Part shown: positions 1-64,000 of the stretch, one piece after another
How the letters are laid out: every line of letters begins with the position of its first letter
Position numbering within the stretch: the first letter of the stretch is position 1
Sequence record: PP047755
DNA from: Escherichia phage KEP1
DNA: 64,000 nucleotides
Reading direction: 5' to 3' (one strand)
Made by a program: the position numbers and the translations under genes
The notes under the pieces: generated by a model
Told to the model about the DNA's origin: nothing
Seen by the model: only the letters and a program-made list of their open reading frames with translations
Database searches by the model: none

Positions 1-397
1 TCATCGGTACACGCATAGGGACAACTGTACCTTCTTCTACAGCGTAGACTTCGACTGGTAGATAACCTAAGTCGTGGAGTGCTTCCCAATGTTCTCGACC
101 AATAGCATCTTTACCCAGAACACCGTTCATGACTTCTAAGATTTCGTCAATTGCTTCTTTTTTGTCACGTTCGAAGAATGTGGCGTTCCAGTGGTCTATC
201 AGGTAATCTTTAACAAAACGTTGAATACCAAAAGCGACTACACCATCAATTGCTAAGGGGCTGTTAAACCACTTATCACTACGTGGTGTCAGATTGAACA
301 TCAAGTATTCTGTTGCACTAGGGTACTGGTAAATGTGACCAGATTTGTAAGCATCTGCGTTTAAACCTGCTGGTACTGCATAAAGTGATTTAGTCAT
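1..397 (-). CDS. Nicotinamide phosphoribosyltransferase-like protein (Nampt/NadV- or Namat-like), N-terminal part; gene runs off the window start
   Basis: Manual minus-strand translation from ATG (CAT at about 395-397): MTKSLYAVPAGLNADAYKSGHIYQYPSATEY...; DAYK-x2-H-x3-QYP resembles the Nampt-family N-terminus; absent from ORF track because no stop lies inside the window. Confidence 0.6.
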   Translation of the reverse strand, partial: MTKSLYAVPAGLNADAYKSGHIYQYPSATEYLMFNLTPRSDKWFNSPLAIDGVVAFGIQRFVKDYLIDHWNATFFERDKKEAIDEILEVMNGVLGKDAIGREHWEALHDLGYLPVEVYAVEEGTVVPMRVPM

Positions 398-442
398 CTT
401 TTAATCTCTCTCAAAATGGGGCTTTGAAGCCCCTATAAACTT

Positions 443-1324
443 TCAATCAAGGTTTGCTACAGTAACTTGACTGTAATGTGTTAAGCCACGGTCTTTAGCT
501 TCGCCTAAAGAGTTTGTAGTGTAAATATGGTCGATACCATTGTCAAGAAGGTTTTCAACATCTTTAGAGAAGATACCATGTGTTACATAAAGTTCCACAC
601 GTTTTGCACCTGCTTCACGAAGATGTTTCGCTGCTTCTATGAAGGTTCGACCACCATCACAGATATCATCCAGAATCATAACGGTTTTATCTGTCAAATC
701 AACATCATCAAGGATTCGCATACCAGTAATTTCACCAGTCTTAAGGTTACGCACTTTAGACATTGTGATGTATGGTTTATCCACCTCTTTAGCAGTCTCT
801 GCAACCTTCTTAGCAGCACCTGCATCTGGGGCTACTAAGTAATCAACCAGTGGGTCATTTGCATAGTGGACTGCAATTTCCTTTTGAGGAATACTCTGGA
901 AGCAGTTAAACAGGTTATCTGGTACATAGCTGTGAGGGTCAACTGCACAGACTGCACCAAATCCCATTGCATTTACCTGTTTAGCAAAAACCTTTAAAGC
1001 TGCTGCGTCGCCTTTAAACATGTGACGGTCATATCGTGCATTTGGTAAGTAGTAAAAGATGACAGTCTTTAAAGCATAATCATGAGGAATTAAATCATCA
1101 ATTGCTTCTTTAGCAAGTGCCACAGCAAACAATGTGTCTTTATCATAACCTTTTACAATCATAATCACATTGTTAATGGATGATGCTGCATAAGCAGTAA
1201 AATCAACAAACTCTGGCGAAAAGTGTCCACCAATCTCACCAGAAGGGAATTGGATGATGTTAAACTCTTCTTCATGAGTTCCTTTAGTTGGTGAATGAAC
1301 TGTAACACGGATAGATGTTTTCAT
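443..1324 (-). CDS. Ribose-phosphate pyrophosphokinase-like protein (PRPP synthetase family; could be an ADP-ribose pyrophosphokinase)
   Basis: 293 aa; PRTase-type PRPP-binding loop VMILDDICDGGRTF; Prs-like length; directly upstream of the Nampt-like gene on the same strand. Confidence 0.75.
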   Translation of the reverse strand: MKTSIRVTVHSPTKGTHEEEFNIIQFPSGEIGGHFSPEFVDFTAYAASSINNVIMIVKGYDKDTLFAVALAKEAIDDLIPHDYALKTVIFYYLPNARYDRHMFKGDAAALKVFAKQVNAMGFGAVCAVDPHSYVPDNLFNCFQSIPQKEIAVHYANDPLVDYLVAPDAGAAKKVAETAKEVDKPYITMSKVRNLKTGEITGMRILDDVDLTDKTVMILDDICDGGRTFIEAAKHLREAGAKRVELYVTHGIFSKDVENLLDNGIDHIYTTNSLGEAKDRGLTHYSQVTVANLD

Positions 1325-1336
1325 AGTTTTTCTCTC

Positions 1337-1615
1337 TCAATCAAAAGTTACGTTTGTTACTGCCATTGCAGATTTGCATTTTGCAGGGTCTACAACGTGA
1401 TAAAGTACACTACAGTTACCTGTGCTGTCTGGTACAGGTTTAACCCATTGTTGCTTGACAGTTGGTTCGCCTAAGTCTTTGTAAGAACCATCTGTAAAAT
1501 TATTTATCATCTCAAGTGCAATTGGTTCTGGAATATGACCTCGTATCATGTACATCTCACAACCATTACCACCTTCACTAACTAATGGTAAAATCTCCCA
1601 CTTTTCTTTAGCCAT
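1337..1615 (-). CDS. hypothetical protein
   Basis: 92-aa ORF co-oriented and tightly packed in the minus-strand block. Confidence 0.45.
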   Translation of the reverse strand: MAKEKWEILPLVSEGGNGCEMYMIRGHIPEPIALEMINNFTDGSYKDLGEPTVKQQWVKPVPDSTGNCSVLYHVVDPAKCKSAMAVTNVTFD

Positions 1616-2123
1616 TGTAAGTTGCCCTATAAACTGTCTCGAACTTCAACAGGAGAGATATTGCCAAATCTGTATAGTTGTTGTCAAGCACATCTGGCAT
1701 ATTATTTTTGATATACCTCTCTTGCTCTTCATAGGTCATCTTAGGGATACTCAGGAGGCTATCTCCTTGCTTCTGGTTATCAGCTTTAGTTTGGATAAAC
1801 CAGTTCGCACAGTGATGTTCGCCACCTTTTGTAACAGGTTTGTGGTGGCCTAGTGTAAATGTTTGCTTACCCGTATACCTGCAAAGATTGTTCAGTGTTG
1901 CAATGGTGTTCTTCACAACACACCATTCATACAGGTTATCTATTGTGTAGTGTGGGTAATAACGAACAAGTGCTCTTTCACGGAAGTTATCACGATTCCA
2001 AAGAACCATGTGATTAGAATTTGAAGGGTCATATTTGTGGGAGTCTATAAATTCTTGACGCTCATCAAAGCTGAGTCTTAGAACTGACATTGCAACCGAA
2101 CGTTTCAAGTTTGACAGATACAT
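1608..2123 (-). CDS. hypothetical protein
   Basis: 171-aa ORF, co-oriented, abuts neighbours. Confidence 0.5.
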   Translation of the reverse strand: MYLSNLKRSVAMSVLRLSFDERQEFIDSHKYDPSNSNHMVLWNRDNFRERALVRYYPHYTIDNLYEWCVVKNTIATLNNLCRYTGKQTFTLGHHKPVTKGGEHHCANWFIQTKADNQKQGDSLLSIPKMTYEEQERYIKNNMPDVLDNNYTDLAISLLLKFETVYRATYNG

Positions 2124-2174
2124 TTTACCTCCAAAATAAAAAGGGAACCTTTACAGTTCCCCTATAGTATCTGT

Positions 2175-2495
2175 TTACTGAGCTACTTTCAAGAGGCTTG
2201 TGAATGAAATCTCACTCTCATCCATAAGCTCTTTTGCTTTTCCAGTAACTTTTACAAAGTTATCTAGGCAGATAATCTTCTTATCTTTCTTGCTGTAGGT
2301 CAGTTTCACCTTTTCAATATCTTTCTTATAGCTTTCCTCTTCATTAAAGAGCTTCACAGCTTCTTTGAATGGGAGGTATGAGCCATCATCATCACTAATA
2401 AAACCTGTACCACAATAGTAGAAGTTGTATTCTTTAGCCATAAACTGGCACAGTACGAAAATCTGTAATTTGCGAGTGTTATAAACTTTGCTCAT
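2175..2495 (-). CDS. hypothetical protein
   Basis: 106-aa ORF, co-oriented. Confidence 0.5.
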   Translation of the reverse strand: MSKVYNTRKLQIFVLCQFMAKEYNFYYCGTGFISDDDGSYLPFKEAVKLFNEEESYKKDIEKVKLTYSKKDKKIICLDNFVKVTGKAKELMDESEISFTSLLKVAQ

Positions 2496-2497
2496 GA

Positions 2498-2755
2498 TTA
2501 TTTAGCCTTCTTATTACGTTTACGGTTACGAGCTTTCTTAGCTGCTCGTTTAATAGCTGCTGCACCAGACGGGCGATGGGCTTGTTTCTTACCACCTTTG
2601 CCACGGCCTACATAGATACTTTCCATAATCTCATTAGCCAGCCGCTCATCCATCTTAAAGTTCTGCATAAGATGAGTTACATCAACCCCAGTGAGCATAC
2701 CTAATGAAGCTAGTGCTGCTTTTACTTTTGATTTAAAGCTATTCCAGATTCCCAT
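2498..2755 (-). CDS. hypothetical small basic protein
   Basis: 85 aa with Lys/Arg-rich C-terminus (KKARNRKRNKKAK). Confidence 0.45.
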   Translation of the reverse strand: MGIWNSFKSKVKAALASLGMLTGVDVTHLMQNFKMDERLANEIMESIYVGRGKGGKKQAHRPSGAAAIKRAAKKARNRKRNKKAK

Positions 2756-2878
2756 TTCGTGTCTCTCTCAGTCTTTTCAAAAATGTTTTAAGTTCTTCTT
2801 CAGTGACACCAACGGTTAAGTTTGTTCTGTAGAACATTGTAAAGTGGCCTTTACCGATAACCTACTTTACGACGAGAC

Positions 2879-3364
2879 TTACTCGGCTCTCCACTGACAA
2901 TCGCCTTGCCACCCATACTCTTTTCTCCAGAGGTTTTGGTTATCAGAACCACGATATGGTTTAACTGTTGGTTTAGATGAATCATACTTACCATCAATCA
3001 CCACGTCAACATATTTCATCACATCTAAGTGAATTTTTTCGTGTAACTGAAAACCTGTCCAGAGCCAGATAGATTTTTCTGGGTAAACAGTTTTAATACG
3101 TTTACAAATGTTGGTGACCTCTTGAATATTTCTATCATCCAGAGGCTCTCCACCGAGTATTGACAACCCACTGATGGCCTCATCATCCATTAACTTAATG
3201 ATGCCGTAGAGGTTTGCATAAGTAAACACTTTACCAGCATTAAACTTCCAAGACTCCCTATTAAAGCAGCCTTCACAGTGATGTTTACAGCCAGCTACGA
3301 ATAGGCTTACACGAACCCCTTCACCATTAGCTGTGTCAAATGGTCTAATCTCCATGTAATTCAT
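2879..3364 (-). CDS. nrdG: Anaerobic ribonucleotide reductase activating protein (radical SAM)
   Basis: 161 aa; Cys cluster CKHHCEGC near N-terminus; size and position next to nrdD. Confidence 0.8.
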   Translation of the reverse strand: MNYMEIRPFDTANGEGVRVSLFVAGCKHHCEGCFNRESWKFNAGKVFTYANLYGIIKLMDDEAISGLSILGGEPLDDRNIQEVTNICKRIKTVYPEKSIWLWTGFQLHEKIHLDVMKYVDVVIDGKYDSSKPTVKPYRGSDNQNLWRKEYGWQGDCQWRAE

Positions 3365-3399
3365 CTAGTTACCTCACCAATATTATTTAATTGTTTTAC

Positions 3400-3795
3400 T
3401 CATTCAAACACCGCCTGACAAGGAACCTGTTTAGTAATAAACTCTTCACAGTGTTCTTTAATGAAGTTTTGTAATGGCACACAGTCTTGTGCACAAGTCA
3501 TTAACATAATGTACTCTGGATTCATAATGTTTTCAAGACTGTAGAAGACAACATCGTTAGATAATTCATGACCGTCTTCTTCAGACCAAGTTCCAGTGAC
3601 TACAGCTAATTTGTCAAGCAATTCATTAGGTAATGCTACATCATCTTCTACGGAGTCACTTAGAACGTTGTCGCTGATGTACAATGTGAATACCGTGTGG
3701 AATGTTGAGTATCTTACATGATTCTTTTCGCAAGAGCCACACTCTGAGGCATAATCTTTAATCCACTCTAACTGTTTTTGGTTCAACTTAATCAT
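3400..3795 (-). CDS. hypothetical protein
   Basis: 131-aa ORF between nrdG and nrdD region. Confidence 0.5.
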   Translation of the reverse strand: MIKLNQKQLEWIKDYASECGSCEKNHVRYSTFHTVFTLYISDNVLSDSVEDDVALPNELLDKLAVVTGTWSEEDGHELSNDVVFYSLENIMNPEYIMLMTCAQDCVPLQNFIKEHCEEFITKQVPCQAVFE

Positions 3796-3992
3796 AATTT
3801 CACCTTAGTTGGTAATGTACTGAATGCTATGGCTAACCCTAAAAATGGTTTGAAGCATGACCATAAATCCATCTGACCATGATATGAGAAACTCCATTGT
3901 GGGTCTGAAAAGCCCCATACCATAACGCTAACCCCAAAGAAGAAGATTAGAATGTGGAGTATGTATATCATCGCTTTTGATATTTTAAACAT
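3792..3992 (-). CDS. hypothetical small membrane protein
   Basis: 66 aa, hydrophobic stretches. Confidence 0.4.
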   Translation of the reverse strand: MFKISKAMIYILHILIFFFGVSVMVWGFSDPQWSFSYHGQMDLWSCFKPFLGLAIAFSTLPTKVKL

Positions 3993-4146
3993 TTTAACTT
4001 ACCTCTCAACTCACAATAAGAGAGTCCTAAAAAGAACCCTAGTAAGACAGAACCTATGAACAACCCAATAATACTCTCTGCCATATCTAACATCCAATAA
4101 AAAAGGTGATGTAAGCCTATCAAGACCCACATCACCTTGTCAAGTT

Positions 4147-6291
4147 TTACATAGAGACTCTATCACGAATCTCAGCGATTTTTGCATCGTTCATTCGGGA
4201 TTCGCCTTTAATCTTAGTCCACCCAAGATACCCACACACCCTGTTAATCACAGAGATATCATGTGAATGGCAAATCTCACATTCTTCGACATCAGCCTTT
4301 GGTCTGTTACCACAATGCTCACAGATTGCTAAGTCAAAGTTAAGTCCCTGATAAAAACCTTTCAACATGCCTCTTGTAATACAGCTTTTAAGTGCTGTTA
4401 AGTTTTCTGGGTTAGCTACTCTGACATACTGGATTCTACCACCTCTACAGATATGGAAGAATGGCTCTTCTAAGTCCTGCTTCTCAAATGGTGAGATGTC
4501 TGCTGCAACATTCATATGGAAACTGTTTGTAAAGTATTCCTTGTCAGAAACACCTTTGATAACACCAAACATTTCTCTGAACTGTTTTAGCTGAGTTCCA
4601 CAAAGTGATTCTGCTGGAGTACCATAGACAGCATATAAGAAGCCATCTTCATTTTTAAACTCTTCAGTTTTCATGTTGATGTATGCCAGAACATCGTATG
4701 CAAAACTAGAGCTTCCAACTTCATGAAGTCGTTTACCTTCAGCAAGAACAGATAACTCATCCAGTGCGGTAACCCCAAAAGAAGCTGTGAAGGACTTCAC
4801 GATATCCCAGCCAACCTTGTCAGTAGATTTCTTAGTCCCTTTGTACAGACCACCTTGTGTGAATGCAAGAGGGTTAGAACTTGCTGGCATATTAGCAATC
4901 ATTTCGTAGCGTTTCTTGTGGAAGCTACGAATCATCTCTAGGTACTTATCAAGCTCTTTCCAGAAATCTAAGTCATTCCCTTTAGAATACTGGTAAATCA
5001 TTGGCAAGTTCAAAGACACAGCACCAATGTTAGCACGACCAACGTAGAACTCTTCCCCATCATCATTAAGATATGGAGACAAGAAAGCTCTGCAACCCAT
5101 CGGTGAAATTACCTTACCAGAACGCTCAAAAGCCTCTGCTACAGCACCGTGACCAGATACACTTAAGAAATCTGGATACATTGCTTTAGAGCAACACTCG
5201 ATAGCTTTACTGTACAGGTGACCTTGACAGATATTTTCATCATGTCTCTTCTGGTCATAGATATAAACCAGTTTAGGGAATACAACAGGTTTTTTGCTCT
5301 TACCTTGTCCATTCATACGAACATCTAGGAGAGTACTTGCAATCATGTATTGTAGTCGGTTGTCTTCATTAGACATATCTGAGTCAAGTAGCCCAAATGT
5401 TAAAGTTGTGAATGCAAAATCACCACGGCTGCAAGGTACGGTATTTAGTTTCATCTCTAGTGACTGGAAGCCTTGAGTTAATTCAATCTGTAGCTGCTCC
5501 ATGACATAGTTATGGTAATGTTCTTTAGGAATACCGTAAGATGCTGCTTTCTCAGCATGATAGCGTAGAGACTTCTTAGCATACGGTACAAGCACCTTAT
5601 CAATCTCTGCTAAAGTAAAGCCACCAAATTGCTGTGCAGTTGCTGAAAGAACTACATCACCAATAACCTGTAAGGCTGACAGTACAGACTTCGGTTCACA
5701 GTATTCGATGCCAGACATTTCAAAGCCACCTTTCAGTACTTTACCAATGTCAAACAAGCAGCAGTTAATACCACCAAAAATTAAGTCTCTTAAGTCATGG
5801 ATGTAGATAAACCCTTTTTCAATGGCTTCAAGTTCCTCTGGTGTTAAATGGTATTGTTTAAAGATTTCTTTAGTCAGATAACCACGAATAATTGAACCTT
5901 TTGTAGAAATTAAACTGCTGTCAAAGTTGGCATTTTCACGGTCACCTAAGAAGAGTGTGTCTCTAGTCTTTTGGTAAAGCTCATCCCAATTTTGAGCAAC
6001 CTCTTTACGGTAATTTCTATATGTTGAGTAAGACTCGTAAATCTCGTGATTGACTTCTGCCAAAGCACCCTCAACAATACTGTGAATGTCATTTACCGAG
6101 ATGAGCAAATTATTCTGCTTAGTGGACTTCACCAGAATCCTCATAAATGCTGACTCAAGAGCTTGGGTAACATCTGGTGGGAGTTCTTTATACCCAACCC
6201 TGTTAGCTGACTTAGTTACTGCTGCTAAAACTTTTTTGATATCCGGTTCTTCAAGTGAGCCATTCTTTTTAATAATCTGTACTTTGTTCAT
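4147..6291 (-). CDS. nrdD: Anaerobic ribonucleoside-triphosphate reductase (class III)
   Basis: 714 aa; N-terminal ATP-cone-like region; C-terminal CxxC...CxxC zinc site followed by glycyl-radical-like motif (INRVCGYLG). Confidence 0.88.
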   Translation of the reverse strand: MNKVQIIKKNGSLEEPDIKKVLAAVTKSANRVGYKELPPDVTQALESAFMRILVKSTKQNNLLISVNDIHSIVEGALAEVNHEIYESYSTYRNYRKEVAQNWDELYQKTRDTLFLGDRENANFDSSLISTKGSIIRGYLTKEIFKQYHLTPEELEAIEKGFIYIHDLRDLIFGGINCCLFDIGKVLKGGFEMSGIEYCEPKSVLSALQVIGDVVLSATAQQFGGFTLAEIDKVLVPYAKKSLRYHAEKAASYGIPKEHYHNYVMEQLQIELTQGFQSLEMKLNTVPCSRGDFAFTTLTFGLLDSDMSNEDNRLQYMIASTLLDVRMNGQGKSKKPVVFPKLVYIYDQKRHDENICQGHLYSKAIECCSKAMYPDFLSVSGHGAVAEAFERSGKVISPMGCRAFLSPYLNDDGEEFYVGRANIGAVSLNLPMIYQYSKGNDLDFWKELDKYLEMIRSFHKKRYEMIANMPASSNPLAFTQGGLYKGTKKSTDKVGWDIVKSFTASFGVTALDELSVLAEGKRLHEVGSSSFAYDVLAYINMKTEEFKNEDGFLYAVYGTPAESLCGTQLKQFREMFGVIKGVSDKEYFTNSFHMNVAADISPFEKQDLEEPFFHICRGGRIQYVRVANPENLTALKSCITRGMLKGFYQGLNFDLAICEHCGNRPKADVEECEICHSHDISVINRVCGYLGWTKIKGESRMNDAKIAEIRDRVSM

Positions 6292-6339
6292 TATTGCCCC
6301 TTTACATGCTAAAAAGGTCTCCGAAGAGACCCTTTCATT

Positions 6340-6546
6340 TTAAATCTTTTTAGAAAACTTTGAAACGAGTTTTCTTAGTTTTTCAGTGATGCCTAGCTGT
6401 ATCTCTAATATTTCAAAGATAACCCATAATAGCATGGCTCCAAACAATGAACCTTGTTCAAAATCAGTAAATAGGTTAACAACAAGCATACCAATCACAA
6501 TGGCTGGTGCATCAACAACCAAACCTTCCCAAAGGCGTTTAAGCAT
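6340..6546 (-). CDS. hypothetical small membrane protein
   Basis: 68 aa, hydrophobic. Confidence 0.4.
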   Translation of the reverse strand: MLKRLWEGLVVDAPAIVIGMLVVNLFTDFEQGSLFGAMLLWVIFEILEIQLGITEKLRKLVSKFSKKI

Positions 6547-6781
6547 TATTCACCTCTGCCATAAAATTCTGTAGTGTCCCAACAGGTTTTAGATTTTGAC
6601 CATCAGTCTTCATGATGAATGGCATCTGACGAACTGGCATCTGTGCAATATCCATCAGGTCTGACAGTTCATAATCCTGCCCTAACATTCTCACAACATG
6701 GTCAATACCACGAGCTTTTGCAAAATTCTTTGCAGTCTCACACTGAGGGCATCCAGTTTTGGAGTAAATTACATAAGTCAT
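6539..6781 (-). CDS. Glutaredoxin/NrdH-like redoxin
   Basis: 80 aa; CPQC active-site motif near N-terminus; directly upstream of nrdB. Confidence 0.75.
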   Translation of the reverse strand: MTYVIYSKTGCPQCETAKNFAKARGIDHVVRMLGQDYELSDLMDIAQMPVRQMPFIMKTDGQNLKPVGTLQNFMAEVNNA

Positions 6782-7914
6782 TAAGGAACCTCTAAAAATC
6801 CACTATTCAAATCATCTACAACAGTATTCAATAAGTACGCACCGTTCTGTTGCTCCTGATTAGCATTCTGCTCTTTATCAATTTCCATCTTCTTAATCAT
6901 ATACTTCAAAGGTGGTTCTTTAGGAGCTACAAAATCTCTAGGAATGCCAAACATATCATACAGTGGGGCAGCATTATAGTAAACCCACTCATGGAGAAGC
7001 TTTGTATTTAAACCAACTACAGCACGTCCTTCGGAGAAGATATAATACGACCATTTTTCTTCGCTTTCAACTACTTCATCTAAGATTACTTTAATCTCTG
7101 GAAGAATTTGTTGGAAAGCTTTTTGCCACTCATCGTCTCTTAAAGTTTCTTTTAAAACTTCAATATCAATTTTAGTGTGAAGGATTTCATCAAGCATAAT
7201 TTTCTGAACAGCTTGAGCAATACCCTGAAATTTATCTTGAGCATCAAGTGCAAAAGTACATGCAAAGGATGCCATAAAAGATATACCTTCCAGTGCAGTC
7301 ACTGCAAATAGACCTTTCAGAATCACTTTATGGAAGTGTAAAGGGTCTTTGTCCAGAAGTGAGTCACGGACATAACTCAGTCGATAGTTTATACCTTCAT
7401 CCAGTAATTCTTCAAGAACACGATTCACAGTTTTTAATCGGTCTTGTACAGCAATGTTCTGGTTAATCTCATCTAAGATTGTTTCAGGATTTTTAATACA
7501 TTGTCTTACAATCTCTGAGTAAGTGAGGGCATGTAAGTTTTCAATCTCAGACTGCTTCATAATTGCAGTTGCATAAATGTCATCAGAGATGAATGGTGCA
7601 AAAGCAAACGCTAAACTCTTAGCAACTTGGGTATCTGCTTCCCACTGCCACTTAAGAATCTCAAGCATTACACCTGACATTGATGCTGGCACACTTTCAA
7701 AATCAAGACGTGATTGTTCAAAAGGGAACTCATCTTCTGACCAGTCTTGCGCTTTTTGTTGTTTATATAGCTCAAAGATTTTTGGGTAGTGCTTGTTAAG
7801 TGAGTCAAATGTCTTTCTCTCACCACCTAAAAAGATTGGGTGTTGGTTAATCATAATGTGATTTCTCCTTTCTTTATCATCTCTAAGGCTTGTTTTCTGT
7901 CTAAAACTTCCCAA
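6781..7914 (-). CDS. nrdB: Ribonucleotide reductase class I small (beta) subunit
   Basis: 377 aa, R2-like length and ferritin-like helical composition; adjacent to nrdA. Confidence 0.8.
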   Translation of the reverse strand: MGSFRQKTSLRDDKERRNHIMINQHPIFLGGERKTFDSLNKHYPKIFELYKQQKAQDWSEDEFPFEQSRLDFESVPASMSGVMLEILKWQWEADTQVAKSLAFAFAPFISDDIYATAIMKQSEIENLHALTYSEIVRQCIKNPETILDEINQNIAVQDRLKTVNRVLEELLDEGINYRLSYVRDSLLDKDPLHFHKVILKGLFAVTALEGISFMASFACTFALDAQDKFQGIAQAVQKIMLDEILHTKIDIEVLKETLRDDEWQKAFQQILPEIKVILDEVVESEEKWSYYIFSEGRAVVGLNTKLLHEWVYYNAAPLYDMFGIPRDFVAPKEPPLKYMIKKMEIDKEQNANQEQQNGAYLLNTVVDDLNSGFLEVP

Positions 7915-8192
7915 TTTTCTTTATTAAACATGTCATAAGGTCTTGCATAGATTTTACCATCTGCTGTAGAGATGTAAGAGACGCCATCGACCCATGAGTC
8001 ATCATTTTGTTTTATCATCATGTCTGTGCTACTCACATAGTACAGCGTTTTTCGAGGTTTGTGGAGCAAGTATATAGGCCATTCATGGTTTGCTATTAAA
8101 TCTTTCATAGTCTCTCCAAAGTTAATTTTAGAGGGTCTTTTACGACCCTCATAGTTGTTAAAACTAAACACCACAACCCTCGCAATAAGCAT
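7851..8192 (-). CDS. hypothetical protein (true start probably an internal Met)
   Basis: 113-aa ORF overlapping the nrdB start; unresolved. Confidence 0.35.
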   Translation of the reverse strand: MLIARVVVFSFNNYEGRKRPSKINFGETMKDLIANHEWPIYLLHKPRKTLYYVSSTDMMIKQNDDSWVDGVSYISTADGKIYARPYDMFNKENWEVLDRKQALEMIKKGEITL

Positions 8193-10398
8193 CTTGCAGT
8201 GCAGATTTACCTACACCAATGCGACTGTTAAGGTAGTACATGGTTTTCATACCTACTGAGTTGGCATAAATCATGTACTTCAAAGCTTGAGCCAATGATA
8301 CCTTTTTAGACTTTGCATAGTCAACATAGAAATCTGAAGAGATAGCTTGACCAGTGAACTTTTGAACAATTGCATAACAATCAATCAGGTCAAAGGTGTC
8401 GATATCCCAAGCAATTTCATAGACATACTTCAATTCTTCATAATCTGGAACAATAAACAGTACGTTACCAGTTGCAGACTTTTTAGTTAAAATAAAGTCA
8501 CGAATTGGATACAAGCCATTTGTCGTATTAGTTGCCAGTGAAGAACTCTCATTAGGCATGTAAGCTTCTAATACAGAGTTACGGATTCCACCATTCTCTT
8601 TAATACGTTGTGCTAAGTCATCCCAATCATAACGAAGTTTTGCATCATGCTTCTCATCAATCCTCCTGTTAGCTGTCTTCGGAGGAACCCAACCTTCAGG
8701 ATACTTAGTGAACTGTATATACTCAGGTACACCGCGTTCTTTAGCAAGTCTTAAAGAGGCTTCGTGTAAGTAGTAAGAGTGCATTTCAGCAAGCTCATGA
8801 AGCTTCGTCTTACCTGCTCTTGAAGAGTAGTTCACGTAGTTTTTTGCAAGGTAATGAGCCACATTTGTAAGGCCAATACCAACAGAACGACGCTTCTGAA
8901 CATGGTTGCGCATCGACGGATACGGATAATCCATAAGGTCAATAACGGAGTCAACCATTGCAAGAGCATAATAAGCAACATCAGCGTATTCATCTTCTGA
9001 AATTCTCCCTGCAACCAAACTAGCTAGGAAGCAAAGAGCTACCTCACCATCCTCTTTCACAGCATCGTCTCTGTAAAGGTCTGTCTCTTTCTCAAAGCCG
9101 TACACTGGCAACACAATTTCCATACAAAGATTTGACATCTTCAAAGGTTCTTTAAATGGTGTATGTGTGTTTGCATTATTCGTAAAGAATGGGTACACAC
9201 GGCCTGTTGCATAACGCTGCTGGATAAACAGTTTAGCAATTTCACGAGCCTTTACTCGTCTGTGCTTAACACCTGAATGGACTGCGTGACCAACTGCCAT
9301 AGCAAACTCATCAGCAGATGCTGTGTAGAACATGTCATAGAGCTTTGGTGCATCCTTGTAAGAGAATAGCAACCAGTCTGTATCATATTGAACACACTGC
9401 CAGAAATAATCATTTGTACCGAATGAGTAGTCCATCTCGTTAATACGTTTCGAAGGAACCGTTGTAGGGTGCTTCAAACGCAGTAAATCTTCAATCTGCG
9501 GGTCTAGAGCAGTGTAGAAGTTGTTAGCTGAACCACCACGGCTCTTCTGTTTGTTTGCCTCTACAGATGAACGTACAAGCTTGTAATAAGGCAGTTTACC
9601 CATGTGCTCAATAGTATTTTGACGGATACCATCACCAATAGTGCGAGTCTCCATCAGCATCCCAATACCAGCTTGCTTTGTAGTCATATCATAAGCAACC
9701 TTTGCAGCAATACCAAGCGATTCAGCGGTATCATTCGCCTTAATCAAACAGCATGACGCATAACCTGATTTAGTAGCTCTTAAACCGTTTAAATAAGGTG
9801 TAGGAGCGTTAATCTTCAGGTCAGATAGGTAAGTGTACAGCTTGATAACATCTTGCAGTCTACGGTGCTTTGGTTGCTTCTCAAAGGCTTTCATAGCCAT
9901 ACCCATAAACATAAATTGTGGTGACTCAAAAAGTCTTCCCGTTTTAATATCACGGATACCATACTTGTCTCTGAACTGTTTCAATACTGCATAACCGTAA
10001 GAGATATCTTTTGAGTGCACGATGTAACCTTGCAGGTATTCAAGCTCTTCCTGTGAATAATCCATCTTCTCCCAAAGTCCTGCTCTCTCCATATTCTTAA
10101 CGAAGGTAATCAGCGTAGGAACCTTAGTAAAGCCTCCAAAGGCTTCTTTGTAGATAATACCCAGAAGTAGTCGTCCAGCCATGTCTGAGTACTCTTGAGT
10201 TTGTTTATCAACACAAACATCAATCATGGCTTGGTGCATCTCTTTTGTAGTGCAACCCTCATAGACACGTTTCATGGCTTCCATAGTGACTTCTGACCAG
10301 ATGATTCCACGCTTATCTGCCCATGATGCCCACTTATTCAGTCTTTCTGGGTCAAAGCTTACTACTGTACCGTTTGATTTTTTAATTGTCTTAATCAT
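8164..10398 (-). CDS. nrdA: Ribonucleotide reductase class I large (alpha) subunit
   Basis: 744 aa; ATP-cone-like N-terminus and R1-like length; adjacent to nrdB. Confidence 0.88.
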   Translation of the reverse strand: MIKTIKKSNGTVVSFDPERLNKWASWADKRGIIWSEVTMEAMKRVYEGCTTKEMHQAMIDVCVDKQTQEYSDMAGRLLLGIIYKEAFGGFTKVPTLITFVKNMERAGLWEKMDYSQEELEYLQGYIVHSKDISYGYAVLKQFRDKYGIRDIKTGRLFESPQFMFMGMAMKAFEKQPKHRRLQDVIKLYTYLSDLKINAPTPYLNGLRATKSGYASCCLIKANDTAESLGIAAKVAYDMTTKQAGIGMLMETRTIGDGIRQNTIEHMGKLPYYKLVRSSVEANKQKSRGGSANNFYTALDPQIEDLLRLKHPTTVPSKRINEMDYSFGTNDYFWQCVQYDTDWLLFSYKDAPKLYDMFYTASADEFAMAVGHAVHSGVKHRRVKAREIAKLFIQQRYATGRVYPFFTNNANTHTPFKEPLKMSNLCMEIVLPVYGFEKETDLYRDDAVKEDGEVALCFLASLVAGRISEDEYADVAYYALAMVDSVIDLMDYPYPSMRNHVQKRRSVGIGLTNVAHYLAKNYVNYSSRAGKTKLHELAEMHSYYLHEASLRLAKERGVPEYIQFTKYPEGWVPPKTANRRIDEKHDAKLRYDWDDLAQRIKENGGIRNSVLEAYMPNESSSLATNTTNGLYPIRDFILTKKSATGNVLFIVPDYEELKYVYEIAWDIDTFDLIDCYAIVQKFTGQAISSDFYVDYAKSKKVSLAQALKYMIYANSVGMKTMYYLNSRIGVGKSALQDAYCEGCGV

Positions 10399-10444
10399 TT
10401 TTGAATCCTACAGATGAAAAGAGCCTCCGAAGAGGCTCCCTAGT

Positions 10445-10819
10445 TTAAATCTTGAAAATTTGCTCATTCTGCCACATATCGTAAAACTTATCACTTACTT
10501 TTGTGACTGAAGAAGTGTGCATACAATTCAGGGAGAACCATGATGATGTATTATCATCCATAAGTGTTTCAAGTTTTTGTGTAACGTTCACATCCATGTC
10601 TGCAACAACGTAATTACCTCGCATCTTGCAAACAATTCTTCCAAACAAGATTGCACTTCTCCCTCTTCGGTCATCACAGTACATAACTGTATCTCCGTGC
10701 TTAACGTCTTGTCCGATACTGTCAACACCTAACTTAGCACCTGAGATAATGTCATCATAAGATAACTTTTTTTGCTTTAGACACGGTATTTCTCCAAGTT
10801 TCTTTTTAGATATAACCAA
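10445..10819 (-). CDS. hypothetical protein
   Basis: 124-aa ORF. Confidence 0.5.
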   Translation of the reverse strand: MVISKKKLGEIPCLKQKKLSYDDIISGAKLGVDSIGQDVKHGDTVMYCDDRRGRSAILFGRIVCKMRGNYVVADMDVNVTQKLETLMDDNTSSWFSLNCMHTSSVTKVSDKFYDMWQNEQIFKI

Positions 10820-11109
10820 CCATAGTCTGTTCTTTCTACACCCATGAAGAGTGGAGCCATCACAACTTTACCAAAAGTATTTCTGTGTTGGCAGATTTCA
10901 AAGGAATACTCTTTTTCAATATCAATCCCATATTTGTACAGGACTGCTTTTAAAACTTGTTCATTATCCAGAAGTGTATCTGGAGTCTCACCATACTTCT
11001 CAAGTAACGGGTCATACATAAACACCGTCATAGAAATATTATAGTTTGAGAAGTGGCTCTTCTGAGCCACACCTTCTTTATTAATGTTCTGTGAATCCAT
11101 TATAACCAA
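10777..11109 (-). CDS. hypothetical protein
   Basis: 110-aa ORF. Confidence 0.45.
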   Translation of the reverse strand: MVIMDSQNINKEGVAQKSHFSNYNISMTVFMYDPLLEKYGETPDTLLDNEQVLKAVLYKYGIDIEKEYSFEICQHRNTFGKVVMAPLFMGVERTDYGWLYLKRNLEKYRV

Positions 11110-11836
11110 CCCCTTTTAACCAGCACTTCAGGTTATTAGCATCATAATTCAGTTTCGGGTATGAGGTTACATGGAACTGCTCACCATCATAGTAGACAAT
11201 ATCTGCAATCCATAGTCCATTCTCTTTACAGAAATCTTTATCTGCTTTAGAGGTAATTGGATTAACTTCTACAAAACCATCTACACCCAAATCCTTTAAG
11301 CTACCTACAATACCTTTGCAGATAACGCATGTCTCAGATACTACCACAAAAAGTTCTTGGCTTTCAAGCTCTACAATGTATTCACCAAGCTGTACTTTAG
11401 GGAGATTTGATTGCTTCATAATCTTCCCATCTGCTGCACGGACAATCGCATACCACTCTTTACCATCAACTACTGACATTCTGATGATACACTCTTGACC
11501 AGTACGCTTCTCAATATCTGCAAGACGTTTTAAAGCTTCTTCATAGTCATCTGTGTACTTCAGGTCATTATTATGACAAACAGCTTCCATAGCACCGTTA
11601 TGGTCATGTTGTGACAGATAAATCAGACCATCAAGAACATATTGCAAATCTGCCTGAGCATCCAGTGTCTCAATGGGGTCTTTCTCTTCAATTGCTTTTA
11701 CAAGCTCTTTTGCTTCTTCAAGCATACACAGAGACTGGGATTTTAAAGATTCCCAATACTCATCACTGTAAGGTTGCTTTTGGGTGTTTCCACAACGAAG
11801 ATTCCAGTTTTTTACTGCTTCTCTTGAGTTAAACAT
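11081..11836 (-). CDS. MazG-like nucleotide pyrophosphohydrolase domain fused to a C-terminal domain of unknown function
   Basis: 251 aa; N-terminal EEAKELVKAIEEKDPIETLDAQADLQYVLDGL resembles the all-alpha MazG/NTP-PPase core motif. Confidence 0.5.
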   Translation of the reverse strand: MFNSREAVKNWNLRCGNTQKQPYSDEYWESLKSQSLCMLEEAKELVKAIEEKDPIETLDAQADLQYVLDGLIYLSQHDHNGAMEAVCHNNDLKYTDDYEEALKRLADIEKRTGQECIIRMSVVDGKEWYAIVRAADGKIMKQSNLPKVQLGEYIVELESQELFVVVSETCVICKGIVGSLKDLGVDGFVEVNPITSKADKDFCKENGLWIADIVYYDGEQFHVTSYPKLNYDANNLKCWLKGVGYNGFTEH

Positions 11837-12074
11837 TCGGACTCCTTAAAAATCTGTTAACTTTTAGCTCTCGTGTTTCAATATATTCCAGATGCTCACG
11901 TAACTCTTGACGTTTAAGCATTAGGTGCTGCATTTGAGATTCAACAGCTTCAACTTCTTTAATTATTGACTCTCTGGCATTTGCAAGAGTGCGCTCAAGT
12001 TCTTCAATCTTGCTGTCAACCTTTGCTACATGACTCACAGCTTTACTTTTGTTAAACATTTTATTCTCTCTCAA
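11829..12074 (-). CDS. hypothetical coiled-coil protein
   Basis: 81 aa, heptad-like charged sequence. Confidence 0.4.
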   Translation of the reverse strand: MRENKMFNKSKAVSHVAKVDSKIEELERTLANARESIIKEVEAVESQMQHLMLKRQELREHLEYIETRELKVNRFLRSPNV

Positions 12075-12080
12075 TAGTTA

Positions 12081-12581
12081 TCAAGCACAATTTGCTTTCA
12101 TTACCTTATGGATTCTTTTTTCAGCATCTTCATAAGTTTCTTTAGTAATAAACTTAATTGCTGCAATATTGGCATTGTAGAAGAGTCTGAGCTTAGAGTC
12201 AATCCTTTTTGTCATTACATCGAATTTATGTTGGAGGTTTGCTTCACCATAAACTAGGCCACCTTTCGTGTAGTAGGTTTGGATAATGTAAAAGTCAAAA
12301 AATTCTTTTCCAAAGCTCTCAATATCTTTTTTAACATACTCAGAAGAAGTCTCATAAGTCATCCAATCACTCTCCTTAGTGACTACCTTCTTCCGAGTCT
12401 TACCAGCAACTTTTCTTTTAGTCACACTATTAAGCTGTTTCTTACCCAAATAGTACTGTCCAGTCTTTTTGCAGTACACTAGGTAGACAAAACCAAAGTG
12501 CTTTGCTGGGTCAACTTCACCACATAGTGAAATCCAATGTCCATAAGTTGGACAACTCCCAAAACCTTTAACTTTAATCAT
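12081..12581 (-). CDS. hypothetical protein (weak GIY-YIG-like motif)
   Basis: 166 aa; FVYLVYCKKTGQYYLGKK loosely resembles GIY...YIG; not convincing. Confidence 0.4.
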   Translation of the reverse strand: MIKVKGFGSCPTYGHWISLCGEVDPAKHFGFVYLVYCKKTGQYYLGKKQLNSVTKRKVAGKTRKKVVTKESDWMTYETSSEYVKKDIESFGKEFFDFYIIQTYYTKGGLVYGEANLQHKFDVMTKRIDSKLRLFYNANIAAIKFITKETYEDAEKRIHKVMKANCA

Positions 12582-13102
12582 TCATAAGCTTCTCCGTGAT
12601 TTGTAAACTCTTTATGGAGTTCTTCTCTTTTCTTTTTGACAACTAATTCAGCCTCAGCGATAGAGTCAAATAAACCTAGATGATAGCAAACTTTATTATG
12701 CTTGACTTGTGCAGCCCATCTACCTCTTTGCTTATGGTAATATACACCCTTCACACCAGATTTATTATCTCTTCTTTTGGCTGCATTACAGTTATTGTCT
12801 GACCTACTACACTCTCTCAAATTGTCGAACCAGTTGTCGTGCCTGATACCATTCTTATGGTCAACAAATTTTGGTAGGTATCCTTTCATATACAAGAATG
12901 CCAGTCTGTGTGCTGCATATCTTTTCCCGAAGAGTTTTATGTAGATATAACCACTATGATGTTTAAGACCCGCTACTGAGCCAGCTTTGGCCTTACCTTT
13001 TCTATTAACTAACCAAGTAAAGACCCCTGTTTCGGGGTCATAGTGCAGGTATTCTTTAAGAGTTTGTTGGGTTAACATTTGGTGTCCATCCATACTTATC
13101 AA
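12578..13102 (-). CDS. HNH-type homing endonuclease with AP2-like DNA-binding domain
   Basis: 174 aa; paralogue of the CDS at 22942-23475 (shared HYDPETGVFTWL, HRLAFLY, KNGIRHDN, SGVKGVYY motifs). Confidence 0.75.
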   Translation of the reverse strand: MISMDGHQMLTQQTLKEYLHYDPETGVFTWLVNRKGKAKAGSVAGLKHHSGYIYIKLFGKRYAAHRLAFLYMKGYLPKFVDHKNGIRHDNWFDNLRECSRSDNNCNAAKRRDNKSGVKGVYYHKQRGRWAAQVKHNKVCYHLGLFDSIAEAELVVKKKREELHKEFTNHGEAYE

Positions 13103-14102
13103 AAGTGAAATCGTCTTTCTTATTTCTTTCCTGATAAGCTAAGAAAAAGTGTTGCTGCATTAACTCTAAAGGTGTTCTGGTAATTGTTTGACCATCCCAC
13201 GAGACATAAGTGTATGACTCTTTCTTAGCATAAAGCTCATAAATTGCATCAAGACACTCTTTGTAAGTGGTTTTACCTTCAAGGGCTTTCATTATAGTAA
13301 CCTTACCAACACCCTTTAAACCGAAATAATTATCCGCATTATCACCAGCCACGGCTTGATAGCAAAGAAATTTAAAACCTACCCCAACTGTCTTCTTAGC
13401 TTTGGGTGTCGATTTTATTGGGCAATCCCAAATTTCACCAACGTTGTTATCAGCAATGAAAATCAAAGGTGACTTTTCATAGGTCATATCAATGCAGTAA
13501 GTCCCTTCAGCTTGGCGAAGGTCTTTATCAATACTCATCAAGGCGGCCTTTTTACCCATCTTTTCAGCTTTAGCAATAACGATAGAGTCGGCTTCAAATC
13601 CATCAAGAATTAGTTTGAACTCTGGTCTTGACAGAAGATATTCACGGCAAGCAACTAAGTGTGTTGGTGTGACAGCATCTTTACGGTTACCTTGATATTG
13701 GTGCTCAAGACCTTTAATGTCTTTATGTTTGTGTACACCTTTCTCTGTTAAGTAACCTACCCAAGTTCTTTCTTTACCAACAACCTTAAGCCATTCCTGA
13801 AGAACCTGTTGAGTAGCCATGATAGCTTCTTTTTCACTCTTAGCTTCTTTCCAAGTCTGTCTTTCCCATTCATCTTCATCAAATGCTAGGCCAAGCTCTT
13901 CTACAAGGATTCTCTGGTCTGCTAACCATCTTGCGGCATCTTTTGCATTATCAAATGGTTCAGATTCTTCTGCTGTGAGTTTATTGACATATTTATATTT
14001 TGCTTTCTCAACTACACAAGCACCTTTATAGGCAATACTATCAGAGTCAATAAAGACATGTGTAACTGAATCGGGAAGTTTTGTTAGTGTATACTTCTCC
14101 AT
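13056..14102 (-). CDS. 5'-3' exonuclease (T7 gene 6-like, FEN family)
   Basis: 348 aa; motifs HVFIDSDSIAY, SIDKDL, GDNADNYFGLKGVGKVT parallel T7 gp6 from memory. Confidence 0.65.
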   Translation of the reverse strand: MEKYTLTKLPDSVTHVFIDSDSIAYKGACVVEKAKYKYVNKLTAEESEPFDNAKDAARWLADQRILVEELGLAFDEDEWERQTWKEAKSEKEAIMATQQVLQEWLKVVGKERTWVGYLTEKGVHKHKDIKGLEHQYQGNRKDAVTPTHLVACREYLLSRPEFKLILDGFEADSIVIAKAEKMGKKAALMSIDKDLRQAEGTYCIDMTYEKSPLIFIADNNVGEIWDCPIKSTPKAKKTVGVGFKFLCYQAVAGDNADNYFGLKGVGKVTIMKALEGKTTYKECLDAIYELYAKKESYTYVSWDGQTITRTPLELMQQHFFLAYQERNKKDDFTFDKYGWTPNVNPTNS

Positions 14103-14120
14103 TGTGGCTCTCCATATGAA

Positions 14121-14147
14121 AAAGCCCCATACTAAGTACAGGGCTTT
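14121..14147 (-). terminator. Rho-independent terminator-like hairpin
   Basis: Stem AAAGCCC/GGGCTTT with 13-nt loop; U-run on the minus-strand transcript; sits just after the SSB gene. Confidence 0.5.
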
Positions 14148-14164
14148 AAAGTAACTTTTAGAGA

Positions 14165-15022
14165 TTAATCTTCTGTATCGAAGTCTTCATCTTCTTCGTC
14201 ATCTGGGTCTGGCAAGTCTTCATCGTCACCATCATCAGAATCATTAGAAGGTTTGTGGTCTTTTGCGTCTTCTTCAGTGATTTCACCGTTATCTTCAACA
14301 CCATCAAGACCAAGCATAGCCAGTTCGTCTTCATCCAGTTCAGGTTCACCGTTAGCACCGTTACCACCATTGTAAGGTACAAGAGTATCAATGATAAACT
14401 GCTCCTGAATAGGTTTTGTCAGAACATTGTTCTCAAAAGTGTAGAAGTGAGTAGAAAGAATCACACTACCAAAAGAACCGTTACCAACTGCAATGTCTGG
14501 ATGAATTACATCATAGTTCTTGTCATCTTCGTGTTTGTCAGATGCTTGAGCTTTGATTTTCTTCATCGGCTGTTTAACAGCTACACGCTTACCATTTACT
14601 TCTTCAATCAGCATTACAGGGAATGACTGTTTAGCTGTCCACACAGCACCATCTTTATAAGCTGCTGCACGACTTACTTTCAAGATGTGGTAAGTGTCTG
14701 CTTCAAATGGTGGTTTGCAACCAAACTTCTCTTCGAAGTCATCTGCATCAACTGCTTCAGTAGTAACTTTATCCCAACCTTCTGGGTTTTTCTTAGACTT
14801 AGTAAACTCTTTAAACAGTTTGTTACCATCTTCTGCCAGAATTGAAACACTATAGTTGCAGTCTTTTCCTGGGAATTTCTTATCAATGGACTTGCCTTTT
14901 CCCGGACGTGGTGAAGTGTTCAGGTAATAAAACCAGACATCTTTCAGCAGGTAACGCAGAGTTTGACGTTCAGTACCGTTGTACTTCTCTACCGGAGCTT
15001 TCATTTTAACAACTTTAGACAT
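14165..15022 (-). CDS. Single-stranded DNA-binding protein (T7 gp2.5-like) with acidic C-terminal tail
   Basis: 285 aa; C-terminus DDGDDEDLPDPDDEEDEDFDTED (acidic tail with Phe near the end, as in gp2.5-type SSBs); sits among replisome genes. Confidence 0.6.
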   Translation of the reverse strand: MSKVVKMKAPVEKYNGTERQTLRYLLKDVWFYYLNTSPRPGKGKSIDKKFPGKDCNYSVSILAEDGNKLFKEFTKSKKNPEGWDKVTTEAVDADDFEEKFGCKPPFEADTYHILKVSRAAAYKDGAVWTAKQSFPVMLIEEVNGKRVAVKQPMKKIKAQASDKHEDDKNYDVIHPDIAVGNGSFGSVILSTHFYTFENNVLTKPIQEQFIIDTLVPYNGGNGANGEPELDEDELAMLGLDGVEDNGEITEEDAKDHKPSNDSDDGDDEDLPDPDDEEDEDFDTED

Positions 15023-15094
15023 TATTTAAACCTCTATCTCAATTTATGAAGAGTACCAATTCTAATTTGTTGATACTCTATTGTCAAACATTAA

Positions 15095-15243
15095 TTACTG
15101 GAAGTTGTGCTTATCTTTAGAAGCTGCTTTACGTGCAGTTTTTCCAGTTCTTACACGTTTTTCTTCATAGTATTTTGCTGGTTTTCCAGCAGTGGCTTTT
15201 AAGGAATCCCCAAAAACTTTTTCAAATGCTTTAGAGTGTTTCA
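15095..15243 (-). CDS. possible small basic protein (49 aa), not in ORF track
   Basis: Manual translation MKHSKAFEKVFGDSLKATAGKPAKYYEEKRVRTGKTARKAASKDKHNFQ; fills the gap between neighbouring genes. Confidence 0.3.
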
Positions 15244-15534
15244 TGATATTCTCCGATATACTTGATATTCAAACACATTTTCTTTCATTATAAACAGCCA
15301 ACCAATATTATGCTGAGGCAGTGTAATGATGACTGTAATCATACTTTGATGGAACTGTTGTTCTATTTCAACTTCTCCATCGCATTTCATGTGGAGCATT
15401 CTATAGAACCTATCAATCTTTGTCAAACACTCTTCATGAAATTTATTTAAACTTTTTTCTTCAAAGAAGGGTGTGAACCCCTCTCTTTTATAGCTATCAC
15501 TCAGTTTCGAACGGGCAGTCATCTGCATCCTCAC
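15241..15534 (-). CDS. hypothetical protein
   Basis: 97-aa ORF. Confidence 0.45.
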   Translation of the reverse strand: MRMQMTARSKLSDSYKREGFTPFFEEKSLNKFHEECLTKIDRFYRMLHMKCDGEVEIEQQFHQSMITVIITLPQHNIGWLFIMKENVFEYQVYRRIS

Positions 15535-17488
15535 TTAATACAGGTGGAATCGTTGAGCTTTGACGCTGCTCTTCAGTATAGACTTCACCAGTCTCACGGT
15601 CAAACACTTCATCCTCATAATGTGGCAAAGAGTCATCGTAATGGTCTTCAGCTTCACCAATACCAAACTGTTGGCGAATATTTTCTGCTGCACCATCAAT
15701 GTCAACACCACATCCAGAAGCTTTGATGAGACGTCCTGTGTCTGGATTGTACCAAGTGTGTCCAGCAATACCTGTTGATTTACCATGACGACGACACTTA
15801 GTTAACTTGATTTTTGTCAAGTTTTTCTTAACAGGGTCTGGGTCAACCTTGTTACGCATTAACAGAATGTTGTTCATAGAAATCTGGAAGTATGCACCAG
15901 AACCCTTAATATCCTCTTCAGAGATATCTCCACCTTCAGAGTTAGCTTTCTGACCACCTGCACTCTTACGAACGTGACATACGTTTACCTGTGCATACTG
16001 GTAGCGTTTGCAACGACGCAATAGCTCAGACAAGACTTCCTCTTCATCCGTATCAGAACGTGACAGAGCCAACGTAATAGGGTCAAGAATGATAATCTTG
16101 CAATCTAAGCTGTTAACAAGATAGTCAACAAACTCCAGCAAATTATCTTGGTCAATTGCCCCTTGATGGTCAACGATATGGATACGACGACCTTTAGATA
16201 GTTCTGCGTGTGCTCCCTTTAGTTCATCCCAATCCCGTTCATCATAAGGAATCTCAGAAATCTGTTTGCTCAGGTGAATTGCACAGAGCATCTCCATCAA
16301 CTCTTCATAGGTATCTTCTACAGGAATTACACCGATATTATAATCAGTTTCTTTCCAAGCTGAATAAATCATCTCACGAGTGTAAGCTGACTTACCTACT
16401 GAAGATGGTGCTGCAATAGTTGTAATCTCACCTAAACCGTAACCACCATAAGTCAGTCTGTTCAAATCCCCGAAAGATTCTGGGAAAGGAATCAATGGAA
16501 TCTGACCACGGTTCTTCATTGCCTCAAAACCATCTGCAAAGTTCTTGATACCAGCAGGGCAATAACGAGGTGCGTTGTAGATACGCTGCTTAAATCCTTC
16601 CAGAACTGTGTCTTTCTCTTTATAGAACTTTGTCCACCATTCGTTAAGGTCTTTTACACCCTCTGGATACTGGAATAAACGAACTTTCTCAATAGGTAAG
16701 ATACCAGCAGCCTCTTTGGTAGCTTTAGCACCTGCTTCATCGTTATCAAAGCACAAGTAAATTTCATCAAATGATGTGATGTACTGATAGTTATCTTTGA
16801 TAGACTTGATGTTTGCACCTGACGGAACAGATACATGACAGTAATTCTTACGACGAGATTTGTCCTTAATCGCAAGAGAAGTCATATAGATTGCTGTCGC
16901 ACATTCCATCTCACCTTCCCAGATGAATAAACGGTTACCACCTTCTGGAGCAATCCATGAACCGAACATTGCCAGTTCACCTTTAATATCTCCAACACCA
17001 CCTGAAAAGTCTTTTAGCTTACCACGTAGGTGTTCTTTTGGATGGTCTTCTGGGTAACGGTGACGGACACGGTAGCCAACATGTTCTAACTTGCCATCTT
17101 CATTACGTTTGTAAGTTGGATAGAAATGTGCATCAATTTCACCATCACTATCAATGTCAACCTTGATACCTAAACGTTCAAGGACTTTTGCAGGAATCTT
17201 CCTGTCTTTCAAGTCCATTGCTTCTAGGTTTTCTTTTACATCATCTAAATCCATTCCACGGAAAGTACGGTTTTTATTATCTGAACCAGTAGAATAAGTG
17301 CTCACGATTTGTCCTTTATCAAAATCCCACTCTGGGAAACCTTTGTTACAACTAAAGCAAGTCATCGAATAAGAATCATCGTCATGATGGTAGATTGAAC
17401 CAGCATCTGATGAACCACAACGTGGACATGCACAATGACCAATAAACTGACCAGCTTCTTTTAATTTACGACCTTTAGACATTAGCAC
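15497..17488 (-). CDS. Bifunctional DNA primase/helicase (T7 gp4-like)
   Basis: 663 aa; N-terminal zinc ribbon (CACPRCG...CFSCNKG), central TOPRIM-like region, C-terminal DnaB-family helicase with Walker A (AAPSSVGKSAY). Confidence 0.85.
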   Translation of the reverse strand: MLMSKGRKLKEAGQFIGHCACPRCGSSDAGSIYHHDDDSYSMTCFSCNKGFPEWDFDKGQIVSTYSTGSDNKNRTFRGMDLDDVKENLEAMDLKDRKIPAKVLERLGIKVDIDSDGEIDAHFYPTYKRNEDGKLEHVGYRVRHRYPEDHPKEHLRGKLKDFSGGVGDIKGELAMFGSWIAPEGGNRLFIWEGEMECATAIYMTSLAIKDKSRRKNYCHVSVPSGANIKSIKDNYQYITSFDEIYLCFDNDEAGAKATKEAAGILPIEKVRLFQYPEGVKDLNEWWTKFYKEKDTVLEGFKQRIYNAPRYCPAGIKNFADGFEAMKNRGQIPLIPFPESFGDLNRLTYGGYGLGEITTIAAPSSVGKSAYTREMIYSAWKETDYNIGVIPVEDTYEELMEMLCAIHLSKQISEIPYDERDWDELKGAHAELSKGRRIHIVDHQGAIDQDNLLEFVDYLVNSLDCKIIILDPITLALSRSDTDEEEVLSELLRRCKRYQYAQVNVCHVRKSAGGQKANSEGGDISEEDIKGSGAYFQISMNNILLMRNKVDPDPVKKNLTKIKLTKCRRHGKSTGIAGHTWYNPDTGRLIKASGCGVDIDGAAENIRQQFGIGEAEDHYDDSLPHYEDEVFDRETGEVYTEEQRQSSTIPPVLSEDADDCPFETE

Positions 17489-17675
17489 CTCTTCGTTGCA
17501 GTTCTGCCTTCAATCCGTTTTCAATCTTGTCCAGTTCATGAATTTCATCTGCAATCTCTTTCCTTCGTGATTCAACTCTCTTAAGACGTTCAATCATTAC
17601 CTCATTGGAAAGAGATGAGAGTTCCACTAAACGATGGTCAATAACTTTGAAATTATCTTTTACTCTCATCTTCAT
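17475..17675 (-). CDS. hypothetical coiled-coil protein
   Basis: 66-aa ORF. Confidence 0.4.
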   Translation of the reverse strand: MKMRVKDNFKVIDHRLVELSSLSNEVMIERLKRVESRRKEIADEIHELDKIENGLKAELQRRGANV

Positions 17676-17683
17676 TCTCTCTT

Positions 17684-18427
17684 TTAAATTTTCAGGATAG
17701 CTCTTAGCTTGCTTTCAAGGTCTTCAAGAGTACCATTATTATGGATAATGTCACGCGCATATTTGGTAGAAATTCCATTTTCTGAAACATGTGATGAAAC
17801 CTTGTCCACATTGTCTCTTTTTACTTCAATAATTTGGTGTGCAAATCTGCTCAGCCACTCAGCTTCAGAGTCAAATCTTAAGTCACTGATTAAAACAACA
17901 CCTTCTTGATTCCTAAGTGAGCAAACATCAAAGAAATTTACCATTCGTTTTTCTAGGTCTTTAGCCCAGAACTTGTCACCCATAACTTTACGGATAACTT
18001 CAGTACCCCAAATCTGTTGAATTTGCCTTGATGAGAATTTATACTTTTTACTAAACCCCAGACGTGTCAATAGAGTTGGCTTAGCAACCCTCTTAAGTTC
18101 CATGATTAATCGTCCGGTTAACTCAGACATAAGCTTAAAGTCCATATGGTAACGTTCATCTCTGAAGGTGAACTCCATAGCTTCCGTAACTTTACTCATA
18201 AGTTCAGGGTATGATAAATCAAAAACCTGTGGAGTCTCTTTAGTTTCTCCGTAAAGGTCATTCCATGTCAAGTCAAATATCTTTGATGCAGATAGCTTAA
18301 GGTTGTCGGCATAGGCCATTACTGCAACATTGTAGCCATACTCATCCTCTAAGATGTTCTTCACAATAGAACATGAGGTGTCTTTTCCAGAACGTGCCTT
18401 TCCAGTAAATGCAATAATATTACTCAT
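17684..18427 (-). CDS. Deoxynucleoside monophosphate kinase (T4 gp1-like)
   Basis: 247 aa; P-loop FTGKARSGKDT and C-terminal TLEDLESKLRAILKI closely parallel T4 dNMP kinase from memory. Confidence 0.75.
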   Translation of the reverse strand: MSNIIAFTGKARSGKDTSCSIVKNILEDEYGYNVAVMAYADNLKLSASKIFDLTWNDLYGETKETPQVFDLSYPELMSKVTEAMEFTFRDERYHMDFKLMSELTGRLIMELKRVAKPTLLTRLGFSKKYKFSSRQIQQIWGTEVIRKVMGDKFWAKDLEKRMVNFFDVCSLRNQEGVVLISDLRFDSEAEWLSRFAHQIIEVKRDNVDKVSSHVSENGISTKYARDIIHNNGTLEDLESKLRAILKI

Positions 18428-18488
18428 TTTATCTCCCTTAATTACTAAAAAGCCCCCAACTAAGGAGGCTTGTAAGATTTATAAAGAC

Positions 18489-19289
18489 TTAGTGCAGTTG
18501 GTCAGCATACTCTTTTTCAGCCATAGCTGAGACTTGCTTCACAAAATCGTCACCAAAGTTAATACGAAGCTTCTCTTCAATGATTGAAGCGCCAATGTTT
18601 ACCAAAACATCATTGATTGCTTGCATACTGACACCACCGGTCATCTCCTCAACGAACTCAATGGTTACACCCAACATCTGAGAAAGTTGGATTAGTGCAA
18701 CGATATTCATCATTGTAGAGATAGCAGGAATCATCAGAGCAACCTTAACCTGTAGTGGTTCTACATCAGCTACAGAATCATCTTTCACAGCTTCTGCTAA
18801 AGAGTCTTTAGTTTGCTGGATAATCTCTTTGATTCGTGGGTTTAACTCTTCTACACCCCAATCAAGTTTTTCATATCGTGACAGCTTCTCTTCCATTCGC
18901 TTCTCAAGAGCAGCCATAACAGCACTCGTTGACGAAATTAACAGGTCAACTAGCTCATCATAACCTAAGAGCAGTAGCGAGTCTTTTTCTTCAGAGGTCA
19001 TGGCAATATAGTCATTTTTCTGCATCTCATAGAAAATGAACTCTGCAAGAGCATCAACACCTACAACAATAGATGCTAAGGCAAGCTTTTTGTCACACAG
19101 CATCATATTAACCTGTTCTGCAAAAGCACCGTTATCAGACTTGTCTTTAGGCAAGTTATAGCTTGCAGGCATAAACTGTTCTGTGTAGTTGTTACCACGA
19201 AGAATCATAGCCATGCTTTCTACGGCATTGATTAAGAATGCTTCGTCAATACCTTTTTCTTTAAGCATCTGGTCTACAGTAGTGTTCAT
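18489..19289 (-). CDS. hypothetical protein
   Basis: 266-aa ORF. Confidence 0.55.
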   Translation of the reverse strand: MNTTVDQMLKEKGIDEAFLINAVESMAMILRGNNYTEQFMPASYNLPKDKSDNGAFAEQVNMMLCDKKLALASIVVGVDALAEFIFYEMQKNDYIAMTSEEKDSLLLLGYDELVDLLISSTSAVMAALEKRMEEKLSRYEKLDWGVEELNPRIKEIIQQTKDSLAEAVKDDSVADVEPLQVKVALMIPAISTMMNIVALIQLSQMLGVTIEFVEEMTGGVSMQAINDVLVNIGASIIEEKLRINFGDDFVKQVSAMAEKEYADQLH

Positions 19290-19290
19290 A

Positions 19291-19713
19291 TTATTTCTCT
19301 CTCAGTTGGTTAAGTTTCTTTCTAGAACATTTTAAGTTTTCTGATGAAGAAAAGTCAAGTGTCTTTTCAGAACGTGGATAGTAATGCCTATCCCAAGAAG
19401 TTTCAACATCGTTAATCAGTGACGCTAGATTACACAGGTCTGTACCACTTTGCAACCTCTTTTTAAGAGAATCTAGTAAAGCAACTGTGTCTTTGGCTTT
19501 ACGTCTAGCTGTAGCAACATCTTTCATATGCTCAAATACAGAGCATTTTAAGTCATCTTCATAGTTTTCAGACAACTCTATTTCATGTTGTATATCAACC
19601 ATTCTCCTGTGATGGTGAGCATATTCCCGTTGAGCAGCAATGTCAAGTTCTTCCAACTTCTGCAAAGCTCTAACAAAGTCAGCTATGTCTGGGTGAACAA
19701 ACATTTTCTGCAT
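19291..19713 (-). CDS. hypothetical protein
   Basis: 140-aa ORF; first gene of the minus-strand block after the divergent region. Confidence 0.5.
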   Translation of the reverse strand: MQKMFVHPDIADFVRALQKLEELDIAAQREYAHHHRRMVDIQHEIELSENYEDDLKCSVFEHMKDVATARRKAKDTVALLDSLKKRLQSGTDLCNLASLINDVETSWDRHYYPRSEKTLDFSSSENLKCSRKKLNQLREK

Positions 19714-19970
19714 GTAAGCCTCTTTTAAGTAACTATTAAGTTTTAATCTTTTATCTTAACGTATTCTATACGTTATACTTTAAAGCTTTTTAAAAGCTAT
19801 TAAATAATCTTTTAAGAGTTTTAAAGTATCTGTATAGTTAAACTGTTAAGTAACCTTTTAAGTAAAAACCCACTTCGCAAAGATTAACACCTTGTCAAGT
19901 GCATTGTCAACTTGCTTTTTATAATTTTTTGCAGTAATGTATGTGGTTAATGATTTTAGAGGGAGTAAAA

Positions 19971-22113
19971 ATGGAAAACGTAGATTTTAAAAACTTACAT
20001 TTAGTTGGTGATACAGAAACTGATGGTTTACTCCTTGAGTTCACTAAAGTGCACGTAATGGCTTTCGCAGACTATAAATCTGACGATGAAGAGCCACCTG
20101 TATGGGTCTTTACAGATGAGCCTATCCTCGGTCACAAGTATACCAAGTACATTAAGGGTGGTTTGCGTGAAGGTGTTGAGTTTGCGTTAAAGGCGAAACG
20201 TCTTTGCATCCATAATGGTCTCGGTTATGACTGGTGGGTTTTCAATCACATTGCACCTGATTTATGGAACTTTGATAATCCAAAGTGTAAACCGTGGAGT
20301 AATTTCTTTCAGGATTCTCTTATCCAGTCTCGTGTTCAGTGGATGGATAGGCCAACTCCAAAGGGTTATAAAGGTGCTCATGGCTTGGCTGCATGGGGTG
20401 CTCGTGTTGGTGTTCGTAAACCAGAGATTGAGCATTGGGGTGTATGGAATGCAGAAATCTTCACTCGTGTTGTAGAAGATATTCGTATTAACGCCAAAAC
20501 TAAACGGGCACTTGATAATGAGTATCTCAAGCTTAAGAAGTGTGGCATAGACACTTATGAAACCTATATGCGAGCTAAAGAAACATCTTTCTGGATGAGT
20601 CAACAAGCTATCAATGGTTGGAAAGCTGATAAAGAGCTTATGGAGTTTCATGTAAAGGAGCTTGACAAGTTGACTAATGAGCTTGCTTCAGAGGTTGAAC
20701 CACATCTACCTCCAACTATTAAGACCAAAGGTAAAGTCACTGGAGAAGAATTTGCAAAAGCTTGGAATGAGTATGTTGAAACATTTGGTCATGCAGATGG
20801 ACTGAAAAGAATTACCAAGTATCCTAAGACAAAGTATCGTCAACAGGTGCGTAACGGTGAGATGCAGACATACGAAATCAAGCCATTTGGTAAGCCAACT
20901 ACAAAGATTTTTAACATTGAAAAGAGAAATTGCTATACACCAACCAACTCTGTAACTGGTGAAGAGTACAAGGAAGGTTTTGTAGCAATGAAGGATGCTC
21001 GTGCAATTTGCAATGAGTTGAATGCAAAGATTGGTAAGAAGTGCAAAGACTGGAAGCCAGTAAAAACAGTTAAAACTGTGAAGTACTATAACAGCCATGT
21101 CGTTAACCACTTTGAGCTTGAGTCAAGTCGCTACACAGGTTTGATTGATGCACCATATACACCAATTGAGTTCGAAGTTTCTCGTATGACTCAGGTAGCA
21201 GTTGTTAAAGACTACTTGAAATCAGTTGGTTGGATTCCAGATGACTGGAACTATAAGAAAGACTCAGATGGCCGTCCTGTTAAGGTTTGTCGTTTCAAAG
21301 ACAACAAAAAGAGGATTACTAAGCACCCTAAATGGGATGAGATGGTTGAACGGTGTGGTTTGAGTTATGTTGAACATGAAGGTGTACAGTACATAGAGCA
21401 TAACTGGTCTGTTAAGAAATACACAGATTTGCTTGAACCTTGCTTAATCCGTACTTCACCAAAACTTACTGAATCATCTTATGATACGATTGAAGGTGAG
21501 CTTGGACAGAAGATTGCTAAGTACTATACTTTGATGCACAGACGTAGAACTATTGAGAACTCAAAGGATGATGAAAAAGGTTGGTTGAACCAGATTCGTC
21601 CTGATGGTCGCCTTAGTGCTGGCGCAATGGTGTTTGGTACTTCAACTGGACGTATGACACAATATGGTATTGTAAACGTACCGTCTGGTGCTGCTGTCTA
21701 TGGAGCACCTATGAGGGAGGTGTGGATTTGCGAGGAGGGGACTAATATCGTTTCAGTTGACCAGAACTCTGCACAGCTAGTTCTTCTTTGTAACTTTATG
21801 GGTGACAAAGACTTCACTAAAGCGGTAACTGAGGGTAAAGAGTCAGTAGAGTTCACTAAGCAAGATGACGGTAGATACTATTGCAAGCATCTCGATAAGT
21901 ATCTTAATCCAGAAACTGACAAGTATCTTCGTTATGATGCTGAGAACGACCTCTACGAAGTCTACACAGGGACTGATGCGCATACACTGAACAGTATTTA
22001 CTTTGGTCTGAACAAGGAAGAAGACATTGTTCGTTGTAGGGAGACACAGGATGAGGAACTTCTCCACGAGATTACAAAAGGTCGTAAGAAAGCCAAAAAT
22101 GGCATTTATGCGT
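19971..22113 (+). CDS. DNA polymerase (family A, T7 gp5-like), exon 1 (ORF-track frame 19941-22154 reads through into the intervening sequence)
   Basis: Start at MENVDF after GGGAG RBS; T7 gp5-like motifs HNGLGYDWW, AHGLAAWGARVG, motif A-like VSVDQNSAQL; coding sense ends in motif B at KAKNGIYA. Confidence 0.75.
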
Positions 22114-22381
22114 CAGTGGCGCATGTAAAACGTTGTGAATTGCTGGAAGCCTAAGTCTGTAAAGATATGGTAATCAGCAGCGAAGCCTCTTAAGAGGAAC
22201 GTTCAGAGACTATCGAAAAGCATACTTAACGTATGAACTGAGTAGAGTAGGGTGGTAAGCTAATGACCATTCCCAAGTGCAACGGTAGTATTACTACTAC
22301 GTGATATAGTCCGACACTCCGTAGAAATGCGGAGAAGTTCATAAGAGAACTGGTACACCTTGCGAGTGTATTGACCAGATG
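22114..22381 (+). other. Intervening sequence splitting the DNA polymerase gene; probable self-splicing (group-I-like) intron, boundaries approximate
   Basis: Exon 1 stops inside motif B; exon 2 resumes with LFGAGDEK in another frame; about 270 nt between, with stops in the exon frames; proposed junction follows a T (22113) and the intron ends on a G (22381), giving IYALLFGAGDEK. Confidence 0.5.
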
Positions 22382-22938
22382 TATTGTTCGGTGCAGGTGA
22401 TGAGAAGTTTGCAAAAACTATCAAGGCATCATCTACGGAAGAAGGTGCATTGACTAAACAAACTTACTATATGCGTCTGCCAAAGATTAAGAAGTTACTT
22501 GATAGCTTAGAAGCCGATTTTAAGGCGTCTAAAAAGGCTCTGGAAGAGGTTTTTGGGAAGAATTCTTCAATTGCTAAAGGTGGTTATATCAGGGTCGCTG
22601 GAGCATGGATATGGTGCAAATCTCCACATAAACTACTGAACTACCTCCTGATGAGTTCGGAAGCACAGATTCAGAATGAGGCCATCAACCTAGCAGCAAG
22701 AAAAGCCTGTGAAGATGGCCTGACAAAACTGAATGCTCGAAAACCAGCTATCGGAGCAAGGTTACTTCTGGCATATCACGATGAAAATAGTTGGGAATGT
22801 CCAGAGGGTATGACACATGATATGAAAGCAATTGCTGACTGGATGTATGGACAAGCTTCAAAAAACTTAGGTTTGAGGAAAGAAACACTTGTAACTGGTA
22901 CAGCAAAGGTTGGTAAGAGCTGGTATGAGGTACATTGA
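22382..22938 (+). CDS. DNA polymerase (family A), exon 2 / C-terminal part (motif B remainder and motif C)
   Basis: ORF track 22384-22938 starts at a TTG; LFGAGDEKFAKTI continues motif B; LLAYHDENSWECPEG matches the Pol A motif C HDE. Confidence 0.7.
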
Positions 22939-22941
22939 TTA

Positions 22942-23475
22942 ATGGATTTAATTTTACAAAAACGTTTAAAGGAGCTGCTGCACTATGACCCCGAAACAGG
23001 GGTCTTTACTTGGCTTCGTAGAGAAGGTAAATCAAGAGCTGTTAGTGTTTTTAACAGTAATTATGCAGGAAAGGTGGCAGGTAATATCCAGACTGATTCA
23101 AGTGGTCATAAACAGATTAGTATCTATTTTGACAAGAAAGCACATAAAGCACACAGACTCGCATGGCTTTACGTGTATGGCAAGATGCCAAAAGGTATCA
23201 TTGACCATATCAACGGAGACTCACTTGACAACAGGATTGTAAACTTAAGGGAAGCAGATGACTTTCAAAGTGCTTGGAATAAAGGTAAGCTAGTCACCAA
23301 TAAATCTGGGTACAAGGGTGTAAGTCTTAAGAAGAAGTCTGGTAAGTGGGTCGCACAGATAAGTTATAGAGGTAAGAAGATGTTTTTAGGTTATCATGAC
23401 ACACCTGAAGAAGCCCATAAAGCTTACTGTAAAGCTGCTGTGAAACTCCACGGAGAGTTTGCAAAACTAAGTTGA
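22942..23475 (+). CDS. HNH-type homing endonuclease with AP2-like domain (free-standing, immediately downstream of the DNA polymerase)
   Basis: 177 aa; paralogue of 12578-13102; His/Asn pattern DHINGDSLDNRIVNLRE. Confidence 0.75.
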   Translation: MDLILQKRLKELLHYDPETGVFTWLRREGKSRAVSVFNSNYAGKVAGNIQTDSSGHKQISIYFDKKAHKAHRLAWLYVYGKMPKGIIDHINGDSLDNRIVNLREADDFQSAWNKGKLVTNKSGYKGVSLKKKSGKWVAQISYRGKKMFLGYHDTPEEAHKAYCKAAVKLHGEFAKLS

Positions 23476-23526
23476 CAAGGTGCTCATGGAAGAGTACCTT
23501 ATACAATATCTTATATAGGAGGGCTT

Positions 23527-23736
23527 ATGAGCCACCGTGGAAGAACCCATGCAGCAATGATGAAAGGTGCTTCAAAGGAAACTATCAAGAATCGTAAGCA
23601 GAAGTTGTTTGAGAGAATAAACAGGTTGATTGACAATTCATCTCTTTCAGGTTCTGAGAAGGTTTTCTTGAAAGGTAATCTGAAAAGCATTGCACAAGAA
23701 CTTGTAGATATTGAATATTGGAGACATCAAAAATGA
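23527..23736 (+). CDS. hypothetical protein
   Basis: 69-aa ORF. Confidence 0.45.
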   Translation: MSHRGRTHAAMMKGASKETIKNRKQKLFERINRLIDNSSLSGSEKVFLKGNLKSIAQELVDIEYWRHQK

Positions 23737-23951
23737 CACTTGCAGACGTTATTCAGCAACTTCATGATAACTGCTACACTCCAGAGTTAATTCAGGAGAT
23801 GTCCATTGTAGTCATGCCTAGCAAGTTCGTAAAAACCTTTAACAACGACGCTTTAAGGTCTACACACATCCTTATCGTTGACGGTAAGATTGCAAAAGAC
23901 CGTACTGGAGTACTTAAAGGTGAACGTATTGATATTCTGGAGTTGCTATGA
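23718..23951 (+). CDS. hypothetical protein (start more likely at about 23733)
   Basis: 77-aa ORF; internal Met preceded by GGAGA. Confidence 0.45.
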   Translation: METSKMTLADVIQQLHDNCYTPELIQEMSIVVMPSKFVKTFNNDALRSTHILIVDGKIAKDRTGVLKGERIDILELL

Positions 23952-24083
23952 AGAAAATGTACAGTCTCTGGGGAAGGGTTGGTAAAGGTTTTGACTGGAC
24001 ACTTCTTCGTTCAAACGTTAAACGTAGTGAATTACCAGAACTCATTACTCACTATTTAAAAACATACAGAGAGGTAGACTATC

Positions 24084-24341
24084 GTGAACAATAAGGTTAA
24101 GAGTTGTGTGAAAGCAATGGTTGCACTTGGAGTAATTTTTCTATCTGGCTGCAACCCCTCTTACGAGGACAAAAACGCTTCTTATAGCCTCCCACCAGAG
24201 ATGCAAGACTGCAAAGTCTATAAGTTACATGGTGATGCCATAAGCAGAGATATTGTTGTTGTCAGATGTCCAAACTCTCAAACAACAACATCTTATAGTT
24301 ATGGGAAAAATGGTCAATCACACACTACGGTTATTGAGTGA
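24084..24341 (+). CDS. Small lipoprotein (signal peptide plus lipobox)
   Basis: 85 aa; MVALGVIFLSGC contains lipobox LSGC; short mature domain. Confidence 0.6.
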   Translation: MNNKVKSCVKAMVALGVIFLSGCNPSYEDKNASYSLPPEMQDCKVYKLHGDAISRDIVVVRCPNSQTTTSYSYGKNGQSHTTVIE

Positions 24342-24351
24342 GGTTTTCACG

Positions 24352-24558
24352 ATGGAAGTCCTAGTAAACTATATCTATTGTTATGATGTTGTTCACTCCA
24401 CTACAACCGTAGCTCAACGTAACCCAATCGTCCCACGAGAAGGTGAGTTGGTTCGCATCGAGGGTTGGACTTACACTGTGGAAAGCATCATCCATAAGTT
24501 TGATGTTGCTGGTGATGTTCAAGTTATCGACGTAGAGATTGGTGGTAAGAGAAAATGA
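24352..24558 (+). CDS. hypothetical protein (ORF-track frame 24253-24558, start trimmed to internal Met)
   Basis: MEVLVNYIY preceded by GAGG; the longer ORF overlaps the lipoprotein gene. Confidence 0.4.
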   Translation: MEVLVNYIYCYDVVHSTTTVAQRNPIVPREGELVRIEGWTYTVESIIHKFDVAGDVQVIDVEIGGKRK

Positions 24559-24714
24559 AACCTAAGCAAACAATGACAGATGCAACCTTCACAGTGCGCA
24601 GTTTCGAAAGGTTGCACATCAAAGATGCAAAAAATACACCAAAATGCGTTGTGCATTTCATTAAAAGGCGTAGTAACATGTCATATATGAAATCTGACAA
24701 AGGCAAGAGATAAA

Positions 24715-24906
24715 ATGAACAAAGAAGATAAGCATAAAAATGCTGTACGAACTCCTGATGGAAAGGTTCAATCCTTCATCCTTACAGTTGATGGAAAGCC
24801 ATTTCGTTGCCACTGCGGAGCAAACTGTTTTCATAAACCAGATAAAAATGACTTAGAGCTTTACGCATGTAATGCTTGCAATACTTGGTATCACTCAGAG
24901 GAATAA
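24715..24906 (+). CDS. hypothetical zinc-ribbon protein
   Basis: 63 aa; CHCG...CNACN cysteine pairs. Confidence 0.45.
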   Translation: MNKEDKHKNAVRTPDGKVQSFILTVDGKPFRCHCGANCFHKPDKNDLELYACNACNTWYHSEE

Positions 24907-24907
24907 A

Positions 24908-26011
24908 ATGACAACTCTATACAAACAAAATAAAGATGGCTCTTTTAACGTCTGGTCATGTGTCGCTGTAGGTGACAAAGTTATTACAACCTACGGTAAA
25001 GAAAATGGCAAGATGATGTTTGAAGAGTATACAGCAGAACCTAAAAACATCGGTAAAAAGAACGAGCGTAACGCTGAACAGCAAGCTCTCTTTGAAGTTG
25101 CTGCTAAGTATAAAAAACAAGTTGACCGCAAAGGTTATGCTTACACAAAAGAGTCTGCACAGAATACTGAGAAGGTAGGTGTACAGCTTGCTCATGATGC
25201 TGCAAAGGTTAGTCATGCAAAGTATCTGAAGTTCCCTGCTGATGCTCAACCGAAACTTGATGGTGTCCGTTGTAGGATTTCAAGGCACTTAAGTATTGGC
25301 AGTGTATTCACAGCATATTCTCGTGAAAATACTGTTTACAAAATCCCTACTGAACTAATACCTGACATTATGGCAATGTTAAGGCTCCACAAAGATGTTG
25401 ATGAATTTGATGGAGAGATTTATGCTCATGGGTGGGACTTAGAAGATATCGTCTCTATGATTAAAAATGAAGACAATCCTGACAGACACCTGCTCAAGTT
25501 TTACTGGTATGATATTTGTGACAGCACTAAGACGTGGCCTGAGCGTAGAGATATTATTGAGACTTCACCATTGAATGACTTTAGAGACGGCTGTAGAGTT
25601 GTCCCTGTTAAGTCTCGTCGTGTAAATTCTTGGGAAGAGTTTGATGAAGCTCATGATAAGTGGGTTGAAGCTAAGTTTGAAGGTGCAATGTACCGTTCAA
25701 TCTCTGAAGACTCCTTCTATGAGTGTTGTCACCGTTCATACTTCTTGATTAAGCACAAGAAGATGCACACTGAAGAGTTTAAAGTGACTGGTGTAAAGAC
25801 TGATAAGCGTGGTCATGGCAAGTTCGTTGTAGAGACTCTTCCTAACGTCTTTGTAGATGTCTCATGGAAGACTACTCATGAGAAGAAACAGTATCTTGCT
25901 GAGCATCCTGAAGAGTTTATCGGGAAGCCTCTAACGGTTCAGTTCCAGAAGATGACTCGTAAGGGTTCTTTACAGTTCCCTGTCGGGCTAGTTATTAGGG
26001 ATTATGAATAA
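24908..26011 (+). CDS. ATP-dependent DNA ligase
   Basis: Start trimmed to MTTLYK after GAGGAA RBS; adenylation motif I PKLDGVRC (KxDG); T7/T4 ligase-like length. Confidence 0.8.
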   Translation: MTTLYKQNKDGSFNVWSCVAVGDKVITTYGKENGKMMFEEYTAEPKNIGKKNERNAEQQALFEVAAKYKKQVDRKGYAYTKESAQNTEKVGVQLAHDAAKVSHAKYLKFPADAQPKLDGVRCRISRHLSIGSVFTAYSRENTVYKIPTELIPDIMAMLRLHKDVDEFDGEIYAHGWDLEDIVSMIKNEDNPDRHLLKFYWYDICDSTKTWPERRDIIETSPLNDFRDGCRVVPVKSRRVNSWEEFDEAHDKWVEAKFEGAMYRSISEDSFYECCHRSYFLIKHKKMHTEEFKVTGVKTDKRGHGKFVVETLPNVFVDVSWKTTHEKKQYLAEHPEEFIGKPLTVQFQKMTRKGSLQFPVGLVIRDYE

Positions 26012-26014
26012 ACT

Positions 26015-26161
26015 ATGTTCAGTACAGTCATTCTGTTTATACTGGTTGTCTTTGTATTGTCATACGTTGCAAGTAAGCTTTTGGACACATCTTTTGCAAT
26101 GGGTGTCTTGTTTACAATCTTTTGTTTCGTGACACATATAGCTATCAGGACTTTTATATAA
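26015..26161 (+). CDS. possible small hydrophobic membrane protein (48 aa), not in ORF track
   Basis: Manual translation MFSTVILFILVVFVLSYVASKLLDTSFAMGVLFTIFCFVTHIAIRTFI; two hydrophobic segments; starts 4 nt after the ligase stop. Confidence 0.4.
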   Translation: MFSTVILFILVVFVLSYVASKLLDTSFAMGVLFTIFCFVTHIAIRTFI

Positions 26162-26168
26162 AAAGCTG

Positions 26169-26196
26169 TTGACATAGAAAATTTGGTGAGTATACT
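26169..26196 (+). promoter_or_regulatory. Sigma70-like promoter (TTGACA - 16 nt - TATACT)
   Basis: Near-consensus -35 and -10 hexamers with 16-nt spacer. Confidence 0.55.
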
Positions 26197-26310
26197 GAGC
26201 AGCATAAACCAACAGGTACTCACCAGCATCACTTAAGAGTCTTTCTAAGAGGGTTTTTAAGTGATGTCCGGTCGGGTGAGGTAGGGTTAAGTATTGTCCG
26301 GTACGGTCGG

Positions 26311-26350
26311 GTAAAGTACGGTACGGTAAGGTAAAGTACGGTATGGTAAG
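26311..26350. repeat. 20-bp tandem direct repeat x2 within a GT-rich non-coding region
   Basis: GTAAAGTACGGTACGGTAAG followed by GTAAAGTACGGTATGGTAAG; flanked by further GGTA/CGGT-rich sequence (26270-26380, 26440-26500). Confidence 0.7.
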
Positions 26351-26549
26351 GCAAGGCTAGGTCTGGTATGGGTAGTTAGTCTCAGCTACATTAAAATGAG
26401 ACTTACCTTTTTAAAAGGTCTTTAAGAGGGTCTTTTAACAAGGCGGGGTGCGGCTCGGTCTGGTTGTGTGAGGTTCTGTTTGGCTAGGTAAGGTATGGAA
26501 GGATGGCAGTAGCCTTATAAAAAATCTGCCAAATAAGCTATAAAATCTG

Positions 26550-26578
26550 TTGACAAGTCAGGTGTTATAGCTTATTTT
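26550..26578 (+). promoter_or_regulatory. Sigma70-like promoter (TTGACA - 17 nt - TATTTT) upstream of the 26623 gene
   Basis: Consensus -35, 17-nt spacer, A/T-rich -10; shares CTGTTGACA with the 26169 promoter. Confidence 0.5.
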
Positions 26579-26622
26579 TATACTCAATGTAATACAAAAT
26601 TTAATATAACTTTGAGGTCATT

Positions 26623-27006
26623 ATGAAAAAGATTTTATTAGCTGCTGCAATGGTTATGGCAATGAATTTACCAGTCAATGCAACAGAACTTCCAAATGTG
26701 GACTTATCAGGTGTTCCAGAAGACACTTGTCAGATTGTTAAAGGTGTTGCTCTAGCTAATGGCGAGCTACTTAAACCAATCTCTGAAGAGTCTTTAACAG
26801 AGATGACTGATAAGGTAACTGACTATCAGTATCGTGTTCTTGCAGAGTATTTCCTGCAATCTGCAAATATTAAAGAGAAGCACCCTGATGATATTGATGT
26901 ACAGACTATGCTTAATCATCGTATCCAGTTTAAAGAGGATTTGATGCAAAAAGCCATGTATGGTGTTGAGTATTTCTTAGAAAACAGAAGCTGCACAGGT
27001 ATTTGA
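26623..27006 (+). CDS. Secreted/periplasmic protein with N-terminal signal peptide
   Basis: 127 aa; MKKILLAAAMVMAMNLPVNA is a typical Sec signal; directly downstream of the promoter. Confidence 0.55.
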   Translation: MKKILLAAAMVMAMNLPVNATELPNVDLSGVPEDTCQIVKGVALANGELLKPISEESLTEMTDKVTDYQYRVLAEYFLQSANIKEKHPDDIDVQTMLNHRIQFKEDLMQKAMYGVEYFLENRSCTGI

Positions 27007-27007
27007 T

Positions 27008-27220
27008 ATGGCTCTTAAAAAGTTACATCCCAGAAGCGGTTATGGTAAGATAATTGATGATACAGACGGCTTTACAGTCTTTACAGTTATCTGTCAAGAT
27101 GATTCACAGATTGAAAAGATTCTTGACGATTATCTTAACGATGAACGTGAAAAGGTTAGGGCTACAAACATAGATTCATTGATTGACACTTCACGCAAAC
27201 GGAAGAAGAAAGATGAATGA
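27008..27220 (+). CDS. hypothetical protein
   Basis: 70-aa ORF. Confidence 0.45.
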   Translation: MALKKLHPRSGYGKIIDDTDGFTVFTVICQDDSQIEKILDDYLNDEREKVRATNIDSLIDTSRKRKKKDE

Positions 27221-27512
27221 GGTTTTTGACCCTTATGCTCCACAAGATGATTGGGAGGCTGACAGAGAGGCTGAAATGGAGAGTTATATTTGTCCAATGG
27301 ATGTAGACGAAATGAGAGACTTCGTTGCACATCGTTTTAAGAGAGAGATTAAGTCCAGAGGTCTTTCTCAAGAGCAAGTTGCTAAAATTTGTGGTATCTC
27401 TCAGGCTCGTGTATCCAACATAATCCACCTCACTGGTAATGTCTCGCTTGAGTATATGTTGGAAGTATGCGAAAAATTCGGTGTTAATTTTAATTTAAGG
27501 CTGGCAGATTAA
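27183..27512 (+). CDS. Helix-turn-helix DNA-binding protein
   Basis: 109 aa; LSQEQVAKICGISQARVSNI is an HTH-like segment. Confidence 0.5.
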   Translation: MTLHANGRRKMNEVFDPYAPQDDWEADREAEMESYICPMDVDEMRDFVAHRFKREIKSRGLSQEQVAKICGISQARVSNIIHLTGNVSLEYMLEVCEKFGVNFNLRLAD

Positions 27513-27513
27513 T

Positions 27514-27873
27514 ATGAAACGTGAAAACATTATCCACTCTGAAAACTTCGCATTAGGCTTTTATGGTGCACCTACTCACCTTGAAAAGTATTATGGCGTG
27601 AAGATTCTTTCCAATCTCATTATGGCTTACAAAGATGGTAAGATTAAGCATACTGAGAAGAAACGTGTCATGGGTTATATGGCTGTAGGTTCAGCAATCT
27701 CAAACATTAAGCTGGAGACAACCAGTAGCCAGATTGTGAAAGACCACTTCATCAAAGAACTTTACCACAATCTTGATGGTGTAGATGTTCAGGCTGTTTG
27801 GCTGGATGTTGATGGTCACAACTACACAAGCTTCGTTTTCAAAAACGATGACATCAAATGTCTGTTCCCATAA
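27514..27873 (+). CDS. hypothetical protein
   Basis: 119-aa ORF. Confidence 0.5.
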   Translation: MKRENIIHSENFALGFYGAPTHLEKYYGVKILSNLIMAYKDGKIKHTEKKRVMGYMAVGSAISNIKLETTSSQIVKDHFIKELYHNLDGVDVQAVWLDVDGHNYTSFVFKNDDIKCLFP

Positions 27874-27886
27874 TAGGTGATGAATT

Positions 27887-28402
27887 ATGATTGATATATA
27901 CTTACAAGATGCTCATGCAGATTTCCTTAAAGTGATGCTTAAAAAGTTTATGGCTTCACAGGGTGATAATGAAGCATCTTTTAAAATAGTTACATGTGGC
28001 GATGAAGCTGGTTTTGTTGAGATTGAACATGAAGGTACTGGAAAGATTGTTTGCAAGCTACCTGATAGCATGTTCTCTAGCACATTCTTAGCAAAGACTA
28101 GCATAAATGTTAAGCTTGTGCCTCAGATTGAAACATACTCTGGTACAGATTACCCTAAAGGTTTTAAGTCACTGATGAAGTACTTCTTAGATGACTTTGT
28201 GAGTAATCTTCTGAGAGAGGTAAAAGAAAGCCGTACAGTGTTGACTATAGAGAATATGGGAGGCACTATTAGGGTTACTTCTGACTGTTTTGTTATGAGC
28301 CTCTTCGACTTCGTTCCTAAGAACTTTGATGGTATTCTGGATGAAGAAGATGACTGTGTAGACTTTATATTGGTTCTTGAACCAGTTTTTGAGGTTAAAT
28401 AG
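27887..28402 (+). CDS. hypothetical protein
   Basis: 171-aa ORF. Confidence 0.5.
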   Translation: MIDIYLQDAHADFLKVMLKKFMASQGDNEASFKIVTCGDEAGFVEIEHEGTGKIVCKLPDSMFSSTFLAKTSINVKLVPQIETYSGTDYPKGFKSLMKYFLDDFVSNLLREVKESRTVLTIENMGGTIRVTSDCFVMSLFDFVPKNFDGILDEEDDCVDFILVLEPVFEVK

Positions 28403-28663
28403 ATGAAAATTGAACACTGCTATGAGTCTGACGGAGCACCTATCCGTTGTCCACATTGTGGATGTACAGACTTACAAGGTGAGGTAAGTGAAATAGTCAA
28501 CGGTCATATTGCTGAAGAGAGTACAAGGTGTACAGGGTGTAGTGAAATCATTGCTTTCTGGGCTTACGGTTCATACCAACCTACACCACACTTAATCTAC
28601 CATAGCAATAAAGCTGTGAAGAATGTTATCAACTGGTTCATTAAGAAAGGGTTTACAAAATGA
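28403..28663 (+). CDS. hypothetical zinc-ribbon protein
   Basis: 86 aa; CPHCGC...CTGC cysteine pairs. Confidence 0.45.
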   Translation: MKIEHCYESDGAPIRCPHCGCTDLQGEVSEIVNGHIAEESTRCTGCSEIIAFWAYGSYQPTPHLIYHSNKAVKNVINWFIKKGFTK

Positions 28664-29205
28664 TTAAATTAATCTTTGCAAGTGGTGAAAATGGTGAGTT
28701 TGGCACTCCAACTGGTATGCCGTGGCCTCGACATAAACAGGATATGCAAGAGTTTAAGAGACTCACTAAAAACAACTTAGTAGTTATGGGTAACGAGACT
28801 TTCAAGACTCTGGGTAGTAAACCTTTACCAGAACGTGCAAACCTCATCTTAACAAATTCTGTACCATACTTAGGCATAGACTTTGGCAAAGATGAGGTAA
28901 TGTATGCTAAGGCCAGCAAAGAATCCTTTGGAGCATTTTTGAAGTATCTCGATAGCTCTATTGATGAAGATGTCTTTGTAATTGGTGGTGCAGGTGTCCT
29001 TGTCAATGCTTTACCATATGCTGGTGTAGTTTTCCATACAGTTTTCCATAAAGTTACTGAAGAGGCCACTGTGTATTTACCTTTTGAAAACTTCTTTGAG
29101 AAGCTGTATGATAACCGTGTATTTACAAAGGTACAGTCAAAACCATCAGAGGATGGTAAAGCAACCTTTGAAATTTATGTTCCACAAGTAAAAGGACACT
29201 TTTGA
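28660..29205 (+). CDS. Dihydrofolate reductase (T4 frd-like)
   Basis: 181 aa; N-terminus MIKLIFASGENGEFGTPTGMPWP and VVMGNETFKTLG parallel DHFR; immediately upstream of thyA. Confidence 0.75.
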   Translation: MIKLIFASGENGEFGTPTGMPWPRHKQDMQEFKRLTKNNLVVMGNETFKTLGSKPLPERANLILTNSVPYLGIDFGKDEVMYAKASKESFGAFLKYLDSSIDEDVFVIGGAGVLVNALPYAGVVFHTVFHKVTEEATVYLPFENFFEKLYDNRVFTKVQSKPSEDGKATFEIYVPQVKGHF

Positions 29206-29206
29206 T

Positions 29207-30106
29207 ATGTCGCAAGCAGATACAAGTTACAAAAATATCCTGAACCATGTTTTATCAGTCGGTGAACTGCGTACTACACGAACTGGAGATGTTATCTCTG
29301 CATTCGCTCCACCTCAGTTTCGTTTTGATATGCGAACTGGTTTCCCGCTCTTAACATCTAAACAGGTGTTTACAAGACAAGTTATCGGGGAAGCTTTATG
29401 GTTCCTGAATGGTGAGAATAAGCTTGGTGAACTTCGTTACCGTACTTGGGATGAAAATGACGGAGAACGCTGGACTATCTGGTCAGATGATTTTAAACGC
29501 TGGTTAAGCTCTAATTATTCTTCTGAACAAGATTGGTTAGATGATGCAGGTGGAAGGATTTATGGGGTTCAGTGGAGAAACTTTGAAGGTCATAATGGTT
29601 GTGTTGTAGACCAACTAGAGACCTTAGTAACGAAGATGAAGGGTGATATCACAGACCGTTACATGCTTGTTAATGCTTGGAATGCAGCAGATATTGCAGC
29701 AAACTCAATGGCTTTAGCACCTTGTCATGTTCTGTTTCAGATTTATATCACTAACGAGGGTGAAGTTGACTTACAATGGTATCAGCGTTCAGTAGACACC
29801 TTTTTAGGACTTCCGTTTAATATTGCATCTTACGGTTTTATTCTGGAAGTTCTTTGTAAGATGACTGGATACACTCCACGGTACTTGATAGGTGTCTTTG
29901 GAGATACTCAGATTTATCAGAACCACATGAAACAGGTTTATGAACTACTGAACAACGAAGAGTTCCATGCACCAACTTTTGAGATTGGTATACCACTTAA
30001 CACTTTAAGTGACTTAAAACATCTTACAGCAAGTGATTTTATTGGTGGGATTAATAACTACCAACATGCAGGTAAGATTGAAGCACCTCTGTCAGTAGGC
30101 AAGTAA
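29207..30106 (+). CDS. thyA: Thymidylate synthase
   Basis: 299 aa; RTGFPLLTSK, EALWFLNGE and active-site LAPCHVLFQ motifs. Confidence 0.88.
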   Translation: MSQADTSYKNILNHVLSVGELRTTRTGDVISAFAPPQFRFDMRTGFPLLTSKQVFTRQVIGEALWFLNGENKLGELRYRTWDENDGERWTIWSDDFKRWLSSNYSSEQDWLDDAGGRIYGVQWRNFEGHNGCVVDQLETLVTKMKGDITDRYMLVNAWNAADIAANSMALAPCHVLFQIYITNEGEVDLQWYQRSVDTFLGLPFNIASYGFILEVLCKMTGYTPRYLIGVFGDTQIYQNHMKQVYELLNNEEFHAPTFEIGIPLNTLSDLKHLTASDFIGGINNYQHAGKIEAPLSVGK

Positions 30107-30114
30107 AACAAAAA

Positions 30115-30137
30115 AGGCTCCCGTAAAAAGGAGCCTT
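30115..30137. terminator. Bidirectional rho-independent terminator between convergent blocks
   Basis: 8-bp stem AAGGCTCC/GGAGCCTT with 7-nt loop, A-run upstream and T-run downstream. Confidence 0.65.
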
Positions 30138-30142
30138 AAATT

Positions 30143-30514
30143 TTATTTTTCAGTATTCTTTGTGTTCTTTTCAGTAATAGCTTGCAAGGCTGATACTGAT
30201 TGAGCCAGATTGTTCACACTGTCAGAGAATTTATCAAGAGTCTTAGTAAGTTTTGCATTCTCACCCTTAACATTCTCTAACTGAACTTTCTGGTTCTCCA
30301 TCCCTAGCTGAATCAGTCTCATGTCAGACTGTAAATCACGAATAGCTGAGTAATTAGATTTGCTATAATTATCTAGCTGCTGTAACTTTGTTGTGACAGA
30401 CACTTCTTGCTTACCATCCGAGACTTGCATGGTGGTATACATCCCAATAACACTAAAAATACCAACTACAATTGCACCAATATTATTTTTAAAAGCTTCC
30501 TCTAGCCACTTCAT
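30143..30514 (-). CDS. Membrane-anchored coiled-coil protein
   Basis: 123 aa; N-terminal TM segment then heptad-like sequence. Confidence 0.4.
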   Translation of the reverse strand: MKWLEEAFKNNIGAIVVGIFSVIGMYTTMQVSDGKQEVSVTTKLQQLDNYSKSNYSAIRDLQSDMRLIQLGMENQKVQLENVKGENAKLTKTLDKFSDSVNNLAQSVSALQAITEKNTKNTEK

Positions 30515-30708
30515 TTATTCTCCCCCTTAAAAGCTTTTTCTAAGTTATCTACGAACTCATCATCAATAGGTGTGTCTGTCTTACTCGCAAGATATCTTGC
30601 AAGCTTAAAGAACACTTTCTCAATCATGTATTCACTTAGAAGGGATAAAATGAGTTTCCAGAAGAAGCTACCTAGATTTTTTAGAAGAATTGCTAGGATT
30701 GTAGGCAT
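30511..30708 (-). CDS. Small membrane protein
   Basis: 65 aa, one hydrophobic helix and charged C-terminus. Confidence 0.35.
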   Translation of the reverse strand: MPTILAILLKNLGSFFWKLILSLLSEYMIEKVFFKLARYLASKTDTPIDDEFVDNLEKAFKGENK

Positions 30709-30787
30709 TTAATCACCTCATCAGCCAAGATGGTGAGAATATCCATAAAGAATATTAACACCATCTTAACAATCAGTCAACAAGTGA

Positions 30788-33334
30788 TTAAGCAGTTCTC
30801 ACCCAAGCCATTAACTTGTAGAACTGGTTAGTAACACTAAATGCTGAACCAGAACCAGTACCACCTGTGTTACCGCTAACTGTGTGGCTGTGAGCACCAA
30901 TACCAACAGTGTGGCTGTGGTTACCTGTTGTATTTGTTACACCAGACCAAGTTTTTGACGCATTAAAGTTAGCAGGGATACCATAAGTGAAGTTAGAGCC
31001 AGTAAAACCCTTAGAAGCAGTTGAGCTACCAAGTGTAAATGCACCACTTGCTGTGTAGAAGCTGCTAGAGTCACTTCTAAAGTAACCTACTGTACCAGTA
31101 ATCTCCATAGTCCCTCTGTTATGGTTATGGTTACCAGTTGTGCTGGAAGTCTTAGTGCCATAATCAAATGATGAAGTGGTAGCAGAGAAGCTATGCGTGT
31201 GTGAAGGTAAGTTGCCAACAGATAACGTTACAGAGTCTGAACCACCAGTTGTAGCAACATCTGAACCGTTTGCTGCTGCAATTCTAATAGTTCTGCCAAC
31301 ACCATTGTTCAGGTACGTCCAAGTTAGACCAGGAAGTGCTGTATTAGGGTTAACATTACTGTTAAACCATGTCACAATACCCACTGGATAGATTTTATTC
31401 AGGTCTGTAGAGTCACTAATCGCCTCTGCAATCTTCTGGTCAGTCTCTGCTTTAGTGTATGCACCAATATCTGAAGGGGTTGGTTTTTGCAAACTTGTGT
31501 AGTATTTTGCAATTGTACCCTTCACAATACCTTGTGGAGCATCATCAAATGTCTGTGGGACTTCAAACAACTGTACACTTGCATTACTAGAAGACTGAAC
31601 CCTTGTCGTTGTGCTGTTTTGATACGTACCAGCAAGATAGTAAATATCATAGGTGTCTCCAGAAGTATTCACATAACCAATATCCCTGACAATGGTGTTA
31701 TCTGATGTTCTCCAAGCAACAACATTTAAGCCCTTTGGATTGTTATTTGAAGTTCGCAGAACAATTTCACATTTACCTGCTTGTTGTGGTGTATTAATAT
31801 TAAAACCTGACCCACCAAATACCTCAATAACAGCAGTGGATGCTGATTGTGGCATCACAACAGTGGCAATTTTAGCCCACTTATCAGTGTTTCCCACATT
31901 GAAGCTAGTGCTTCTGATTCTTAGGTATCTGCTATCACTAGCACTTTGCGTAAAGTATCTAGCATCTAAGTTAGAAAAATCTGAAGGTTGAACTTGTCCA
32001 GCAATAGTCAATGTTTTGTTAATGTATGATGTTGTATCCCCGAGAACCAATTGGGTTCCAGAATAACTGTTATTTAGGGTAACATCATTCGTATCAGCAC
32101 CACCAACACCAATCCACCATCTTGATACATTAGCAGTGTCCACACCACGAATATATAATGGTCTATTCTGAGTAGAGTTTTTAACAATCAGACCTTCATT
32201 ATCCGTAACAACTGTCTGTACACCATTAAAAGTATTCCTTGCATTAGTTCTTGCAATCGTACTTAATGTTGCTACCGGAATATATCTAGAGTCAATGTTA
32301 GCCCAATCTGAAGGTTGAACTTGTCCAGTGATTTGCACAGTTTTATTGATACCAATAGTAGTACCTAGTGAAACCTGTGAACCTGTAAGGTAGTTGTAAA
32401 TGTTTAGACGTGTCTCATCAGAATCTGTACCAACATACCATTTATTTGTTCCATCAGACTTCTTACCGAGAATGTAAAGTGCTGTACTTGCATCAGTATT
32501 CTGCAAAGTAATAGCATTAGCATTCTTCTTAGCAACAAGGTTAGTGAAAGTGTTAGCACCTGTAAAAGTATTATTGCCAGCTAACTGTGCAAATCTCTGA
32601 TTAGCAACTGTCTGAGTAAAATATCTAGCATCTAAGTTAGAGAAGTCTGAAGGTTGAACTTGACCAGTGATTCTAAGTGACTTGTTAAATGCTGCTGTTG
32701 CATCAAGGGTTAACATTGCACCAGTAGCATGATTGTACAAATAAACATTAGTACTGTTTGCATTTCCCTGTCCAACATACCAAGTTTGCTGGTTATTAGC
32801 ATCTCTACCTTGAATATATGAAGCACCTGCATTGGTTGCCTTCTTAAGAGTTAACTGCTCACCATCAGTTACAATTGCTTGCCTAATACTGAAGTTATTT
32901 GTAACAGCAAGCCTTGCATATCTTGCATCATTCTCTTCATTAGTTCTCATACCAAGTTCATTAGGGCTTGGTTTATTCAAAGTATGATAAACAGTTGCCG
33001 ACCTTGTGGCATCTGCAATAGTGAGTTTAAGACCATTTGAGTTAATTTTAAAAGTCTTTAAAATATCCCCAATAGTAATCTCAGAAGAGCCTGTTGGGTC
33101 AAATACTGCCTTACCACCGTAAAGTAACTTGACAATACCTAAATCCCCAACCATAGTACTCCCAGCAATCTGAACAAACCTTTCTAGTTTGAAGGAAGCT
33201 AAGAAGTCTTGATAGGTCATTCTACGGTCTTCGTCACCCAACATTTCAGGTCTTTTCTTAACTCTGATGTGCAATAGGTCTTCTGAACGAATTGTGTCGA
33301 TTGAGTTTAATTGACTCAATTTGTAATCTGCCAT
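30788..33334 (-). CDS. Tail fibre protein with three internal repeats and His-rich C-terminal tip
   Basis: 848 aa; TGQVQPSDFSNLDARYFTQ repeated three times; C-terminal HTHSFS / HSHTV(G)IGAHSHTV HxH repeats. Confidence 0.7.
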   Translation of the reverse strand: MADYKLSQLNSIDTIRSEDLLHIRVKKRPEMLGDEDRRMTYQDFLASFKLERFVQIAGSTMVGDLGIVKLLYGGKAVFDPTGSSEITIGDILKTFKINSNGLKLTIADATRSATVYHTLNKPSPNELGMRTNEENDARYARLAVTNNFSIRQAIVTDGEQLTLKKATNAGASYIQGRDANNQQTWYVGQGNANSTNVYLYNHATGAMLTLDATAAFNKSLRITGQVQPSDFSNLDARYFTQTVANQRFAQLAGNNTFTGANTFTNLVAKKNANAITLQNTDASTALYILGKKSDGTNKWYVGTDSDETRLNIYNYLTGSQVSLGTTIGINKTVQITGQVQPSDWANIDSRYIPVATLSTIARTNARNTFNGVQTVVTDNEGLIVKNSTQNRPLYIRGVDTANVSRWWIGVGGADTNDVTLNNSYSGTQLVLGDTTSYINKTLTIAGQVQPSDFSNLDARYFTQSASDSRYLRIRSTSFNVGNTDKWAKIATVVMPQSASTAVIEVFGGSGFNINTPQQAGKCEIVLRTSNNNPKGLNVVAWRTSDNTIVRDIGYVNTSGDTYDIYYLAGTYQNSTTTRVQSSSNASVQLFEVPQTFDDAPQGIVKGTIAKYYTSLQKPTPSDIGAYTKAETDQKIAEAISDSTDLNKIYPVGIVTWFNSNVNPNTALPGLTWTYLNNGVGRTIRIAAANGSDVATTGGSDSVTLSVGNLPSHTHSFSATTSSFDYGTKTSSTTGNHNHNRGTMEITGTVGYFRSDSSSFYTASGAFTLGSSTASKGFTGSNFTYGIPANFNASKTWSGVTNTTGNHSHTVGIGAHSHTVSGNTGGTGSGSAFSVTNQFYKLMAWVRTA

Positions 33335-33380
33335 TATAAATTTTCCTCTTAAAAGGGGCTACAAAGCCCCTGTAAAGAAA

Positions 33381-34556
33381 TTAAGCTGTTCTCTGCCACA
33401 CATATACTACAAAAGATGGTTGCTCAACACTGAAAGCTTGACCACCACCAACAGAACCAGATGTCCCTGAGTGTGTATGCTCAGAGCTAGAAACAGTAAC
33501 AGTGCCCGTATGACTGTGTGAACCAATATTAACAGTGTGGCTGTGAGCACCAATTGCAACAGTATGGCTATGAGCACCAGATGATGCAGTTGTGCCTGAG
33601 AAGCTATGGGTGTGAGCACCAGCTAAATCAGTATACATAGCATTACCAACACCAGCATCAGCAGATGCAGTAATAGCATTTGTACCGCCCCTATCATTAC
33701 CCCTCATAGGTACTCTGTGGTTGTGGTTACCAGCATTACTTGTTGTACCACTAAACGTGTGAGTATGAGCACCAGCACTATTAGTCGTTTTTGTACCGTA
33801 GTCAAAAGTTGATGTACTCTTTGAACCATAATCAAAACTAGAGATAGATACACTTGCAGAGTGTGTATGACCACCACCTGTTAGATAGATAGAGTGTGTG
33901 TGTGCTGGTAAATTATTATTCGTTAATGCTACAGTCTGAGAACCAAACATTGAACCAACAGGTCTAGAATCTGTATCATAACCAACTAGTGCTCTACCTT
34001 TAGAAACTAACTCCCAAGTACCTCCACAAAGCAAGTAAGTTGATGGGTTAGCAGAGTTAACAGATAGATGAATAGTTCCTACTGGATATGATGCTTGGAT
34101 AGCTTTGTATAAATTATTCACCGCTCTCGCGGTAGCGTACTTATCAGCATCTTCATTGTACAGATTAGATGTTGTCCAGTTCTGAACATTACTTAAACCG
34201 ACCTGTGCTTTCGTTGTATTGTGTGGGTTACTTTTGTCGTCAATATGTTGCTGAATTAAGTTATTCACTTCTTCTGACGACATAATTTGTAGATTTGCTC
34301 TTGCCTCAGCAACATTCACAATGTCTGACAAGTTATTGGCTGCAACTAATTGGAGAGAGTTAATAACATTATCAAGACCCACTTGCGATTTGGTTACACC
34401 ATGAGGATTATTCCTCAGAGATGCGTGAGGTGCTAACAACTGTTCAAGCGTACATCTTTTATCCTCAACACCTTGCTTAAGGTGGAAGATATCACTTAAA
34501 TCAACTGGTAAGGCCGCTTGTGGCAAGGCACTAATTTGAATTTCACCTACTGCCAT
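33381..34556 (-). CDS. Tail fibre protein, second, with His-rich C-terminal tip
   Basis: 391 aa; AHTHS / GAHSHTV HxH repeats; C-terminal motif related to the upstream fibre. Confidence 0.65.
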   Translation of the reverse strand: MAVGEIQISALPQAALPVDLSDIFHLKQGVEDKRCTLEQLLAPHASLRNNPHGVTKSQVGLDNVINSLQLVAANNLSDIVNVAEARANLQIMSSEEVNNLIQQHIDDKSNPHNTTKAQVGLSNVQNWTTSNLYNEDADKYATARAVNNLYKAIQASYPVGTIHLSVNSANPSTYLLCGGTWELVSKGRALVGYDTDSRPVGSMFGSQTVALTNNNLPAHTHSIYLTGGGHTHSASVSISSFDYGSKSTSTFDYGTKTTNSAGAHTHTFSGTTSNAGNHNHRVPMRGNDRGGTNAITASADAGVGNAMYTDLAGAHTHSFSGTTASSGAHSHTVAIGAHSHTVNIGSHSHTGTVTVSSSEHTHSGTSGSVGGGQAFSVEQPSFVVYVWQRTA

Positions 34557-34558
34557 TA

Positions 34559-34861
34559 TTAAGCTCCTACATATTCATATGTGTAAAGGTTTCCTGTACT
34601 TGTTGATGCAGTCCCTGTCTCAGATTTAATCAGATTCCAGCCATTAGCCACTAAATCTGGTTGCTCAGTTGCATATGAGCGAACTTCACCAACAGTGCCG
34701 TTTACTTTATTAAGCAGGTAGTTGATAATATAGTTGAACCACTGCCTACCCATAGGTTCACCCTTTAAAAGACCTGTCTCTTGAACTTCCGGTGGTGGTA
34801 AAACTTTTAACTGGTTACCATCAGTATCTACTTCATTTGTAGACCAATTTAAAACTGCCAT
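34559..34861 (-). CDS. Tail structural protein (position-based)
   Basis: 100-aa ORF inside the tail block. Confidence 0.45.
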
Positions 34862-35715
34862 TAAGAATTTCCTTCTTGTTGTGATTTATCTTTTCTGCCT
34901 TTGACAATTTGTGCAACCTCAGCCATGATTCCATATGCACCACCTGCAATAGCTTCTTTACCAACGATGAAATAGCCACTATTATTGGACCTATCTACAG
35001 TCATATAATCATCACTCTGTGAGTTTGCTGTTCTGTCAACCCTAAAGTAACCATCAATAACACCAGCATCTGCAAGGCTACCTACTAAGTTGGATTCCAG
35101 AGAGCCACCAGTGTTATTTGTGACAAGACCTCTGTTAGCATCAGTTACAAACCAGTTCTCTTTATCATCAACAATAGCAAGTGATGAATCAGCAACCTCT
35201 ACAGGTGTCCAAGCAGTTCCATTTAAAGTAACATCTCTTAAGATAACAGCAGAACCAGTAGTTGTTGCAGAAATCTTTGACAGTGTATATGCAGCATCTA
35301 GAACGCTTTTTCTAGTGTTGATACGGATAACGATACCACCAGTCTTAGGAGTAATATGCTCAAAAATCTGAGAGAAAGTTGCACCATATAGTGTCATAAT
35401 TGCTTTTTGCAAGAATGTTGGAGTAGTGTCAGAGCGTCTTAGGAAGATTTGGATATAAAGCATAGCTCTATATGTTTCATCATCTGCGCCTAAAGGTCTA
35501 GGAACTTTAATCAGTGAGCCAATATTATCAAGTTGTTGGCCTACTGACGTCCTGATATTTCTCTCTGTGTGCATCTGCCAGCAAACATCCTCTAGAGTTT
35601 GTAATTCATCAGTGATTGCTTTCAAGATACTTGTATAGATAAATTTATCTTTAAACTGTGTTACAGTCCTTTCATCAAGTGTTTTGTAATAAACACTATC
35701 AATCTTCTCAAACAT
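34861..35715 (-). CDS. Baseplate/tail structural protein (position-based)
   Basis: 284-aa ORF; translationally coupled neighbours. Confidence 0.5.
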
Positions 35716-35717
35716 TA

Positions 35718-37186
35718 TTACTCCTTAGTGATGGTATACTGGCTGCTTTCCCAAACAGTATATTGGTCACCATCAACAGTAATTCTTGCTGTAGTATACT
35801 GCCCGTCACTAGGTGGGACTGATTGGCTGTTTGATAAGGCTACTTTAACCTCATTAATCTCAATACCTTTAATTACGTCATAGATATATCCATAGATTCT
35901 GTTAGGGATAACATCATTACCAACCTTAAGAGTTCTCCCATAAGCATTAATACCTTGTACAATGCTGTCTCTGATATCCTCTTCAGGGATTGTCAAGCTT
36001 TCTTCATCATATAAAGAGTAAGATACTTTAACAAATGCGTATTTTGGTGTTGGTCTGCTAAAATAAATATTATGTGCCAAACCACCTAAATCATGGGCTG
36101 TACCAAAAATTGAGCCATAAGCCCTAATACCAGCAGGTTTTGTATCCCAGATTGCTTGAGCAACATTATCATTTTGACCACCAACTACAACAATCTTAAA
36201 AGATTTTGGTGGAAGACCTTCTGAGCTTGTCTCTTCAGTATCATTCTCAACACCTGAAGCATCTGAGACACCTTGAACTCTTTTAACAGCAGCTACAATT
36301 GCATCCAAAGTCCCTACACCAGTAACTGCTAAAGATTCTAAATATCTCTGTCTAAGTTCTGTGTCAGTTTCTTCGTTTCTACCAGTTGTTAAGTCATACC
36401 TGTTATAAATACTGTCAAGACCATCAACAGTTGTCTCAATCTCAATAAGCGTACCAGCCAAAGCAGGGGTAGCACCAACCTCTTCAGCTACTACATCTGA
36501 AATAGTTGTAATTTTTGTAAAGGTCAGAAACGTTGTTGCAGTGACAACCATAGGGTTTGTTCTTGCAATGATATCACCCTCGTCTTTATAGACTCTTAAT
36601 GCGGCTCCATCATTAATAACTTCTGCTTTTGCTACAATACCACCATTAATAGCTTCTGCCAATTTTGTTAGCAGCGTGGTGATTGTGTCTAATGAGGTTG
36701 GTTTATATGAGAAAATGACGTTATCAATAATAATAACATAATCTGCATCAGTTCGTAAAGAGTTAACTTCAAGGATAGCTTCAACACAATATGATGGAGT
36801 AAGGGTAATGTTATTAACTGGATAAAAGATGTTTCCGGCAGTACTTCTTAATCTTGTTGTTGAAGGAATGGTAGCACCAGTCGTTCCAGTAAACTCAACT
36901 TGACCTCTTGTTGCCTGAGCAACATATCTGTATACCGCATTTAAAGCTGTAATATCATCAAGGTTAAAGCCTTCAGCCTTATCAATTGTACCTCCATCGT
37001 AGATTTCTGATAGAATCTCATGAGTATCTGCTAAAGACCTTGCAATTGAAGCTAGGAAGAGTCCTAATTGACTATCTTCAGAAACGTCAAGGTTGGGTGA
37101 AATATCTCTAAGAAGTCTTGATTTGATATTATCAAAAATTTCCTGATATCTTAGAGTTTGTAATCCGGTTGTAGTTAATCCTGCCA

Positions 37187-37187
<1 letters not shown>
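35718..37187 (-). CDS. Baseplate/tail structural protein (position-based)
   Basis: 489-aa ORF. Confidence 0.5.
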
Positions 37188-42571
<5,384 letters not shown>

Positions 42572-42572
<1 letters not shown>

Positions 42573-42811
42573 TACATTTTTCCTGCTCTTCTAAGTTCGT
42601 TGTAAGCAATTTCCTCTTTATACGACCTCTGAATCTCAAGAAATTGTCTCAATGATAATAAATCAGAGAATGTCATAGCAAAGAGTTGGTCAAGTGTTTC
42701 TTTACACCCTTCCATACCATAAATAGCAAGCACAAATTTCATCTCGTCTGCTTCTTCATAGGTTGCCTCTACAGCAGCATCAGTCAGTGGTGTCTGTAGA
42801 GTATTACCCAT
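42572..42811 (-). CDS. Tail assembly chaperone, frameshift-extension ORF (T-like)
   Basis: 79-aa ORF starting right after the stop of the upstream chaperone ORF in the -1 frame. Confidence 0.6.
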
Positions 42812-42813
42812 GT

Positions 42814-43212
42814 TTACTGAGAAGTTAGGCTTTTGAAAATGCTTGCTTCGAAAAAACTTCCGAAGTTTGCCTCCAGCGCAAATGCTAAGTAATCAATAAA
42901 TTCACCGTAGTTTGCTTGGAAGTATGTATCAATATTAAGTGGGAAGTCATCAACAGTTGCCCCTTGAAATAACAGGGTAGCCATTTCTTCAAGGTTGATT
43001 TCTTCAATTCTGTCAAAACAAGCTTCAACAAGTTCTTTAAATGGAACCATTGGAGCTTCTTTCTTATCTTTATCAGTCAGGCTTGACAGCATCTGTGCAA
43101 ATGTTGGAACAACAATTTTACCCAACTTCATAGACATCTTAATACCATCTCTTGCCCCAAGCAGAACGATATTTACTTTCTTACCATTAATTACTCTAGA
43201 TTCTGTTTTCAT
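42814..43212 (-). CDS. Tail assembly chaperone (G-like)
   Basis: 132-aa ORF directly upstream of the tape measure gene; slippery heptamer near its 3' end. Confidence 0.65.
   Translation of the reverse strand: MKTESRVINGKKVNIVLLGARDGIKMSMKLGKIVVPTFAQMLSSLTDKDKKEAPMVPFKELVEACFDRIEEINLEEMATLLFQGATVDDFPLNIDTYFQANYGEFIDYLAFALEANFGSFFEASIFKSLTSQ
42850..42856 (-). other. Candidate -1 programmed ribosomal frameshift site (T TTT TTC on the coding strand)
   Basis: In the G-like ORF frame ...GGA AGT TTT TTC GAA...; a -1 slip reads FFRSKHFQKPNFSVN then MGNTLQTPLT..., the downstream ORF. Confidence 0.6.
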
Positions 43213-43246
43213 TGTGATTCCTTAATACTTTAAAAGAAACAAAAAA

Positions 43247-43272
43247 GGGGAAGACCTTTTAAAGTCTCCCCC
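43247..43272 (-). terminator. Rho-independent terminator-like hairpin
   Basis: GGGG-A-AGAC / GTCT-CCCC stem with one bulge; U6 run on the minus-strand transcript. Confidence 0.55.
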
Positions 43273-43284
43273 TTATAGGATTTA

Positions 43285-43731
43285 TTAAACACTTGACGCT
43301 GGAATTGTAGAAGTGTAGTCTAGCTTCTCACAACCAAAAATCCAAGTTTTAGAGTTCTGGTCACGACCAAGTTCAATCTGTGGTAATTCCTGCAACCAAG
43401 CATTAATACCAGTTGCCAGAACAGAGCCTGATGGGTCGTAGATTACGAAGTTAGAAGAGATATCTTCTTCAAGTTCCATATTGTCTTGTTTAGCTTGAAT
43501 TGCAGAAAGCATCTGATTAGAGAGAGAAGTCTGCATTAGCTCAATCTCAATAGTACCTGTCTTATCTGCATTTCTTGTCAGAGCAACCTGACCACCTGCA
43601 CCTACAACTGGTGTCACAAGTGGTGATGTTCTCTGTAGACGTAAGAATGAGTCTGGGGCAAAGCCTTCAATGGCAATACCATTCCAGCTACACACAACGT
43701 CTTTAGGGGAATATTGCTGATACATAGCCAT
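43285..43731 (-). CDS. Tail protein (position-based)
   Basis: 148-aa ORF between the tail tube candidate and the chaperone. Confidence 0.45.
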   Translation of the reverse strand: MAMYQQYSPKDVVCSWNGIAIEGFAPDSFLRLQRTSPLVTPVVGAGGQVALTRNADKTGTIEIELMQTSLSNQMLSAIQAKQDNMELEEDISSNFVIYDPSGSVLATGINAWLQELPQIELGRDQNSKTWIFGCEKLDYTSTIPASSV

Positions 43732-43746
43732 TCCAATTTACCTCTA

Positions 43747-45099
43747 TTATTCGTAAGCCACTGTACCTTTCAAGTCAACATCCAAGATAGCCCCTGCTAA
43801 GATACCTGCGAAGGTAACATCTTTCAGGATACGAGCTTTCTTGTCTGCCAAAGCAACTTGAGAGGCTTTAGGAACATTAACTGTGTAAGATGACAGGAAG
43901 TTTCTGTTGACTGCTCTTTGCAGAGAGGTTTCAATGACTTGACGAATACGGGTAATACCAGTATCATCATAAGTAATCTTACCACCCTTCTGGTTAATTA
44001 GCAAGTCTCTCAGAGAAGTTTTCAGGTCTGATTCTAACCAGTCAACACCACGGATGATATCAATCCATTCCCCACCAGAAGTAATCCCTCTACGAACCAC
44101 TGGAACACCACCATCAAGGTCAATAAAGTTACAGTGACGTGCATCTAAAGCTGACTTCTGAATACTTGTCAGAGGTCTCTGATTAGATGGCTGTAGAGAA
44201 GCAGCTACACCAGTTAACTGTGCGTTACCCCAAGCAATTGAACCTGCATCATATGGAGCACCATAAGCAATGTATGCCATTTCTGGATAATCTTCTGCTG
44301 CTGTGTGATGCCACAAGCAAACTGTACGAGTGTACTTATTCTTAGCAAGTTGTGCTGGAACGTCATTTGCACTGGCTAATTCTGTACCTTGCAGTGCTGC
44401 TACATCAGAGTTAGCTGTAAAGAAAATCTTCTTACGAGCTTGAATCTCAGAAGCCATTGCTAAGACAAACTGTTGAGTTCTGTCTTCTGCTGCAATGAAA
44501 TACCAGTCAGTTGAATAAGCTTCAATAGCTGCCAGAGCAGTCGATGCTGTGTCAGCAGTTGTGCTTGCAATTGACACTGTTTGTGCTGTAGTAGTAACCT
44601 TCACGAAGTCGTTGACACCAGCTTTGGTGATTACCATTGTTGCTGAACCGCCAGCACCAGTTACATTGACAGTAACAAGGTCTTTTACAGAAGGTTCTGC
44701 TTCAATCTGAGTTTTAAGCTGCTGTAGCACCTTCTCAGCAGTATCTTCTGACTGTGAAGTGTACTGGAATGGCTGAGAAACTCCACCGCTCACAGCTACA
44801 GTTAAAGAATAGTCGGTGCTCTCAGTAACCTCATCAGGAATTGATACAGTGTACTGCATAGCACGTCTACCAATATAAAGCTGAGTTACTTTAGGAGTCT
44901 GACTCCAAAGTTGTTTAGCAGCCTTATATGCAGCAGAATTTTCATCGAAATCTTCAGCAACTTCAGTTAAGGAAGTGTAACCACGGACTCTTTCTTCAAA
45001 GTTATCTGTTGAAGCTAAAAATAGTGGCAGCCCAAAACCTTCTCTTGTAGTTCCTGCGGTGTTCAATGTAATATCTACATTAACAATTGGATTCCACAT
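43747..45099 (-). CDS. Major tail (tube) protein candidate
   Basis: 450-aa ORF upstream of the chaperone/tape-measure genes; Thr/Ser/Ala-rich. Confidence 0.55.
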   Translation of the reverse strand: MWNPIVNVDITLNTAGTTREGFGLPLFLASTDNFEERVRGYTSLTEVAEDFDENSAAYKAAKQLWSQTPKVTQLYIGRRAMQYTVSIPDEVTESTDYSLTVAVSGGVSQPFQYTSQSEDTAEKVLQQLKTQIEAEPSVKDLVTVNVTGAGGSATMVITKAGVNDFVKVTTTAQTVSIASTTADTASTALAAIEAYSTDWYFIAAEDRTQQFVLAMASEIQARKKIFFTANSDVAALQGTELASANDVPAQLAKNKYTRTVCLWHHTAAEDYPEMAYIAYGAPYDAGSIAWGNAQLTGVAASLQPSNQRPLTSIQKSALDARHCNFIDLDGGVPVVRRGITSGGEWIDIIRGVDWLESDLKTSLRDLLINQKGGKITYDDTGITRIRQVIETSLQRAVNRNFLSSYTVNVPKASQVALADKKARILKDVTFAGILAGAILDVDLKGTVAYE

Positions 45100-45699
45100 T
45101 TATTTTACCCCTTTGGAGTCTACATCTAGATGGATAGTATATTCTGGTGGCTCTTGTCCTTCTTCGTAAACTAATTCACCATCAACAATGACACGCTCAA
45201 TAATACTTCCACGTTCATCTTTCAGGACTGAATTTTTTACAAGAGTTACAACAAGAGGTGCAGAATTTTCGAAATCTGTATTAAGATAAGTGTAGTCATT
45301 TGGGATAGCTCCAGTGTCTAAAACTGTAGCTCCTGTCTCTTCAAGAATTAAATCTCTGACTGAACTCATCTCTAATCGTTGTTTAAGCTCAAGCATAATA
45401 CTGTGAGCACCTTTACCATTTACCGTAATTAATACTGGAATCTGAAAAGCAATTCTGTAGCAAACTACATCATCCTCAACAAACTTATCAAGAACCCAAC
45501 CATAAGGTGTTGCAGCGTCTTGACAATATACGGTAATAAATGGCTGGTCAGGTTTTAAACCTTTGTCATTTGAGTTATCAGAAGGGTAAGCTCTAATTAC
45601 ATTTGGTCTATTATTTTTATCACGAGCTAGTCTGTGACCAATAACATCCACTAAGGTTCTAACTAGACCTTTTTCAAGTTCTGCTGTTTCTAACTGCAT
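45100..45699 (-). CDS. Head-tail connector / tail completion protein (position-based)
   Basis: 199-aa ORF between capsid and tail tube genes. Confidence 0.45.
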   Translation of the reverse strand: MQLETAELEKGLVRTLVDVIGHRLARDKNNRPNVIRAYPSDNSNDKGLKPDQPFITVYCQDAATPYGWVLDKFVEDDVVCYRIAFQIPVLITVNGKGAHSIMLELKQRLEMSSVRDLILEETGATVLDTGAIPNDYTYLNTDFENSAPLVVTLVKNSVLKDERGSIIERVIVDGELVYEEGQEPPEYTIHLDVDSKGVK

Positions 45700-46075
45700 T
45701 CATTTTATCCCTTCTAATAATGATATATTCATAATGGGACGTATGGGCTAATTGCTGTGACCAATCCATAGTCATAAATACTTCATACTCATGACCATCA
45801 ATCATAACAATGTCAGACTCATTCCACTCTACATCATCTGAAGTTCTAAGTTTATATGTAGTATACAGGATTCTTGTATCGGTAAGTCTGATACCTTCCG
45901 GTAAAGCAATCTGTGTACCATTCTTTACAGAACCTTTGATATATGGCTGGATATTACCTTTACAGTTAACCTCTACAATATCTTGTGAAGCTACCCAATC
46001 ACCATCATCATTGTAATAACCATCTTCAGATGCTTTGCGCTTTACTACAAAGCTGTGTCTGTTTAAGAGTCTCAT
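45674..46075 (-). CDS. Head-tail connector protein (position-based)
   Basis: 133-aa ORF. Confidence 0.45.
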   Translation of the reverse strand: MRLLNRHSFVVKRKASEDGYYNDDGDWVASQDIVEVNCKGNIQPYIKGSVKNGTQIALPEGIRLTDTRILYTTYKLRTSDDVEWNESDIVMIDGHEYEVFMTMDWSQQLAHTSHYEYIIIRRDKMNAVRNSRT

Positions 46076-46554
46076 TTTTTAATACCCTTCTTAGTAGAAA
46101 TTTTATAAGCAAGGTTGTCCCTTAAGTCACCTGTCTCAACAAGAGGTGCATTAAAGCCTTTTTTCTTGACTGTGGAAGGTGCGTTAGGAGGGAGGATAGC
46201 AGAATTACCAAAACCTCTTTTAATTGCCTTTTGAACATTCTTTGCAAATGCTTCTAGGGTATTTGAAGGGTCTGTGTTGAGACTGCTAAGTTGCTTATAT
46301 AGATTCTTCTTAGTCTGCTCTAACAAGGTCTGTCTGTTTAGCATCATAGTGATTTCAAACAACCTACGATATACTTTACCAGAAGCTGAGGGAACCCCAA
46401 TAACTTCTTGCAAATACATTAAAGCAGGATAAGAAAAACCAGAGCTATGTTGACCTTGTTCTTGAAAATACCCAACTTGAGCATTAGCCGTTTGCAAGTT
46501 CTTCATAGCCCCGACTAATTTTGCTCTAGCGGGGTGAATAACCCTTTTAACCAT
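46072..46554 (-). CDS. Head-tail connector protein (position-based)
   Basis: 160-aa ORF. Confidence 0.45.
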   Translation of the reverse strand: MVKRVIHPARAKLVGAMKNLQTANAQVGYFQEQGQHSSGFSYPALMYLQEVIGVPSASGKVYRRLFEITMMLNRQTLLEQTKKNLYKQLSSLNTDPSNTLEAFAKNVQKAIKRGFGNSAILPPNAPSTVKKKGFNAPLVETGDLRDNLAYKISTKKGIKK

Positions 46555-47003
46555 TATTCATCTCGCTCGATAATAAATACGCCATTAACACGGTTGCAGT
46601 AATCTCTGCCTTCGTATCTGGCAGCATCACCATATTCTGTGTATTTCTTGACAGAGCAAGGATTCTGACGACGCATATCAATATCGCACTGGTTAATACC
46701 ACCTGCATAGGGTAGTCCTGAAACAGAGCTTTTAACAAGGTCATCATAAACAGCTTTCAGAGATTTGAATCTGGAAGAGTTACGTAAATAAACACCACCA
46801 ACCTTCTCATCTCCCATCTTGGCTACTTGAAAGAGTAAATATTTAAGAGCTTTGATGGCTGCTTTCTTTTCATCCTTTCCAGATTCTAGATAGAACCACT
46901 CTAGCACAGACTGTTCAATAAGAATTTCATCATTATTGGTGTCTGTGCAGAGGATTCTTACTCTATCAAGAGGGTTATTGGCTGGGTCGCCTGTATAACA
47001 CAT
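46554..47003 (-). CDS. Head completion protein (position-based)
   Basis: 149-aa ORF directly downstream of the capsid gene. Confidence 0.45.
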   Translation of the reverse strand: MCYTGDPANNPLDRVRILCTDTNNDEILIEQSVLEWFYLESGKDEKKAAIKALKYLLFQVAKMGDEKVGGVYLRNSSRFKSLKAVYDDLVKSSVSGLPYAGGINQCDIDMRRQNPCSVKKYTEYGDAARYEGRDYCNRVNGVFIIERDE

Positions 47004-47024
47004 TCATAACCCTCCTTAAGAATA

Positions 47025-48131
47025 TTATTCGTCTTTAGCGTCAGAACGAACGTCTACCAGCAACTGAGGACGAGTACAGTATGGCAGCATGTAAGAGTGA
47101 GCTTCGAAGTCAATACCTTCATCACGGTCTTTTTCGTATTCGAATACATACAGTTCCTGACCAAGTGTATTTGCGTAACCCATCTTAGGGCATGGGCCAT
47201 AAGCCACTTCGAAGATGTTGTTTGCTTCACCCAGCATAGAAACGTTAGGGAAAGCGTGTCCTACACCAACCTCTGCACCAGCACCATCAATGCTCACCAG
47301 AGTATGAACCTTACCACGCTTGTCTTTGAACTTACCGTTGTACTGGACAAACTTAACACCACCGTAGTAGAAAGTGTTCATGTGAGCCTGAACGCCGTCA
47401 GTACCACCAGTTCTCAGAGAACCAGTAATCTGTTGCCAAGCCAGTGGGGTCTGCTGTGCAAGATAGGCATCACGAATCTTAGGGTGTTTAGTCAGCTTGC
47501 TGAAGAATACACGGTCAACAACTACGTGAATTTCTTCACCGTTGATTACAGTGCCAGTCTTAGCTTCGTCTTCCATGTGCATACGCAGTTCTTCAATAGA
47601 AGCGTCGATGTCAGCATTAGGGTTGTCAAGGTCGAAGTAAACAGTCTTCTTCTCAACGTCGAACTGCTTGTACAGGTCAGCATACAGAGTACCACGAGCA
47701 TCAACAACTTTACCCTTCAGAGCTTGCATAAACAGGAACTCACGAGTAATATCGAACTTGGTACGAATCTTCATCAGCTTCTTAGCACGTACTACAGCTT
47801 CAGTAGTCAGTTCGTTTGCAGTGCCTGGCTGACGTACACCCTGAATTTCATCAGGAGTAATGCTTTCAACTTCTTTGAAGTACATCATTGGGAAGCTGAT
47901 TTGACGAACACGCTCAGGTGCGCTAGTCTCTGCTTTACGGCTATCACGGTCTACCGCATCAAGCAAGCTAACATCCCAATCAGTCAAATCCATAAGGAAA
48001 GTAGTTTGGGTGATTGGTGCTGAACGGAACAGACCTAAGTTGGAAATATACCCATAAGTATTTGGGATAGACTGGACTTCACCAGTCAGGTCAGCAAGGA
48101 AAAATCTGCTTTTTTCAGAATTAGTCAACAT
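47025..48131 (-). CDS. Major capsid protein (lambda gpE-like)
   Basis: 368 aa; position after protease/scaffold and decoration-like genes; C-terminal region resembles gpE-type capsid proteins from memory. Confidence 0.7.
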   Translation of the reverse strand: MLTNSEKSRFFLADLTGEVQSIPNTYGYISNLGLFRSAPITQTTFLMDLTDWDVSLLDAVDRDSRKAETSAPERVRQISFPMMYFKEVESITPDEIQGVRQPGTANELTTEAVVRAKKLMKIRTKFDITREFLFMQALKGKVVDARGTLYADLYKQFDVEKKTVYFDLDNPNADIDASIEELRMHMEDEAKTGTVINGEEIHVVVDRVFFSKLTKHPKIRDAYLAQQTPLAWQQITGSLRTGGTDGVQAHMNTFYYGGVKFVQYNGKFKDKRGKVHTLVSIDGAGAEVGVGHAFPNVSMLGEANNIFEVAYGPCPKMGYANTLGQELYVFEYEKDRDEGIDFEAHSYMLPYCTRPQLLVDVRSDAKDE

Positions 48132-48164
48132 TGTAAAATTCTCCAGAATGTCTTATTATTGTTA

Positions 48165-48542
48165 TTACAGGCCAGTTGGTACGAAATCGATACCTTTAGC
48201 AGCCAGAGCTGTCTTGACGCTCTCGGCATTAACACCAGACTCAAGAGTCAGCATGTCTTTCAGTTCTGCGTCACGGTAAATACCAACAACTTTCAACTGA
48301 CCGTGGTAAGACAGTTGCAGGTCTGCATAAAAGTTAACGATACATACAGAATCAGCCTGAGCTTCTTCCCCTGCTGCAACTTTAGTACCATCTGCTTTCA
48401 GAACTTCACCTACACGATATTCTGTAGATGCCTGTGGGGTGTACTCTTTACGAGAGTGGCCTGTTGGGGTAACCTGTTCCCAAAGAATGATATCATTCAG
48501 AGGTTCTCTTTTACCTAACTTAGTAAAACCTTGATATGCCAT
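48165..48542 (-). CDS. Head decoration protein candidate (lambda gpD-like position)
   Basis: 125-aa ORF between protease/scaffold and capsid genes. Confidence 0.45.
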   Translation of the reverse strand: MAYQGFTKLGKREPLNDIILWEQVTPTGHSRKEYTPQASTEYRVGEVLKADGTKVAAGEEAQADSVCIVNFYADLQLSYHGQLKVVGIYRDAELKDMLTLESGVNAESVKTALAAKGIDFVPTGL

Positions 48543-48553
48543 TATTGTGTTCC

Positions 48554-49900
48554 TTATTTGATAAGAGATTTTAGAGCATTCTGGAGAGCCAGTTTGCGTT
48601 GTTCAGCGGTGTCTTCGGAAGCATTCTTAGCTGGTTCTTTTTCTTCTTCAACTAAATCAGCTTCGCCGTCATTACCCACTTCTTCCATAGCGTTGGAATG
48701 TTCAAGAACAGCACCAGCAGTTTCTTTCAGCTTGGTAATTTCTGATTCTTTTTCTTCCATTGCAGAAGCATGGGACGCGATAGTTTCATTAAGTTTCTGG
48801 TTAGCACCTTCCATAGCATTCATAAACAGAACACTCAGAGGGTTATCAAGACCAGCACCTAAAATAGTCGTTGCAGCTTCTTTTGCATCAAATCCAAAAG
48901 CTTCAGCAGAAGCAGAAATCTTATTAGTCAAATCTGACAAAGCAGCTTCCTGTTCTTTAGCTTTCATTTGAGCAACCTGAAGACGCAAAGCTTCTAGTTC
49001 TTGCTTTTCTTGTTCAGTCATTTCTTCACCTGAATTGTTAACGTTTAAACTTACAGGAGCCTCTTCAGAACCTTGTAAGTAATTTAAGAAATCATCTTGA
49101 GACATGATTGAGTTAATTAAACCAAGTTCAAGAGCTTCCTGAGCAGAATAAACATTCGCCTCAGTATTCTTTACAGCTTCTTCAGAGATATTACGTGATT
49201 CAGCTACAAAACCTGTAAAGGTTGCGTAGGTATCATTAATTCTCTTTTGAAGTCTTTCTTTGCTTTCTACTGAAAGTGCTTGGAATGGTGAACCCATACC
49301 TTTAAACTCACCAGCTTTGATGACGTTAATTGTTACGCCATTCTTTTCAAATGCCTTAGTTAATTCCTGATGAACCATGATTACACCGATAGAACCAACA
49401 TCTGCATCTGGTGATGCAATAATTTCTTCAGCAGAAGATGCAAGAGCATATGCAGCGGAACAAGCGAACTCATCTACATAAGCAATAATTTTCTTTTGGC
49501 CTCTTGAAGCCATAATGTGACGTGCTAATTCAAAGCAACCTGAAGCTTCACCACCACCAGAATCGATGTGCAGAACAATAGTCTTAATTGACTCATCTGC
49601 TAAAGCTTCGTCAAAGCCTCTGCGTAAACCTTCATAAGAGCTTAAACCACCTGTACACATTGCATCAATGAATGTCATACGATGGGTTAAGCCACCCATA
49701 ATAGGAATAATAGCAATATCATCTTTTACTTTTAAAAGACTTCTTGCTTCACCTTTAGGTTTATCAAAGTTTACTGCTGCTTGGACATCACCCAGCAATC
49801 TGTTATTCACATAAGTTGCTGCTGAGTGAGCTAATGATTCAGTGGCTAGTAAAGGTTGGTTGAATAATCTATCAGCAAGTCTGAAGATATTCGAACTCAT
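48554..49900 (-). CDS. Prohead protease (S49/ClpP family) with C-terminal scaffold domain (lambda gpC/Nu3-like)
   Basis: 448 aa; S49-type core (IDSGGGEASG...CSAAYALASSA...VGSIGV); C-terminal charged coiled-coil tail. Confidence 0.75.
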   Translation of the reverse strand: MSSNIFRLADRLFNQPLLATESLAHSAATYVNNRLLGDVQAAVNFDKPKGEARSLLKVKDDIAIIPIMGGLTHRMTFIDAMCTGGLSSYEGLRRGFDEALADESIKTIVLHIDSGGGEASGCFELARHIMASRGQKKIIAYVDEFACSAAYALASSAEEIIASPDADVGSIGVIMVHQELTKAFEKNGVTINVIKAGEFKGMGSPFQALSVESKERLQKRINDTYATFTGFVAESRNISEEAVKNTEANVYSAQEALELGLINSIMSQDDFLNYLQGSEEAPVSLNVNNSGEEMTEQEKQELEALRLQVAQMKAKEQEAALSDLTNKISASAEAFGFDAKEAATTILGAGLDNPLSVLFMNAMEGANQKLNETIASHASAMEEKESEITKLKETAGAVLEHSNAMEEVGNDGEADLVEEEKEPAKNASEDTAEQRKLALQNALKSLIK

Positions 49901-49912
49901 TTTTTACTCACC

Positions 49913-50245
49913 CTATTTGTTTAAATCTACAGAGACTGAAGAGATAACATAGATACCTTCTTCAGCAAAGAATTGAGGTTTGCTAAGAGCACCAGTTGCC
50001 ACGCATTTATCGTTAGCATCCCACAAGCTATAGTGTGAGACCGTTGCAGAAGCTGGAACAGTAATATTAACTGTGTCTTCTGAGGCAATTAAGCCATTGT
50101 CCGGTTCAGAAAAATAAATAGCCACTGGCTGAGTAACCTTATTTGCTGTAGGGTCTGCCGTTGGGTCTACATTGTGTAAAATAATAGTCGTTGGGGTTAG
50201 CGTGGCGAGGATTTTATTCTTACCATCAATAGTTAATGTTCCCAT
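49913..50245 (-). CDS. hypothetical head-associated protein
   Basis: 110-aa ORF. Confidence 0.45.
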   Translation of the reverse strand: MGTLTIDGKNKILATLTPTTIILHNVDPTADPTANKVTQPVAIYFSEPDNGLIASEDTVNITVPASATVSHYSLWDANDKCVATGALSKPQFFAEEGIYVISSVSVDLNK

Positions 50246-50745
50246 TAATTAAACCTTACTTTTTGTTTAAGGACTGTTGAATGGTTACCAGATTCATCTA
50301 CCACATTTACAATCATATCATATACTTTACCTTTGACAAGTACTTTGTAATCATTTTGTGAAAAAATGTATTCAAGTCTGTTTGTTTCTTTATTAACTGT
50401 CATTGGAGATTGAAATGCAGTGTCGAGGGTAATGAAAGCGGCTTCAATGCTATTAACATTGATACGTTTATTCTCGCAGTTATATAACTTTACACCCAAA
50501 AGGCATGAACTGTCAAATGGAATTTTAACAATTTCACTACAATTTCCTGAAATAAACGGTTTTCCACTCATTGGTGCATCAAGTAACCTGCAAATAGTGA
50601 AAACGTCAGAGATTCCACCATCACTAACATAACCTGAAAGGCTGACCCTTGAGCCAGCCTCTACAGATAACTTATCAGTAATGATAAGGACACCCCTATA
50701 CGAATGCACTCGTGTAGCATTTGAAATAGAGATAACTTCAGCCAT
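50245..50745 (-). CDS. hypothetical head-associated protein
   Basis: 166-aa ORF directly downstream of portal. Confidence 0.45.
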   Translation of the reverse strand: MAEVISISNATRVHSYRGVLIITDKLSVEAGSRVSLSGYVSDGGISDVFTICRLLDAPMSGKPFISGNCSEIVKIPFDSSCLLGVKLYNCENKRINVNSIEAAFITLDTAFQSPMTVNKETNRLEYIFSQNDYKVLVKGKVYDMIVNVVDESGNHSTVLKQKVRFN

Positions 50746-52220
50746 TATTTATTTGCCTTATTTGCTGTGCTTGGGTCTTTCGCTGAAGGTGTCTTTGCAG
50801 TACCTTCTCCAGCGGTCTTATAACCATCTCCTGAACGGCTTTGGCTATTTGGAGAAAGTTTTTCAGATACTGGCTGAGACTCATCAGCAGGAGGAAGACC
50901 AATATGCTCTCTAAGTTTGTTAGATAGCTCTTTGTCAACTTCCAAAGCACCTACTGCAACAGTCTTCTGAATATAAGAACCGATTGCTTCAAGGTCTGGA
51001 GTTTCGATATCATCATACGTGATTTGTACATGTTCTTCATCATCCCACATATTAAGAGCATAAGTCTGTGCAACTAAATCACGGTTAATTACGTTCTTAA
51101 TTTGCTTCAGCAGAATATCTACTGACATTGCTAATAGGCTTGTCTTAGAATCTGCAAGAGAGAATGAACCATATTTTGACTGACCCATAGCAAGAACATC
51201 TGACATGAATGCCATCATAATCTGCTTGGAATATCTATCAATAATAGAACCTGTATCGTATGCTTTAGCACCCTGTCTAGAAACTAATGAGAACTCAAAG
51301 ATATCCTCTTTAGTATCTGGGTCGATATATCTAGGCCAGATTAAACCTGCTCTGTCATTAGCAATCATATCGTTAACAACAGTTTTGCAGTATTGCACGA
51401 AAGCTTTCTTTTCAGGCTCTGCATTTTCATCCAGATAGTCTGGTGGTAAACCAATCTTTGGCATACCTACTAAGTCTCTTGAAACACCAACAGCTTCATA
51501 CTCTTCAATCTGTACTTTATATTTCCACGGTACATAAGCATTAAGTAATGGTGAACGACCTTCTGGGTTACCATACTCATCATCATACTTAAACAGCATG
51601 AATTTAGCTCGTGGAAGTTTTCTTGTTAGAGGTCTTTCTCCGAGATTGATTGCTCCAGCAATGTGTGAAACATTTCTCAGATTCTGTCTAACACCAGTAA
51701 CTTTTCTAAAGTCTTCGTCAAAATACCACTTATCAAGCGTTGACTGGTTTCTGATTGGTAATTTAGCCCACCCAATTAGACCATCATCGAATTTTGACTG
51801 GTACTTTCCTTTTTTACCCTGACGTTTCTTATAAACCTTTTCGTTAACACAGAACCCATAAGTGCAGAATGACATCACAGAGTTAATAAAATCTGCCCAA
51901 TCATGCTCCATGTCATCCATTAAAGAATTAAAGAAGTCTGCTCTTTCAAGCATTTTAGGGTCTTGCTCTTTTCCCTTTGGAGGTACGAATCTCCAGTTGA
52001 CTTTTCTGACAAACATCTTAATAATATTTACAGATGCTGCTACAGCAGGGTCACGCATCATTAATTGGAAAGTTTTAATACTTTCAGGGAACCTTAGTGC
52101 CTGACGAGGTTCTTCATAGATTCTTCCATTCTTAACCTTCAGACCCAAAGAACCTACTTCACCCATTCTAAATGGTGGTAAGCTTTCTTGTGTTTCTGTA
52201 ATATCTGCCATTCTTCTCAC
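50745..52220 (-). CDS. Portal protein
   Basis: 491 aa; position immediately downstream of large terminase. Confidence 0.7.
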   Translation of the reverse strand: MRRMADITETQESLPPFRMGEVGSLGLKVKNGRIYEEPRQALRFPESIKTFQLMMRDPAVAASVNIIKMFVRKVNWRFVPPKGKEQDPKMLERADFFNSLMDDMEHDWADFINSVMSFCTYGFCVNEKVYKKRQGKKGKYQSKFDDGLIGWAKLPIRNQSTLDKWYFDEDFRKVTGVRQNLRNVSHIAGAINLGERPLTRKLPRAKFMLFKYDDEYGNPEGRSPLLNAYVPWKYKVQIEEYEAVGVSRDLVGMPKIGLPPDYLDENAEPEKKAFVQYCKTVVNDMIANDRAGLIWPRYIDPDTKEDIFEFSLVSRQGAKAYDTGSIIDRYSKQIMMAFMSDVLAMGQSKYGSFSLADSKTSLLAMSVDILLKQIKNVINRDLVAQTYALNMWDDEEHVQITYDDIETPDLEAIGSYIQKTVAVGALEVDKELSNKLREHIGLPPADESQPVSEKLSPNSQSRSGDGYKTAGEGTAKTPSAKDPSTANKANK

Positions 52221-52227
52221 CTAGCTA

Positions 52228-53844
52228 TCAACGTCTAAGCCCCTCATATGGGTTTCCTCTCACTAAGTCTGTGTGAGCACCCATTGATGGTGGCTTGAAT
52301 AATTTAACTTCGTTAAGACTGTTGAAAGCATCACTGGTAGCATCCACTTGGTCATCTTTAGTTTTACCATCACCACAAAAACCTTCAAGTTCTTGAAAGT
52401 AAGCTTCGTTCCAACTACCTCTCAAGACTTTTACAAGTCCAGCTTCAGAAGCAGCAGAAAACCCCGCAAATCGGGTAACTTTGTCTTTATTTGTTGGTTT
52501 AGCCCTTGCTCGATAACCTTTCTCGGCAAGTTTCCTGATGAGGGATGTTGCGTAGGATTTACCAGCAGCGCCTGGGTCTTGAGGGATAAAAATACCAGTT
52601 CGCTTACCGTCACTTTCAGCAGTCAAATTAATTTGTGTTTCGACTCCAGAGGGTCTATCTCTAAATCTTACTACATCAATGATATAATAGCAACCGTCTT
52701 TTTTAGATTTACCCATCTTAACACCTGCTGTCCAGTCTGGGTTAGGGTTAATCTCAGATGGTAAAGTTGCTGCTAAGTCCCATGCTCTGACATCGAATAC
52801 ATCTTCTGGGAGTGAATCAACAATTTCACACCATTGTCTTTGCCAATAGTTTGAACCTTCTGCACGAGCCTTCCAGTTACCGAAACGAAGTCTTGCAACG
52901 TTTACAGGGGTGTTGTTTTCCAACTTACCACGATATTTAGGTTCTAGGAAGTCAAGAATTGGGTTATCATCAATCGTACCAGAGATGAATGTATATGTTT
53001 GAGGAATCTCAAGAGGAAACATTTCAAGAATCTTGTCTCTCTCCCAATCAGAAACCATAACACCATCATTCATTACATACCAACGAATACGACCACACTT
53101 TTCAGGGTCTGGGTAACCTTCTTCATCTAAGAATGGTTCTACCCAATCGTAAATAAAGTGGTCTCTGTCTGGGTTCATAGAAATCTTCATGTATGAATCA
53201 CCTTCAGCCCCAGAACGTAGACGAGTCTGTAGGTATGAAATCTGTGAAGCAGAGAAGTGAGTACCTTCGTCAAAGTAAATAGCTGAGTATTCAATACCCT
53301 GATGACCTTCAGCGTGCTTTTCAAGTTCTAGGTAGGTAAACTTGATAGTTGCCCCAGAAGGGAATGTGATAGTCATCTTCTGCTCGTGAGGAACCCCACC
53401 AAACTTACCAAATAGTTTCTTTGCAGCAGGCCACAAACCACCTTGTAACTGTGTTGTATTTCGACGGAAATATACAGCATTATAATTAGGGTCATCAATA
53501 AACCTTAAAGAGTCCATTAACAATGCAGCAGTCTTACCAGCACCCGCAGCACCACCATAGAGAACCAAGTCAGCATTAGTATTTAAAAAGACCTCTTGAG
53601 AACCCGGCTGAGGGGCTACATAGTTCTTATCAGTCATCAATTTGAAGATAAGTCTAACTTGGTCTGGGGTGTATCTTAATAAAGTCAGAATTTGAGTTGG
53701 AAGGAATTTAGAGGGGTCTTTACCGAATGATTTGATAATTTCTTTTACTTCATCAGAAAGCCCCAACTCTCCAGCTAGGACTTTCCTAACATCTTCCACT
53801 CGCTTCTGCTTAACAGCATTTAAGTCCATTAAGCGCCTCCGCAA
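52228..53844 (-). CDS. Terminase large subunit
   Basis: 538 aa; Walker A VLYGGAAGAGKT; C-terminal nuclease-like acidic residues. Confidence 0.85.
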   Translation of the reverse strand: MRRRLMDLNAVKQKRVEDVRKVLAGELGLSDEVKEIIKSFGKDPSKFLPTQILTLLRYTPDQVRLIFKLMTDKNYVAPQPGSQEVFLNTNADLVLYGGAAGAGKTAALLMDSLRFIDDPNYNAVYFRRNTTQLQGGLWPAAKKLFGKFGGVPHEQKMTITFPSGATIKFTYLELEKHAEGHQGIEYSAIYFDEGTHFSASQISYLQTRLRSGAEGDSYMKISMNPDRDHFIYDWVEPFLDEEGYPDPEKCGRIRWYVMNDGVMVSDWERDKILEMFPLEIPQTYTFISGTIDDNPILDFLEPKYRGKLENNTPVNVARLRFGNWKARAEGSNYWQRQWCEIVDSLPEDVFDVRAWDLAATLPSEINPNPDWTAGVKMGKSKKDGCYYIIDVVRFRDRPSGVETQINLTAESDGKRTGIFIPQDPGAAGKSYATSLIRKLAEKGYRARAKPTNKDKVTRFAGFSAASEAGLVKVLRGSWNEAYFQELEGFCGDGKTKDDQVDATSDAFNSLNEVKLFKPPSMGAHTDLVRGNPYEGLRR

Positions 53845-53850
53845 ATAGAA

Positions 53851-54051
53851 TTATTCAGAGTCTGTAGCAGTCTCTTCTTTCTTAACTTCGAACTTTGCAT
53901 CAACAGCATCAAGAAGTGCATCCATAGATGCTTCTTTAATATCAATACCTGTTGCTACAGATAATCTGTCTGCAATTGCCATGATAGTATTCTGCATAAA
54001 TTCTAGCTTCTTATTAGCTTCATAAAGTTCTTTATAAACGGTCTCGCTCAT
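53851..54051 (-). CDS. hypothetical small protein upstream of large terminase
   Basis: 66-aa ORF; too small for a typical small terminase. Confidence 0.4.
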   Translation of the reverse strand: MSETVYKELYEANKKLEFMQNTIMAIADRLSVATGIDIKEASMDALLDAVDAKFEVKKEETATDSE

Positions 54052-54093
54052 TATGTTTTCTCCAAATAGTTAATCATGTTTCCCCTTAAAAAA

Positions 54094-54112
54094 GACGGTA
54101 CAGAGACCGTCA
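54094..54112 (-). terminator. Terminator-like hairpin between tRNA cluster and packaging genes
   Basis: GACGGT-ACAGAG-ACCGTC hairpin followed by U-run on the minus-strand transcript. Confidence 0.5.
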
Positions 54113-54273
54113 AGGAGAAACCACAATGTACGTCAGAGACATACTGTATAAGTCTTCTTATAAAGTATAACTCTGTAAAAAAGCCCTGTCTAAAAATACT
54201 CTTCGGTAGCGAAAGGAAGAATACTTATAGCAGGGCATTATTATTATTTTAATTGAGAGAGAGTAAAATAACT

Positions 54274-54350
54274 TGGAGAATCCGAAGGGACTCGAACCCT
54301 TATAAACCTGTTTTGCAGACAGGCACATAGCCATTTCTGTCACGGATTCA
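54274..54350 (-). tRNA. tRNA-Cys (anticodon GCA), boundaries +/-3 nt
   Basis: Cloverleaf by eye: T-arm rc AAGGG-ACTCGAA-CCCTT, anticodon stem CCTGT/ACAGG, loop CUGCAAA, 7-bp acceptor, CCA encoded. Confidence 0.65.
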
Positions 54351-54353
54351 AAT

Positions 54354-54443
54354 TGGAGGAAGATACCAGACTTGAACTGGTACACCGATTTCTCAGCTAC
54401 TGGCAGTTTAGCAAACTGCTCCCTTACCTTTTAGGGTTAATCT
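54354..54443 (-). tRNA. tRNA-Ser (anticodon GCU), type II, about 90 nt
   Basis: Acceptor GGAAGAT/ATCTTCC, anticodon stem GCAGT/ACTGC, loop UUGCUAA, long variable arm, CCA encoded. Confidence 0.65.
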
Positions 54444-54448
54444 TCCAT

Positions 54449-55246
54449 TTATTTCTGTAATGCGTTCTTCATTTCTGGTGTTGCAATAGTGTCAATTACA
54501 CCAGTTTTACAAGCATCATCAAACCAGTCTGGTAAGATACCTGCTAAGAACCCATTGATATTCGTTTTAAGGTACTCTGCAATAAGGGCAGCTTCTTCTT
54601 CAATCATCTGCACAACTTCATCTGCATAAGCTGTAATCTTTGAGATACCTTCATTAATCTTACTAACAGCTTGGTTAGCTAAATCAGAAATAGTATCAAG
54701 ACCTTTATCAATAGCATCCTGTAAGTCACTTAATACATCATTAACACCGTCTAGTGCACTGTTAATCGTATCAATAGCTTTTTGACCATACTCTGTAGCA
54801 ACACCCATAATACCACTAAATGGTGTACAACCGACTTGCTCTCCTGCTGCACCCATAACATTGGAATATCCTTTTGCTACCTGCATACGTGATGAAAACT
54901 CATCAATGGACTTTTGACCGTAATCTGTCAGTGTCTTAGTAGTTGATGTAGTGCTTGTCAGACTCGTTGTAAAGCTGTTAAGCAGAACTGTTGTAAGTCC
55001 AGCAGCAATAAGCTTATCCTTTATTGTAGGGTCTGTTACAGAGCTAATAGAGCTTACAAGTGATGTAGAGGCAGCTACGGTTCCACCGAGAACTGCTGCA
55101 CCAGTAATAAGGGGATTAGAAAACCCTCTACCGGTTTTTAAGAGATTAAAAATCTCCTTACCTTGTTCTGTCATCTCTTTCATTAAGCACCTTTGAAATT
55201 GGTAGTCCAGTGGGATTTGAACCCTCTTCTCATGTTTTTCAGACAC
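54449..55246 (-). CDS. hypothetical protein inside tRNA cluster (Thr/Ser-rich, hydrophobic segment)
   Basis: 265-aa ORF between tRNA genes, co-oriented; ORF-track start may overlap the tRNA-Phe 3' end. Confidence 0.5.
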   Translation of the reverse strand: MSEKHEKRVQIPLDYQFQRCLMKEMTEQGKEIFNLLKTGRGFSNPLITGAAVLGGTVAASTSLVSSISSVTDPTIKDKLIAAGLTTVLLNSFTTSLTSTTSTTKTLTDYGQKSIDEFSSRMQVAKGYSNVMGAAGEQVGCTPFSGIMGVATEYGQKAIDTINSALDGVNDVLSDLQDAIDKGLDTISDLANQAVSKINEGISKITAYADEVVQMIEEEAALIAEYLKTNINGFLAGILPDWFDDACKTGVIDTIATPEMKNALQK

Positions 55247-55276
55247 GCGCTTTAACCATATAAGCTACTTGGACTA
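55200..55276 (-). tRNA. tRNA-Phe (anticodon GAA)
   Basis: Acceptor TAGTCCA/TGGACTA, anticodon stem CGTGT/ACATG, loop CUGAAAA. Confidence 0.6.
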
Positions 55277-55281
55277 TAAAT

Positions 55282-55357
55282 TGGGGTGACCTACGGGATT
55301 TGAACCCGTATAGACCATGTTCACAGCATGGGTCATTACCATTTATGATAAGGCCAC
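55282..55357 (-). tRNA. tRNA-His (anticodon GUG)
   Basis: T-arm ACGGG-ATTTGAA-CCCGT (rc), anticodon stem CCATG/CATGG, loop CUGUGAA. Confidence 0.6.
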
Positions 55358-55388
55358 ATTTAAGGACTCTCGTAAGAACCCTTAGAAG

Positions 55389-55464
55389 TGGCAGCGGCAT
55401 AAGGATTTGAACCTTAATAAGACAGCTTCAGAGACTGCTGCATTGCCAGTTATGCTATACCGCT
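55389..55464 (-). tRNA. tRNA-Gln (anticodon CUG), tentative
   Basis: Acceptor and T-arm clear; anticodon loop CUCUGAA with G-U containing stem. Confidence 0.45.
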
Positions 55465-55469
55465 AAATT

Positions 55470-55558
55470 TGGTACTCCATATCGGATTCGAACCGATACA
55501 TAACACAGATTTTAAGTCTGGCCTCTCTGCCAATTGGAGTAATGGAGCATTGGCGGGG
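55470..55558 (-). tRNA. tRNA-Leu (anticodon UAA), type II, about 86 nt
   Basis: T-arm ATCGG-ATTCGAA-CCGAT (rc), anticodon loop CUUAAAA, long variable arm. Confidence 0.55.
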
Positions 55559-55560
55559 GA

Positions 55561-55636
55561 TGTTGGAATTGAACCAACTTCTTCGATTTCAAAGACCGAG
55601 GTTTTAACCTTGTAAACTAATCCCCTTTAAATCTTT
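55561..55636 (-). tRNA. tRNA-Gln (anticodon UUG)
   Basis: T-arm GTTGG-AATTGAA-CCAAC (rc), anticodon stem TCGGT/ATCGA, loop CUUUGAA. Confidence 0.55.
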
Positions 55637-63527: not shown

Positions 63528-64000
63528 TTAAAGCAAAGACTTATCCAGACTTCAAAGAGTTTGTAAAGGGCTTCATTGCAAATGTAAAGGCTGGTAAGAG
63601 ATATGATTTTAGAACATATCAAGAGGCTATTTTACCACTTACCTATAGTTCATATTGGCCTGAAGCTGATATCGCAGAGGTTGAGAAGTTTGACTACAAA
63701 CCAGACTACAAAGTTCCTTTCAGTGACGATTTGCTTTACAGCATCGGTGCTCAGATGAGAACTTCTGACTTCTTCATGGATTTACAATATGCAATTATCA
63801 ATGGTAAAGACGTTGATACAGTTTATTGTGAATGGTTGGCAAGAGTTAAGCCGTTCTCAATGTTGAATGCTAAGCTGAAGGATGCTATTAAGCCACCAGC
63901 AATTACTCAGCAACCGACAAACCAAACAGTTAATGAGGGTGGCACGCTTACCCTAAGCGTTATCGCAACTAACGCCACTGGATATCAGTGGAAGAAGGGT
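63524..64000 (+). CDS. hypothetical protein (paralogue of 63156-63527) with C-terminal Ig-like extension; partial, runs off the window end
   Basis: Manual translation MIKAKTYPDFKEFVKGFIANVKAGKRYDF...; later TVNEGGTLTLSVIATNATGYQWKK resembles a bacterial Ig-like repeat; no stop before 64000. Confidence 0.5.
   Translation, partial: MIKAKTYPDFKEFVKGFIANVKAGKRYDFRTYQEAILPLTYSSYWPEADIAEVEKFDYKPDYKVPFSDDLLYSIGAQMRTSDFFMDLQYAIINGKDVDTVYCEWLARVKPFSMLNAKLKDAIKPPAITQQPTNQTVNEGGTLTLSVIATNATGYQWKKG

Follow-up and report, generated by a model that had tools for sequence, protein, structure and literature searches.

Adps- and Namat-like genes of Escherichia phage KEP1 as a probable NARP1 operon of a FelixO1-like coliphage

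The gene pair and its surroundings

Two adjacent, co-oriented genes lie at the beginning of the window, by which is meant the whole stretch of 64,000 nucleotides of Escherichia phage KEP1 (PP047755) analyzed here. Both are on the minus strand, with the Prs-family gene adps (443–1324) on the 5' side in the direction of transcription and the Nampt-family gene namat (1–397) behind it. The first-pass annotation had put a Prs-family gene at 443–1324 beside a co-oriented Nampt-family gene starting at about 397, and the coordinates, strand and families are confirmed by Pfam and PHROG; the E-values, given below for each gene, are far beyond chance, so that these assignments are correct.

The window is a Felixounavirus genome. 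In a megablast search, positions 1–3400 matched 255 phage records, nearly all of them FelixO1-like myoviruses (Felixounavirus, Ounavirinae) with Escherichia, Salmonella or Shigella as hosts, and more than 200 Felixounavirus records are 93–96% identical to this part. The first 25 kb is about 94% identical to the best-matching records, and the identity of positions 1–1324 to phage vB_EcoM_DE17, the closest relative, reaches 97.9%. The gene content around the pair is that usual for the genus, with nrdG, nrdD, nrdB, nrdA, thymidylate synthase, DHFR, primase-helicase, DNA polymerase, homing endonucleases and 25 clustered tRNA genes. The DNA polymerase gene contains a group I intron.

The first gene of the pair, adps, starts with ATG and encodes a protein of 293 aa designated as ADP-ribose pyrophosphate synthetase (Adps), the product of NARP1 gene 1. 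It matches the Pfam families Pribosyltran (7.9e-12) and Pribosyl_synth (4.2e-10) as well as PHROG 619, 'ribose-phosphate pyrophosphokinase' (8.4e-97). Lys190 is aligned with both the catalytic Lys162 of Adps from the Bacillus phage SPbetaL1, of which the K162A mutant is inactive, and Lys194 of E. coli Prs, and the residues of the ATP site and the PRPP motif are invariant among SPbetaL1 Adps, E. coli Prs and the two adps alleles described below. A profile and similarity comparison, proposed in the first-pass annotation, came out on the side of Adps. The BLASTP bit scores of the protein are 100 for SPbetaL1 Adps and 62 for E. coli Prs. Among the NCBIfam models, TIGR01251, a broad subfamily model, is the only one whose cut-off it exceeds (124.5 against 113), while it stays well below all the Prs equivalog cut-offs, which range from 296 to 536 bits (at best 104.8 against 296). 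NCBIfam contains models specific for neither Adps nor Namat, and the matches of the pair are to generic Prs and nicotinate-PRTase models only; likewise, a PDB search found no solved structure of Adps, the best matches being cellular Prs. As judged from these comparisons, the protein would be placed in the phage Adps clade and not with cellular Prs.

The second gene, namat, is cut by the edge of the window. Its frame begins with ATG at 397 and is open for 132 codons to position 2, where it is interrupted by the edge and not by a stop codon, so that codons 1–132 of the 593 found in relatives are visible. The remaining 461 or so codons are absent from the rest of the window according to tblastn, in which a circularly permuted assembly was considered. 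About 78% of the gene, including the codons for both catalytic residues (Arg and His) and for the helix motif GSxxxxxxTRD, thus lies to the left of the window. The fragment of Namat, the nicotinamide ADP-ribose transferase, has a match to NAMPT_N in Pfam (1.9e-06) and, among the PHROGs, to 16547 (9.5e-62) and 448 (3.2e-45), both 'nicotinamide phosphoribosyl transferase'. It is identical to the product of phage DE17 in all 132 residues and to gp80 of phage Bas63 in 131 of them. Asp15 and Tyr17 correspond to the nicotinamide-site residues Asp13 and Tyr15 of SPbetaL1 Namat. The adenine of ADPR-PP has been described to be held by a 'selectivity clamp' composed of the variable β1–β2 loop and a helix with the sequence GS-X-Phi-X-Phi-X-Phi-TRD (PMC12774641), and in an AlphaFold3 model of Bas63 Namat the adenine is stacked by the residue that follows the Lys of the clamp loop (NAR 2026, PMC12774641). 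The clamp loop of the window, TPRSDKWFNSPLAID, which contains Lys42–Trp43, is the same as that of Bas63. The helix motif can be seen in the relatives: DE17 has an intact namat for 593 aa with GSYTYQYMTRD, which is also present in Bas63. In the PDB, the best match of the fragment is SPbetaL1 Namat (9W5W/9W5X, 3e-28), as compared with 2e-4 for mammalian Nampt; the full-length Namat of Bas63 shows the same order, with 1e-127 for SPbetaL1 Namat, 2e-51 for Xanthomonas Nampt and about 1e-41 for human Nampt. A literature search found no paper on 9KE8, the second-best Namat-like structure.

Between the two genes is a spacer of 45 nt (398–442, minus strand), which contains a G+C hairpin and, before the ATG of namat, a GAGAGAG stretch for ribosome binding. 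The hairpin (418–433) has a stem of 6 bp, GGGGCU-UCAA-AGCCCC, and is followed by AUUUUG; its fold has a free energy of −12.8 kcal/mol (z = −2.35). The spacer of Bas63 is equal in length and has the same hairpin with one change in the loop. A terminator scan did not call this hairpin, after which only four T residues are found. Since only four U residues follow it, it looks more like an RNA-stabilizing or attenuating element than a full terminator, and a role as an RNA stabilizer or a partial terminator may be assumed from its sequence.

Two further minus-strand ORFs precede adps. The ORF at 1337–1615 (92 aa), an orthologue of bas63_0078 with 89 of 92 residues identical, belongs to PHROG 4726 of unknown function, has no Pfam match and stops 12 nt ahead of adps, with which it is probably co-transcribed. 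The ORF at 1608–2123 (171 aa), overlapping the former by 8 nt, is an orthologue of Bas63 gp77 (151 of 171 residues identical to bas63_0077), which has been reported as a counter to retron Ec67 (PhageMaP preprint, 10.1101/2024.10.10.617714); it has a weak HNH-like PHROG match (2.7e-06) and no Pfam match. Upstream of this ORF, the terminator scan called a terminator-like hairpin with a T-run on the minus strand (2141–2163); phage Tribble has an annotated terminator at the corresponding position. This hairpin probably ends the preceding unit, and hence the stretch from 2123 down to position 1, with its four tightly packed ORFs (1608–2123, 1337–1615, adps and namat), probably forms one transcription unit.

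Orthology with the NARP1 operon of Bas63

NARP1 was discovered by deletion of genes 79 and 80 of phage Bas63 (JohannRWettstein, MZ501086), which is also a Felixounavirus (10.1101/2024.02.11.579819). In MZ501086, 45 nt lie between bas63_0079 (882 nt) and bas63_0080 (1782 nt); the genes ahead of this pair are 0078, 0077, 0076, nrdG and nrdD, and the one behind it is rIIA. The window agrees with Bas63 in the length of adps, the 45-nt spacer and the neighbours 0076–0078, nrdG and nrdD. Adps of the window can be aligned to Bas63 gp79 without gaps, with 229 of 293 residues (78%) identical, and the identity rises to 291 of 293 for Adps of phage DE17. At the level of sequence, gene identity, orthology and synteny with Bas63 genes 79–80 are well established, as is the conservation of the catalytic Lys of Adps and of the catalytic and clamp residues in the N-terminal part of Namat. 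The two systems thus have in common the genus, genomic position, gene order and hairpin-containing spacer; differences include the nrdD gene, which bears an intron with a homing endonuclease in Bas63 and is continuous in the window. In general, a Namat gene is found within 10 genes for 97% of the genes of the Adps clade. Felixounavirus proteins are labelled Adps-associated in the tree of the discovery paper, where the near-identical Adps of wV8 and XTG1, which start with MKTSIRVTVHSPTKGTHEEEF as does that of the window, are already tabulated as Namat-associated, and Namat of the same two phages as 'Adps-associated'.

Function of the Bas63 pair has been studied in some detail. Bas63 lacking genes 79–80 is sensitive to SIR2-HerA, and NAD+ is restored by the wild-type phage only (10.1101/2024.02.11.579819). 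In an independent study, deletion of either single gene lowered plating on Sir2-HerA cells by 1e4–1e6, with weaker effects on retron Ec86 and hhe (10.1101/2024.10.10.617714). Adps of Bas63 could not be purified, and the enzymology comes from the SPbetaL1 proteins, whose Adps is only 32–36% identical to that of the window: SPbetaL1 Adps is active on ADPR but not on the substrate of Prs, and SPbetaL1 Namat prefers ADPR-PP. Conversion of ADPR via ADPR-PP into NAD+, and rescue of plating on hosts with NAD+-depleting defences, are thus documented for Bas63 by genetics and metabolomics, for SPbetaL1 by enzymology, and also for FADO.

By analogy with these orthologues and homologues, from the literature on which both the chemistry and the anti-defence phenotype of the window pair are taken, the following sequence of events may be proposed. 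NAD+ would be split into ADP-ribose and nicotinamide by immune effectors of the SIR2, TIR or SEFIR type in the host. Adps (443–1324) would then convert ADP-ribose into ADPR-PP by ATP-dependent pyrophosphorylation of its terminal ribose, and Namat (from 397) would replace the pyrophosphate of ADPR-PP with nicotinamide to regenerate NAD+ directly, which might allow phage replication to go on. The Adps allele of the window is presumably active, behaving like the tested alleles. The window pair is therefore regarded, with a probability of about 0.93, as the NARP1 operon (Adps and Namat) of a FelixO1-like (Felixounavirus) coliphage. The earlier suggestion of an NAD+ reconstitution module for counter-defence, with NARP1 as one of its possible types, is supported by the synteny and orthology with bas63_0079/0080. 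It had been held there that sequence alone cannot distinguish Adps/Namat from Prs/Nampt; comparison with Bas63 and SPbetaL1 has decided for NARP1.

With NARP1, phages can undo the depletion of NAD+ caused by systems such as Thoeris, DSR1/2, SIR2-HerA and SEFIR; the defences reported to be cancelled are type I Thoeris, DSR1, DSR2, SIR2-HerA and SEFIR, together with Kongming in the NAR study. For this reason, its presence aids prediction of the host range and is relevant to the choice of therapeutic phages. The system of the window is already known, in that the discovery locus is in the same genus and the published catalogue already includes this Adps allele. The window therefore adds no new biology in this respect, and the practical value lies in the right annotation as Adps and Namat, since most relatives in GenBank are still described as Prs and NadV/Nampt.

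Competing readings and related systems

That GenBank annotation amounts to a classical salvage pathway, in which Prs would supply PRPP, Nampt (NadV) would convert it into NMN, and host NadR/PncC would complete NAD+, as a general metabolic boost and not as a repair directed at cleaved NAD+. Both proteins do belong to the Prs/Nampt superfamilies, and their fold families, like the catalytic residues for phosphoribosyl chemistry, are also those of cellular Prs from E. coli (b1207) and of human and Xanthomonas Nampt. In addition, full-length Namat of Bas63 scores above the cut-off of NCBIfam NF006629, and SPbetaL1 Namat can form NMN in vitro from PRPP if no ADPR-PP is present. However, host pncC and nadR are dispensable for the protection of Bas63 against SIR2-HerA, and ADPR-PP has been detected in vivo, its accumulation requiring both Bas63 genes and the defence system (10.1101/2024.02.11.579819). 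No product was obtained when SPbetaL1 Adps was assayed for Prs activity. On the side of the window, Adps is only 25–29% identical to E. coli Prs and does not exceed 105 bits against the Prs equivalog models, and the Namat clamp loop shared with Bas63 also argues against salvage, which is accordingly considered very improbable.

Slightly less probable still is that the module is of the NARP1 type but defective in this phage, with namat truncated or disrupted past the edge of the window. Such an event is conceivable in that the window shows only 132 of the roughly 593 codons and that felixounaviruses have many gene-interrupting homing endonucleases and introns. On the other hand, the frame is open throughout the visible part, which is 100% identical to the same part of the intact gene of DE17, namat has 1782 nt in all the relatives inspected, and adps, with a dN/dS of about 0.1, is under purifying selection. 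It is thus likely that namat of this phage is intact beyond the edge.

The least probable alternative is a pathway of the NARP2 type, known from Vibrio phage KVP40, in which a PRPP-preferring Nampt (NadV) acts via NMN together with a phage Nmnat (NatV) encoded elsewhere in the genome, and which the first-pass annotation had named beside NARP1. In its favour, a gene of the Nampt family is present, the phage is large, lytic and rich in genes for nucleotide metabolism, and about 23 kb of its genome is outside the window. It is opposed by the closeness of the Namat fragment to SPbetaL1 Namat rather than Nampt (3e-28 against 2e-4), by the adjacent Prs-like gene, in that NARP2 Nampts are linked to Nmnat without a Prs-like partner, by the Adps-associated label of Felixounavirus proteins in the published tree, and by the lack of a match to Nmnat (CTP_transf_like) or NUDIX in the window neighbours, the downstream ORFs of DE17 and 27 non-structural ORFs with 120 aa or more. 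What KVP40 NARP2 has in common with the NARP1 operon of the window is an enzyme of the Nampt superfamily and the restoration of NAD+ against a depletion defence.

Some NARP1 loci carry an accessory enzyme. The NARP1-AP operon of Vibrio phage Gary contains Adpp, a Macro-domain phosphatase for ADPR-1''-phosphate, and the NARP1 locus of phage DyoEdafos contains RyDEP, an RyR-domain glycosidase. Both share the core of Adps and Namat with the window, whereas a search for Macro and RyR domains in six ORFs on the upstream side of adps, in three ORFs that follow namat in DE17 and in the same 27 larger ORFs gave no match; between adps and namat, the 45-nt spacer leaves no room for a Macro-domain gene. 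Since Macro, RyR and Nmnat domains were not found in the scanned ORFs, the system is taken as a plain two-gene NARP1, and by the published logic this phage would be expected to stay sensitive to aRES.

Compared with NARP1 of SPbetaL1 (Namat 9W5X and 9W5W; PMC12774641), the window has the same order of the two genes and the same catalytic Lys of Adps, and Asp13, Tyr15 and the TPR motif of Namat are conserved. The clamp helix GS(F/Y)TYQY(N/M)TRD is common to SPbetaL1 Namat and the close relatives of the window. Adps of the two phages is only 32–36% identical, and the N-terminal part of Namat 48%. The clamp loop of the window is longer than that of SPbetaL1 by 4 residues and has Lys–Trp in place of Arg40 of SPbetaL1. 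Felixounavirus Namat (593 aa) is also longer as a whole than SPbetaL1 Namat (491 aa), having two insertions of about 15 and about 80 residues.

Two alleles of adps

The window also points to an allelic dimorphism in Adps. Codons 1–178 of adps are only 70% identical in nucleotides and 67% in amino acids to those of Bas63, Tribble and UAB_Phi87, whereas codons 179–293 are 91–93% identical in nucleotides and both flanking genes are 94% identical; in the protein, the C-terminal 115 residues are 95% identical to those of Bas63. Within each group of alleles, the N-terminal part is 96–98% identical. In a tblastn survey, the identity of adps was bimodal, with 154 records at 90% or more, 7 at 80–90%, and 91 at 60–80%. 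One allele is carried by the window, wV8 and XTG1, and the other by Bas63, UAB_Phi87 and Tribble. The adps gene knocked out experimentally is the Bas63 allele, whereas the window carries the other one.

Positive selection on the N-terminal half of Adps was considered and rejected, with dS between the allele groups saturated at about 1.5 and dN/dS at about 0.15. The dimorphism is best read as a pair of ancient alleles that recombination has exchanged among phages while purifying selection acted on them. That the two N-terminal parts differ in function, rather than being neutral mosaics of recombination, seems unlikely. If they do differ, the difference might concern the substrate range (e.g., tolerance to modified ADP-ribose), regulation, or evasion of a host factor directed against Adps. 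The adps gene of Felix O1 appears to be a hybrid of both alleles.

Alleles of adps and insertions in Namat

Among Felixounaviruses, the N-terminal part of adps, approximately 178 codons (790-1324 in the window and 22747-23280 in the Bas63 locus), occurs as two deeply diverged alleles. Codons 1-178 share 70% nucleotide identity between the alleles and 96-98% within each, whereas the C-terminal part of the gene and the flanks are 91-94% identical. Comparison of the N-terminal alleles gives a dS of about 1.5 and a dN/dS of about 0.15. The window carries the wV8/XTG1/DE17 type, while Bas63 carries the other, and adps of Felix O1 looks hybrid. The 45-nt spacer between adps and namat contains a conserved G+C hairpin with a 6-bp stem (418-433, minus strand; GGGGCU-UCAA-AGCCCC followed by AUUUUG), the stem of which is identical in Bas63, with a single change in the loop.

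Full-length namat was taken from DE17 (2616-4397 of its locus) and Bas63 (23674-25455 of its locus), both outside the window. Felixounavirus Namat has 593 amino acids as compared with 491 in the crystallised enzyme of Bacillus phage SPbetaL1, relative to which it has two insertions, one at residues ~258-275 and a larger one at ~340-427, by which the match to Pfam NAPRTase is split.

Surroundings of the NARP1 pair

A 171-amino-acid ORF (1608-2123, minus strand) is the counterpart of Bas63 gp77 (88% identity), which has been described as a GIY-YIG protein that counters retron Ec67 (PhageMaP preprint, 10.1101/2024.10.10.617714). The window ORF has no Pfam match and a weak HNH-like PHROG match; its HHK...GGEHH...NW motif may, from the sequence, be read as HNH-like. 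With NARP1 as its neighbour, and with rIIA/rIIB, reported counters of QatABCD, located just past namat in relatives, this ORF appears to be part of an anti-defence cluster.

Interrupted genes and the tRNA cluster

The family A DNA polymerase gene of the window (19941-22112 and 22381-22935, plus strand) contains an ORF-less group I intron, approximately 270 nt long (22051-22334, plus strand; Rfam RF00028, 64.2 bits, E = 5.5e-14), whereas that of Bas63 is uninterrupted and encodes 909 amino acids. The upstream exon is 96% identical to Bas63, but the downstream exon only 78%. In the window, nrdD is a continuous ORF of 714 codons (4147-6291, minus strand), while the Bas63 annotation joins it from two pieces that flank a homing-endonuclease gene; the presence of the nrdD intron therefore varies between these phages.

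ARAGORN detects a cluster of 25 tRNA genes (54274-59864, minus strand), which is typical of FelixO1-like phages; Rfam gives 24 tRNA matches in this region. The cluster is adjoined by a 471-amino-acid ORF with DUF2828 and DUF7788 domains (60030-61445, minus strand).

Follow-up and report, generated by a model that had tools for sequence, protein, structure and literature searches.

The promoters of phage lambda that depend on CII (C1 in phage P22), PRE, PI and PaQ, carry TTGC-N6-TTGC repeats with a fixed 10-bp period, which lie astride a poor −35 element. In phage T4, the MotA box of the MotA/AsiA-dependent middle promoters, (a/t)(a/t)(a/t)TGCTTtA, is centred at −30 and replaces the −35 element. 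Coliphages that depend on the host polymerase transcribe their early genes from canonical E. coli sigma70 promoters with an UP-like A-tract, and at the experimentally defined, CRP-controlled lac (P2 versus P1) and gal (P1/P2) promoters, two docking registers for RNA polymerase lie within about a dozen bp of each other, one of them being unproductive or weaker. The locus described below shares features with each of these systems and differs from each of them.

The window, which is the whole stretch of 64,000 nucleotides analyzed, is 95-99% identical to about 260-300 phages of the Felix O1 type (Felixounavirus, Ounavirinae). Identity was about 83-87% for the more distant Suspvirus, about 78-84% for Mooglevirus, and less than 70% for Kolesnikvirus and the Pectobacterium, Yersinia and Hafnia phages. 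Since the genomes of Felix O1-like phages are about 86-90 kb, the window represents about three quarters of one genome. Its orientation is the reverse complement of that conventionally used for Felix O1, the minus strand of the window being the plus strand of Felix O1. A preliminary description of this DNA had noted a 24-bp motif at two positions, each at the divergence of a minus-strand and a plus-strand gene block, and both its coordinates and its placement proved to be right. The two copies, CACCTTGTCAAGTGCATTGTCAAC at 19888-19911 (site 1) and CACCTTGTCAAGTACTTTGTCAAC at 62026-62049 (site 2), both read on the plus strand, are identical at 22 of the 24 positions, and when up to three mismatches were allowed the 64-kb window yielded only these two 24-mers. 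Dinucleotide-preserving shuffles (n = 100) gave no match to the 24-mer, the chance expectation thus being none. Both copies are intergenic, site 1 between the gene at 19291-19713 (minus strand) and the DNA polymerase gene (plus strand), and site 2 between the gene at 61527-61898 (minus strand) and small plus-strand genes. The homology between the two junctions extends beyond the 24-mer over about 100 bp of downstream leader.

The half-site TTGTCAA is the reverse complement of TTGACAA, and the two half-sites therefore correspond to two perfect host sigma70 −35 hexamers aimed at the minus-strand blocks. On the minus strand, each junction reads as an A-rich tract followed by TTGACA-N6-TTGACA-AGGTG and then TAATCT (site 1) or TAGGCT (site 2), TAATCT sitting one base further downstream than TAGGCT. 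The upstream and downstream copies of TTGACA are referred to as hexamer 1 and hexamer 2, respectively, and the features of the two sites are as follows.

19888-19911, minus strand: tandem-hexamer core of site 1, minus-strand letters GTTGACAATGCACTTGACAAGGTG.
19905-19910, minus strand: hexamer 1 of site 1, putative −35 element, with TAATCT 18 nt away; the lone TTGACA of phiEa104, SB18 and Wc4 aligns with it, and it is invariant among 6 haplotypes.
19893-19898, minus strand: hexamer 2 of site 1, located in the promoter spacer; it is invariant, whereas the 6 nt between the hexamers vary.
19881-19886, minus strand: putative −10 element of site 1, TAATCT (TAGTCT in Sf19), with TGT just before it (extended −10-like); its positions 1, 2 and 6 are invariant.
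19911-19930, minus strand: A-rich tract AAAAAATTATAAAAAGCAAG, UP-element-like, 5' of hexamer 1 and overlapping the −35 element of the plus-strand polymerase promoter.
62026-62049, minus strand: tandem-hexamer core of site 2, minus-strand letters GTTGACAAAGTACTTGACAAGGTG.
62043-62048, minus strand: hexamer 1 of site 2, putative −35 element, exactly at the start of the published Felix O1 promoter 'P41' (21515-21541; Whichard et al. 2010).
62031-62036, minus strand: hexamer 2 of site 2, located in the spacer; in the ASO1B record it is the −35 element of TTGACA-N15-AATACT.
62020-62025, minus strand: putative −10 element of site 2, TAGGCT (TAGCCT, TAAGTT or TAGTGT in relatives), 17 nt past hexamer 1.

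When the full AYO145A and SUSP1 genomes were examined, each proved to have three copies of the exact pattern TTGACA-N6/7-TTGACA, compared with 0.09 expected from a first-order Markov simulation. The additional copy (site 3, AYO 13453, with N7) belongs to the early region, beyond the window, and lies away from any divergent junction, indicating that association with a divergence point is not a defining property of the motif. All three tandem sites are on one strand, in long intergenic regions and with an A-rich tract upstream, and their leaders are homologous, sharing ...CGAAGTGGGTTTTTACTTAAAAGG... and ...CGAGGGGGTTTATCTAAAAGG.... The comparison shows the existence of three sites which, judged by these similarities, are paralogous.

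As in canonical sigma70 promoters, each site includes a perfect TTGACA, a spacer of 17-18 nt and an UP-like A-tract. Hexamer 1 matches TTGACA at 6/6 positions at all sites, in all of the 30 haplotypes compared, and it lies 18 nt from the −10 element at site 1, the distance being 17 nt at sites 2 and 3 and at the two sites of a Hafnia phage. The −10 elements TAATCT, TAGGCT and TAACTT each match TATAAT at 3/6 positions and retain T-12, A-11 and T-7; this match is below the threshold of our consensus scan, which for that reason passed over these promoters. Hexamer 1 also shares the context AAAAAGTTGTTGACA with the best canonical single-hexamer promoters of the phage, and, according to a published report (PMC3185647), phages of the Felix O1 group do not encode an RNA polymerase. 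Unlike canonical promoters, the sites carry a second perfect TTGACA within the spacer, which is conserved across genera, and their −10 elements are weak.

The likeness to the lambda CII promoters is one of concept, with three copies per genome, a TTG-starting direct repeat at the −35 region and weak core elements. At the present sites, however, the full −35 consensus is repeated, the period is 10-13 bp, the −35 element is perfect, and the repeat spans −35 to about −18. No CII-like protein was found among five window proteins scanned, the helix-turn-helix (HTH) protein matching HTH_3-type families and not Phage_CII, and no CII/C1 homologue is listed in the annotations of the relatives. With the T4 middle promoters the sites share a sigma70 −10 element of the form TAnnnT, a second upstream element, a putative temporal class and a place in a virulent myovirus, but here the −35 element is perfect and kept, and the extra element is a copy of it centred at about −21. 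The sites are not of the MotA type because no MotA box exists at −30: TGCTT is absent from the strand in the direction of transcription, and TTGACA lies in or beside −30. Neither MotA nor AsiA is annotated in the AYO145A or SUSP1 records. The lac and gal promoters resemble the sites in having two polymerase docking registers within about a dozen bp, but the putative second register of the phage sites lacks a −10 element.

The assignment of the two hexamers was aided by outgroup phages, in which the orthologous positions carry a single hexamer.

Wc4, site 1 orthologue: TTGACA-17-TAGGCT, single hexamer.
SB18 and phiEa104, site 1 orthologue: TTGACA-17/18-TACATT, single hexamer.
P778, site 2 orthologue: TTGACA-17-TAAAGT, single hexamer.
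Wc4-1, site 2 orthologue: TTGACA-18-TGaTACCCT, single hexamer.

The single hexamers of the outgroups can be equated with hexamer 1 of the window sites, since the downstream leader sequence aligns; the outgroup hexamers were compared by eye, because MAFFT across all genera misaligned the promoter part of site 1. As the outgroup orthologues combine one TTGACA, a spacer of 17-18 nt and TAnnnT, we conclude that hexamer 1 is the probable −35 element and TAnnCT the probable −10 element, with hexamer 2 lying within the spacer. Taken with the alignment, this shows an apparent sigma70-type architecture on the minus strand, in which both the −35 and the −10 elements can be identified.

We thus estimate a probability of about 0.72 that both 24-mers are the cores of host sigma70-dependent promoters firing on the minus strand of the window. 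Each promoter would be composed, in this order, of the A-rich UP-like tract, the perfect −35 element (hexamer 1), the spacer of 17-18 nt and the weak TAnnCT −10 element, and would be used by the host sigma70 holoenzyme. The site 1 promoter would drive transcription from the gene at 19713..19291 (minus strand, 140 aa), the first of a dNMP kinase, primase/helicase, exonuclease and nrd block, through the nrd genes. The site 2 promoter would drive transcription of a unit that opens with the DUF5681 gene (61898..61527, minus strand) and continues with a DUF2828/DUF7788 gene, the tRNA cluster and terminase as far as the structural genes. Transcription would start near 19874 and 62012, giving long AT-rich leaders.

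19714-19874, minus strand: predicted 5' leader of site 1, about 160 nt, 78.7% AT, toward the gene at 19713..19291 and the dNMP kinase, primase-helicase and nrd block.
61899-62012, minus strand: predicted 5' leader of site 2, about 114 nt, 70.2% AT, leading into the unit with the DUF5681 and DUF2828/DUF7788 genes, tRNAs and structural genes.

In the site 1 leader, CTTAAAAG repeats are accompanied by two conserved hairpins of small size, at 19758-19774 and 19784-19798, and for the site 2 leader a long hairpin is predicted (z = −3.1). A search of both junctions for known RNA families gave nothing above noise. The untranslated regions, long (114-160 nt) for so compact a genome and rich in AT (70-79%), present in several copies, one of them (site 1) between the polymerase and the primase/helicase blocks, also bring to mind transcription-activated replication origins such as T4 oriF/oriG or the T7 primary origin, in which case the role of the tandem hexamers would be to bring in RNA polymerase for making a primer or an R-loop. 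A turn in the cumulative GC skew, at about 20 kb, would agree with this; however, it occurs where the genes switch strand and is explained by that switch, both leaders finish in ordinary ribosome-binding sites and genes, and no iterons or DnaA boxes were seen, making an origin very improbable.

The preliminary description had placed the motif upstream of plus-strand genes and proposed that it may be a phage-specific promoter. The sites do appear to be promoters, but neither the phage specificity nor the service to plus-strand genes stands up against perfect minus-strand sigma70 −35 hexamers with canonical spacing. The plus-strand genes have sigma70-like promoters of their own.

19912-19940, plus strand: candidate sigma70 promoter of the DNA polymerase gene, TTGCTT-17-TAATGT, kept in SUSP1 (TTGCTT-17-TAATGT) and Sf19 (TTGCTT-17-TAGGGT).
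62074-62102, plus strand: sigma70-like promoter of the small plus-strand genes, TTGACT-17-TACCAT, apart from the motif and conserved in SUSP1 and Sf19.

The −35 element of the polymerase promoter lies 1 bp from hexamer 1, so that this promoter and that of site 1 would be arranged back-to-back. The motif is not a common plus-strand element, because the two plus-strand promoters differ in their distance from it. That the motif instead provides a phage-specific promoter or signal on the plus strand, serving the DNA polymerase and right-end genes, agrees with its position upstream of plus-strand genes at both sites, but is hardly credible given these separate conserved promoters, the location of the third tandem site away from divergent junctions, the reported lack of a phage RNA polymerase, and hexamers which on this strand match the consensus at only 5/6 positions and have no −10 element at a consistent spacing. 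The earlier remark that the spacing to TATAAT is non-canonical is correct for the plus strand, where TATAAT at 19920-19925 is located 10 and 22 nt from the TTGTCA hexamers. This TATAAT is not conserved in SUSP1 or Sf19, and the scan of site 1 was empty over the motif; a plus-strand sigma70 promoter using TTGTCA was rejected on these grounds. At site 2, the scan gave a borderline plus-strand match, TTGTCA-18-AATAGT with TG (9/12), in which the upstream hexamer serves as −35, but this was discounted because site 1 has no equivalent. A Pho box, the target of PhoB, consists of two CTGTCAT repeats whose period is 11 bp, the −10 element following about 10 bp downstream. It was rejected as a plus-strand reading of the motif, the period being 12 bp here and 10-13 bp elsewhere, with no conserved −10 element and no equivalent of TATAAT at site 2.

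For analysis of conservation, haplotypes were drawn from IMG/VR by anchors in the flanking leader, so as to avoid selecting on the motif itself, and annotated genomes were added, giving 6 distinct haplotypes for site 1, 11 for site 2 and 13 for site 3 (30 in total). None of the 36 columns of the two hexamers was variable, compared with 32 of 64 neighboring columns (inter-hexamer, post-hexamer and 10 upstream columns; Fisher p = 1.6e-8), hexamer 2 alone gave 0 of 18 variable columns against 22 of 34 immediate neighbors (p = 2.8e-6), and −10 positions 1, 2 and 6 gave 0 of 9 against 6 of 9 for positions 3-5 (p = 0.009), these values overstating independence because the haplotypes are phylogenetically related, while the pattern itself is regarded as unambiguous. 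The sequence between the hexamers at site 2 includes AAGTAC, AAGGAC, AAGCAC, TTCCTC, AATGAC, AGCCTC and AGGGGA. Conservation does not reach beyond the six bases of the −35 consensus on either side, and there is no flanking base that all sites have in common. The pattern shows both hexamers to be under apparent purifying selection, which is strong for hexamer 2.

The distance between the hexamers differs among lineages, as illustrated by the Hafnia phage SarahDanielle.

SarahDanielle, site 1: TTGACA-GAAC-TTGACA-AGAGGTT-TAATGT (N4).
SarahDanielle, site 2: TTGACA-AACAC-TTGACA-TACCCT-TACTCT (N5).

Depending on the site and the lineage, the hexamer period is 10, 11, 12, 12 or 13 bp, and the distance from hexamer 1 to the −10 element is constant at 17-18 nt. 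Because conservation is restricted to the six-base −35 consensus and the position of hexamer 2 floats, sigma70 region 4 is the most economical candidate for what reads hexamer 2. In the reading preferred here, at somewhat less than even odds, hexamer 2 would offer an alternative docking register for region 4, tuning the occupancy of RNA polymerase at promoters with weak −10 elements, and such docking would act through capture of, or competition for, the polymerase. At site 2, hexamer 2 may in addition direct a second start, with AATACT or AACACT, at N15-16, serving as the −10 element.

A simple second promoter does not explain hexamer 2, because sites 1 and 3 have no cognate −10 element. If the two hexamers were the −35 elements of two overlapping sigma70 promoters, with starts about 12 nt apart, each should be followed by a −10 element. 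This is plausible only at site 2, where AATACT lies at N15 from hexamer 2 (variants have AACACT at N16) and where the annotators of ASO1B called a promoter with just this pair, but a 15-nt spacer is poor for sigma70. No −10-like hexamer was found 16-18 nt downstream of hexamer 2 at site 1, at site 3 or in the Hafnia phage, where this distance is occupied by AAGTGG, GGGGGT, ACATGG or TTGTAG. Overlapping promoters are thus improbable as a general account of the sites.

Returning to docking by region 4, a wider version of this reading is rather doubtful, though conceivable: hexamer 2 may be dedicated to regulation, being conserved as a decoy −35 element or as a docking site which marks the three promoters at the head of the main units of transcription in Felix O1-like phages, and which meters or times their transcription. 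The reader of hexamer 2 would then be sigma70 region 4, a modified host polymerase or a phage factor.

A different function was considered in the preliminary description, which proposed an operator with two direct repeats at a 12-bp period and named an HTH protein as a binding candidate. The operator proposal lost ground, since the period ranges from 10 to 13 bp and conservation is limited to the bases of the −35 consensus; with such a variable offset, a fixed 12-bp operator bound by a rigid dimer is unlikely. In a more general form, hexamer 2, alone or together with hexamer 1, would be an operator in the spacer, through which a phage or host regulator times the switching of the three promoters on or off. 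Hexamer 2 is strictly conserved though dispensable as a −35 element, it is common to the three promoters, and the genes downstream of both window sites share one RT-PCR class, while at site 1 a bound protein would cover −37 to −60 of the divergent polymerase promoter. Nevertheless, conservation ending at the consensus borders with no common flanking base, and an offset incompatible with a rigid dimer on both repeats, make a spacer operator unlikely. If true, the three promoters would form a small regulon at the head of the main units of transcription.

The candidate HTH protein (27213-27512) contains an ordinary XRE-type domain of the Cro/C1 type (HTH_3), with a PezA-type XRE domain as its nearest solved relative. 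By tblastn, its gene was detected in Felixounavirus, Suspvirus and Mooglevirus only. This distribution, with the gene not found in single-hexamer outgroups, speaks for a spacer operator, and its absence fits the lack of tandem hexamers in Kolesnikvirus, Wc4 and P778. The co-occurrence breaks down in Hafnia phages, in which no homologue was detected, yet the one phage examined carries tandem hexamers. Furthermore, XRE proteins usually bind inverted repeats, whereas the present repeats are direct and variable in spacing, and the promoter of the HTH operon itself is without the tandem motif, having one hexamer only, placed within a different inverted repeat of 19 nt. These properties differ from those of an XRE/Cro-type operator, which has inverted half-sites at fixed spacing and usually occurs near the gene of its regulator as well, and there is little to support the HTH protein as the one that reads the motif. 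The possibility that it mimics sigma70 region 4 was rejected, its score for Pfam Sigma70_r4 being below the threshold (21.8 versus 24.1 bits), and BLASTP against E. coli sigma70 region 4 gave no alignment.

Sigma70-type promoters had been placed at these sites in the ASO1B and AYO145A records as well as in 'P41', and the AYO145A record annotates hexamer 1 with TAATCT at site 1. Other −10 elements chosen earlier (TATAGG at N15, TATAAA at N23) are specific to a single phage or have an impossible spacing. According to the Felix O1 genome paper, the 40-41 and 96-97 intergenic regions include no other recognizable promoter, and temporal regulation of the phage is not understood. In the only expression data found, from published end-point RT-PCR, ORFs 41, 42, 96, 97 and 98 are maximal at 25 min and the replication genes are detectable from 5 min, which is compatible with one temporal class for both window promoters, such RT-PCR being too coarse for proof. 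A literature search for TSS or RNA-seq data on Felixounavirus gave nothing usable, and a conserved second −35 element in the spacer was not found described for the Felix O1 group in the searchable literature. The DNA itself has thus been annotated before, and what is added here is the tandem arrangement, the third site, the distribution among clades and the conservation footprint. We regard the feature as real, conserved and functional in appearance, consisting of host-type promoters, partly predicted earlier, with an undescribed tandem −35 arrangement.

Felix O1 and related phages are classic Salmonella-typing phages and are widely used in biocontrol and therapy, and their transcription programme is essentially unmapped. 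The present analysis establishes on which strand, in what register and within what boundaries three putative paralogous promoters head the main transcription units, and isolates as one precise feature the strongly selected second −35 box within the spacer. If this box tunes the use of host polymerase, it represents a simple new element for promoter design; if not, a corrected annotation is still obtained for several hundred sequenced phages. A decoy or docking role, if true, would answer the question, raised by the Felix O1 genome paper, of how the phage times its transcription when it has neither a polymerase of its own nor a known sigma-modifying protein.

Further elements with some similarity to the motif were also detected. 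Near-matches in the early region, AAAGTACTTTACAAGGGG, were rejected as extra copies of the motif, being instead part of a TTTACA-17-TAAAGT promoter inside a GGGGCTTA/TAAGCCCC hairpin. Within the window, a single-hexamer relative of the motif is located after nrdD.

4133-4145, minus strand: 13-mer ACTTGACAAGGTG, single-hexamer relative of the motif, TTGACA-18-TAGGCT.

This element is embedded in the terminator hairpin of nrdD, GGTGATGT...ACATCACC, which is followed by a T run.

The minus-strand leaders, the predicted 5' leaders downstream of the tandem TTGACA promoters (19714-19874 at site 1 and 61899-62012 at site 2), have an AT content of 70-79% and together hold 6 of the 13 CTTAAAAG/CTTTTAAG octamers in the window. 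The elements ACTTAAAAGG and TTAACAG/AAACAGAT occur in these leaders and recur in their counterparts in distant Ounavirinae. Folding predictions rate the site 2 leader better than shuffled sequence (z = -3.1), and two small hairpins or palindromes with pairing kept across genera were detected in the site 1 leader.

19758-19774, small hairpin/palindrome, site 1 leader
19784-19798, small hairpin/palindrome, site 1 leader

One hairpin, AACGTAT-TCT-ATACGTT, shows a compensatory change from C-G to T-A in the relative Sf19, and the other, AGCTTTT-T-AAAAGCT, a U.G-compatible variant in the relative SUSP1. Because pairing is maintained through such changes, RNA structure is favoured over a DNA operator for these two elements. 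As judged from sequence, the minus-strand leaders may be sites of RNA-level control, either antitermination, processing or translation.

Promoter-like sequences coincide with a stem-loop or an inverted repeat at two other positions in the window, listed here with a G/T-rich repeat region.

4080-4160, minus strand, promoter-like TTGACA-18-TAGGCT within an intrinsic-terminator stem-loop, 3' of nrdD
26270-26500, G/T-rich non-coding stretch containing a tandem array (26299-26351)
26531-26577, plus strand, 19-nt inverted repeat AAATAAGCTATAAAATCTG / CAGGTGTTATAGCTTATTT with a 9-nt loop, 89% complementary

The stem arms of the nrdD terminator, GGTGATGT...ACATCACC, are followed by TTTTTT, and the 13-mer ACTTGACAAGGTG is common to this cassette and the tandem-hexamer promoters. 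The tandem array consists of 2.7 copies of CGGTACGGTAAGGTAAAGTA, with an underlying period of 5 nt (CGGTA), and the G/T-rich stretch is flanked by two sigma70-like promoters, TTGACA-16-TATACT (about 26170-26200) and one with TTGACA at 26550. The promoter of the operon encoding the XRE-type HTH protein has its -35 in the 9-nt loop of the inverted repeat, which is a candidate, on its sequence, for an autoregulatory operator or a promoter-in-hairpin cassette.

In the early region of the Felix O1-like relative AYO145A (9224-14565), beyond the window, near-identical cassettes of about 90 bp lie between small genes, each carrying a TTTACA-17-TAAAGT promoter within a GGGGCTTA...TAAGCCCC or GGGGAGGGAAT...CCTTCCCC hairpin together with a conserved ribosome-binding region. 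These early cassettes recall the promoter-stem-loop cassettes of T4-type phages. Some of them were given merely as direct repeats in the Felix O1 paper (Whichard et al. 2010, PMC3185647).

At the site 2 junction of the outgroup Yersinia phage P778, the single -35 belongs to a palindrome, TGTCAA-GAC-TTGACA, in effect a pair of back-to-back -35 hexamers, which may function in both divergent directions.

The DNA polymerase gene contains a group I catalytic intron at 22051-22334 on the plus strand (Rfam RF00028; 64.2 bits against a gathering threshold of 50; E = 1.4e-15). As the intron interrupts the gene, the polymerase appears as two ORFs, one ending at 22154 and the other spanning 22384-22938, the latter followed by an endonuclease ORF.

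22942-23475, HNH/homing endonuclease ORF, 3' of the second polymerase ORF

The polymerase gene of AYO145A is uninterrupted.

Follow-up and report, generated by a model that had tools for sequence, protein, structure and literature searches.

A probable ORF-less group I intron in motif B of the DNA polymerase gene of Escherichia phage KEP1

Introns in phage DNA polymerase genes

[quoted passage not shown] (2018). In Meda (MH586731), JH2, EC6, and FSL SP-010, in fact, the intron occupies the same insertion site as in KEP1, is 96–99.8% identical to the KEP1 copy, and shows no essential difference from it, although the introns of JH2, EC6, and FSL SP-010 carry an Endonuclease VII-type gene that the KEP1 copy does not. 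The polymerase CDS of Meda is annotated as a join; the endonucleases of the other three phages have been termed intron-encoded (PMC6083498), and at least one comparative paper takes the intron endonuclease for a repair enzyme. The genome paper on Felix O1 reported no introns, and for Felix O1 this holds true. In the literature that we found on the Meda, JH2, EC6, and FSL SP-010 introns, class, structure, population frequency, and splicing are not described.

More distant phages offer further comparisons. The LUZ24 polymerase intron (2008), like that of KEP1, lies in motif B of a family-A polymerase; its P7 and J8/7 sequences resemble those of KEP1, and its Endonuclease VII-type gene is 51% identical (E 2e-42) to that of the JH2 form. 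The LUZ24 insertion, however, lies 6 nt upstream of the KEP1 site and follows the first base of the Y526-equivalent codon (T7 numbering; KTFI-Y^AFIYGAGD), whereas KEP1 is interrupted in the F528-equivalent codon; LUZ24 also belongs to another phage family, and its P1 guide differs in sequence. Escherichia phage KarlSchell (Bas89) also has an intron in motif B of a family-A polymerase, with a P3-P5 core 85% identical to that of KEP1 over 53 nt, but its insertion is 6 nt downstream, in the Y530-equivalent codon (FIYAFN-Y^GAGD). In its record, the KarlSchell CDS is given as a join, and the intron holds an annotated ORF whose 174-aa product has no Pfam match.

The T7-like phages PhiI, W31, and K1F resemble KEP1 in being enterobacterial phages with a small group I intron in a T7-type polymerase gene. 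Bonocora and Shub, in 2004 and 2009, reportedly assigned this intron to subgroup IA2, with an endonuclease ORF in P6a. The K1F intron is located in motif C (AWVH^DE) whereas that of KEP1 is in motif B, and the idea that the KEP1 site is the T7-like intron site was rejected for this reason; the K1F intron endonuclease is also of the HNH family, unlike the Endonuclease VII type of the Felixounavirus introns. The work of Bonocora and Shub on the PhiI, W31, and K1F introns is cited in PMC6083498 and PMC3984707.

The interrupted gene and its predicted ribozyme

Our analysis was based on a window of 64,000 nt of the KEP1 record (PP047755), in which a family-A DNA polymerase gene (19971–22938) is broken inside motif B by 268 nt. 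We are confident that this segment is an ORF-less, subgroup-IA-like group I intron, predicted to be spliced from the RNA to yield an 899-aa polymerase, and mobile now or recently. The gene is arranged as follows:

19971–22113, + strand: DNA polymerase exon 1 (714 codons and base 1 of codon 715; C-terminal KAKNGIYA + T)
22114–22381, + strand: probable group I intron with no ORF (RF00028 match; 268 nt missing from intronless relatives; all frames stopped)
22382–22938, + strand: DNA polymerase exon 2 (UA completes codon 715; LFGAGDEK, then AYHDE, then stop TGA)

The ORF of exon 1 (19941/19971–22154, + strand) has a ribosome-binding site, AGGGAG, ahead of ATG 19971, which is the CDS start in GenBank relatives too; it reads as far as ...KGRKKAKNGIYA, continues for 13 unrelated codons, and stops at 22152–22154. 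A second ORF (22384–22938, + strand) opens with (L)FGAGDEK and contains AYHDE, and its frame differs from that of exon 1 because 268 mod 3 equals 1; this C-terminal polymerase part matches PF00476 (DNA_pol_A). Stop codons occur in all frames of the intervening 22114–22381, at 6–8 each. When T22113 is joined to T22382, an ORF of 2700 nt is obtained from ATG 19971, encoding a protein of 899 aa and ~102 kDa (conceptually spliced product: GIYALLFGAGDEK; peptide across the junction: IYALLFGAGDEK). Excision of exactly 268 nt creates the peptide NGIYALLFGAGDEK, which is the same in the intronless relatives: 19 of these (14 IMG/VR loci, Felix O1, and 4 further GenBank phages) run through NGIYALLFGAGDEK, and the uninterrupted homologues are shorter by exactly 268 nt at the insertion site. 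The spliced protein aligns to T7 gp5 517–621 free of gaps, with K709 equivalent to K522, Y713 to Y526, and the junction codon L715 to F528. The initial annotation, which had described a motif B interrupted by about 270 nt, a remainder resuming downstream in another frame, splicing after T22113 and G22381, and a T7-like motif spacing once spliced, is borne out, the two boundaries to the base.

The same annotation had proposed a group-I-like intron, and a covariance-model search supported this class, with a full-length match (model positions 1–253) to the Rfam group I intron family RF00028 at 64.2 bits, above the gathering score of 50. The E-values of 6e-16 on the region and 5.5e-14 on the whole window indicate that the match is not due to chance. 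At the gathering threshold, Rfam detected only this intron and 24 tRNAs in the whole window, and hence no second intron; "two introns" have been reported for phage SPJ41 (PMC9951933). Although P1-P9 could not initially be folded by eye, P1 to P10 can all be drawn, and the variation seen in relatives respects the pairs. The elements of our model, all on the + strand, are:

22108–22124: P1 hairpin (exon AUGCGU, 22108–22113, pairs with guide GCGCAU, 22119–22124)
22131–22313: ribozyme core P3-P8, modelled by hand with the Rfam alignment as guide
22131-37/22278-84: P3
22140-46/22174-80: P4
22149-51/22169-71: P5
22155-58/22163-66: P5a, GUAA loop
22181-82/22200-01: P6
22186-89/22194-97: P6a
22204-12/22307-13: P7, GACUA/UAGUC
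22221-25/22231-35: P7.1
22250-56/22266-74: P7.2
22285-90/22295-300: P8
22317–22381: 3' peripheral domain (P9, P9.1, P9.2, and terminal G 22381)
22317-23/22328-34: P9, GAAA loop
22336-40/22347-51: P9.1, hand model only
22352-58/22366-76: P9.2, hand model only

P9.1 and P9.2 come from the hand model since the Rfam match stops at P9 (22334). In P1, which is also present in the RNAfold centroid, the predicted 5' splice site is a U22113·G22119 wobble that is the same in 11 variants, and P10 can be formed by the P1 loop CAGUG (22114–22118) with UAUUG of exon 2 (22382–86), for a total of 5 bp including 2 G·U; the 6 P1 and 5 P10 pairs are all kept in the 11 distinct variants. The wobble, P10, and the terminal G of the intron (G22381) fall precisely at the boundaries that restore the frame. 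The guanosine-binding helix P7 consists of GACUA (22208–12) and UAGUC (22307–11), plus G22206-C22312 and C22204-G22313, in a pseudoknot with P3; because these pairs are invariant among the variants, it is the sequence that speaks for them.

Across the 82 modelled pairs and 11 distinct variants, 902 of 902 pair cells are standard, a figure that is inflated because the structure was drawn from the KEP1 intron itself. Compensatory changes (C-G to U-A or the reverse) were seen in 2 pairs, in P6a and P8, and wobble-compatible changes in 2; ~13 of the ~19 variable columns are loops, and the L5 loop is always GNRA (GUAA, GGAA, or GAGA). Covariation statistics are weak, due to the variants being ~98% identical. 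Thermodynamic folding of the intron is unremarkable (z = -1.37), and was dropped as support because a value of this size is uninformative.

By eye, the intron looks like a member of subgroup IA (IA2-like), as P7.1/P7.2 and P9.1/P9.2 can be drawn and no P2 was found; the "P2" of the Rfam alignment is an artefact, as it falls on exon nucleotides preceding the 5' splice site. The P7.1/P7.2 and P9.1/P9.2 hairpins are present in the RNAfold centroid, and the observed variation is tolerated by them. In the scheme of Michel and Westhof, subgroup IA is said to have P7.1 and P7.2 between P7 and P3', as well as P9.1 and P9.2.

If KEP1 follows the rest of the group I family, the intron, lying among the O-helix (motif B) codons of an essential family-A polymerase gene, would fold after transcription so that P1 presents U22113·G22119, and an external guanosine would attack the 5' splice site. 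The terminal G22381 would next enter the guanosine site of P7, while P10 would align exon 2, and exon joining would produce a single mRNA for the 899-aa polymerase. An indirect argument for splicing is that ~95 isolated, viable phages have the intron in this essential gene.

Movement of the intron and the downstream HNH-AP2 gene

The intron is present in ~95 of ~300 Ounavirinae records, as a presence/absence polymorphism at one site; loci were compared in a sample of 36 out of the ~300 Ounavirinae genomes, and GE_vB_NS7, an unverified and indel-rich record, was excluded from the counts. Three forms were found: one of 268 nt with no ORF, one of 311 nt, and one of ~802 nt that carries in its P6a loop a 160-aa ORF of the Endonuclease VII type (PF02945, DHHRN). 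The 311-nt form is what remained after the endonuclease gene was deleted, and it retains the last ORF codons; the 268-nt form may be either older than the arrival of that gene or a product of its deletion. In the KEP1 copy, where every frame holds 6–8 stops, no homing endonuclease gene was found. Rfam at threshold did not detect the endonuclease-carrying introns of JH2, Bas89, and K1F, as expected given the large ORF inside.

The introns of KEP1 and JH2 are 97–99% identical, in polymerases whose flanking exons are ~77% identical, and ~30 nt of exon on each side track the intron and not the surrounding haplotype, as foreign exon acquired by co-conversion would; this pattern points to recent homing. 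Within the Felixounavirus population, the intron is a mobile element at the DNA level, at present or until recently. Because the KEP1 copy has no endonuclease gene, it could spread only by recombination or with a nuclease supplied in trans, which would come from a co-infecting endonuclease-carrying intron or, possibly, from the gene that follows the polymerase:

22942–23475, + strand: free-standing HNH-AP2 homing-endonuclease-like gene, 177 aa, 3 nt past the polymerase stop

Its product contains HNH_3 (PF13392, 9e-15) and AP2 (PF00847, 3e-11) domains and matches the phrog_99 HNH endonuclease at 1e-70; in relatives, the position behind the polymerase either has no such gene or is taken by a different HNH type. 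In T3, gene 5.3, which also encodes a free-standing HNH protein, directly follows the polymerase gene, but the notion that the KEP1 gene is its orthologue was rejected, as the two have the HNH core alone in common (pairwise E 0.005).

It is conceivable, although we consider it unlikely, that the HNH-AP2 nuclease cuts intronless polymerase alleles at or near the motif-B site while the intron protects its own genome. Under such collaborative homing, a concept described in PMC3984707, PMC10448857, and PMC6083498, the intron, exon 2, and the HNH gene would spread as a unit; the proposal concerns movement, and not the identity of the intron. Its model is the psbA intron of S-PM2 with F-CphI, in which cleavage of the intronless allele by the nuclease, right at the insertion site, has been demonstrated, while for KEP1 the link is adjacency only. 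The layout is the one that would be expected, as the intron has no ORF and an endonuclease gene stands on its own next to the split polymerase gene, and an HNH-AP2 gene directly follows the polymerase in 7/7 loci with ORF-less introns but not in 2/3 loci with endonuclease-carrying ones. HNH genes of the window type (≥94% aa identity) are accompanied by the intron or by a non-majority motif-B sequence in 9/9 loci, and at three loci (L001, L004, and L005) identity to KEP1 jumps from ~92% to ~99% at the insertion site. Against this, the loci are phylogenetically non-independent, window-type HNH genes also occur in 5 of the intronless genomes examined and in ~11 GenBank records, ORF-less introns are likewise followed by two further HNH types, B and C, which share only 47% identity with the KEP1 HNH, and at one locus (L034) an 85%-identical HNH adjoins the majority motif-B sequence. 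The unusual motif B of the intronless carriers is, moreover, the native sequence of their haplotype, found also in Felix O1 and L018, whose HNH genes are of other types, with a divergence (~77%) that equals that of the haplotype as a whole; the suggestion of a "recoded, nuclease-resistant" motif B in these genomes was discarded on this ground.

Empty, endonuclease-carrying, remnant, and ORF-less states coexist at the 3' end of the Felixounavirus polymerase gene, and at least four free-standing HNH-AP2 genes, ranging from unrelated to 47% identical, may be rivals for the position 560 bp further on; the locus may thus be a natural arena, accessible to experiment, in which one group I intron passes through every stage of the homing cycle at once. 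That the ORF-less intron is kept as a shield of motif B against an HNH nuclease is a speculation we make with considerable doubt; if true, it would place collaborative homing in growable coliphages and Salmonella phages. Group I introns in family-A polymerase genes of phages are a textbook case, and the KEP1 intron adds little to biology in this respect. The Felixounaviruses, on the other hand, are a large and easily grown group used in biocontrol, with three intron forms beside several competing endonuclease genes, so that intron gain, loss, and trans-mobilisation could be measured by mixed infection.

Alternative readings of the interruption

The intron might have decayed to the point of splicing poorly, or only with the aid of a protein from host or phage, and so hold back the synthesis of polymerase, a reading that we regard as improbable. 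Its folding energy is indeed unexceptional, ribosomes translating exon 1 would traverse the P1-P5 strands until the stop at 22152–22154, and the lack of an endonuclease gene would relax selection for mobility. All core pairs are intact, however, with substitutions confined to loops or compensated, and the polymerase is essential, yet the ORF-less form is found in dozens of independently isolated lytic phages.

Even less probable, in our opinion, is that the two ORFs are translated apart into a two-subunit polymerase, with the intervening RNA kept. Most GenBank records do annotate two "DNA polymerase" CDSs, and phage polymerases and reductases split by endonuclease genes exist, a split ribonucleotide reductase being cited in PMC3322345. 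The break, however, would cut the O-helix midway, two residues past the Y526 equivalent; the second ORF owes its start at TTG 22384 to the ORF caller, with no Shine-Dalgarno sequence upstream; the spacer matches a ribozyme above the Rfam threshold, and removing it at its boundaries recovers the frame exactly; and in one record, Meda, both parts are already joined. The initial annotation had judged a frameshift or a two-subunit arrangement less likely, and the stops in every frame, the second ORF without a ribosome-binding site, and the identical peptide in intronless relatives contradict both. For the ~95 public intron-bearing Felixounavirus genomes, most of which list two "DNA polymerase" genes, a joined CDS with an intron feature would be the correct annotation.

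An intein is ruled out, as 268 nt is not divisible by 3 and all frames are stopped, and so is a programmed frameshift or translational bypass, in view of the 268-nt gap (the bypass of T4 gene 60 spans 50 nt), the 6–8 stops per frame, and the ribozyme fold.

A polymerase gene broken within motif B

Over the 3.6 kb surrounding the intron, the window matches dozens of genomes from Felixounavirus, the Felix O1-like myoviruses of E. coli and Salmonella, at 95-97% identity. At the junction it shares 99.8% identity with Salmonella phage vB_Si_35FD over 501 nt. The window also carries a feature typical of this Felix O1-like group:

54277-59864, minus strand: array of 24 tRNA genes with small ORFs between them (DUF7217, DUF7338)

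The polymerase begins, as the initial annotation had it, at ATG 19971, which has a ribosome-binding site and is also the start in GenBank relatives. The plus-strand ORF in which it lies (19941-22154) reads ...KGRKKAKNGIYA near its end, after which 13 unrelated codons lead to a stop; the remainder of motif B (FGAGDEK) opens a second ORF (22384-22938) that also contains AYHDE and is in a different frame, just as had been described. The intervening 268 nt hold 6-8 stop codons in every frame. When T22113 is joined to T22382, the reading frame encodes a protein of 899 aa which, in the comparison with T7 gp5 that had been proposed, aligns without gaps across the junction (T7 DNA polymerase residues 517-621). 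K709 and Y713 correspond to K522 and Y526 of T7, and the junction falls inside the codon for L715, the equivalent of T7 F528, within the O-helix.

The gene is uninterrupted, reading NGIYALLFGAGDEK, in Felix O1 and 14 IMG/VR contigs, and is likewise continuous at this site in four more intronless GenBank phages (Z31, bumzen, AN17P8 and DaR-2019b). The window and the other intron-bearing genomes yield the same peptide only after removal of exactly 268 nt; this comparison settles the intron boundaries, and they are those first proposed, after T22113 and after G22381. Among GenBank phages, the junction query is covered in full by 96 records, and intronless records match it as two pieces, with a span of 233 vs 501 nt. 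About a third of ~300 Ounavirinae records have the intron, every carrier among them being an E. coli or Salmonella Felixounavirus. The interruption is real, and its splicing is predicted.

A group I intron in three forms

Judged by its sequence and modelled fold, the 268-nt insertion is a group I intron, as the initial annotation had supposed. The Rfam search suggested there matched Intron_gpI at 22051-22334 with 64.2 bits against a gathering score of 50 (E-value 6e-16 for the region, 5.5e-14 for the whole window), the sole non-tRNA Rfam match in the window; the 5' end of this alignment (the model's P1/P2) extends into the exon, and that part was disregarded. P1 was read directly from the sequence and pairs exon AUGCGU (22108-13) with GCGCAU (22119-24), with U22113·G22119 at the splice site; the P1 loop CAGUG could form a P10 with the five bases that open exon 2, and the last base of the intron is G22381. 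The core helices P3, P4, P5/P5a (GUAA loop), P6/P6a, P7 (GACUA/UAGUC), P8 and P9 (GAAA loop) could all be placed, and P2 is absent from the structure drawn for the 268-nt intron. Extra hairpins lie between P7 and P3' (P7.1, P7.2) and after P9 (P9.1, P9.2), a layout that looks like that of subgroup IA (IA2-like), common in phages.

All 82 pairs are standard in all 902 cells of a comparison with 11 distinct variants from relatives, which speaks for consistency and not for strong covariation, because the variants share ~98% identity and the structure was modelled on the window's own sequence. P6a and P8 each contain one pair that changes from C-G to U-A on both sides, and two other pairs become wobbles. 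Of the ~19 variable columns, ~13 belong to loops; L5 stays GNRA, and pairing falls to 26-44% when partners are slid. Minimum-free-energy folding by itself is unremarkable (z = -1.37), and the folding centroid recovers eight helices of the model.

In JH2, VSe11 and S.Kent the intron measures 802-805 nt, and its extended P6a stem accommodates a 160-aa Endonuclease_7 (PF02945) ORF. The 311-nt intron of warpig (L024 2571-2881) retains the region upstream of this ORF and its last codons, and is a deletion remnant. In the window's 268-nt form P6a is a short hairpin, and this form may be ancestral or, alternatively, a second deletion. Extrapolation from 60 sampled rows gives an estimated ~49 records of the 268-nt form, ~37 with the endonuclease gene and ~9 remnants. 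The 311-nt form also occurs in Mushroom, NJ12 and Shigella phage Tf, and the warpig record lists the remnant as a 'hypothetical protein' of 44 aa.

Signs of intron transfer and the adjoining HNH-AP2 gene

The introns of the window and JH2 are 97-99% identical, and the adjacent exons only ~77%. Two haplotypes of the polymerase gene's final third exist, ~76% identical to each other, and the ~30 nt that flank the intron at either end track the intron and not the surrounding haplotype: those of the window look like the other haplotype, and intronless genomes of the window's haplotype differ from it in only those 60 nt. Such identity, with flanks that follow the intron, is the trace that DNA-level homing with short co-conversion tracts would be expected to leave. 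The two-haplotype region (window 21800-22938 compared with relatives L001-L034) starts ~300 nt ahead of the intron site and continues up to the polymerase stop. In these genomes identity over the preceding 900 nt is mostly 89-99%, with 81-87% in three loci that are more divergent; additional breakpoints are seen close to the intron site and ~250 nt inside exon 2. From these alignments, the 3' third of the gene looks like a recombination hot spot.

Three bases past the polymerase stop lies the gene of a 177-aa HNH_3 + AP2 protein (22942-23475, plus strand). It is possible, but in our view unlikely, that this free-standing neighbour mobilises the ORF-less intron by collaborative homing, an idea prompted by the resemblance to layouts described previously (PMC3984707, PMC10448857, PMC6083498). 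The window-type HNH, however, is also present in intronless genomes, whose motif B is merely native haplotype sequence, and T3 gp5.3 was ruled out as an orthologue of the window protein. Across relatives L002, L007, L008, L014, L018, L020, L021, L024, L029 and L030 this slot is either vacant or filled by an HNH-AP2 gene of another type. At least four such types occur, which with the window's own makes at least five; one of the others is an 85% variant, and three are only 39-52% identical. Every combination of slot content and intron state was seen, save that all seven ORF-less loci examined hold some HNH. Some slot HNH genes overlap the polymerase stop, and where the HNH is of the Felix O1 type, DNA identity drops to 57-63% over the last 300 nt of the polymerase gene. 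Two neighbouring free-standing homing-endonuclease-like genes lie elsewhere in the window (12081-13102, minus strand), one SegE-type GIY-YIG (PF19835, 9.5e-27) and the other a further HNH_3+AP2 protein.

Earlier reports and related introns

The window's intron is another copy of one already noted in Felixounavirus, of a kind long known. The Felix O1 paper reported no introns, which is right for Felix O1; the Meda announcement (2019) noted that a DNA polymerase gene contains an intron lacking an HNH gene, and the Meda record (MH586731) gives the polymerase CDS as a join. Fang et al. 2018 (PMC6083498) list proteins with an Endonuclease VII motif from JH2, EC6 and FSL SP-010 among those encoded by introns, and the SPJ41 paper (PMC9951933) mentions 'two introns' with no further detail. 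Elsewhere, the intron's endonuclease was taken for an 'integration and excision endonuclease VII' with a part in mismatch repair (PMC8300805). Most GenBank records give two polymerase genes, the interrupted polymerase almost always appearing as two 'DNA polymerase' CDSs.

The polymerase intron of LUZ24 (L035 19120-19810) interrupts the same motif 6 nt upstream of the window's site, and its endonuclease is 51% identical to that of JH2; the Bas89 intron (L022 2440-3260) lies 6 nt downstream, whereas that of the T7-like K1F is in motif C. The O-helix codons of family-A polymerases hold group I introns in three phage lineages (LUZ24, Bas89 and the window, at 22113/22382). Each is inserted after the first base of a codon, with 6 nt between successive sites, which correspond to T7 Y526 (LUZ24), F528 (window) and Y530 (Bas89). 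The N4-like Escherichia phage vB_EcoP-ZQ2 (L023 460-703) has a group I intron of related sequence (RF00028, 91.8 bits), which splits an RNA polymerase gene annotated as two CDSs. Its ribozyme core is followed by an HNH gene, and it resembles the window's intron in the P3-P7 region.

Follow-up and report, generated by a model that had tools for sequence, protein, structure and literature searches.

[quoted passage not shown]

The DNA polymerase gene of Escherichia phage KEP1 (sequence record PP047755) is split by an intron and is followed by a free-standing gene of the HNH-AP2 homing endonuclease family (Table 1). The 64,000-nucleotide stretch that was analysed, referred to here as the window, belongs to Felixounavirus. 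Exon 1 stops within motif B (...RKKAKNGIYA plus the first base of a Leu codon), and its raw open reading frame continues into the intron as far as a stop codon at 22152–22154. Joining 19941–22113 to 22382–22938 yields a single open reading frame that aligns without gaps and at 99.3% identity with the 906-residue polymerase of phage bumzen, and comparison with the uninterrupted gene of that phage was used to set the intron boundaries (exon 1 end, ...TATGCGT; intron end, ...CCAGATG). The two Pfam DNA_pol_A matches lie below threshold (16.9 and 25.2 bits; gathering score 34.3); together with RKKAKNGIYALLFGAGDEKF in motif B and with the way relatives are annotated, these weak matches tentatively suggest a family-A enzyme. 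A preliminary description of this DNA had spoken of a T7-type polymerase; the polymerase gene stands, but the enzyme is better labelled a family-A polymerase from a Felix O1-like myovirus. No introns were found in the genome of Felix O1 itself by the original paper on that phage. Two 'DNA polymerase' genes are listed in the records of most relatives, and the polymerase belongs in such records as a single spliced gene.

Table 1. Features of the polymerase locus and of the paralogous endonuclease locus in the window.
Feature	Position	Strand	Basis or remarks
SegE-like GIY-YIG endonuclease gene adjoining the paralogue	12081..12581	-	Pfam PF19835, 94 bits
Paralogous free-standing HNH-AP2 gene, 174 aa	12578..13102	-	Pfam HNH_3 + AP2
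DNA polymerase (putative family A), exon 1	19941..22113	+	ORF list; alignment to intron-less bumzen polymerase; weak PF00476 match
Group I intron, 268 nt, minimal form without ORF	22114..22381	+	Rfam RF00028; bumzen comparison
DNA polymerase, exon 2	22382..22938	+	LLFGAGDEKF...WYEVH; stop TGA 22936-22938; PF00476 match to the model's C-terminal part
Free-standing HNH-AP2 homing endonuclease gene, allele 'HNH-1', 177 aa, intact	22942..23475	+	Pfam HNH_3, AP2
GC-rich hairpin GACCCCGAAACAGGGGTC, perfect 6-bp stem (GACCCC-GAAACA-GGGGTC, then TTTACTT)	22987..23004	+	HNH codons DPETGV
Conserved intergenic spacer (TTGACAAGGTGCTCATGG...TATAGGAGG)	23472..23526	+	Right-hand boundary of HNH insertion

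The segment 22114–22381 has the properties of a group I intron, including the covariance score (RF00028 match at 22051–22334, 64.2 bits, E = 5.5e-14, gathering score 50), the wobble pair U22113·G22119 at the 5′ splice site together with the terminal intron G (G22381), the precise restoration of the reading frame and compensatory base changes. In P1, exon AUGCGU (22108–22113) pairs with intron GCGCAU (22119–22124). RNAalifold, applied to seven highly similar variants, recovered P1 and only two pairs changed on both sides, C-G/U-A in P6 and U-A/C-G in the hairpin at 22284–22301. The P6 hairpin is short, 14 nt (GCCTCTTAAGAGGA, 22185–22198), and lies at the place where relatives have an Endonuclease VII gene; the KEP1 intron carries this hairpin instead of an Endonuclease_7 reading frame. 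The ORF-less intron of the preliminary description, with its start at 22114, is therefore upheld. The polymerase is essential and carriers of the intron are viable isolates, which suggests that the intron is self-splicing.

Among the relatives of KEP1, about 260 in the phage collection, the intron, where present, occupies the identical site and has one of three lengths: 268 nt, 311 nt, or about 800 nt when P6 holds an Endonuclease VII-type gene. The ribozyme parts of the three forms are 97–100% identical, while the flanking exons are merely 74–82% identical. The intron reading frame encodes a 161-residue Endonuclease_7 protein (69 bits) and is present in 41 relatives; an HNH-AP2 gene within the intron was found in no relative. 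The 311-nt form corresponds to the ORF form with a deletion between the repeats CTAAAGCAAA, and is a scar left by deletion of the Endonuclease VII-type gene. The 268-nt form could be ancestral, never having held the reading frame, instead of a product of loss. It occurs with short flanking tracts in at least three exon backgrounds (those of the window and of loci L021 and L025) and thus has moved since arising. The Endonuclease VII of phages JH2, EC6 and FSL SP-010 has been listed as intron-encoded (Fang et al., 2018; PMC6083498), and group I introns with an Endonuclease VII motif are also found in the polymerase genes of Yersinia phage Berlin and of LUZ24 (PMC6083498). Outside P6 the KEP1 ribozyme is 97–100% identical to the introns of EC6 and FSL SP-010 and belongs to the same lineage; between Felixounavirus and Berlin, Endonuclease VII shows 50% identity. 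Unlike the introns of EC6, FSL SP-010 and Berlin, the KEP1 copy has no reading frame; moreover, the Berlin intron lies three codons upstream of the KEP1 site (AKTF/IYG against IYA/LLF, the slash marking the insertion point) and, unlike in KEP1, no HNH gene follows downstream. Scans of metagenomes and viral contigs with a 32-nt piece of the intron were dropped as an independent population sample because the 32-mer is conserved ribozyme core; the metagenome matches turned out to be group I introns unrelated to this one, located in different genes of phages with high GC content.

The HNH-AP2 gene was correctly placed 4 nt past exon 2 in the preliminary description, since the polymerase stop ends at 22938 and the ATG begins at the fourth base after it. 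Its product, HNH-1, scores 54.5 bits with HNH_3 and 43.8 bits with AP2, and its AP2 part resembles plant AP2/ERF structures. In an alignment with sister alleles, the catalytic residues D88-H89, N97, N101 and N113 are invariant across six homologues. Comparison of empty and filled sites places the insertion precisely at the junction of the polymerase stop codon with the conserved spacer, which directly follows the polymerase stop in HNH-free relatives and the HNH stop in KEP1, where the TGA shares bases with the start of the spacer. In relatives the post-polymerase site is either empty or filled by an HNH allele; these alleles number at least four, are diverged and each have both HNH_3 and AP2. 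The last polymerase codons carry HNH-linked changes (cacTAA versus catTGA). HNH-2 is 96–97% identical between genomes with exon 2 at 72–80%, and HNH-2 and HNH-1b are 95–97% identical across backbones that are 72–80% identical. The HNH-AP2 genes of this site thus combine presence or absence at the site with signs of horizontal transfer, the latter seen for HNH-2 and HNH-1b; all carriers of HNH-1 itself are of one backbone type. Relatives of the HNH-AP2 family occur in about 3,000 phage records, T7 gene 3.8 among them, and the family is so common that homology is uninformative on the cleavage target. A promoter is annotated at the spacer in the record of one relative (H382); a consensus scan for a promoter at 23472–23526 flagged nothing.

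The intron is present in 95 records, 41 of which have the reading frame. The ORF-bearing intron occurs in 26 HNH-free and 15 HNH-positive records, the ORF-less intron in about 53 HNH-positive and no HNH-free records, and the HNH gene without the intron in about 93, with neither element in a further 70. HNH genes are found in about 62% of the records, leaving 96 HNH-free genomes. Relatives thus give a divided answer on whether the two elements segregate independently, as the preliminary description had proposed to ask: they also occur apart (about 93 and 26 records), but not always, because all of the roughly 53 ORF-less introns are accompanied by HNH. The HNH status of these 53 was partly derived from the distance between matched pieces, and the gene was directly confirmed in nine loci and in the rows of a spread sample. 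A search with two chimeric queries found no ORF-less intron with an empty HNH site among about 54 ORF-less records, and of 27 rows that run from intron to spacer with no HNH in between, all but one deletion record have the ORF form. GEC_vB_BS (MW006475) was considered as an ORF-less intron with an empty site and rejected, as it has lost most of exon 2 and the HNH gene but retains an HNH 3′ remnant; it is treated as an assembly artefact or a defective genome. A naive Fisher test of the association between ORF-less intron and HNH gave p = 6e-13 and was discarded because the genomes are related and shared ancestry inflates the association. The ORF-less lineages seen number only two (268 and 311 nt) and the different combinations of intron and HNH about five, for which a conservative estimate of the probability of a chance association is about 0.1–0.35.

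Several relationships between the intron and the HNH gene have to be considered. The HNH gene may assist the spread of the intron, either by cutting where the intron inserts or through a break close to the 3′ end of the polymerase gene that leads to co-conversion. The geometry of collaborative homing, an ORF-less polymerase intron with a neighbouring free-standing HNH gene, is present. Collaborative homing is known from the T7-like phages T3, PhiI and W31 (Bonocora & Shub, 2009) and from psbA of cyanophage S-PM2 (Zeng et al., 2009), as outlined in the reviews PMC3984707, PMC2988022 and PMC10448857. To the extent of these outlines, KEP1 shares with both systems a free-standing endonuclease gene immediately 3′ of the intron-bearing gene and the occurrence of the endonuclease without the intron in related genomes; unlike them, KEP1 is a Felix O1-like myovirus, the Felixounavirus intron-borne endonuclease is of the Endonuclease VII type and not HNH, competition for the Felixounavirus site involves at least four HNH alleles, and comparisons of sister alleles argue against cleavage at the insertion site. 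In the strict form of collaborative homing, HNH-1 would cut intron-less alleles at or next to the insertion site, the intron would protect its own genome, and repair from the donor would copy intron, exon 2 and HNH gene jointly. We regard this as improbable, even though the geometry equals that of T3/PhiI as summarised in the reviews, the ORF-less intron is never observed without HNH, and all HNH-1 genomes have one exon-2 type, as if the whole block moved. HNH-1 proper is found solely with the 268-nt intron or with a 'type A' insertion-site allele (TACGCCC/TGTTATT), which could be resistant; however, type A may merely mark a Salmonella-type backbone, and HNH-1 lacks the intron in about ten records. 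Intron-less genomes with HNH-2, HNH-3 or HNH-1b have the same insertion-site sequence (±36 nt) as HNH-free genomes; this speaks against cutting of the site by these sister alleles, and the sister alleles have also been transferred without exon 2. In addition, some HNH nickases tolerate self-cutting, and the immunity argument works both ways. Type A differs from the intron-linked flanks by 11 synonymous changes in 33 nt; no type A allele in an HNH-free genome was found among the relatives. The 11 synonymous differences between the window and bumzen were rejected as proof of selection for nuclease resistance because the intron-linked flank is a short foreign tract near the type B allele, because P1 pairing requires U at position −1, which explains the intron-linked upstream exon differences, and because types A and B diverge by about 24%, just as much as the background. 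The position of tract boundaries at the insertion site was likewise not accepted as proving a break, since the intron core, being near-identical, offers a crossover point of its own to genomes that have diverged. That the ORF-less intron persists and moves solely with an HNH-AP2 gene downstream, with HNH-1 perhaps cutting the insertion site and type A resistant, is a proposal that we hold to be rather doubtful; if it is true, about 260 sequenced genomes contain every stage of endonuclease-gene turnover at a single locus, and a cut by HNH-1 at the insertion site would make this natural collaborative homing on a population scale in a phage family new to the process, where one intron is the object of competition between two unrelated families of nucleases.

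A cut at a distance from the intron is the other route to assistance. Trans homing of the defunct I-TevIII/nrdB intron by T4 mobE has been demonstrated by crosses (Wilson & Edgell, 2009; PMC2790892), and KEP1 resembles that system in having an intron without a working endonuclease beside a free-standing gene of the HNH family, a candidate driver of co-conversion. HNH would here cut HNH-free genomes close to where it inserts, around the 3′ end of the polymerase gene and the spacer, and resection over at least 560 bp would carry exon 2 and the ORF-less intron along, as with MobE and the defunct nrdB intron. The empty site is a sharp junction that is broken by the insertion, the changes in the last polymerase codons are HNH-linked, the 560 bp fall inside the T4 co-conversion range of up to about 2 kb (PMC2790892), and exon 2 and the HNH gene are uniformly 97–100% identical among HNH-1 genomes. 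Against this stand the HNH-linked polymerase tracts, usually shorter than 50 nt, the roughly 93 HNH-positive genomes that lack the intron, and the mosaics, which, for a case read from sequence rather than from crosses, show the elements often inherited separately. The breaks in these mosaics fall at the intron and at the HNH gene. Loci L021 and L023 both have the 268-nt intron and share an HNH gene at 99.6% identity, and the first 280 nt of their exon 2 are 99.6% identical against 74.7% for the last 277 nt; the tract from intron to HNH is also not co-inherited between L005 and the other HNH-2 genomes. Such mosaics indicate that the HNH alleles form modules that are transferred separately from the intron, and co-conversion of this kind seems unlikely. 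Coincidence, in which the ORF-less intron would be an immobile remnant and HNH an unrelated neighbour that co-occurs through ancestry alone, draws on the small number of ORF-less lineages, on the commonness of HNH genes, which are probably seldom lost since alleles replace one another, and on a mixing of backbones that may be restricted by host range. It is nevertheless very improbable, given that the 268-nt form has moved between exon backgrounds and that no copy of it was found in any of the 96 HNH-free genomes.

Endonuclease-gene turnover is the reading that we favour, with some reserve: the intron and the HNH gene are probably two separate selfish elements at a known type of hot spot, and the pairing of an ORF-less intron with HNH would reflect the turnover of endonuclease genes. 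The data fit this better than the status of an intermediate in mobile-intron formation, under which the preliminary description had placed the configuration. The arrangement does match the published T3/PhiI case, but the intermediate status is disfavoured, as the same intron in relatives is already a complete mobile intron with an Endonuclease VII-type gene unrelated to HNH, as intron and HNH also exist separately in the numbers given above, and as sister alleles coexist with an insertion site like that of HNH-free genomes. The hot spot would lie within the 3′-terminal third of the phage gene for DNA polymerase, an essential enzyme. The group I intron, which presumably must be spliced from the mRNA for polymerase to be produced, would persist because only its precise removal is tolerated, and the free-standing HNH-AP2 gene would sit between polymerase stop and spacer. 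Each element would spread by itself between co-infecting phages through gene conversion, whether induced by a break or driven by homology, that takes along short flanking tracts, and the highly conserved intron core and the HNH 3′ end with the spacer would also serve as crossover points between diverged genomes. With HNH 560 bp away, the Endonuclease VII gene of the intron may have been lost or may never have been needed. For such loci, Barth et al. (2023; PMC10448857) hypothesised a turnover route for endonuclease genes in a different family of phages. All stages proposed in that scheme appear within this one genus, namely the intron with its own gene, the same with a free-standing HNH, a scar from deletion of the intronic gene, and the minimal intron with HNH; nuclease genes are found at boundaries of genetic exchange in that study, as mosaic breaks are here at the intron and the HNH gene. 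In contrast to the scheme, the order of the stages in Felixounavirus is read from a population snapshot. The gain and loss of endonuclease genes by mobile introns have been documented in few phage examples. Felixounavirus is a genus with many sequenced and easily grown isolates whose states comprise intron with own nuclease gene, the same plus HNH, scar, minimal intron plus HNH, HNH alone and neither.

The paralogue reported between replication genes in the preliminary description is confirmed as an HNH_3 and AP2 protein that is 42% identical to HNH-1 (E = 1e-34). It is flanked by a 5′-3′ exonuclease gene and by the SegE-like GIY-YIG gene, which is often wrongly labelled 'NAD synthetase' in relatives. 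The paralogue occurs in about 64 of 281 related records and is missing from most, including many with the intron and HNH-1; it is an unrelated, independently variable insertion with respect to the intron/HNH-1 locus. The N-terminal DNA stretch said to be shared by the two genes proved to be a perfect match of 36/36 nt (22978–23013 on the plus strand against 13048–13013 on the minus strand), outside which their DNA similarity is almost nil. The core of this stretch is the GC-rich hairpin, the sole terminator-like site within 21900–23700. Its stem is kept across all HNH alleles, and the exact motif is found almost exclusively on contigs of Felixounavirus size.

Sequence comparison matches the window region to more than 250 Felix O1-like phages, phage L27 being the best match (97% identity). 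Felixounavirus comprises myoviruses of about 86 kb that infect Escherichia and Salmonella, and a tRNA block on the minus strand is typical of Felix O1-like phages. The polymerase, initially described as T7-type, instead belongs to family A and comes from a Felix O1-like myovirus, not from a T7-family phage; its matches to Pfam DNA_pol_A are sub-threshold.

Features of the window discussed in the text
Feature	Coordinates	Strand	Remarks
Group I intron	22114-22381	+	268 nt; exact limits from alignment to the bumzen polymerase gene
HNH-AP2 endonuclease gene	22942-23475	+	HNH_3 and AP2 domains; catalytic residues conserved
HNH-AP2 paralogue	12578-13102	-	same HNH_3 and AP2 domains; 42% identity to the polymerase-side gene
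SegE-like GIY-YIG endonuclease gene	12081-12581	-	adjoins the paralogue; Pfam PF19835, 94 bits
tRNA block	54277-59864	-	24 tRNA genes

The intron placed in the polymerase gene by the preliminary description is borne out by a match to the Rfam group I intron model at 22051-22334 (64.2 bits, threshold 50), by its exact removal against the uninterrupted polymerase gene of the relative bumzen (906 aa) and by its predicted pairing. The joined exons form a single gapless reading frame 99.3% identical to the bumzen protein, and the junction falls in polymerase motif B (RKKAKNGIYA/LLFGAGDEKF, break after IYA). Exon 1 ends in TATGCGT, the intron ends in CCAGATG and exon 2 begins TATTGTTC. In an RNAalifold prediction from seven natural variants, exon AUGCGU pairs with intron GCGCAU to form P1, the U.G pair expected at the splice site included, and compensatory changes are seen at two base pairs of the intron.

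The intron alone, used as a query, retrieves about 95 related records that contain it, and alignment of 12 copies distinguishes three forms at an identical insertion site. That of the window (268 nt) has a short P6 hairpin, GCCTCTTAAGAGG; in the second (780-805 nt) P6 is lengthened by a 12-bp stem and bears an ORF of 161 aa in which Pfam recognises Endonuclease_7 (69 bits; 41 records); the third (310/311 nt) retains the extended P6 stem and has lost the ORF, the deletion endpoints being direct repeats, CTAAAGCAAA, located upstream of the ribosome-binding site and at the ORF 3' end. In VpaE1 the ORF is disrupted by a 22-nt deletion. Beyond P6 all copies of the ribozyme agree at 97-100%, whereas in these genomes the exons on either side reach only 74-82% identity; it follows that the intron has recently moved by horizontal transfer, along with flanking tracts some 30 nt long. 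The Endonuclease VII ORF exists as two alleles with a mutual DNA identity of only about 76% (loci L018, 3109-3594, and L031, 1613-2098), yet the enclosing ribozymes are 97-100% identical; by turnover or divergence, the nuclease gene apparently changes much more rapidly than its carrier intron. Fang et al. (2018; PMC6083498) had already catalogued Endonuclease VII of JH2, EC6 and FSL SP-010 as intron-encoded. A related polymerase intron in the T7-like Yersinia phage Berlin, with an Endonuclease VII 50% identical, is inserted three codons upstream of the Felixounavirus site.

The HNH-AP2 gene reported just past the polymerase likewise holds up in its domains, catalytic residues and position, starting at the fourth base past the polymerase stop codon. 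In HNH-free relatives this stop codon is followed by six bases and then by a conserved spacer, TTGACAAGGTGCTCATGG...; the window gene lies exactly between stop and spacer, its own stop codon overlapping the spacer start. The HNH-AP2 family is known from about 3,000 phage records, and at least four diverged alleles, all with HNH_3 and AP2 domains, are found at this site (46-53% identity to the window protein). We designate the window allele HNH-1 (with an 84% identical variant, HNH-1b) and further alleles HNH-2, HNH-3 and HNH-4, the last carried by Felix O1 itself, for which the genome paper gives zero introns and six HNH genes. Since all alleles share the final 25 residues, DTPEEAHKAYCEAAIKLHGEFAKLS, and the final polymerase codons cat TGA, not cac TAA, allele replacement seems to occur via crossovers in these short flanks. 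Genomes with exon 2 only 72-80% identical share HNH-2 at 96-97% identity, and HNH-2 moves without the sequence lying between it and the intron. The start of exon 2 (22399-22417, GAGAAGTTTGCAAAAACTA) agrees with the HNH 3' end (23452-23468, GAGAGTTTGCAAAACTA) at 17 of 19 positions, a resemblance that is probably due to chance (E 0.63).

The intron with the Endonuclease VII ORF occurs in 26 HNH-free records and in 15 with an HNH gene, the ORF-less intron with an HNH gene in about 53, an HNH gene without intron in about 93 (counted by difference) and neither element in 70. No genuine ORF-less intron without an HNH gene was found among the approximately 95 intron records using a chimeric query of the intron joined to the spacer, in which separation by exon 2 alone was read as HNH-free: 26 of the 27 rows with only exon 2 in between were of the ORF-bearing form. 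The 27th, GEC_vB_BS, was rejected, most of exon 2 and of the HNH gene being deleted and the HNH 3' end kept; it is probably an artefact (assembly collapse) or a defective genome. In this Salmonella phage (MW006475.1; L045, 2465-2930) a 311-nt intron is followed by only some 30 nt of exon 2, to which roughly the final 70 nt of an HNH gene are joined, a fusion that would delete the polymerase C-terminus; the deletion begins inside the exon-2 copy of the 17/19 repeat. MG969407, an earlier record for a phage of similar name, has an ORF-bearing intron and an HNH gene. ORF-less introns are found beside HNH-1, HNH-1b, HNH-2, HNH-3 and HNH-4 among the loci fetched. The association of the ORF-less intron with an HNH neighbour (naive Fisher p = 6e-13) is only suggestive, because the genomes are related and include only two ORF-less lineages.

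In its gene arrangement the locus looks like collaborative homing, and to that extent the preliminary description stands; its reading of the locus as an intermediate in mobile-intron formation is less well supported. The complete mobile form of the intron carries another nuclease, a deletion scar records the loss of the intron nuclease gene and the HNH alleles act like ordinary homing endonuclease genes of the free-standing type, so that turnover fits better. A turnover route for such loci has been put forward by Barth et al. (2023; PMC10448857). We regard turnover with independent mobility of both elements as the probable history; two selfish elements, independent of each other, occupy a hot spot of known type.

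The defining step of collaborative homing is HNH cleavage of the intron insertion site, for which the indirect evidence is mixed. Against it, three alleles, HNH-2, HNH-3 and HNH-1b, are carried by genomes without the intron whose insertion site, type B (TATGCAC/TGCTGTT), equals that of HNH-free genomes over +-36 nt, and HNH-2 is found alongside every insertion-site state. HNH-1, for its part, may cut at the site: it occurs only with the 268-nt intron or with the type A insertion site (TACGCCC/TGTTATT). Type A is absent from all 70 intron-less, HNH-free records and shows 11 synonymous differences in 33 nt from the intron-linked flanks; however, it differs from type B no more than the two backbones diverge elsewhere, and the intron-linked changes directly upstream of the splice site are required for P1. 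A mosaic between loci L021 and L023 also speaks against cleavage: exon 2 is 99.6% identical over its first 280 nt, which adjoin the 268-nt intron common to both, and 74.7% over its last 277 nt, after which the HNH gene is again 99.6% identical, and this marks intron and HNH gene as separate modules. The near-identical intron core is itself a crossover point, so tract borders at the insertion site are no proof of a break there. In our judgement strict collaborative homing by HNH-1 is improbable, and so is trans homing by co-conversion.

The paralogue and its common DNA stretch were also correctly described: 36 consecutive bases are identical (22978-23013, plus strand; 13013-13048, minus strand), outside which the two HNH-AP2 genes have almost no DNA similarity. 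About 64 of 281 related records carry the paralogue; most lack it, among them many with the intron and HNH-1. It is a separate insertion that shows no visible connection with the polymerase locus. The adjoining SegE-like gene, named 'NAD synthetase' in many related records, is, unlike the paralogue, found in nearly all relatives. The 36-base stretch contains a perfect GC-rich hairpin (GACCCC-GAAACA-GGGGTC, then TTTACTT), the sole terminator-like site within 21900-23700, and its exact motif is almost confined to Felixounavirus-sized contigs. Its stem DNA is preserved, synonymous positions included, in each of the four diverged HNH alleles that relatives carry (Felix O1 deviates in the loop only), which points to a function of the DNA or RNA itself, possibly as an endonuclease-limiting attenuator or a site of gene conversion between paralogues.

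The intron family, the HNH-AP2 family and the gene arrangement are all of known kinds. In the literature on the genus we found no paper on the ORF-less form with an HNH neighbour or on the population pattern; one paper names 'two introns' without detail, and one GenBank record gives the polymerase as a joined gene. Two high-GC environmental phage contigs (L041, 1552-2279; L044, 2366-3261) have a pair of group I introns each, a few hundred bases from one another and apparently both in a capsid-like gene, and these introns have a 32-nt ribozyme-core sequence exactly in common with the window intron.

Follow-up and report, generated by a model that had tools for sequence, protein, structure and literature searches.

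Between the DNA ligase gene and a gene for a 127-aa signal-peptide protein, Escherichia phage KEP1 (sequence record PP047755) carries a noncoding locus with two promoters, two tracts of a 5-nt repeat, each followed by a 32-nt tail, and a conserved flank element 5' of each tract. We analyzed this locus within a stretch of 64,000 nucleotides (the window), which comes from a Felix O1-like phage (Ounavirinae). Felix O1-like phages are used in Salmonella typing and biocontrol. Felixounavirus and its relatives made up nearly all of 278 GenBank phage records matching a 1-kb query around the locus. Pfam and PHROGs searches of the neighboring proteins gave an HTH regulator as the sole functional lead. 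The features are listed below, with the putative RNA genes named according to the assignment argued further on.

24872-26011, DNA ligase gene, 5' neighbor of the locus
26015-26161, 48-aa membrane open reading frame (ORF), between the ligase gene and the locus
26169..26196, plus strand, P1, sigma-70-type promoter TTGACA-16-TATACT, 11/12 consensus match
26227..26266, plus strand, 5' flank element A, 10-bp inverted repeat enclosing TAAGAGGGTTTTTAA, adjoining the first repeat unit
26265..26371, plus strand, putative vrRNA1 guide tract, 21 GGYNN units and a closing GG
26372..26403, plus strand, vrRNA1 3' tail, predicted H-type pseudoknot GTAG-tt-AGTCTCA-g-CTAC-attaaaa-TGAGACT
26405..26443, plus strand, 5' flank element B, palindrome ACCTTTTTAAAAGGT and TAAGAGGGTCTTTTAACAAGG, between the two vrRNAs
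26442..26498, plus strand, putative vrRNA2 guide tract, 11 GGYNN units and a closing GG
26499..26530, plus strand, vrRNA2 3' tail, predicted H-type pseudoknot AAGG-at-GGCAG-tag-CCTT-ataaaaaat-CTGCC
26531..26578, plus strand, 19-nt inverted repeat enclosing P2 (arms, 26531-26549 / 26559-26577)
26550-26578, plus strand, P2, TTGACA-17-TATTTT, 10/12 match
26623-27006, 127-aa signal-peptide gene, 3' neighbor of the locus

Both promoters were present where an earlier note on this DNA, made from the letters alone, had placed them. P1 was kept within 3 mismatches 5' of the first vrRNA in relatives with and without the effector gene vipr (SUSP1 included), the P2 region was near-invariant among relatives, and both promoters were conserved in essentially all relatives examined; promoter-like sites in the 2-kb region did not exceed the shuffle expectation (3 found versus 5.4 expected). 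P2 is the predicted promoter of the downstream operon, and the inverted repeat at its −35 hexamer is possibly an operator or a transcript-end hairpin for the array. The hairpin of the earlier note was found as a perfect 10-bp inverted repeat (26227-26236 / 26257-26266, with ATCACTTAA at 26228 and TTAAGTGAT at 26257), the coordinates given before being off by one base. This repeat is flank element A, which recurs 5' of arrays in relatives; its 3' arm varies in three of them (L006, L014, and L023) without compensating changes, so the hairpin is without covariation support. The palindrome ACCTTTTTAAAAGGT was likewise real but lies at 26405-26419, not 26406-26420, and flank element B, of which it forms part, also stands 5' of arrays in relatives. 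Two copies of the TAAGAGGGT motif were present as claimed (26246 and 26423), and the claim that no plausible ORF spans the region held, the sole ORF being one of 41 aa with a TTG start on the minus strand. Rfam covariance models (E up to 10) gave no match in this region of the window, and an Rfam scan of eight array-bearing loci matched no family. A weak Rfam match at 27154 was unrelated.

The repeats form two tracts of strict 5-nt period, each unit being GGY followed by two free bases (NN). The NN series of vrRNA1 reads CC CG GA AG TA AT CC AC CG AA AC AC AA AA AC AT AA AA TA CT AT, and that of vrRNA2 reads GG GC TC CT TG GA TC TT TA AA AT. An eight-unit GGT-NN template peaked at 22/24 at the locus (window mean, 5.5; standard deviation, 2.05), and a score of at least 17 was reached nowhere else in the 64 kb on either strand. 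In tail-anchored tracts (1,232 units), G2 was kept in 98% and Y3 in ~100% of units, with NN freely variable; GGY recurred without phase slip, and NN differed freely between phages whose flanks were ~95% identical. The NN preferences were weakly Shine-Dalgarno (SD)-like. The G/T-rich repeats described in the earlier note were real, but it had recognized neither their 5-nt code nor the pseudoknot tails, and had not connected them with a protein family. Its 20-bp tandem duplication was recovered by Tandem Repeats Finder (period 20, 2.7 copies, 90% matches, 26299-26351), which also returned a period of 5 (10 copies). The duplication is best explained as the GGY scaffold combined with an internally repetitive guide (AC AC AA AA / AC AT AA AA).

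Both tails fit one 32-nt architecture, a 4-bp stem 1 interleaved with a 5- to 7-bp stem 2. Across 16 distinct tails from relatives, 92.6% of cells were paired, with double-sided changes at 9 of 11 pairs; sliding one partner out of register as a control left 28-39% paired. The stems of the vrRNA2 tail covary with a variant (GTGG/CCAC and GGTAG/CTACC) found 5' of vipr in relatives. One stem position occurs as G-U, G-C, and A-U, in agreement with a plus-strand RNA. Covariation thus supports the predicted pseudoknot, with few independent events because the 16 tails represent four paralogous types.

The earlier note had proposed a comparison with the syntenic region of related phages, and we made it with the locus from 30 relatives (IMG/VR and GenBank). 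The locus was conserved and syntenic with the VIPR locus of phage SUSP1. Between the ligase stop and the downstream gene lay 273 to 2,132 bp, depending on the relative, and the layout was modular: a conserved P1, 1-5 G/T-rich tracts, and then P2, each tract having a flank element with TAAGAGGGT(C)TTTTAA on its 5' side and a conserved 32-nt tail on its 3' side. Longer versions of the locus held two additional genes (200 and 146 aa) between tract groups; in SUSP1, VpaE1, and Moogle the order was ligase, P1, vrRNA(s), vipr, vap1, vrRNAs, P2, and the 127-aa gene. An exact IMG/VR scan for six GGTNN units gave >120 contigs among the matches listed, which included plain microsatellites and many unrelated phage contigs with degenerate tracts of ~12-20 units. 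In other phages the tracts stood up to 13 in tandem or scattered between genes, and in unrelated IMG/VR contigs they were mostly intergenic, in sense orientation, and between codirectional genes.

Clustering of ORFs from 40 array loci (39 from IMG/VR and that of VpaE1) showed that 24 encode members of one ~200-aa protein family; at the loci inspected closely, the gene immediately precedes the arrays. The family takes in the 200-aa protein of Felix O1-like phages; it has no Pfam domain, and its >500 homologues are named only "hypothetical." Its profile matched one PDB entry, 36pp, "SUSP1 Vipr protein" (E value, 2e-79), and the predicted Vipr structure model had a pLDDT of 95.7.

In the sections examined, two 2026 preprints describe VIPR (Viral Interference Programmable Repeat) as an RNA-guided, CRISPR-related system of phage gene silencing that acts on competing phages and satellites, in which the minimal RAMP protein Vipr, a relative of Cas5/6/7 usually accompanied by an accessory Vap, is combined with vrRNAs of 9-16 YNNGG repeats and an invariable 3' tail, a pseudoknot in the SUSP1 clade (10.64898/2026.04.26.720920, 10.64898/2026.04.26.720927). 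One Vipr protomer per repeat sequesters GGY in a helical filament, and NN pairs with double-stranded DNA, with one target base skipped per unit, leading to transcriptional silencing; the skipped base is usually the codon wobble position, and a satellite phage is the target of 18 of 20 SUSP1-clade guides with identifiable natural targets (10.64898/2026.04.26.720920, 10.64898/2026.04.26.720927). In SUSP1-infected cells, four ~100-nt vrRNAs come from the intergenic regions flanking vipr-vap1 and copurify with Vipr (10.64898/2026.04.26.720920). The same preprint sections give vrRNA expression with Vipr copurification for SUSP1 and P. fulva only, report vrRNAs on satellites as well, propose that VIPR is older than CRISPR, and begin the discovery pipeline with Vipr homologues (10.64898/2026.04.26.720920, 10.64898/2026.04.26.720927). 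Since the pipeline, as described there, started from the Vipr protein, guide-only loci would be invisible to it, and no mention of effector-less phage loci was found in the preprint sections examined.

The region in the window is very probably a guide-RNA array of the SUSP1 (type II) VIPR kind, with two vrRNA genes, in an orphan state without Vipr. Homology of the RNA genes and of the locus places the array in the VIPR family, as a system that, judged from its sequence, is incomplete. It occupies the same slot (ligase to 127-aa gene) as the SUSP1 locus (vrRNA1, vipr, vap1, vrRNA2-4) and has in common with it P1, the GGYNN tracts, the 32-nt pseudoknot tails, the flank elements, and P2; the target class is a SUSP1-type satellite in both. 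The flanks, P1, tails, and P2 are also those of the VpaE1 and Moogle loci. Unlike SUSP1, the window has no vipr or vap1, two vrRNAs instead of four, and a vrRNA1 of 21 units versus 9-16. Though this is longer than published, guides of 17-20 units occur in vipr-plus relatives, several of these with good targets (e.g., 18 units at 92% NN match). The promoter-driven noncoding RNA that the earlier note had listed as a candidate was thus correct in kind, with two vrRNA genes standing 3' of P1, syntenic with the SUSP1 vrRNAs.

Guide targets were sought in satellites. Tape-measure and baseplate genes of the window matched 476 of 5,426 complete E. coli genomes (best-matching, 84-91% identical), and the matching stretches belong to islands of ~11 kb with serine recombinases at their flanks, equivalent to the satellite described in the preprints. 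Read as (xNN)21, vrRNA1 matched a gene of one satellite (L153) at 34 of 42 positions (81%) and an IMG/VR satellite (L158), found by an exact 12-unit scan, at 37/42 (88%), with 31-33/42 for three other satellite alleles; unrelated phage DNA (1.14 Mb) gave at most 26/42 (62%), the background maximum, and the window itself at most 25/42. For each of the 21 NN, one or more of four satellite alleles gave a match. The target gene product is a ~185-aa hypothetical protein (WP_000999799.1 and alleles), the base skipped is that at codon position 3, and the repetitive stretch of vrRNA1 mirrors repeated target codons (T-T-K-N / T-I-K-N). Where vrRNA1 and its VpaE1 homologue disagree, the positions track differences between satellite alleles, and several allele-allele and guide-versus-VpaE1-homologue differences are arginine-codon switches (CGN/AGR). 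By these matches, vrRNA1 is predicted to be directed at an E. coli phage satellite gene, and the targeted satellite carries tape-measure and baseplate genes resembling those of the window phage.

For vrRNA2, five chromosomal satellites and one IMG/VR satellite gave background scores only, its exact 11-unit pattern had no match in IMG/VR or GTDB species genomes, and a 9-unit pattern had five matches, all in unrelated taxa and about the chance number; its guide is identical to one in a vipr-plus contig (L003). Against the six satellites, NN matches of at least 80% were found for 6 of 16 orphan-only guides versus 32 of 52 vipr-plus guides (Fisher P = 0.15), and the match rates of both classes exceeded those of shuffled guides. 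None of the five E. coli chromosomal satellite loci sampled encoded Vipr, and one of the five carried a vrRNA of its own (L154:3479-3548, minus strand; 14 units with a pseudoknot-like tail), so effector-less guides already exist in the VIPR system.

The effector was sought with tblastn and two Vipr hidden Markov models (HMMs; one narrow, the other built from 24 diverse members) in the window and with both HMMs on the six-frame translation of Salmonella phage fBSPA4 (complete genome, 87,179 bp); neither yielded Vipr (best E values, 0.24-7.9), while the positive controls VpaE1 and SUSP1 gave Vipr at ~1e-81 and Vap1 at 1e-93 to 1e-94. A phmmer search with VpaE1 Vap1 found no Vap1 in the window or fBSPA4 (best E value, 0.076). 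Most segments of fBSPA4 that align with the window do so at 92-97% identity, and one of ~1 kb at 80%. The array is called an orphan because neither the 64-kb window nor this complete relative holds vipr or vap1; for the ~22 kb beyond the window, the predicted absence of vipr rests on fBSPA4 and on the finding that all Ounavirinae vipr matches examined sit at one locus, that of the array. Among GenBank phages, the array region occurred in 230 records and vipr (at least 90% identity) in 118 Ounavirinae records (by organism name, Salmonella phages, with the widest gap, 75 versus 17; Escherichia phages, 114 versus 77). By these two BLAST counts, roughly half of the related GenBank phages look effector-less, the counts being approximate because some records, e.g., warpig and momo, are broken at repeats. 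Full GGY was kept in 70.6% of units in orphan arrays versus 75.5% in vipr-plus arrays (G2, 98%, and Y3, 100%, in both), and P1 and the tails were intact in orphan arrays. Relatives with and without vipr both came from one IMG/VR metagenome sample (3300045988).

On the published SUSP1 model, a Vipr protomer would bind each GGY to build a helical filament, whose NN dinucleotides would base-pair with double-stranded DNA, leave each third target base unread, and so block transcription of the target. By analogy with SUSP1, we infer that P1 transcribes both vrRNAs, and transcripts probably extend toward P2 and the operon beyond it. Having no Vipr, the guides would be unable to silence in a single infection; they would act only if Vipr were supplied in trans, e.g., by a coinfecting vipr-plus relative. 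The most economical origin of the orphan state is a recent deletion of the vipr-vap1 cassette, which may have occurred by recombination between the repeated tails and flank elements.

Two accounts of what such an array does without its effector were weighed. The array may be an inert relic, the remnant of a VIPR locus after recent loss of its effector cassette, functionless in this phage and due to decay or be lost; vipr and vap1 are both missing from the window and fBSPA4, no target was found for vrRNA2, orphan-only guides match the six satellites somewhat less often (the nonsignificant difference above), the apparent enrichment of orphans in Salmonella phages would fit relaxed selection away from an E. 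coli satellite, and the identity of vrRNA2 with a vipr-plus guide suggests recent shared ancestry. Decay is not what the sequences look like, however: GGY integrity equals that of vipr-plus arrays, P1 and the two pseudoknots show no disruption, the 21 units of vrRNA1 reach an 88% match with a satellite allele and track allelic differences, and the orphan layout, with diverse guides, is found in about half of the related records. We regard this account as possible though rather doubtful. Orphan arrays could instead be a maintained strategy, their vrRNAs borrowing the Vipr of coinfecting relatives against the shared satellite, or titrating a competitor's Vipr as an RNA anti-VIPR sponge. Arrays that are intact, common, and driven by a conserved P1, the co-occurrence of vipr-plus and vipr-less relatives in one sample, and the precedent of effector-less guides on satellites speak for such a strategy, but the argument is entirely inferential and no feature separates it from a relic, and we consider it unlikely, less probable than the relic. 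If it were true, the CGN<->AGR switches at guide-contacted positions would represent satellite escape, with guides tracking it.

Other readings do without guide function. The earlier note had suggested a replication origin with iteron-like repeats; an R-loop origin (a promoter and a G-rich nontemplate strand) is a variant of the same idea. The locus is noncoding, lies among DNA metabolism genes, and has a strong promoter followed by the G/T-skewed stretch that the note had correctly described (GC skew up to +0.58). The units, at 5 nt with two free positions, are nevertheless unlike iterons of 17-22 bp, and a satellite gene can be read from those free positions; the identical elements of SUSP1 are ~100-nt RNAs copurifying with Vipr, close relatives carry anywhere from 1 to 5 tracts (up to 13, or scattered, in other phages), and cumulative GC skew has no inflection at the locus, all of which make an origin extremely improbable. 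The regulator landing pad, also suggested before, found no support either as a reading of the tracts, since GGY is the published Vipr-binding motif and NN is satellite-gene sequence. Somewhat less remote, though still very unlikely, is that the tracts serve mainly as an untranslated leader modulating the downstream operon. The stretch from P1 to the 127-aa gene yielded no terminator-like site, and read-through of P1 transcripts is therefore possible; arrays in other phages stand between codirectional genes; and GGGTCTTTTAACAA resembles the rrn boxA sequence, GCTCTTTAACAA. A leader would leave unexplained both the tight association with vipr and the match of the free NN to a foreign gene in codon register, but a secondary, minor effect on the downstream operon is possible.

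A genome terminus or pac site was considered, given that the records of warpig, momo, and L009 start or end at the locus; the breaks look like assembly breaks at repeats, other records hold the locus internally, and the momo record begins inside vipr. A literature search on Felixounavirus termini and PhageTerm, Felix O1 intergenic repeats, and pentanucleotide G-rich phage repeats found nothing relevant. Once the protein link appeared, we dropped boxA/boxC antitermination, a Rho rut site on the C-rich strand or a Rho-resistant C-poor spacer, two-tier G-quadruplexes, primase-site clusters, RecA/Chi-like recombination hotspots, and a tRNA CCA-end sponge, together with a TRAP-like ring-binding platform, which would also leave the NN match to a foreign gene unexplained. 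SD-like standby or ribosome-sponge sites were dropped because the NN preferences were too weak.

The orphan VIPR array belongs to a type of element reported some months before in the relative SUSP1; what is new is its effector-less configuration. The orphan state, its frequency, and codon-level tracking of targets by guides are testable extensions of the published work. Should the counts reflect the true frequency of orphan arrays, these would have implications for the gain and loss of VIPR loci, for guide sharing or decoys between coinfecting phages, and for satellite escape from a code that ignores the wobble base. In annotation, such regions, now labelled "repeat_region" or "terminator" in Felix O1-like phages, should be vrRNA genes.

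Several known systems resemble this one in part. The vrRNAs of Ounavirinae satellites are likewise guides without vipr in their own genome, but a satellite is co-resident with a helper able to supply Vipr, whereas the window phage is autonomous and lytic and has no obligatory partner. Orphan CRISPR arrays, phage mini-arrays, and solitary repeats (RNA anti-CRISPRs) use a foreign effector or act as decoys. They share with the window array the state of guide RNAs without a cognate effector; the window array differs in its gapped NN code within a constant pentamer scaffold instead of repeat-spacer units, in having no acquisition machinery, and in its effector, Vipr and not Cas. TRAP is a closed ring that binds the (G/U)AG repeats of Bacillus trp leaders and acts in attenuation, the spacer bases of its sites being uninformative. 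Both its sites and the tracts consist of triplets that are separated by two free nucleotides and recognized by an oligomeric protein, but in VIPR it is the spacer bases that carry the information. As in the crRNA-Cas7 filaments of Class 1 systems, one RAMP protomer covers a fixed guide length, with thumb-induced base flipping, Vipr being a RAMP homologue according to the preprint; the VIPR period is 5 nt (3 sequestered, 2 pairing) with a 1-nt skip, versus 6 nt with 5 pairing in Class 1.

The phage tape-measure and baseplate stretch (window 39547-42572, minus strand) had a match of any kind in 476 of 5,426 complete Escherichia coli genomes, with 84-91% identity in the best-matching among these. 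The E. coli copies sat inside islands of ~11 kb with serine recombinases at their flanks; such islands occupied at least three chromosomal sites (yciI-tonB, yecN/DUF72, and ymdF-wrbA). These islands are the Ounavirinae satellite targeted by VIPR, the phage RNA-guided silencing system. Vipr coding was found in none of the five sampled E. coli chromosomal satellite loci. Among these, L154 bears a guide RNA (vrRNA) gene of its own and no vipr gene; the vrRNA tail (GTGG...CCAC) is pseudoknot-like, and a terminator-like hairpin comes next.

Satellite loci, and features compared on them
L153:6300-17800; L154-L158: satellite loci
L154:3479-3548, minus strand: satellite-borne vrRNA, 14 units
L153:9721-9783; L155:5709; L157:5823; L158:2265: satellite alleles compared at the guide target

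Arginine switches of the CGN<->AGR type separated satellite alleles at codons contacted by the guide; the guides of the window and of the vipr-plus relative VpaE1 differed likewise. Synonymous evasion of a code that skips the wobble base is possible only via family switches of Arg, Leu, and Ser.

Large VIPR arrays were also located on unrelated phage contigs in IMG/VR. All 13 tandem vrRNAs of L066 ended in GGTAA GGTAA GGAAT GGTTT plus a 14-nt AT-rich spacer; among the others were arrays spaced by short hairpins, arrays whose tracts were staggered or overlapped, and single tracts that occupied the gaps between consecutive genes. Effector loss may correlate with host genus, because GenBank records of Salmonella phages held the array region in 75 and vipr in 17, versus 114 and 77, respectively, for Escherichia phages.

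L066:2217-3406; L052:3301-5658; L118:2251-3257; L150 (reverse strand); L054; L075: large VIPR arrays, unrelated IMG/VR phage contigs

Both promoters of the window locus carried inverted repeats.

26184-26192 / 26217-26225: perfect 9-bp inverted repeat, TGGTGAGTA / TACTCACCA
26531-26549 / 26559-26577: 19-nt inverted repeat, 89% complementary, around the -35 of P2

The P1 repeat, kept in relatives, overlapped the -10 along with the initial ~20 nt of the predicted RNA and could be an operator for P1. The P2 repeat was near-invariant among relatives. A Cro/CI-type helix-turn-helix gene downstream (27183-27512) makes an operator role possible; as RNA, the repeat could instead form an AU-rich hairpin with a U-run, ending array transcripts.

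Upstream, one open reading frame probably encodes a homing endonuclease; segment 22641-23396, which takes in most of this frame, had no counterpart at the same position in the close vipr-less Salmonella phage fBSPA4 and therefore looks like an insertion.

22942-23475: 177-aa open reading frame with HNH motif

In public annotations, parts of vrRNA genes were labeled "repeat_region" (humlepung and momo) or "rho-independent terminator" (ASO1A), and several assemblies broke inside the array locus (warpig, momo, and IMG/VR contig L009).

L001:2490-2539; L002:2328-2376; L030:1159-1203: vrRNA parts so labeled (humlepung, momo, ASO1A)

Follow-up and report, generated by a model that had tools for sequence, protein, structure and literature searches.

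A probable -1 ribosomal frameshift between the two tail assembly chaperone reading frames of Escherichia phage KEP1

The tail assembly chaperone locus of Escherichia phage KEP1 very probably uses a -1 ribosomal frameshift, so that a single start codon serves both a short and a long chaperone. The locus lies on the minus strand of the stretch of record PP047755 analysed here, which has 64,000 nucleotides and is called the window. A slippery heptamer, T TTT TTC, sits near the end of the upstream chaperone ORF, and the -1 frame is open from there through a 79-aa ORF that reaches the tape measure gene. Directly established are the anatomy of this arrangement, the phase of the heptamer and the conservation of the site over deep divergence; for several lineages it is also established that the extension lacks a start of its own.

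Among 297 phage records, the best megablast match to positions 40300-45200 is Escherichia phage vB_EcoM_DE17, with 99.4% identity, and almost all matches are to Felixounavirus and its relatives. Judged by this similarity, the source of the window is a Felixounavirus, a Felix-O1-like myovirus. The tail genes follow each other on the minus strand in the order sheath, tube, 132-aa chaperone ORF, 79-aa ORF and tape measure, which places both small ORFs between tube and tape measure, as in a G/GT pair.

43747-45099, minus strand: sheath gene (phrog_205)
43285-43731, minus strand: tail tube gene, directly upstream of the chaperone (phrog_280, Pfam KPP10_Orf10)
42814-43212, minus strand: tail assembly chaperone ORF 'G', 132 aa, the zero-frame product (PF21822, phrog_1613)
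42572-42811, minus strand: 79-aa 'T' ORF (MGNTLQTPLT...), as usually annotated (phrog_4963)
40344-42572, minus strand: tape measure protein gene, directly downstream (phrog_4036, E=0; Pfam TMP_3)

The 132-aa ORF matches Pfam PF21822 (Phage_TAC_15) over residues 9-124 with 71.5 bits (E=1.2e-19), well above the curated gathering threshold of 22 bits, and phrog_1613 'tail assembly chaperone' with E=7.9e-49. These profile matches mark it as a bona fide tail assembly chaperone. The 79-aa ORF matches phrog_4963, also named 'tail assembly chaperone', with E=2.8e-55. An AAGGA motif is located 6 nt 5' of the ATG of the 132-aa ORF. Between the tube and chaperone genes there is a strong intrinsic terminator-like hairpin (43245-43274, minus strand) of 13 pairs, 6 of them G-C, followed by a T run, TTTTTGTTT; the equivalent hairpin is labelled as a terminator in the record of phage Meda. 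This hairpin could lower the transcription of chaperone and tape measure relative to sheath and tube.

The chaperone ORF ends in ...ANFGSFFEASIFKSLTSQ, followed by its stop codon. At the slip site the coding strand reads GCA AAC TTC GGA AGT TTT TTC GAA GCA AGC ATT TTC AAA AGC CTA ACT TCT CAG TAA, and the heptamer T TTT TTC lies within codons AGT TTT TTC, 12 codons ahead of the chaperone stop and in the X_XXY_YYZ phase of the zero frame. The first-pass annotation had named this heptamer, at about 42850-42856 in codons AGT TTT TTC, as an XXXYYYZ site, and both position and phase are verified on the minus strand. The 79-aa ORF is offset by 401 nt from the chaperone ATG, which puts it in the -1 frame. 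This frame has no stop codon from about 33 nt 5' of the heptamer (76 nt before the stop of G) through 42572, and its own stop overlaps the ATG of the tape measure gene (TAATG). No other canonical in-phase slip site was found in the overlap.

42870-42874, minus strand: GGAGG, a Shine-Dalgarno-like candidate 5' stimulator 13 nt upstream of the heptamer (sequence, relatives)
42856-42850, minus strand: slippery heptamer T TTT TTC (codons Phe119-Phe120 of G), the proposed -1 slip site (sequence and phase)
42831-42859, minus strand: invariant block AAGTTTTTTCGA-GCAAGCATTTTCAAAA, the dual-coding zone round the slip site (alignment of relatives)
42572-42850, minus strand: -1 frame after the slip, 92 codons (RSKHFQKPNFSVN and the 79-aa 'T' ORF) and a stop (translation)

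A -1 slip at the heptamer is predicted to give a fusion of 213 aa, ...ANFGSFF-RSKHFQKPNFSVN-MGNTLQTPLT..., with the junction between GSFF and RSKHF. The earlier claim that such a slip reads into the 79-aa ORF thus holds, and the frame stays open to 42572. In the proposed mechanism, ribosomes would initiate at the ATG at 43212 and translate the chaperone. Most of them would keep the frame, stop at 42814 and release the 132-aa chaperone. In a minority, the two tRNA-Phe on UUU-UUC of U UUU UUC would slip back by one base and re-pair with UUU-UUU; the slipped ribosomes would then read CGA AGC AAG ... as far as the -1 stop at 42572, and the 213-aa fusion with its 92-residue extension would result. 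In E. coli, U_UU.U_UU.C shifts at more than 0.1% even with no stimulator, and its class, H_HH.U_UU.Y, ranks with the most efficient shift sites; U_UU.U_UU.C is under-represented in genes, and some IS elements make use of it (PMC4066793). The window also carries a cluster of 25 tRNA genes (54274-59864, minus strand), which includes a tRNA-Phe (GAA) at 55200-55275 that decodes both codons of the slippery site.

The observation in this single genome is by itself weakly significant. In the 77 long ORFs of the window, 69 of 18,102 codons carry an in-phase XXXYYYZ (0.0038 per codon), so a heptamer is expected by chance in an overlap of about 25 codons in roughly 1 of 10 cases. The slip site holds the sole in-phase TTTTTTC among these 77 ORFs, and on both strands of the window the motif is about three-fold depleted, with 9 copies found where dinucleotide shuffles predict 27.4 ± 5. 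A second in-phase heptamer, A AAG GGG, occurs at codon 261 of 265 in the gene at 39547-40344 (minus strand), four codons before its stop. The -1 frame after it runs for 116 codons into the neighbor gene at 39206-39547, which has its own overlapping ATG, and this heptamer is probably a by-product of gene packing. The same account could be given of the chaperone locus, with T TTT TTC as a by-product of conserved Ser-Phe-Phe residues and the open -1 frame as a reflection of tight gene packing; the 1 in 10 expectation fits it, and A AAG GGG likewise reads into its neighbor. The main weight for the slip site is its conservation in relatives, not single-genome statistics.

TTTTTTC is in phase within the overlap in 31 of 31 IMG/VR loci, which were found by their chaperone protein at identities from 100% down to 39%. 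The heptamer T TTT TTC is also in phase at the homologous position in Kolesnikvirus phages of Erwinia and Hafnia (chaperone 43% identical) and in Pectobacterium phage Arno162 (42%). Alteromonas phage vB_AmeM_PT11-V22 (Myoalterovirus, 33%) has T TTT TTT at the equivalent position. In the Vequintavirinae phages A5-4 and TH18 (28-29% identity), T TTT TTC lies within ...NYGCFF..., and the -1 frame has more than 110 codons and ends just before the tape measure gene. The slip site and the two-frame layout are therefore kept in Felixounavirus, Moogle-like and Mijalis/Michonne-like phages, Kolesnikvirus, Arno162, Myoalterovirus and Vequintavirinae, as in the G/GT systems. Phe-Phe could be encoded by TTC TTC or TTC TTT, yet T + TTT TT(C/T) is kept in every lineage examined; TTTTTTC is otherwise avoided in this genome, and lineages that have no start codon in the downstream frame have no other route to the extension. 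Conservation excludes a chance heptamer, and the by-product account as a whole is extremely improbable.

The nucleotide sequence around the slip site is the most constant part of the locus. Across 11 aligned diverged representatives, no invariant run is longer than AAGTTTTTT, which contains the heptamer. Within Ounavirinae excluding Arno162, just two invariant runs reach 8 nt or more, AAGTTTTTTCGA (G coordinates 354-365) and GCAAGCATTTTCAAAA (367-382), and together they span the slip site. The block 42831-42859 is invariant in Felixounavirus, the Moogle-like and Mijalis/Michonne-like (Citrobacter/Shigella phage) groups, L032 and Kolesnikvirus. The 16 nt GCAAGCATTTTCAAAA after the heptamer (42831-42846, minus strand) are invariant from Felixounavirus to Kolesnikvirus, in which the proteins are merely 43% identical, and five zero-frame synonymous sites within them never vary over this range; the GCAAGCATTTTCAAAA block is absent from Arno162. 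Dual coding would be the simplest explanation of the invariant GCAAGCATTTTCAAAA. The conservation of the heptamer cannot be separated from that of the Ser-Phe-Phe residues or from dual coding. In L024 and L025 the -1 frame opens merely 9 nt before the heptamer, so the shift-permissive region common to all lineages is about 49 nt, and the heptamer is its only canonical site. BLASTP of the Felixounavirus extension against the Vequintavirinae and Alteromonas extensions gave E=0.095 and no match, respectively; position and architecture are what suggest that these extensions are equivalent.

A translation of the extension by itself is the second possibility to weigh. No fusion would then be made, the 79-aa ORF would be produced alone by termination-reinitiation at its ATG, and the heptamer would be incidental. 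In the window this ATG is 2 nt past the stop of G (TAAACATG), a close spacing that suits reinitiation, and most GenBank records show two separate genes. Against this, the ATG of the 79-aa ORF in the window lacks a Shine-Dalgarno sequence, and in the 99%-identical L013 (IMGVR_UViG_3300045988_004167) the ATG of window positions 42809-42811 is replaced by ATA (L013:1896-1898). Near the start of the extension, no ATG, GTG or TTG is present in Kolesnikvirus, L032, the Alteromonas phage or L013; in the first three, the first such codon is 37-60 codons into an extension of 93-99 codons. The frame nevertheless stays open, even without a start codon, and its post-slip length is constant at 92-94 codons across Ounavirinae. 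In the Kolesnikvirus records SPARTY and Roscha1, no gene is annotated in the 237-nt gap. The heptamer and the 13 linker codons are moreover the best conserved part of the locus. Because several lineages have no start codon in the downstream frame, the extension can be expressed there only as a frameshift fusion, and reinitiation is not the conserved route; the downstream part has no independent start, as in G/GT pairs. Some separate translation of the 79-aa ORF could occur in Felixounavirus proper through the ATG 2 nt past the stop of G, but as an account of the locus reinitiation is very unlikely.

One deposited genome bears on the length of the T run. Escherichia phage CL1 (OK040806; L035:1856-1862, homologous to 42850-42856) has seven T at the slip site instead of six. 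With T7, chaperone and extension form one in-frame gene of 213 aa, and the junction is exactly the one predicted for the frameshift. Ion Torrent sequencing is prone to errors in homopolymer length. The CL1 genome was sequenced on the Ion Torrent S5 at 37x coverage (PMC8759396). Its T7 is most likely a sequencing error rather than the mark of a viable fusion-only phage.

The CL1 record also shows that one T added to the DNA gives the exact predicted fusion, and the same 213-aa protein could arise by normal translation if RNA polymerase sometimes added an extra U on T6. The site is indeed a homopolymer (T6 here, T7 in the Alteromonas phage), and a terminator scan flags a weak hairpin and T run just upstream (42876-42860). 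For efficient slippage, however, bacterial RNA polymerase needs a run of about 9 A or T, and slippage is undetectable at T5C5 unless a strong hairpin is adjacent; hairpin-driven events are deletions (PMC5009743), which would lead here into the +1 frame, closed within a few codons. KEP1 has neither a run of about nine or more nor a shorter run with a strong adjacent nascent-RNA hairpin. The upstream hairpin at 42876-42860 was rejected as a slippage stimulator: at -6.5 kcal/mol its fold is weak and not significant (z=-0.46), and lineages differ in its form. The T run is, furthermore, always in the exact ribosomal phase. Transcriptional slippage is thus quite unlikely, and we keep to a ribosomal -1 shift.

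A downstream stimulatory structure, which the first-pass annotation had suggested looking for, was not found in the window or across lineages. Against shuffled controls, folding gives z=-1.13 for the 127 nt that begin at the heptamer and z=+1.17 for the first 57 nt of them, and RNAalifold over nine lineages gives 0 consensus pairs downstream of the heptamer. No stable conserved structure is thus present 5-9 nt 3' of the heptamer, and the frameshift efficiency may consequently be low. An 8-bp hairpin, CUCUACAG/CUGUAGAG (42801-42767), was discarded as a 3' stimulator, as its start, 48 nt past the heptamer, is too distant and relatives do not preserve it. Alteromonas phage vB_AmeM_PT11-V22 differs from Ounavirinae in having a 9-bp hairpin (L037:1885-1908) about 21 nt 3' of T TTT TTT, and the 57 nt that begin at its heptamer fold with z=-3.3; this hairpin may be a lineage-specific 3' stimulator.

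On the 5' side, Shine-Dalgarno-like stimulators of -1 sites such as dnaX have a spacing of 9-14 nt (PMC5009743). Five of seven deep lineages have an element complementary to the 3' end of 16S rRNA at 10-14 nt before the heptamer. It is GGAGG in the Felixounavirus clade and Arno162 and GGAGGU in TH18; A5-4 has AGGUGA, and the Alteromonas phage has UAAGG. The background for such elements in the window is 3.1-3.7% per site. Kolesnikvirus and L032 lack a Shine-Dalgarno-like upstream element, and the statistics are weakened by shared ancestry and by conserved Leu-Glu residues. We infer that the slip is stimulated by the upstream GGAGG rather than by downstream RNA structure. A more tentative joint reading, possible though doubtful, is that the site works with no 3' structure and relies on the 5' Shine-Dalgarno-like element 10-14 nt upstream, that xFF written as T TTT TTY is an ancient fixed point of Ounavirinae, Vequintavirinae and Myoalterovirus that has outlasted recognizable similarity of the extensions, and that the 16-nt block might be a sequence-specific modulator as well as a product of dual coding.

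The frameshift prediction for Felix-O1-like phages is already public and is not new. Salmonella phage Meda (MH586731, about 96% nucleotide identity) has a joined CDS, 'Tape measure chaperone frameshift product', with an equal span of 641 nt and the same heptamer. The fusion rebuilt from Meda DNA at the heptamer is identical to the deposited 213-aa protein AXY86324.1, including the junction of GSFF with RSKHF; it differs from the window fusion by three residues, and the exact window fusion sequence has no match in the protein collection. Gene order, PF21822, the conservation of the heptamer and the Meda fusion together support the original proposal of a conserved G/GT-type chaperone frameshift before the tape measure gene. 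The genome announcements of Moogle (2015, PMC4319497) and Mijalis (2017, PMC5543628) both describe a tape measure chaperone with a translational frameshift, citing Xu et al. 2004. In the literature on Felix-O1-like phages we found genome-annotation statements of the frameshift only, and no experimental or protein-level demonstration; the Bas63 cryo-EM and PhageMaP papers hold nothing specific on the chaperone gene pair. Most Felixounavirus records, including the closest, have two separate chaperone genes.

The chaperone genes here and in most deposited Felixounavirus genomes should be joined in annotation, with 132-aa and 213-aa products, which matters for phage engineering and for the interpretation of proteomes. 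The KEP1 frameshift leaves current understanding unchanged and adds another case, well supported by comparison, of contractile-tail phages that use the G/GT strategy. What is added here is the depth of slip-site conservation, the missing independent starts, the absent 3' structure and a candidate 5' Shine-Dalgarno-like stimulator. The locus can also serve in E. coli as a simple system for testing a U UUU UUC site with a 5' Shine-Dalgarno-like element and without 3' structure.

Among known systems, the KEP1 site is similar to the -1 sites of E. coli dnaX and the IS3 family in its 5' Shine-Dalgarno-like GGAGG, which at 13 nt upstream is inside the 9-14 nt range. The dnaX and IS3-family sites usually have a 3' hairpin or pseudoknot as well, whereas none is detectable at the KEP1 site. 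Phage P2 reportedly has a myovirus chaperone pair, gpE and gpE+E', upstream of the tape measure gene, with a -1 shift at T TTT TTG. P2 and KEP1 are both contractile-tail phages with a T-rich heptamer, and the last base of the heptamer differs. The gpG/gpGT frameshift of lambda is not known to need a 3' structure and uses the heptamer G GGA AAG. KEP1 resembles the lambda system (Levin et al. 1993; Xu, Hendrix and Duda 2004, 2013, 2014; reviewed in PMC5009743) in having overlapping ORFs between the major tail and tape measure genes, a slip near the end of the first ORF and a shared N-terminal domain. It differs in its heptamer, in being a myovirus with a sheath gene and in its chaperone, which belongs to another Pfam family (PF21822) and is known here from sequence alone. 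In lambda, the domain common to both forms binds the tape measure protein, the tube protein is recruited by the rare extension, G and GT are made at about 30:1, and neither form is found in the virion (PMC5009743). By analogy, the N-terminal domain that the two KEP1 forms share would let both coat the tape measure protein, and the tube protein would be recruited by the rare extension; the virion would retain neither form.
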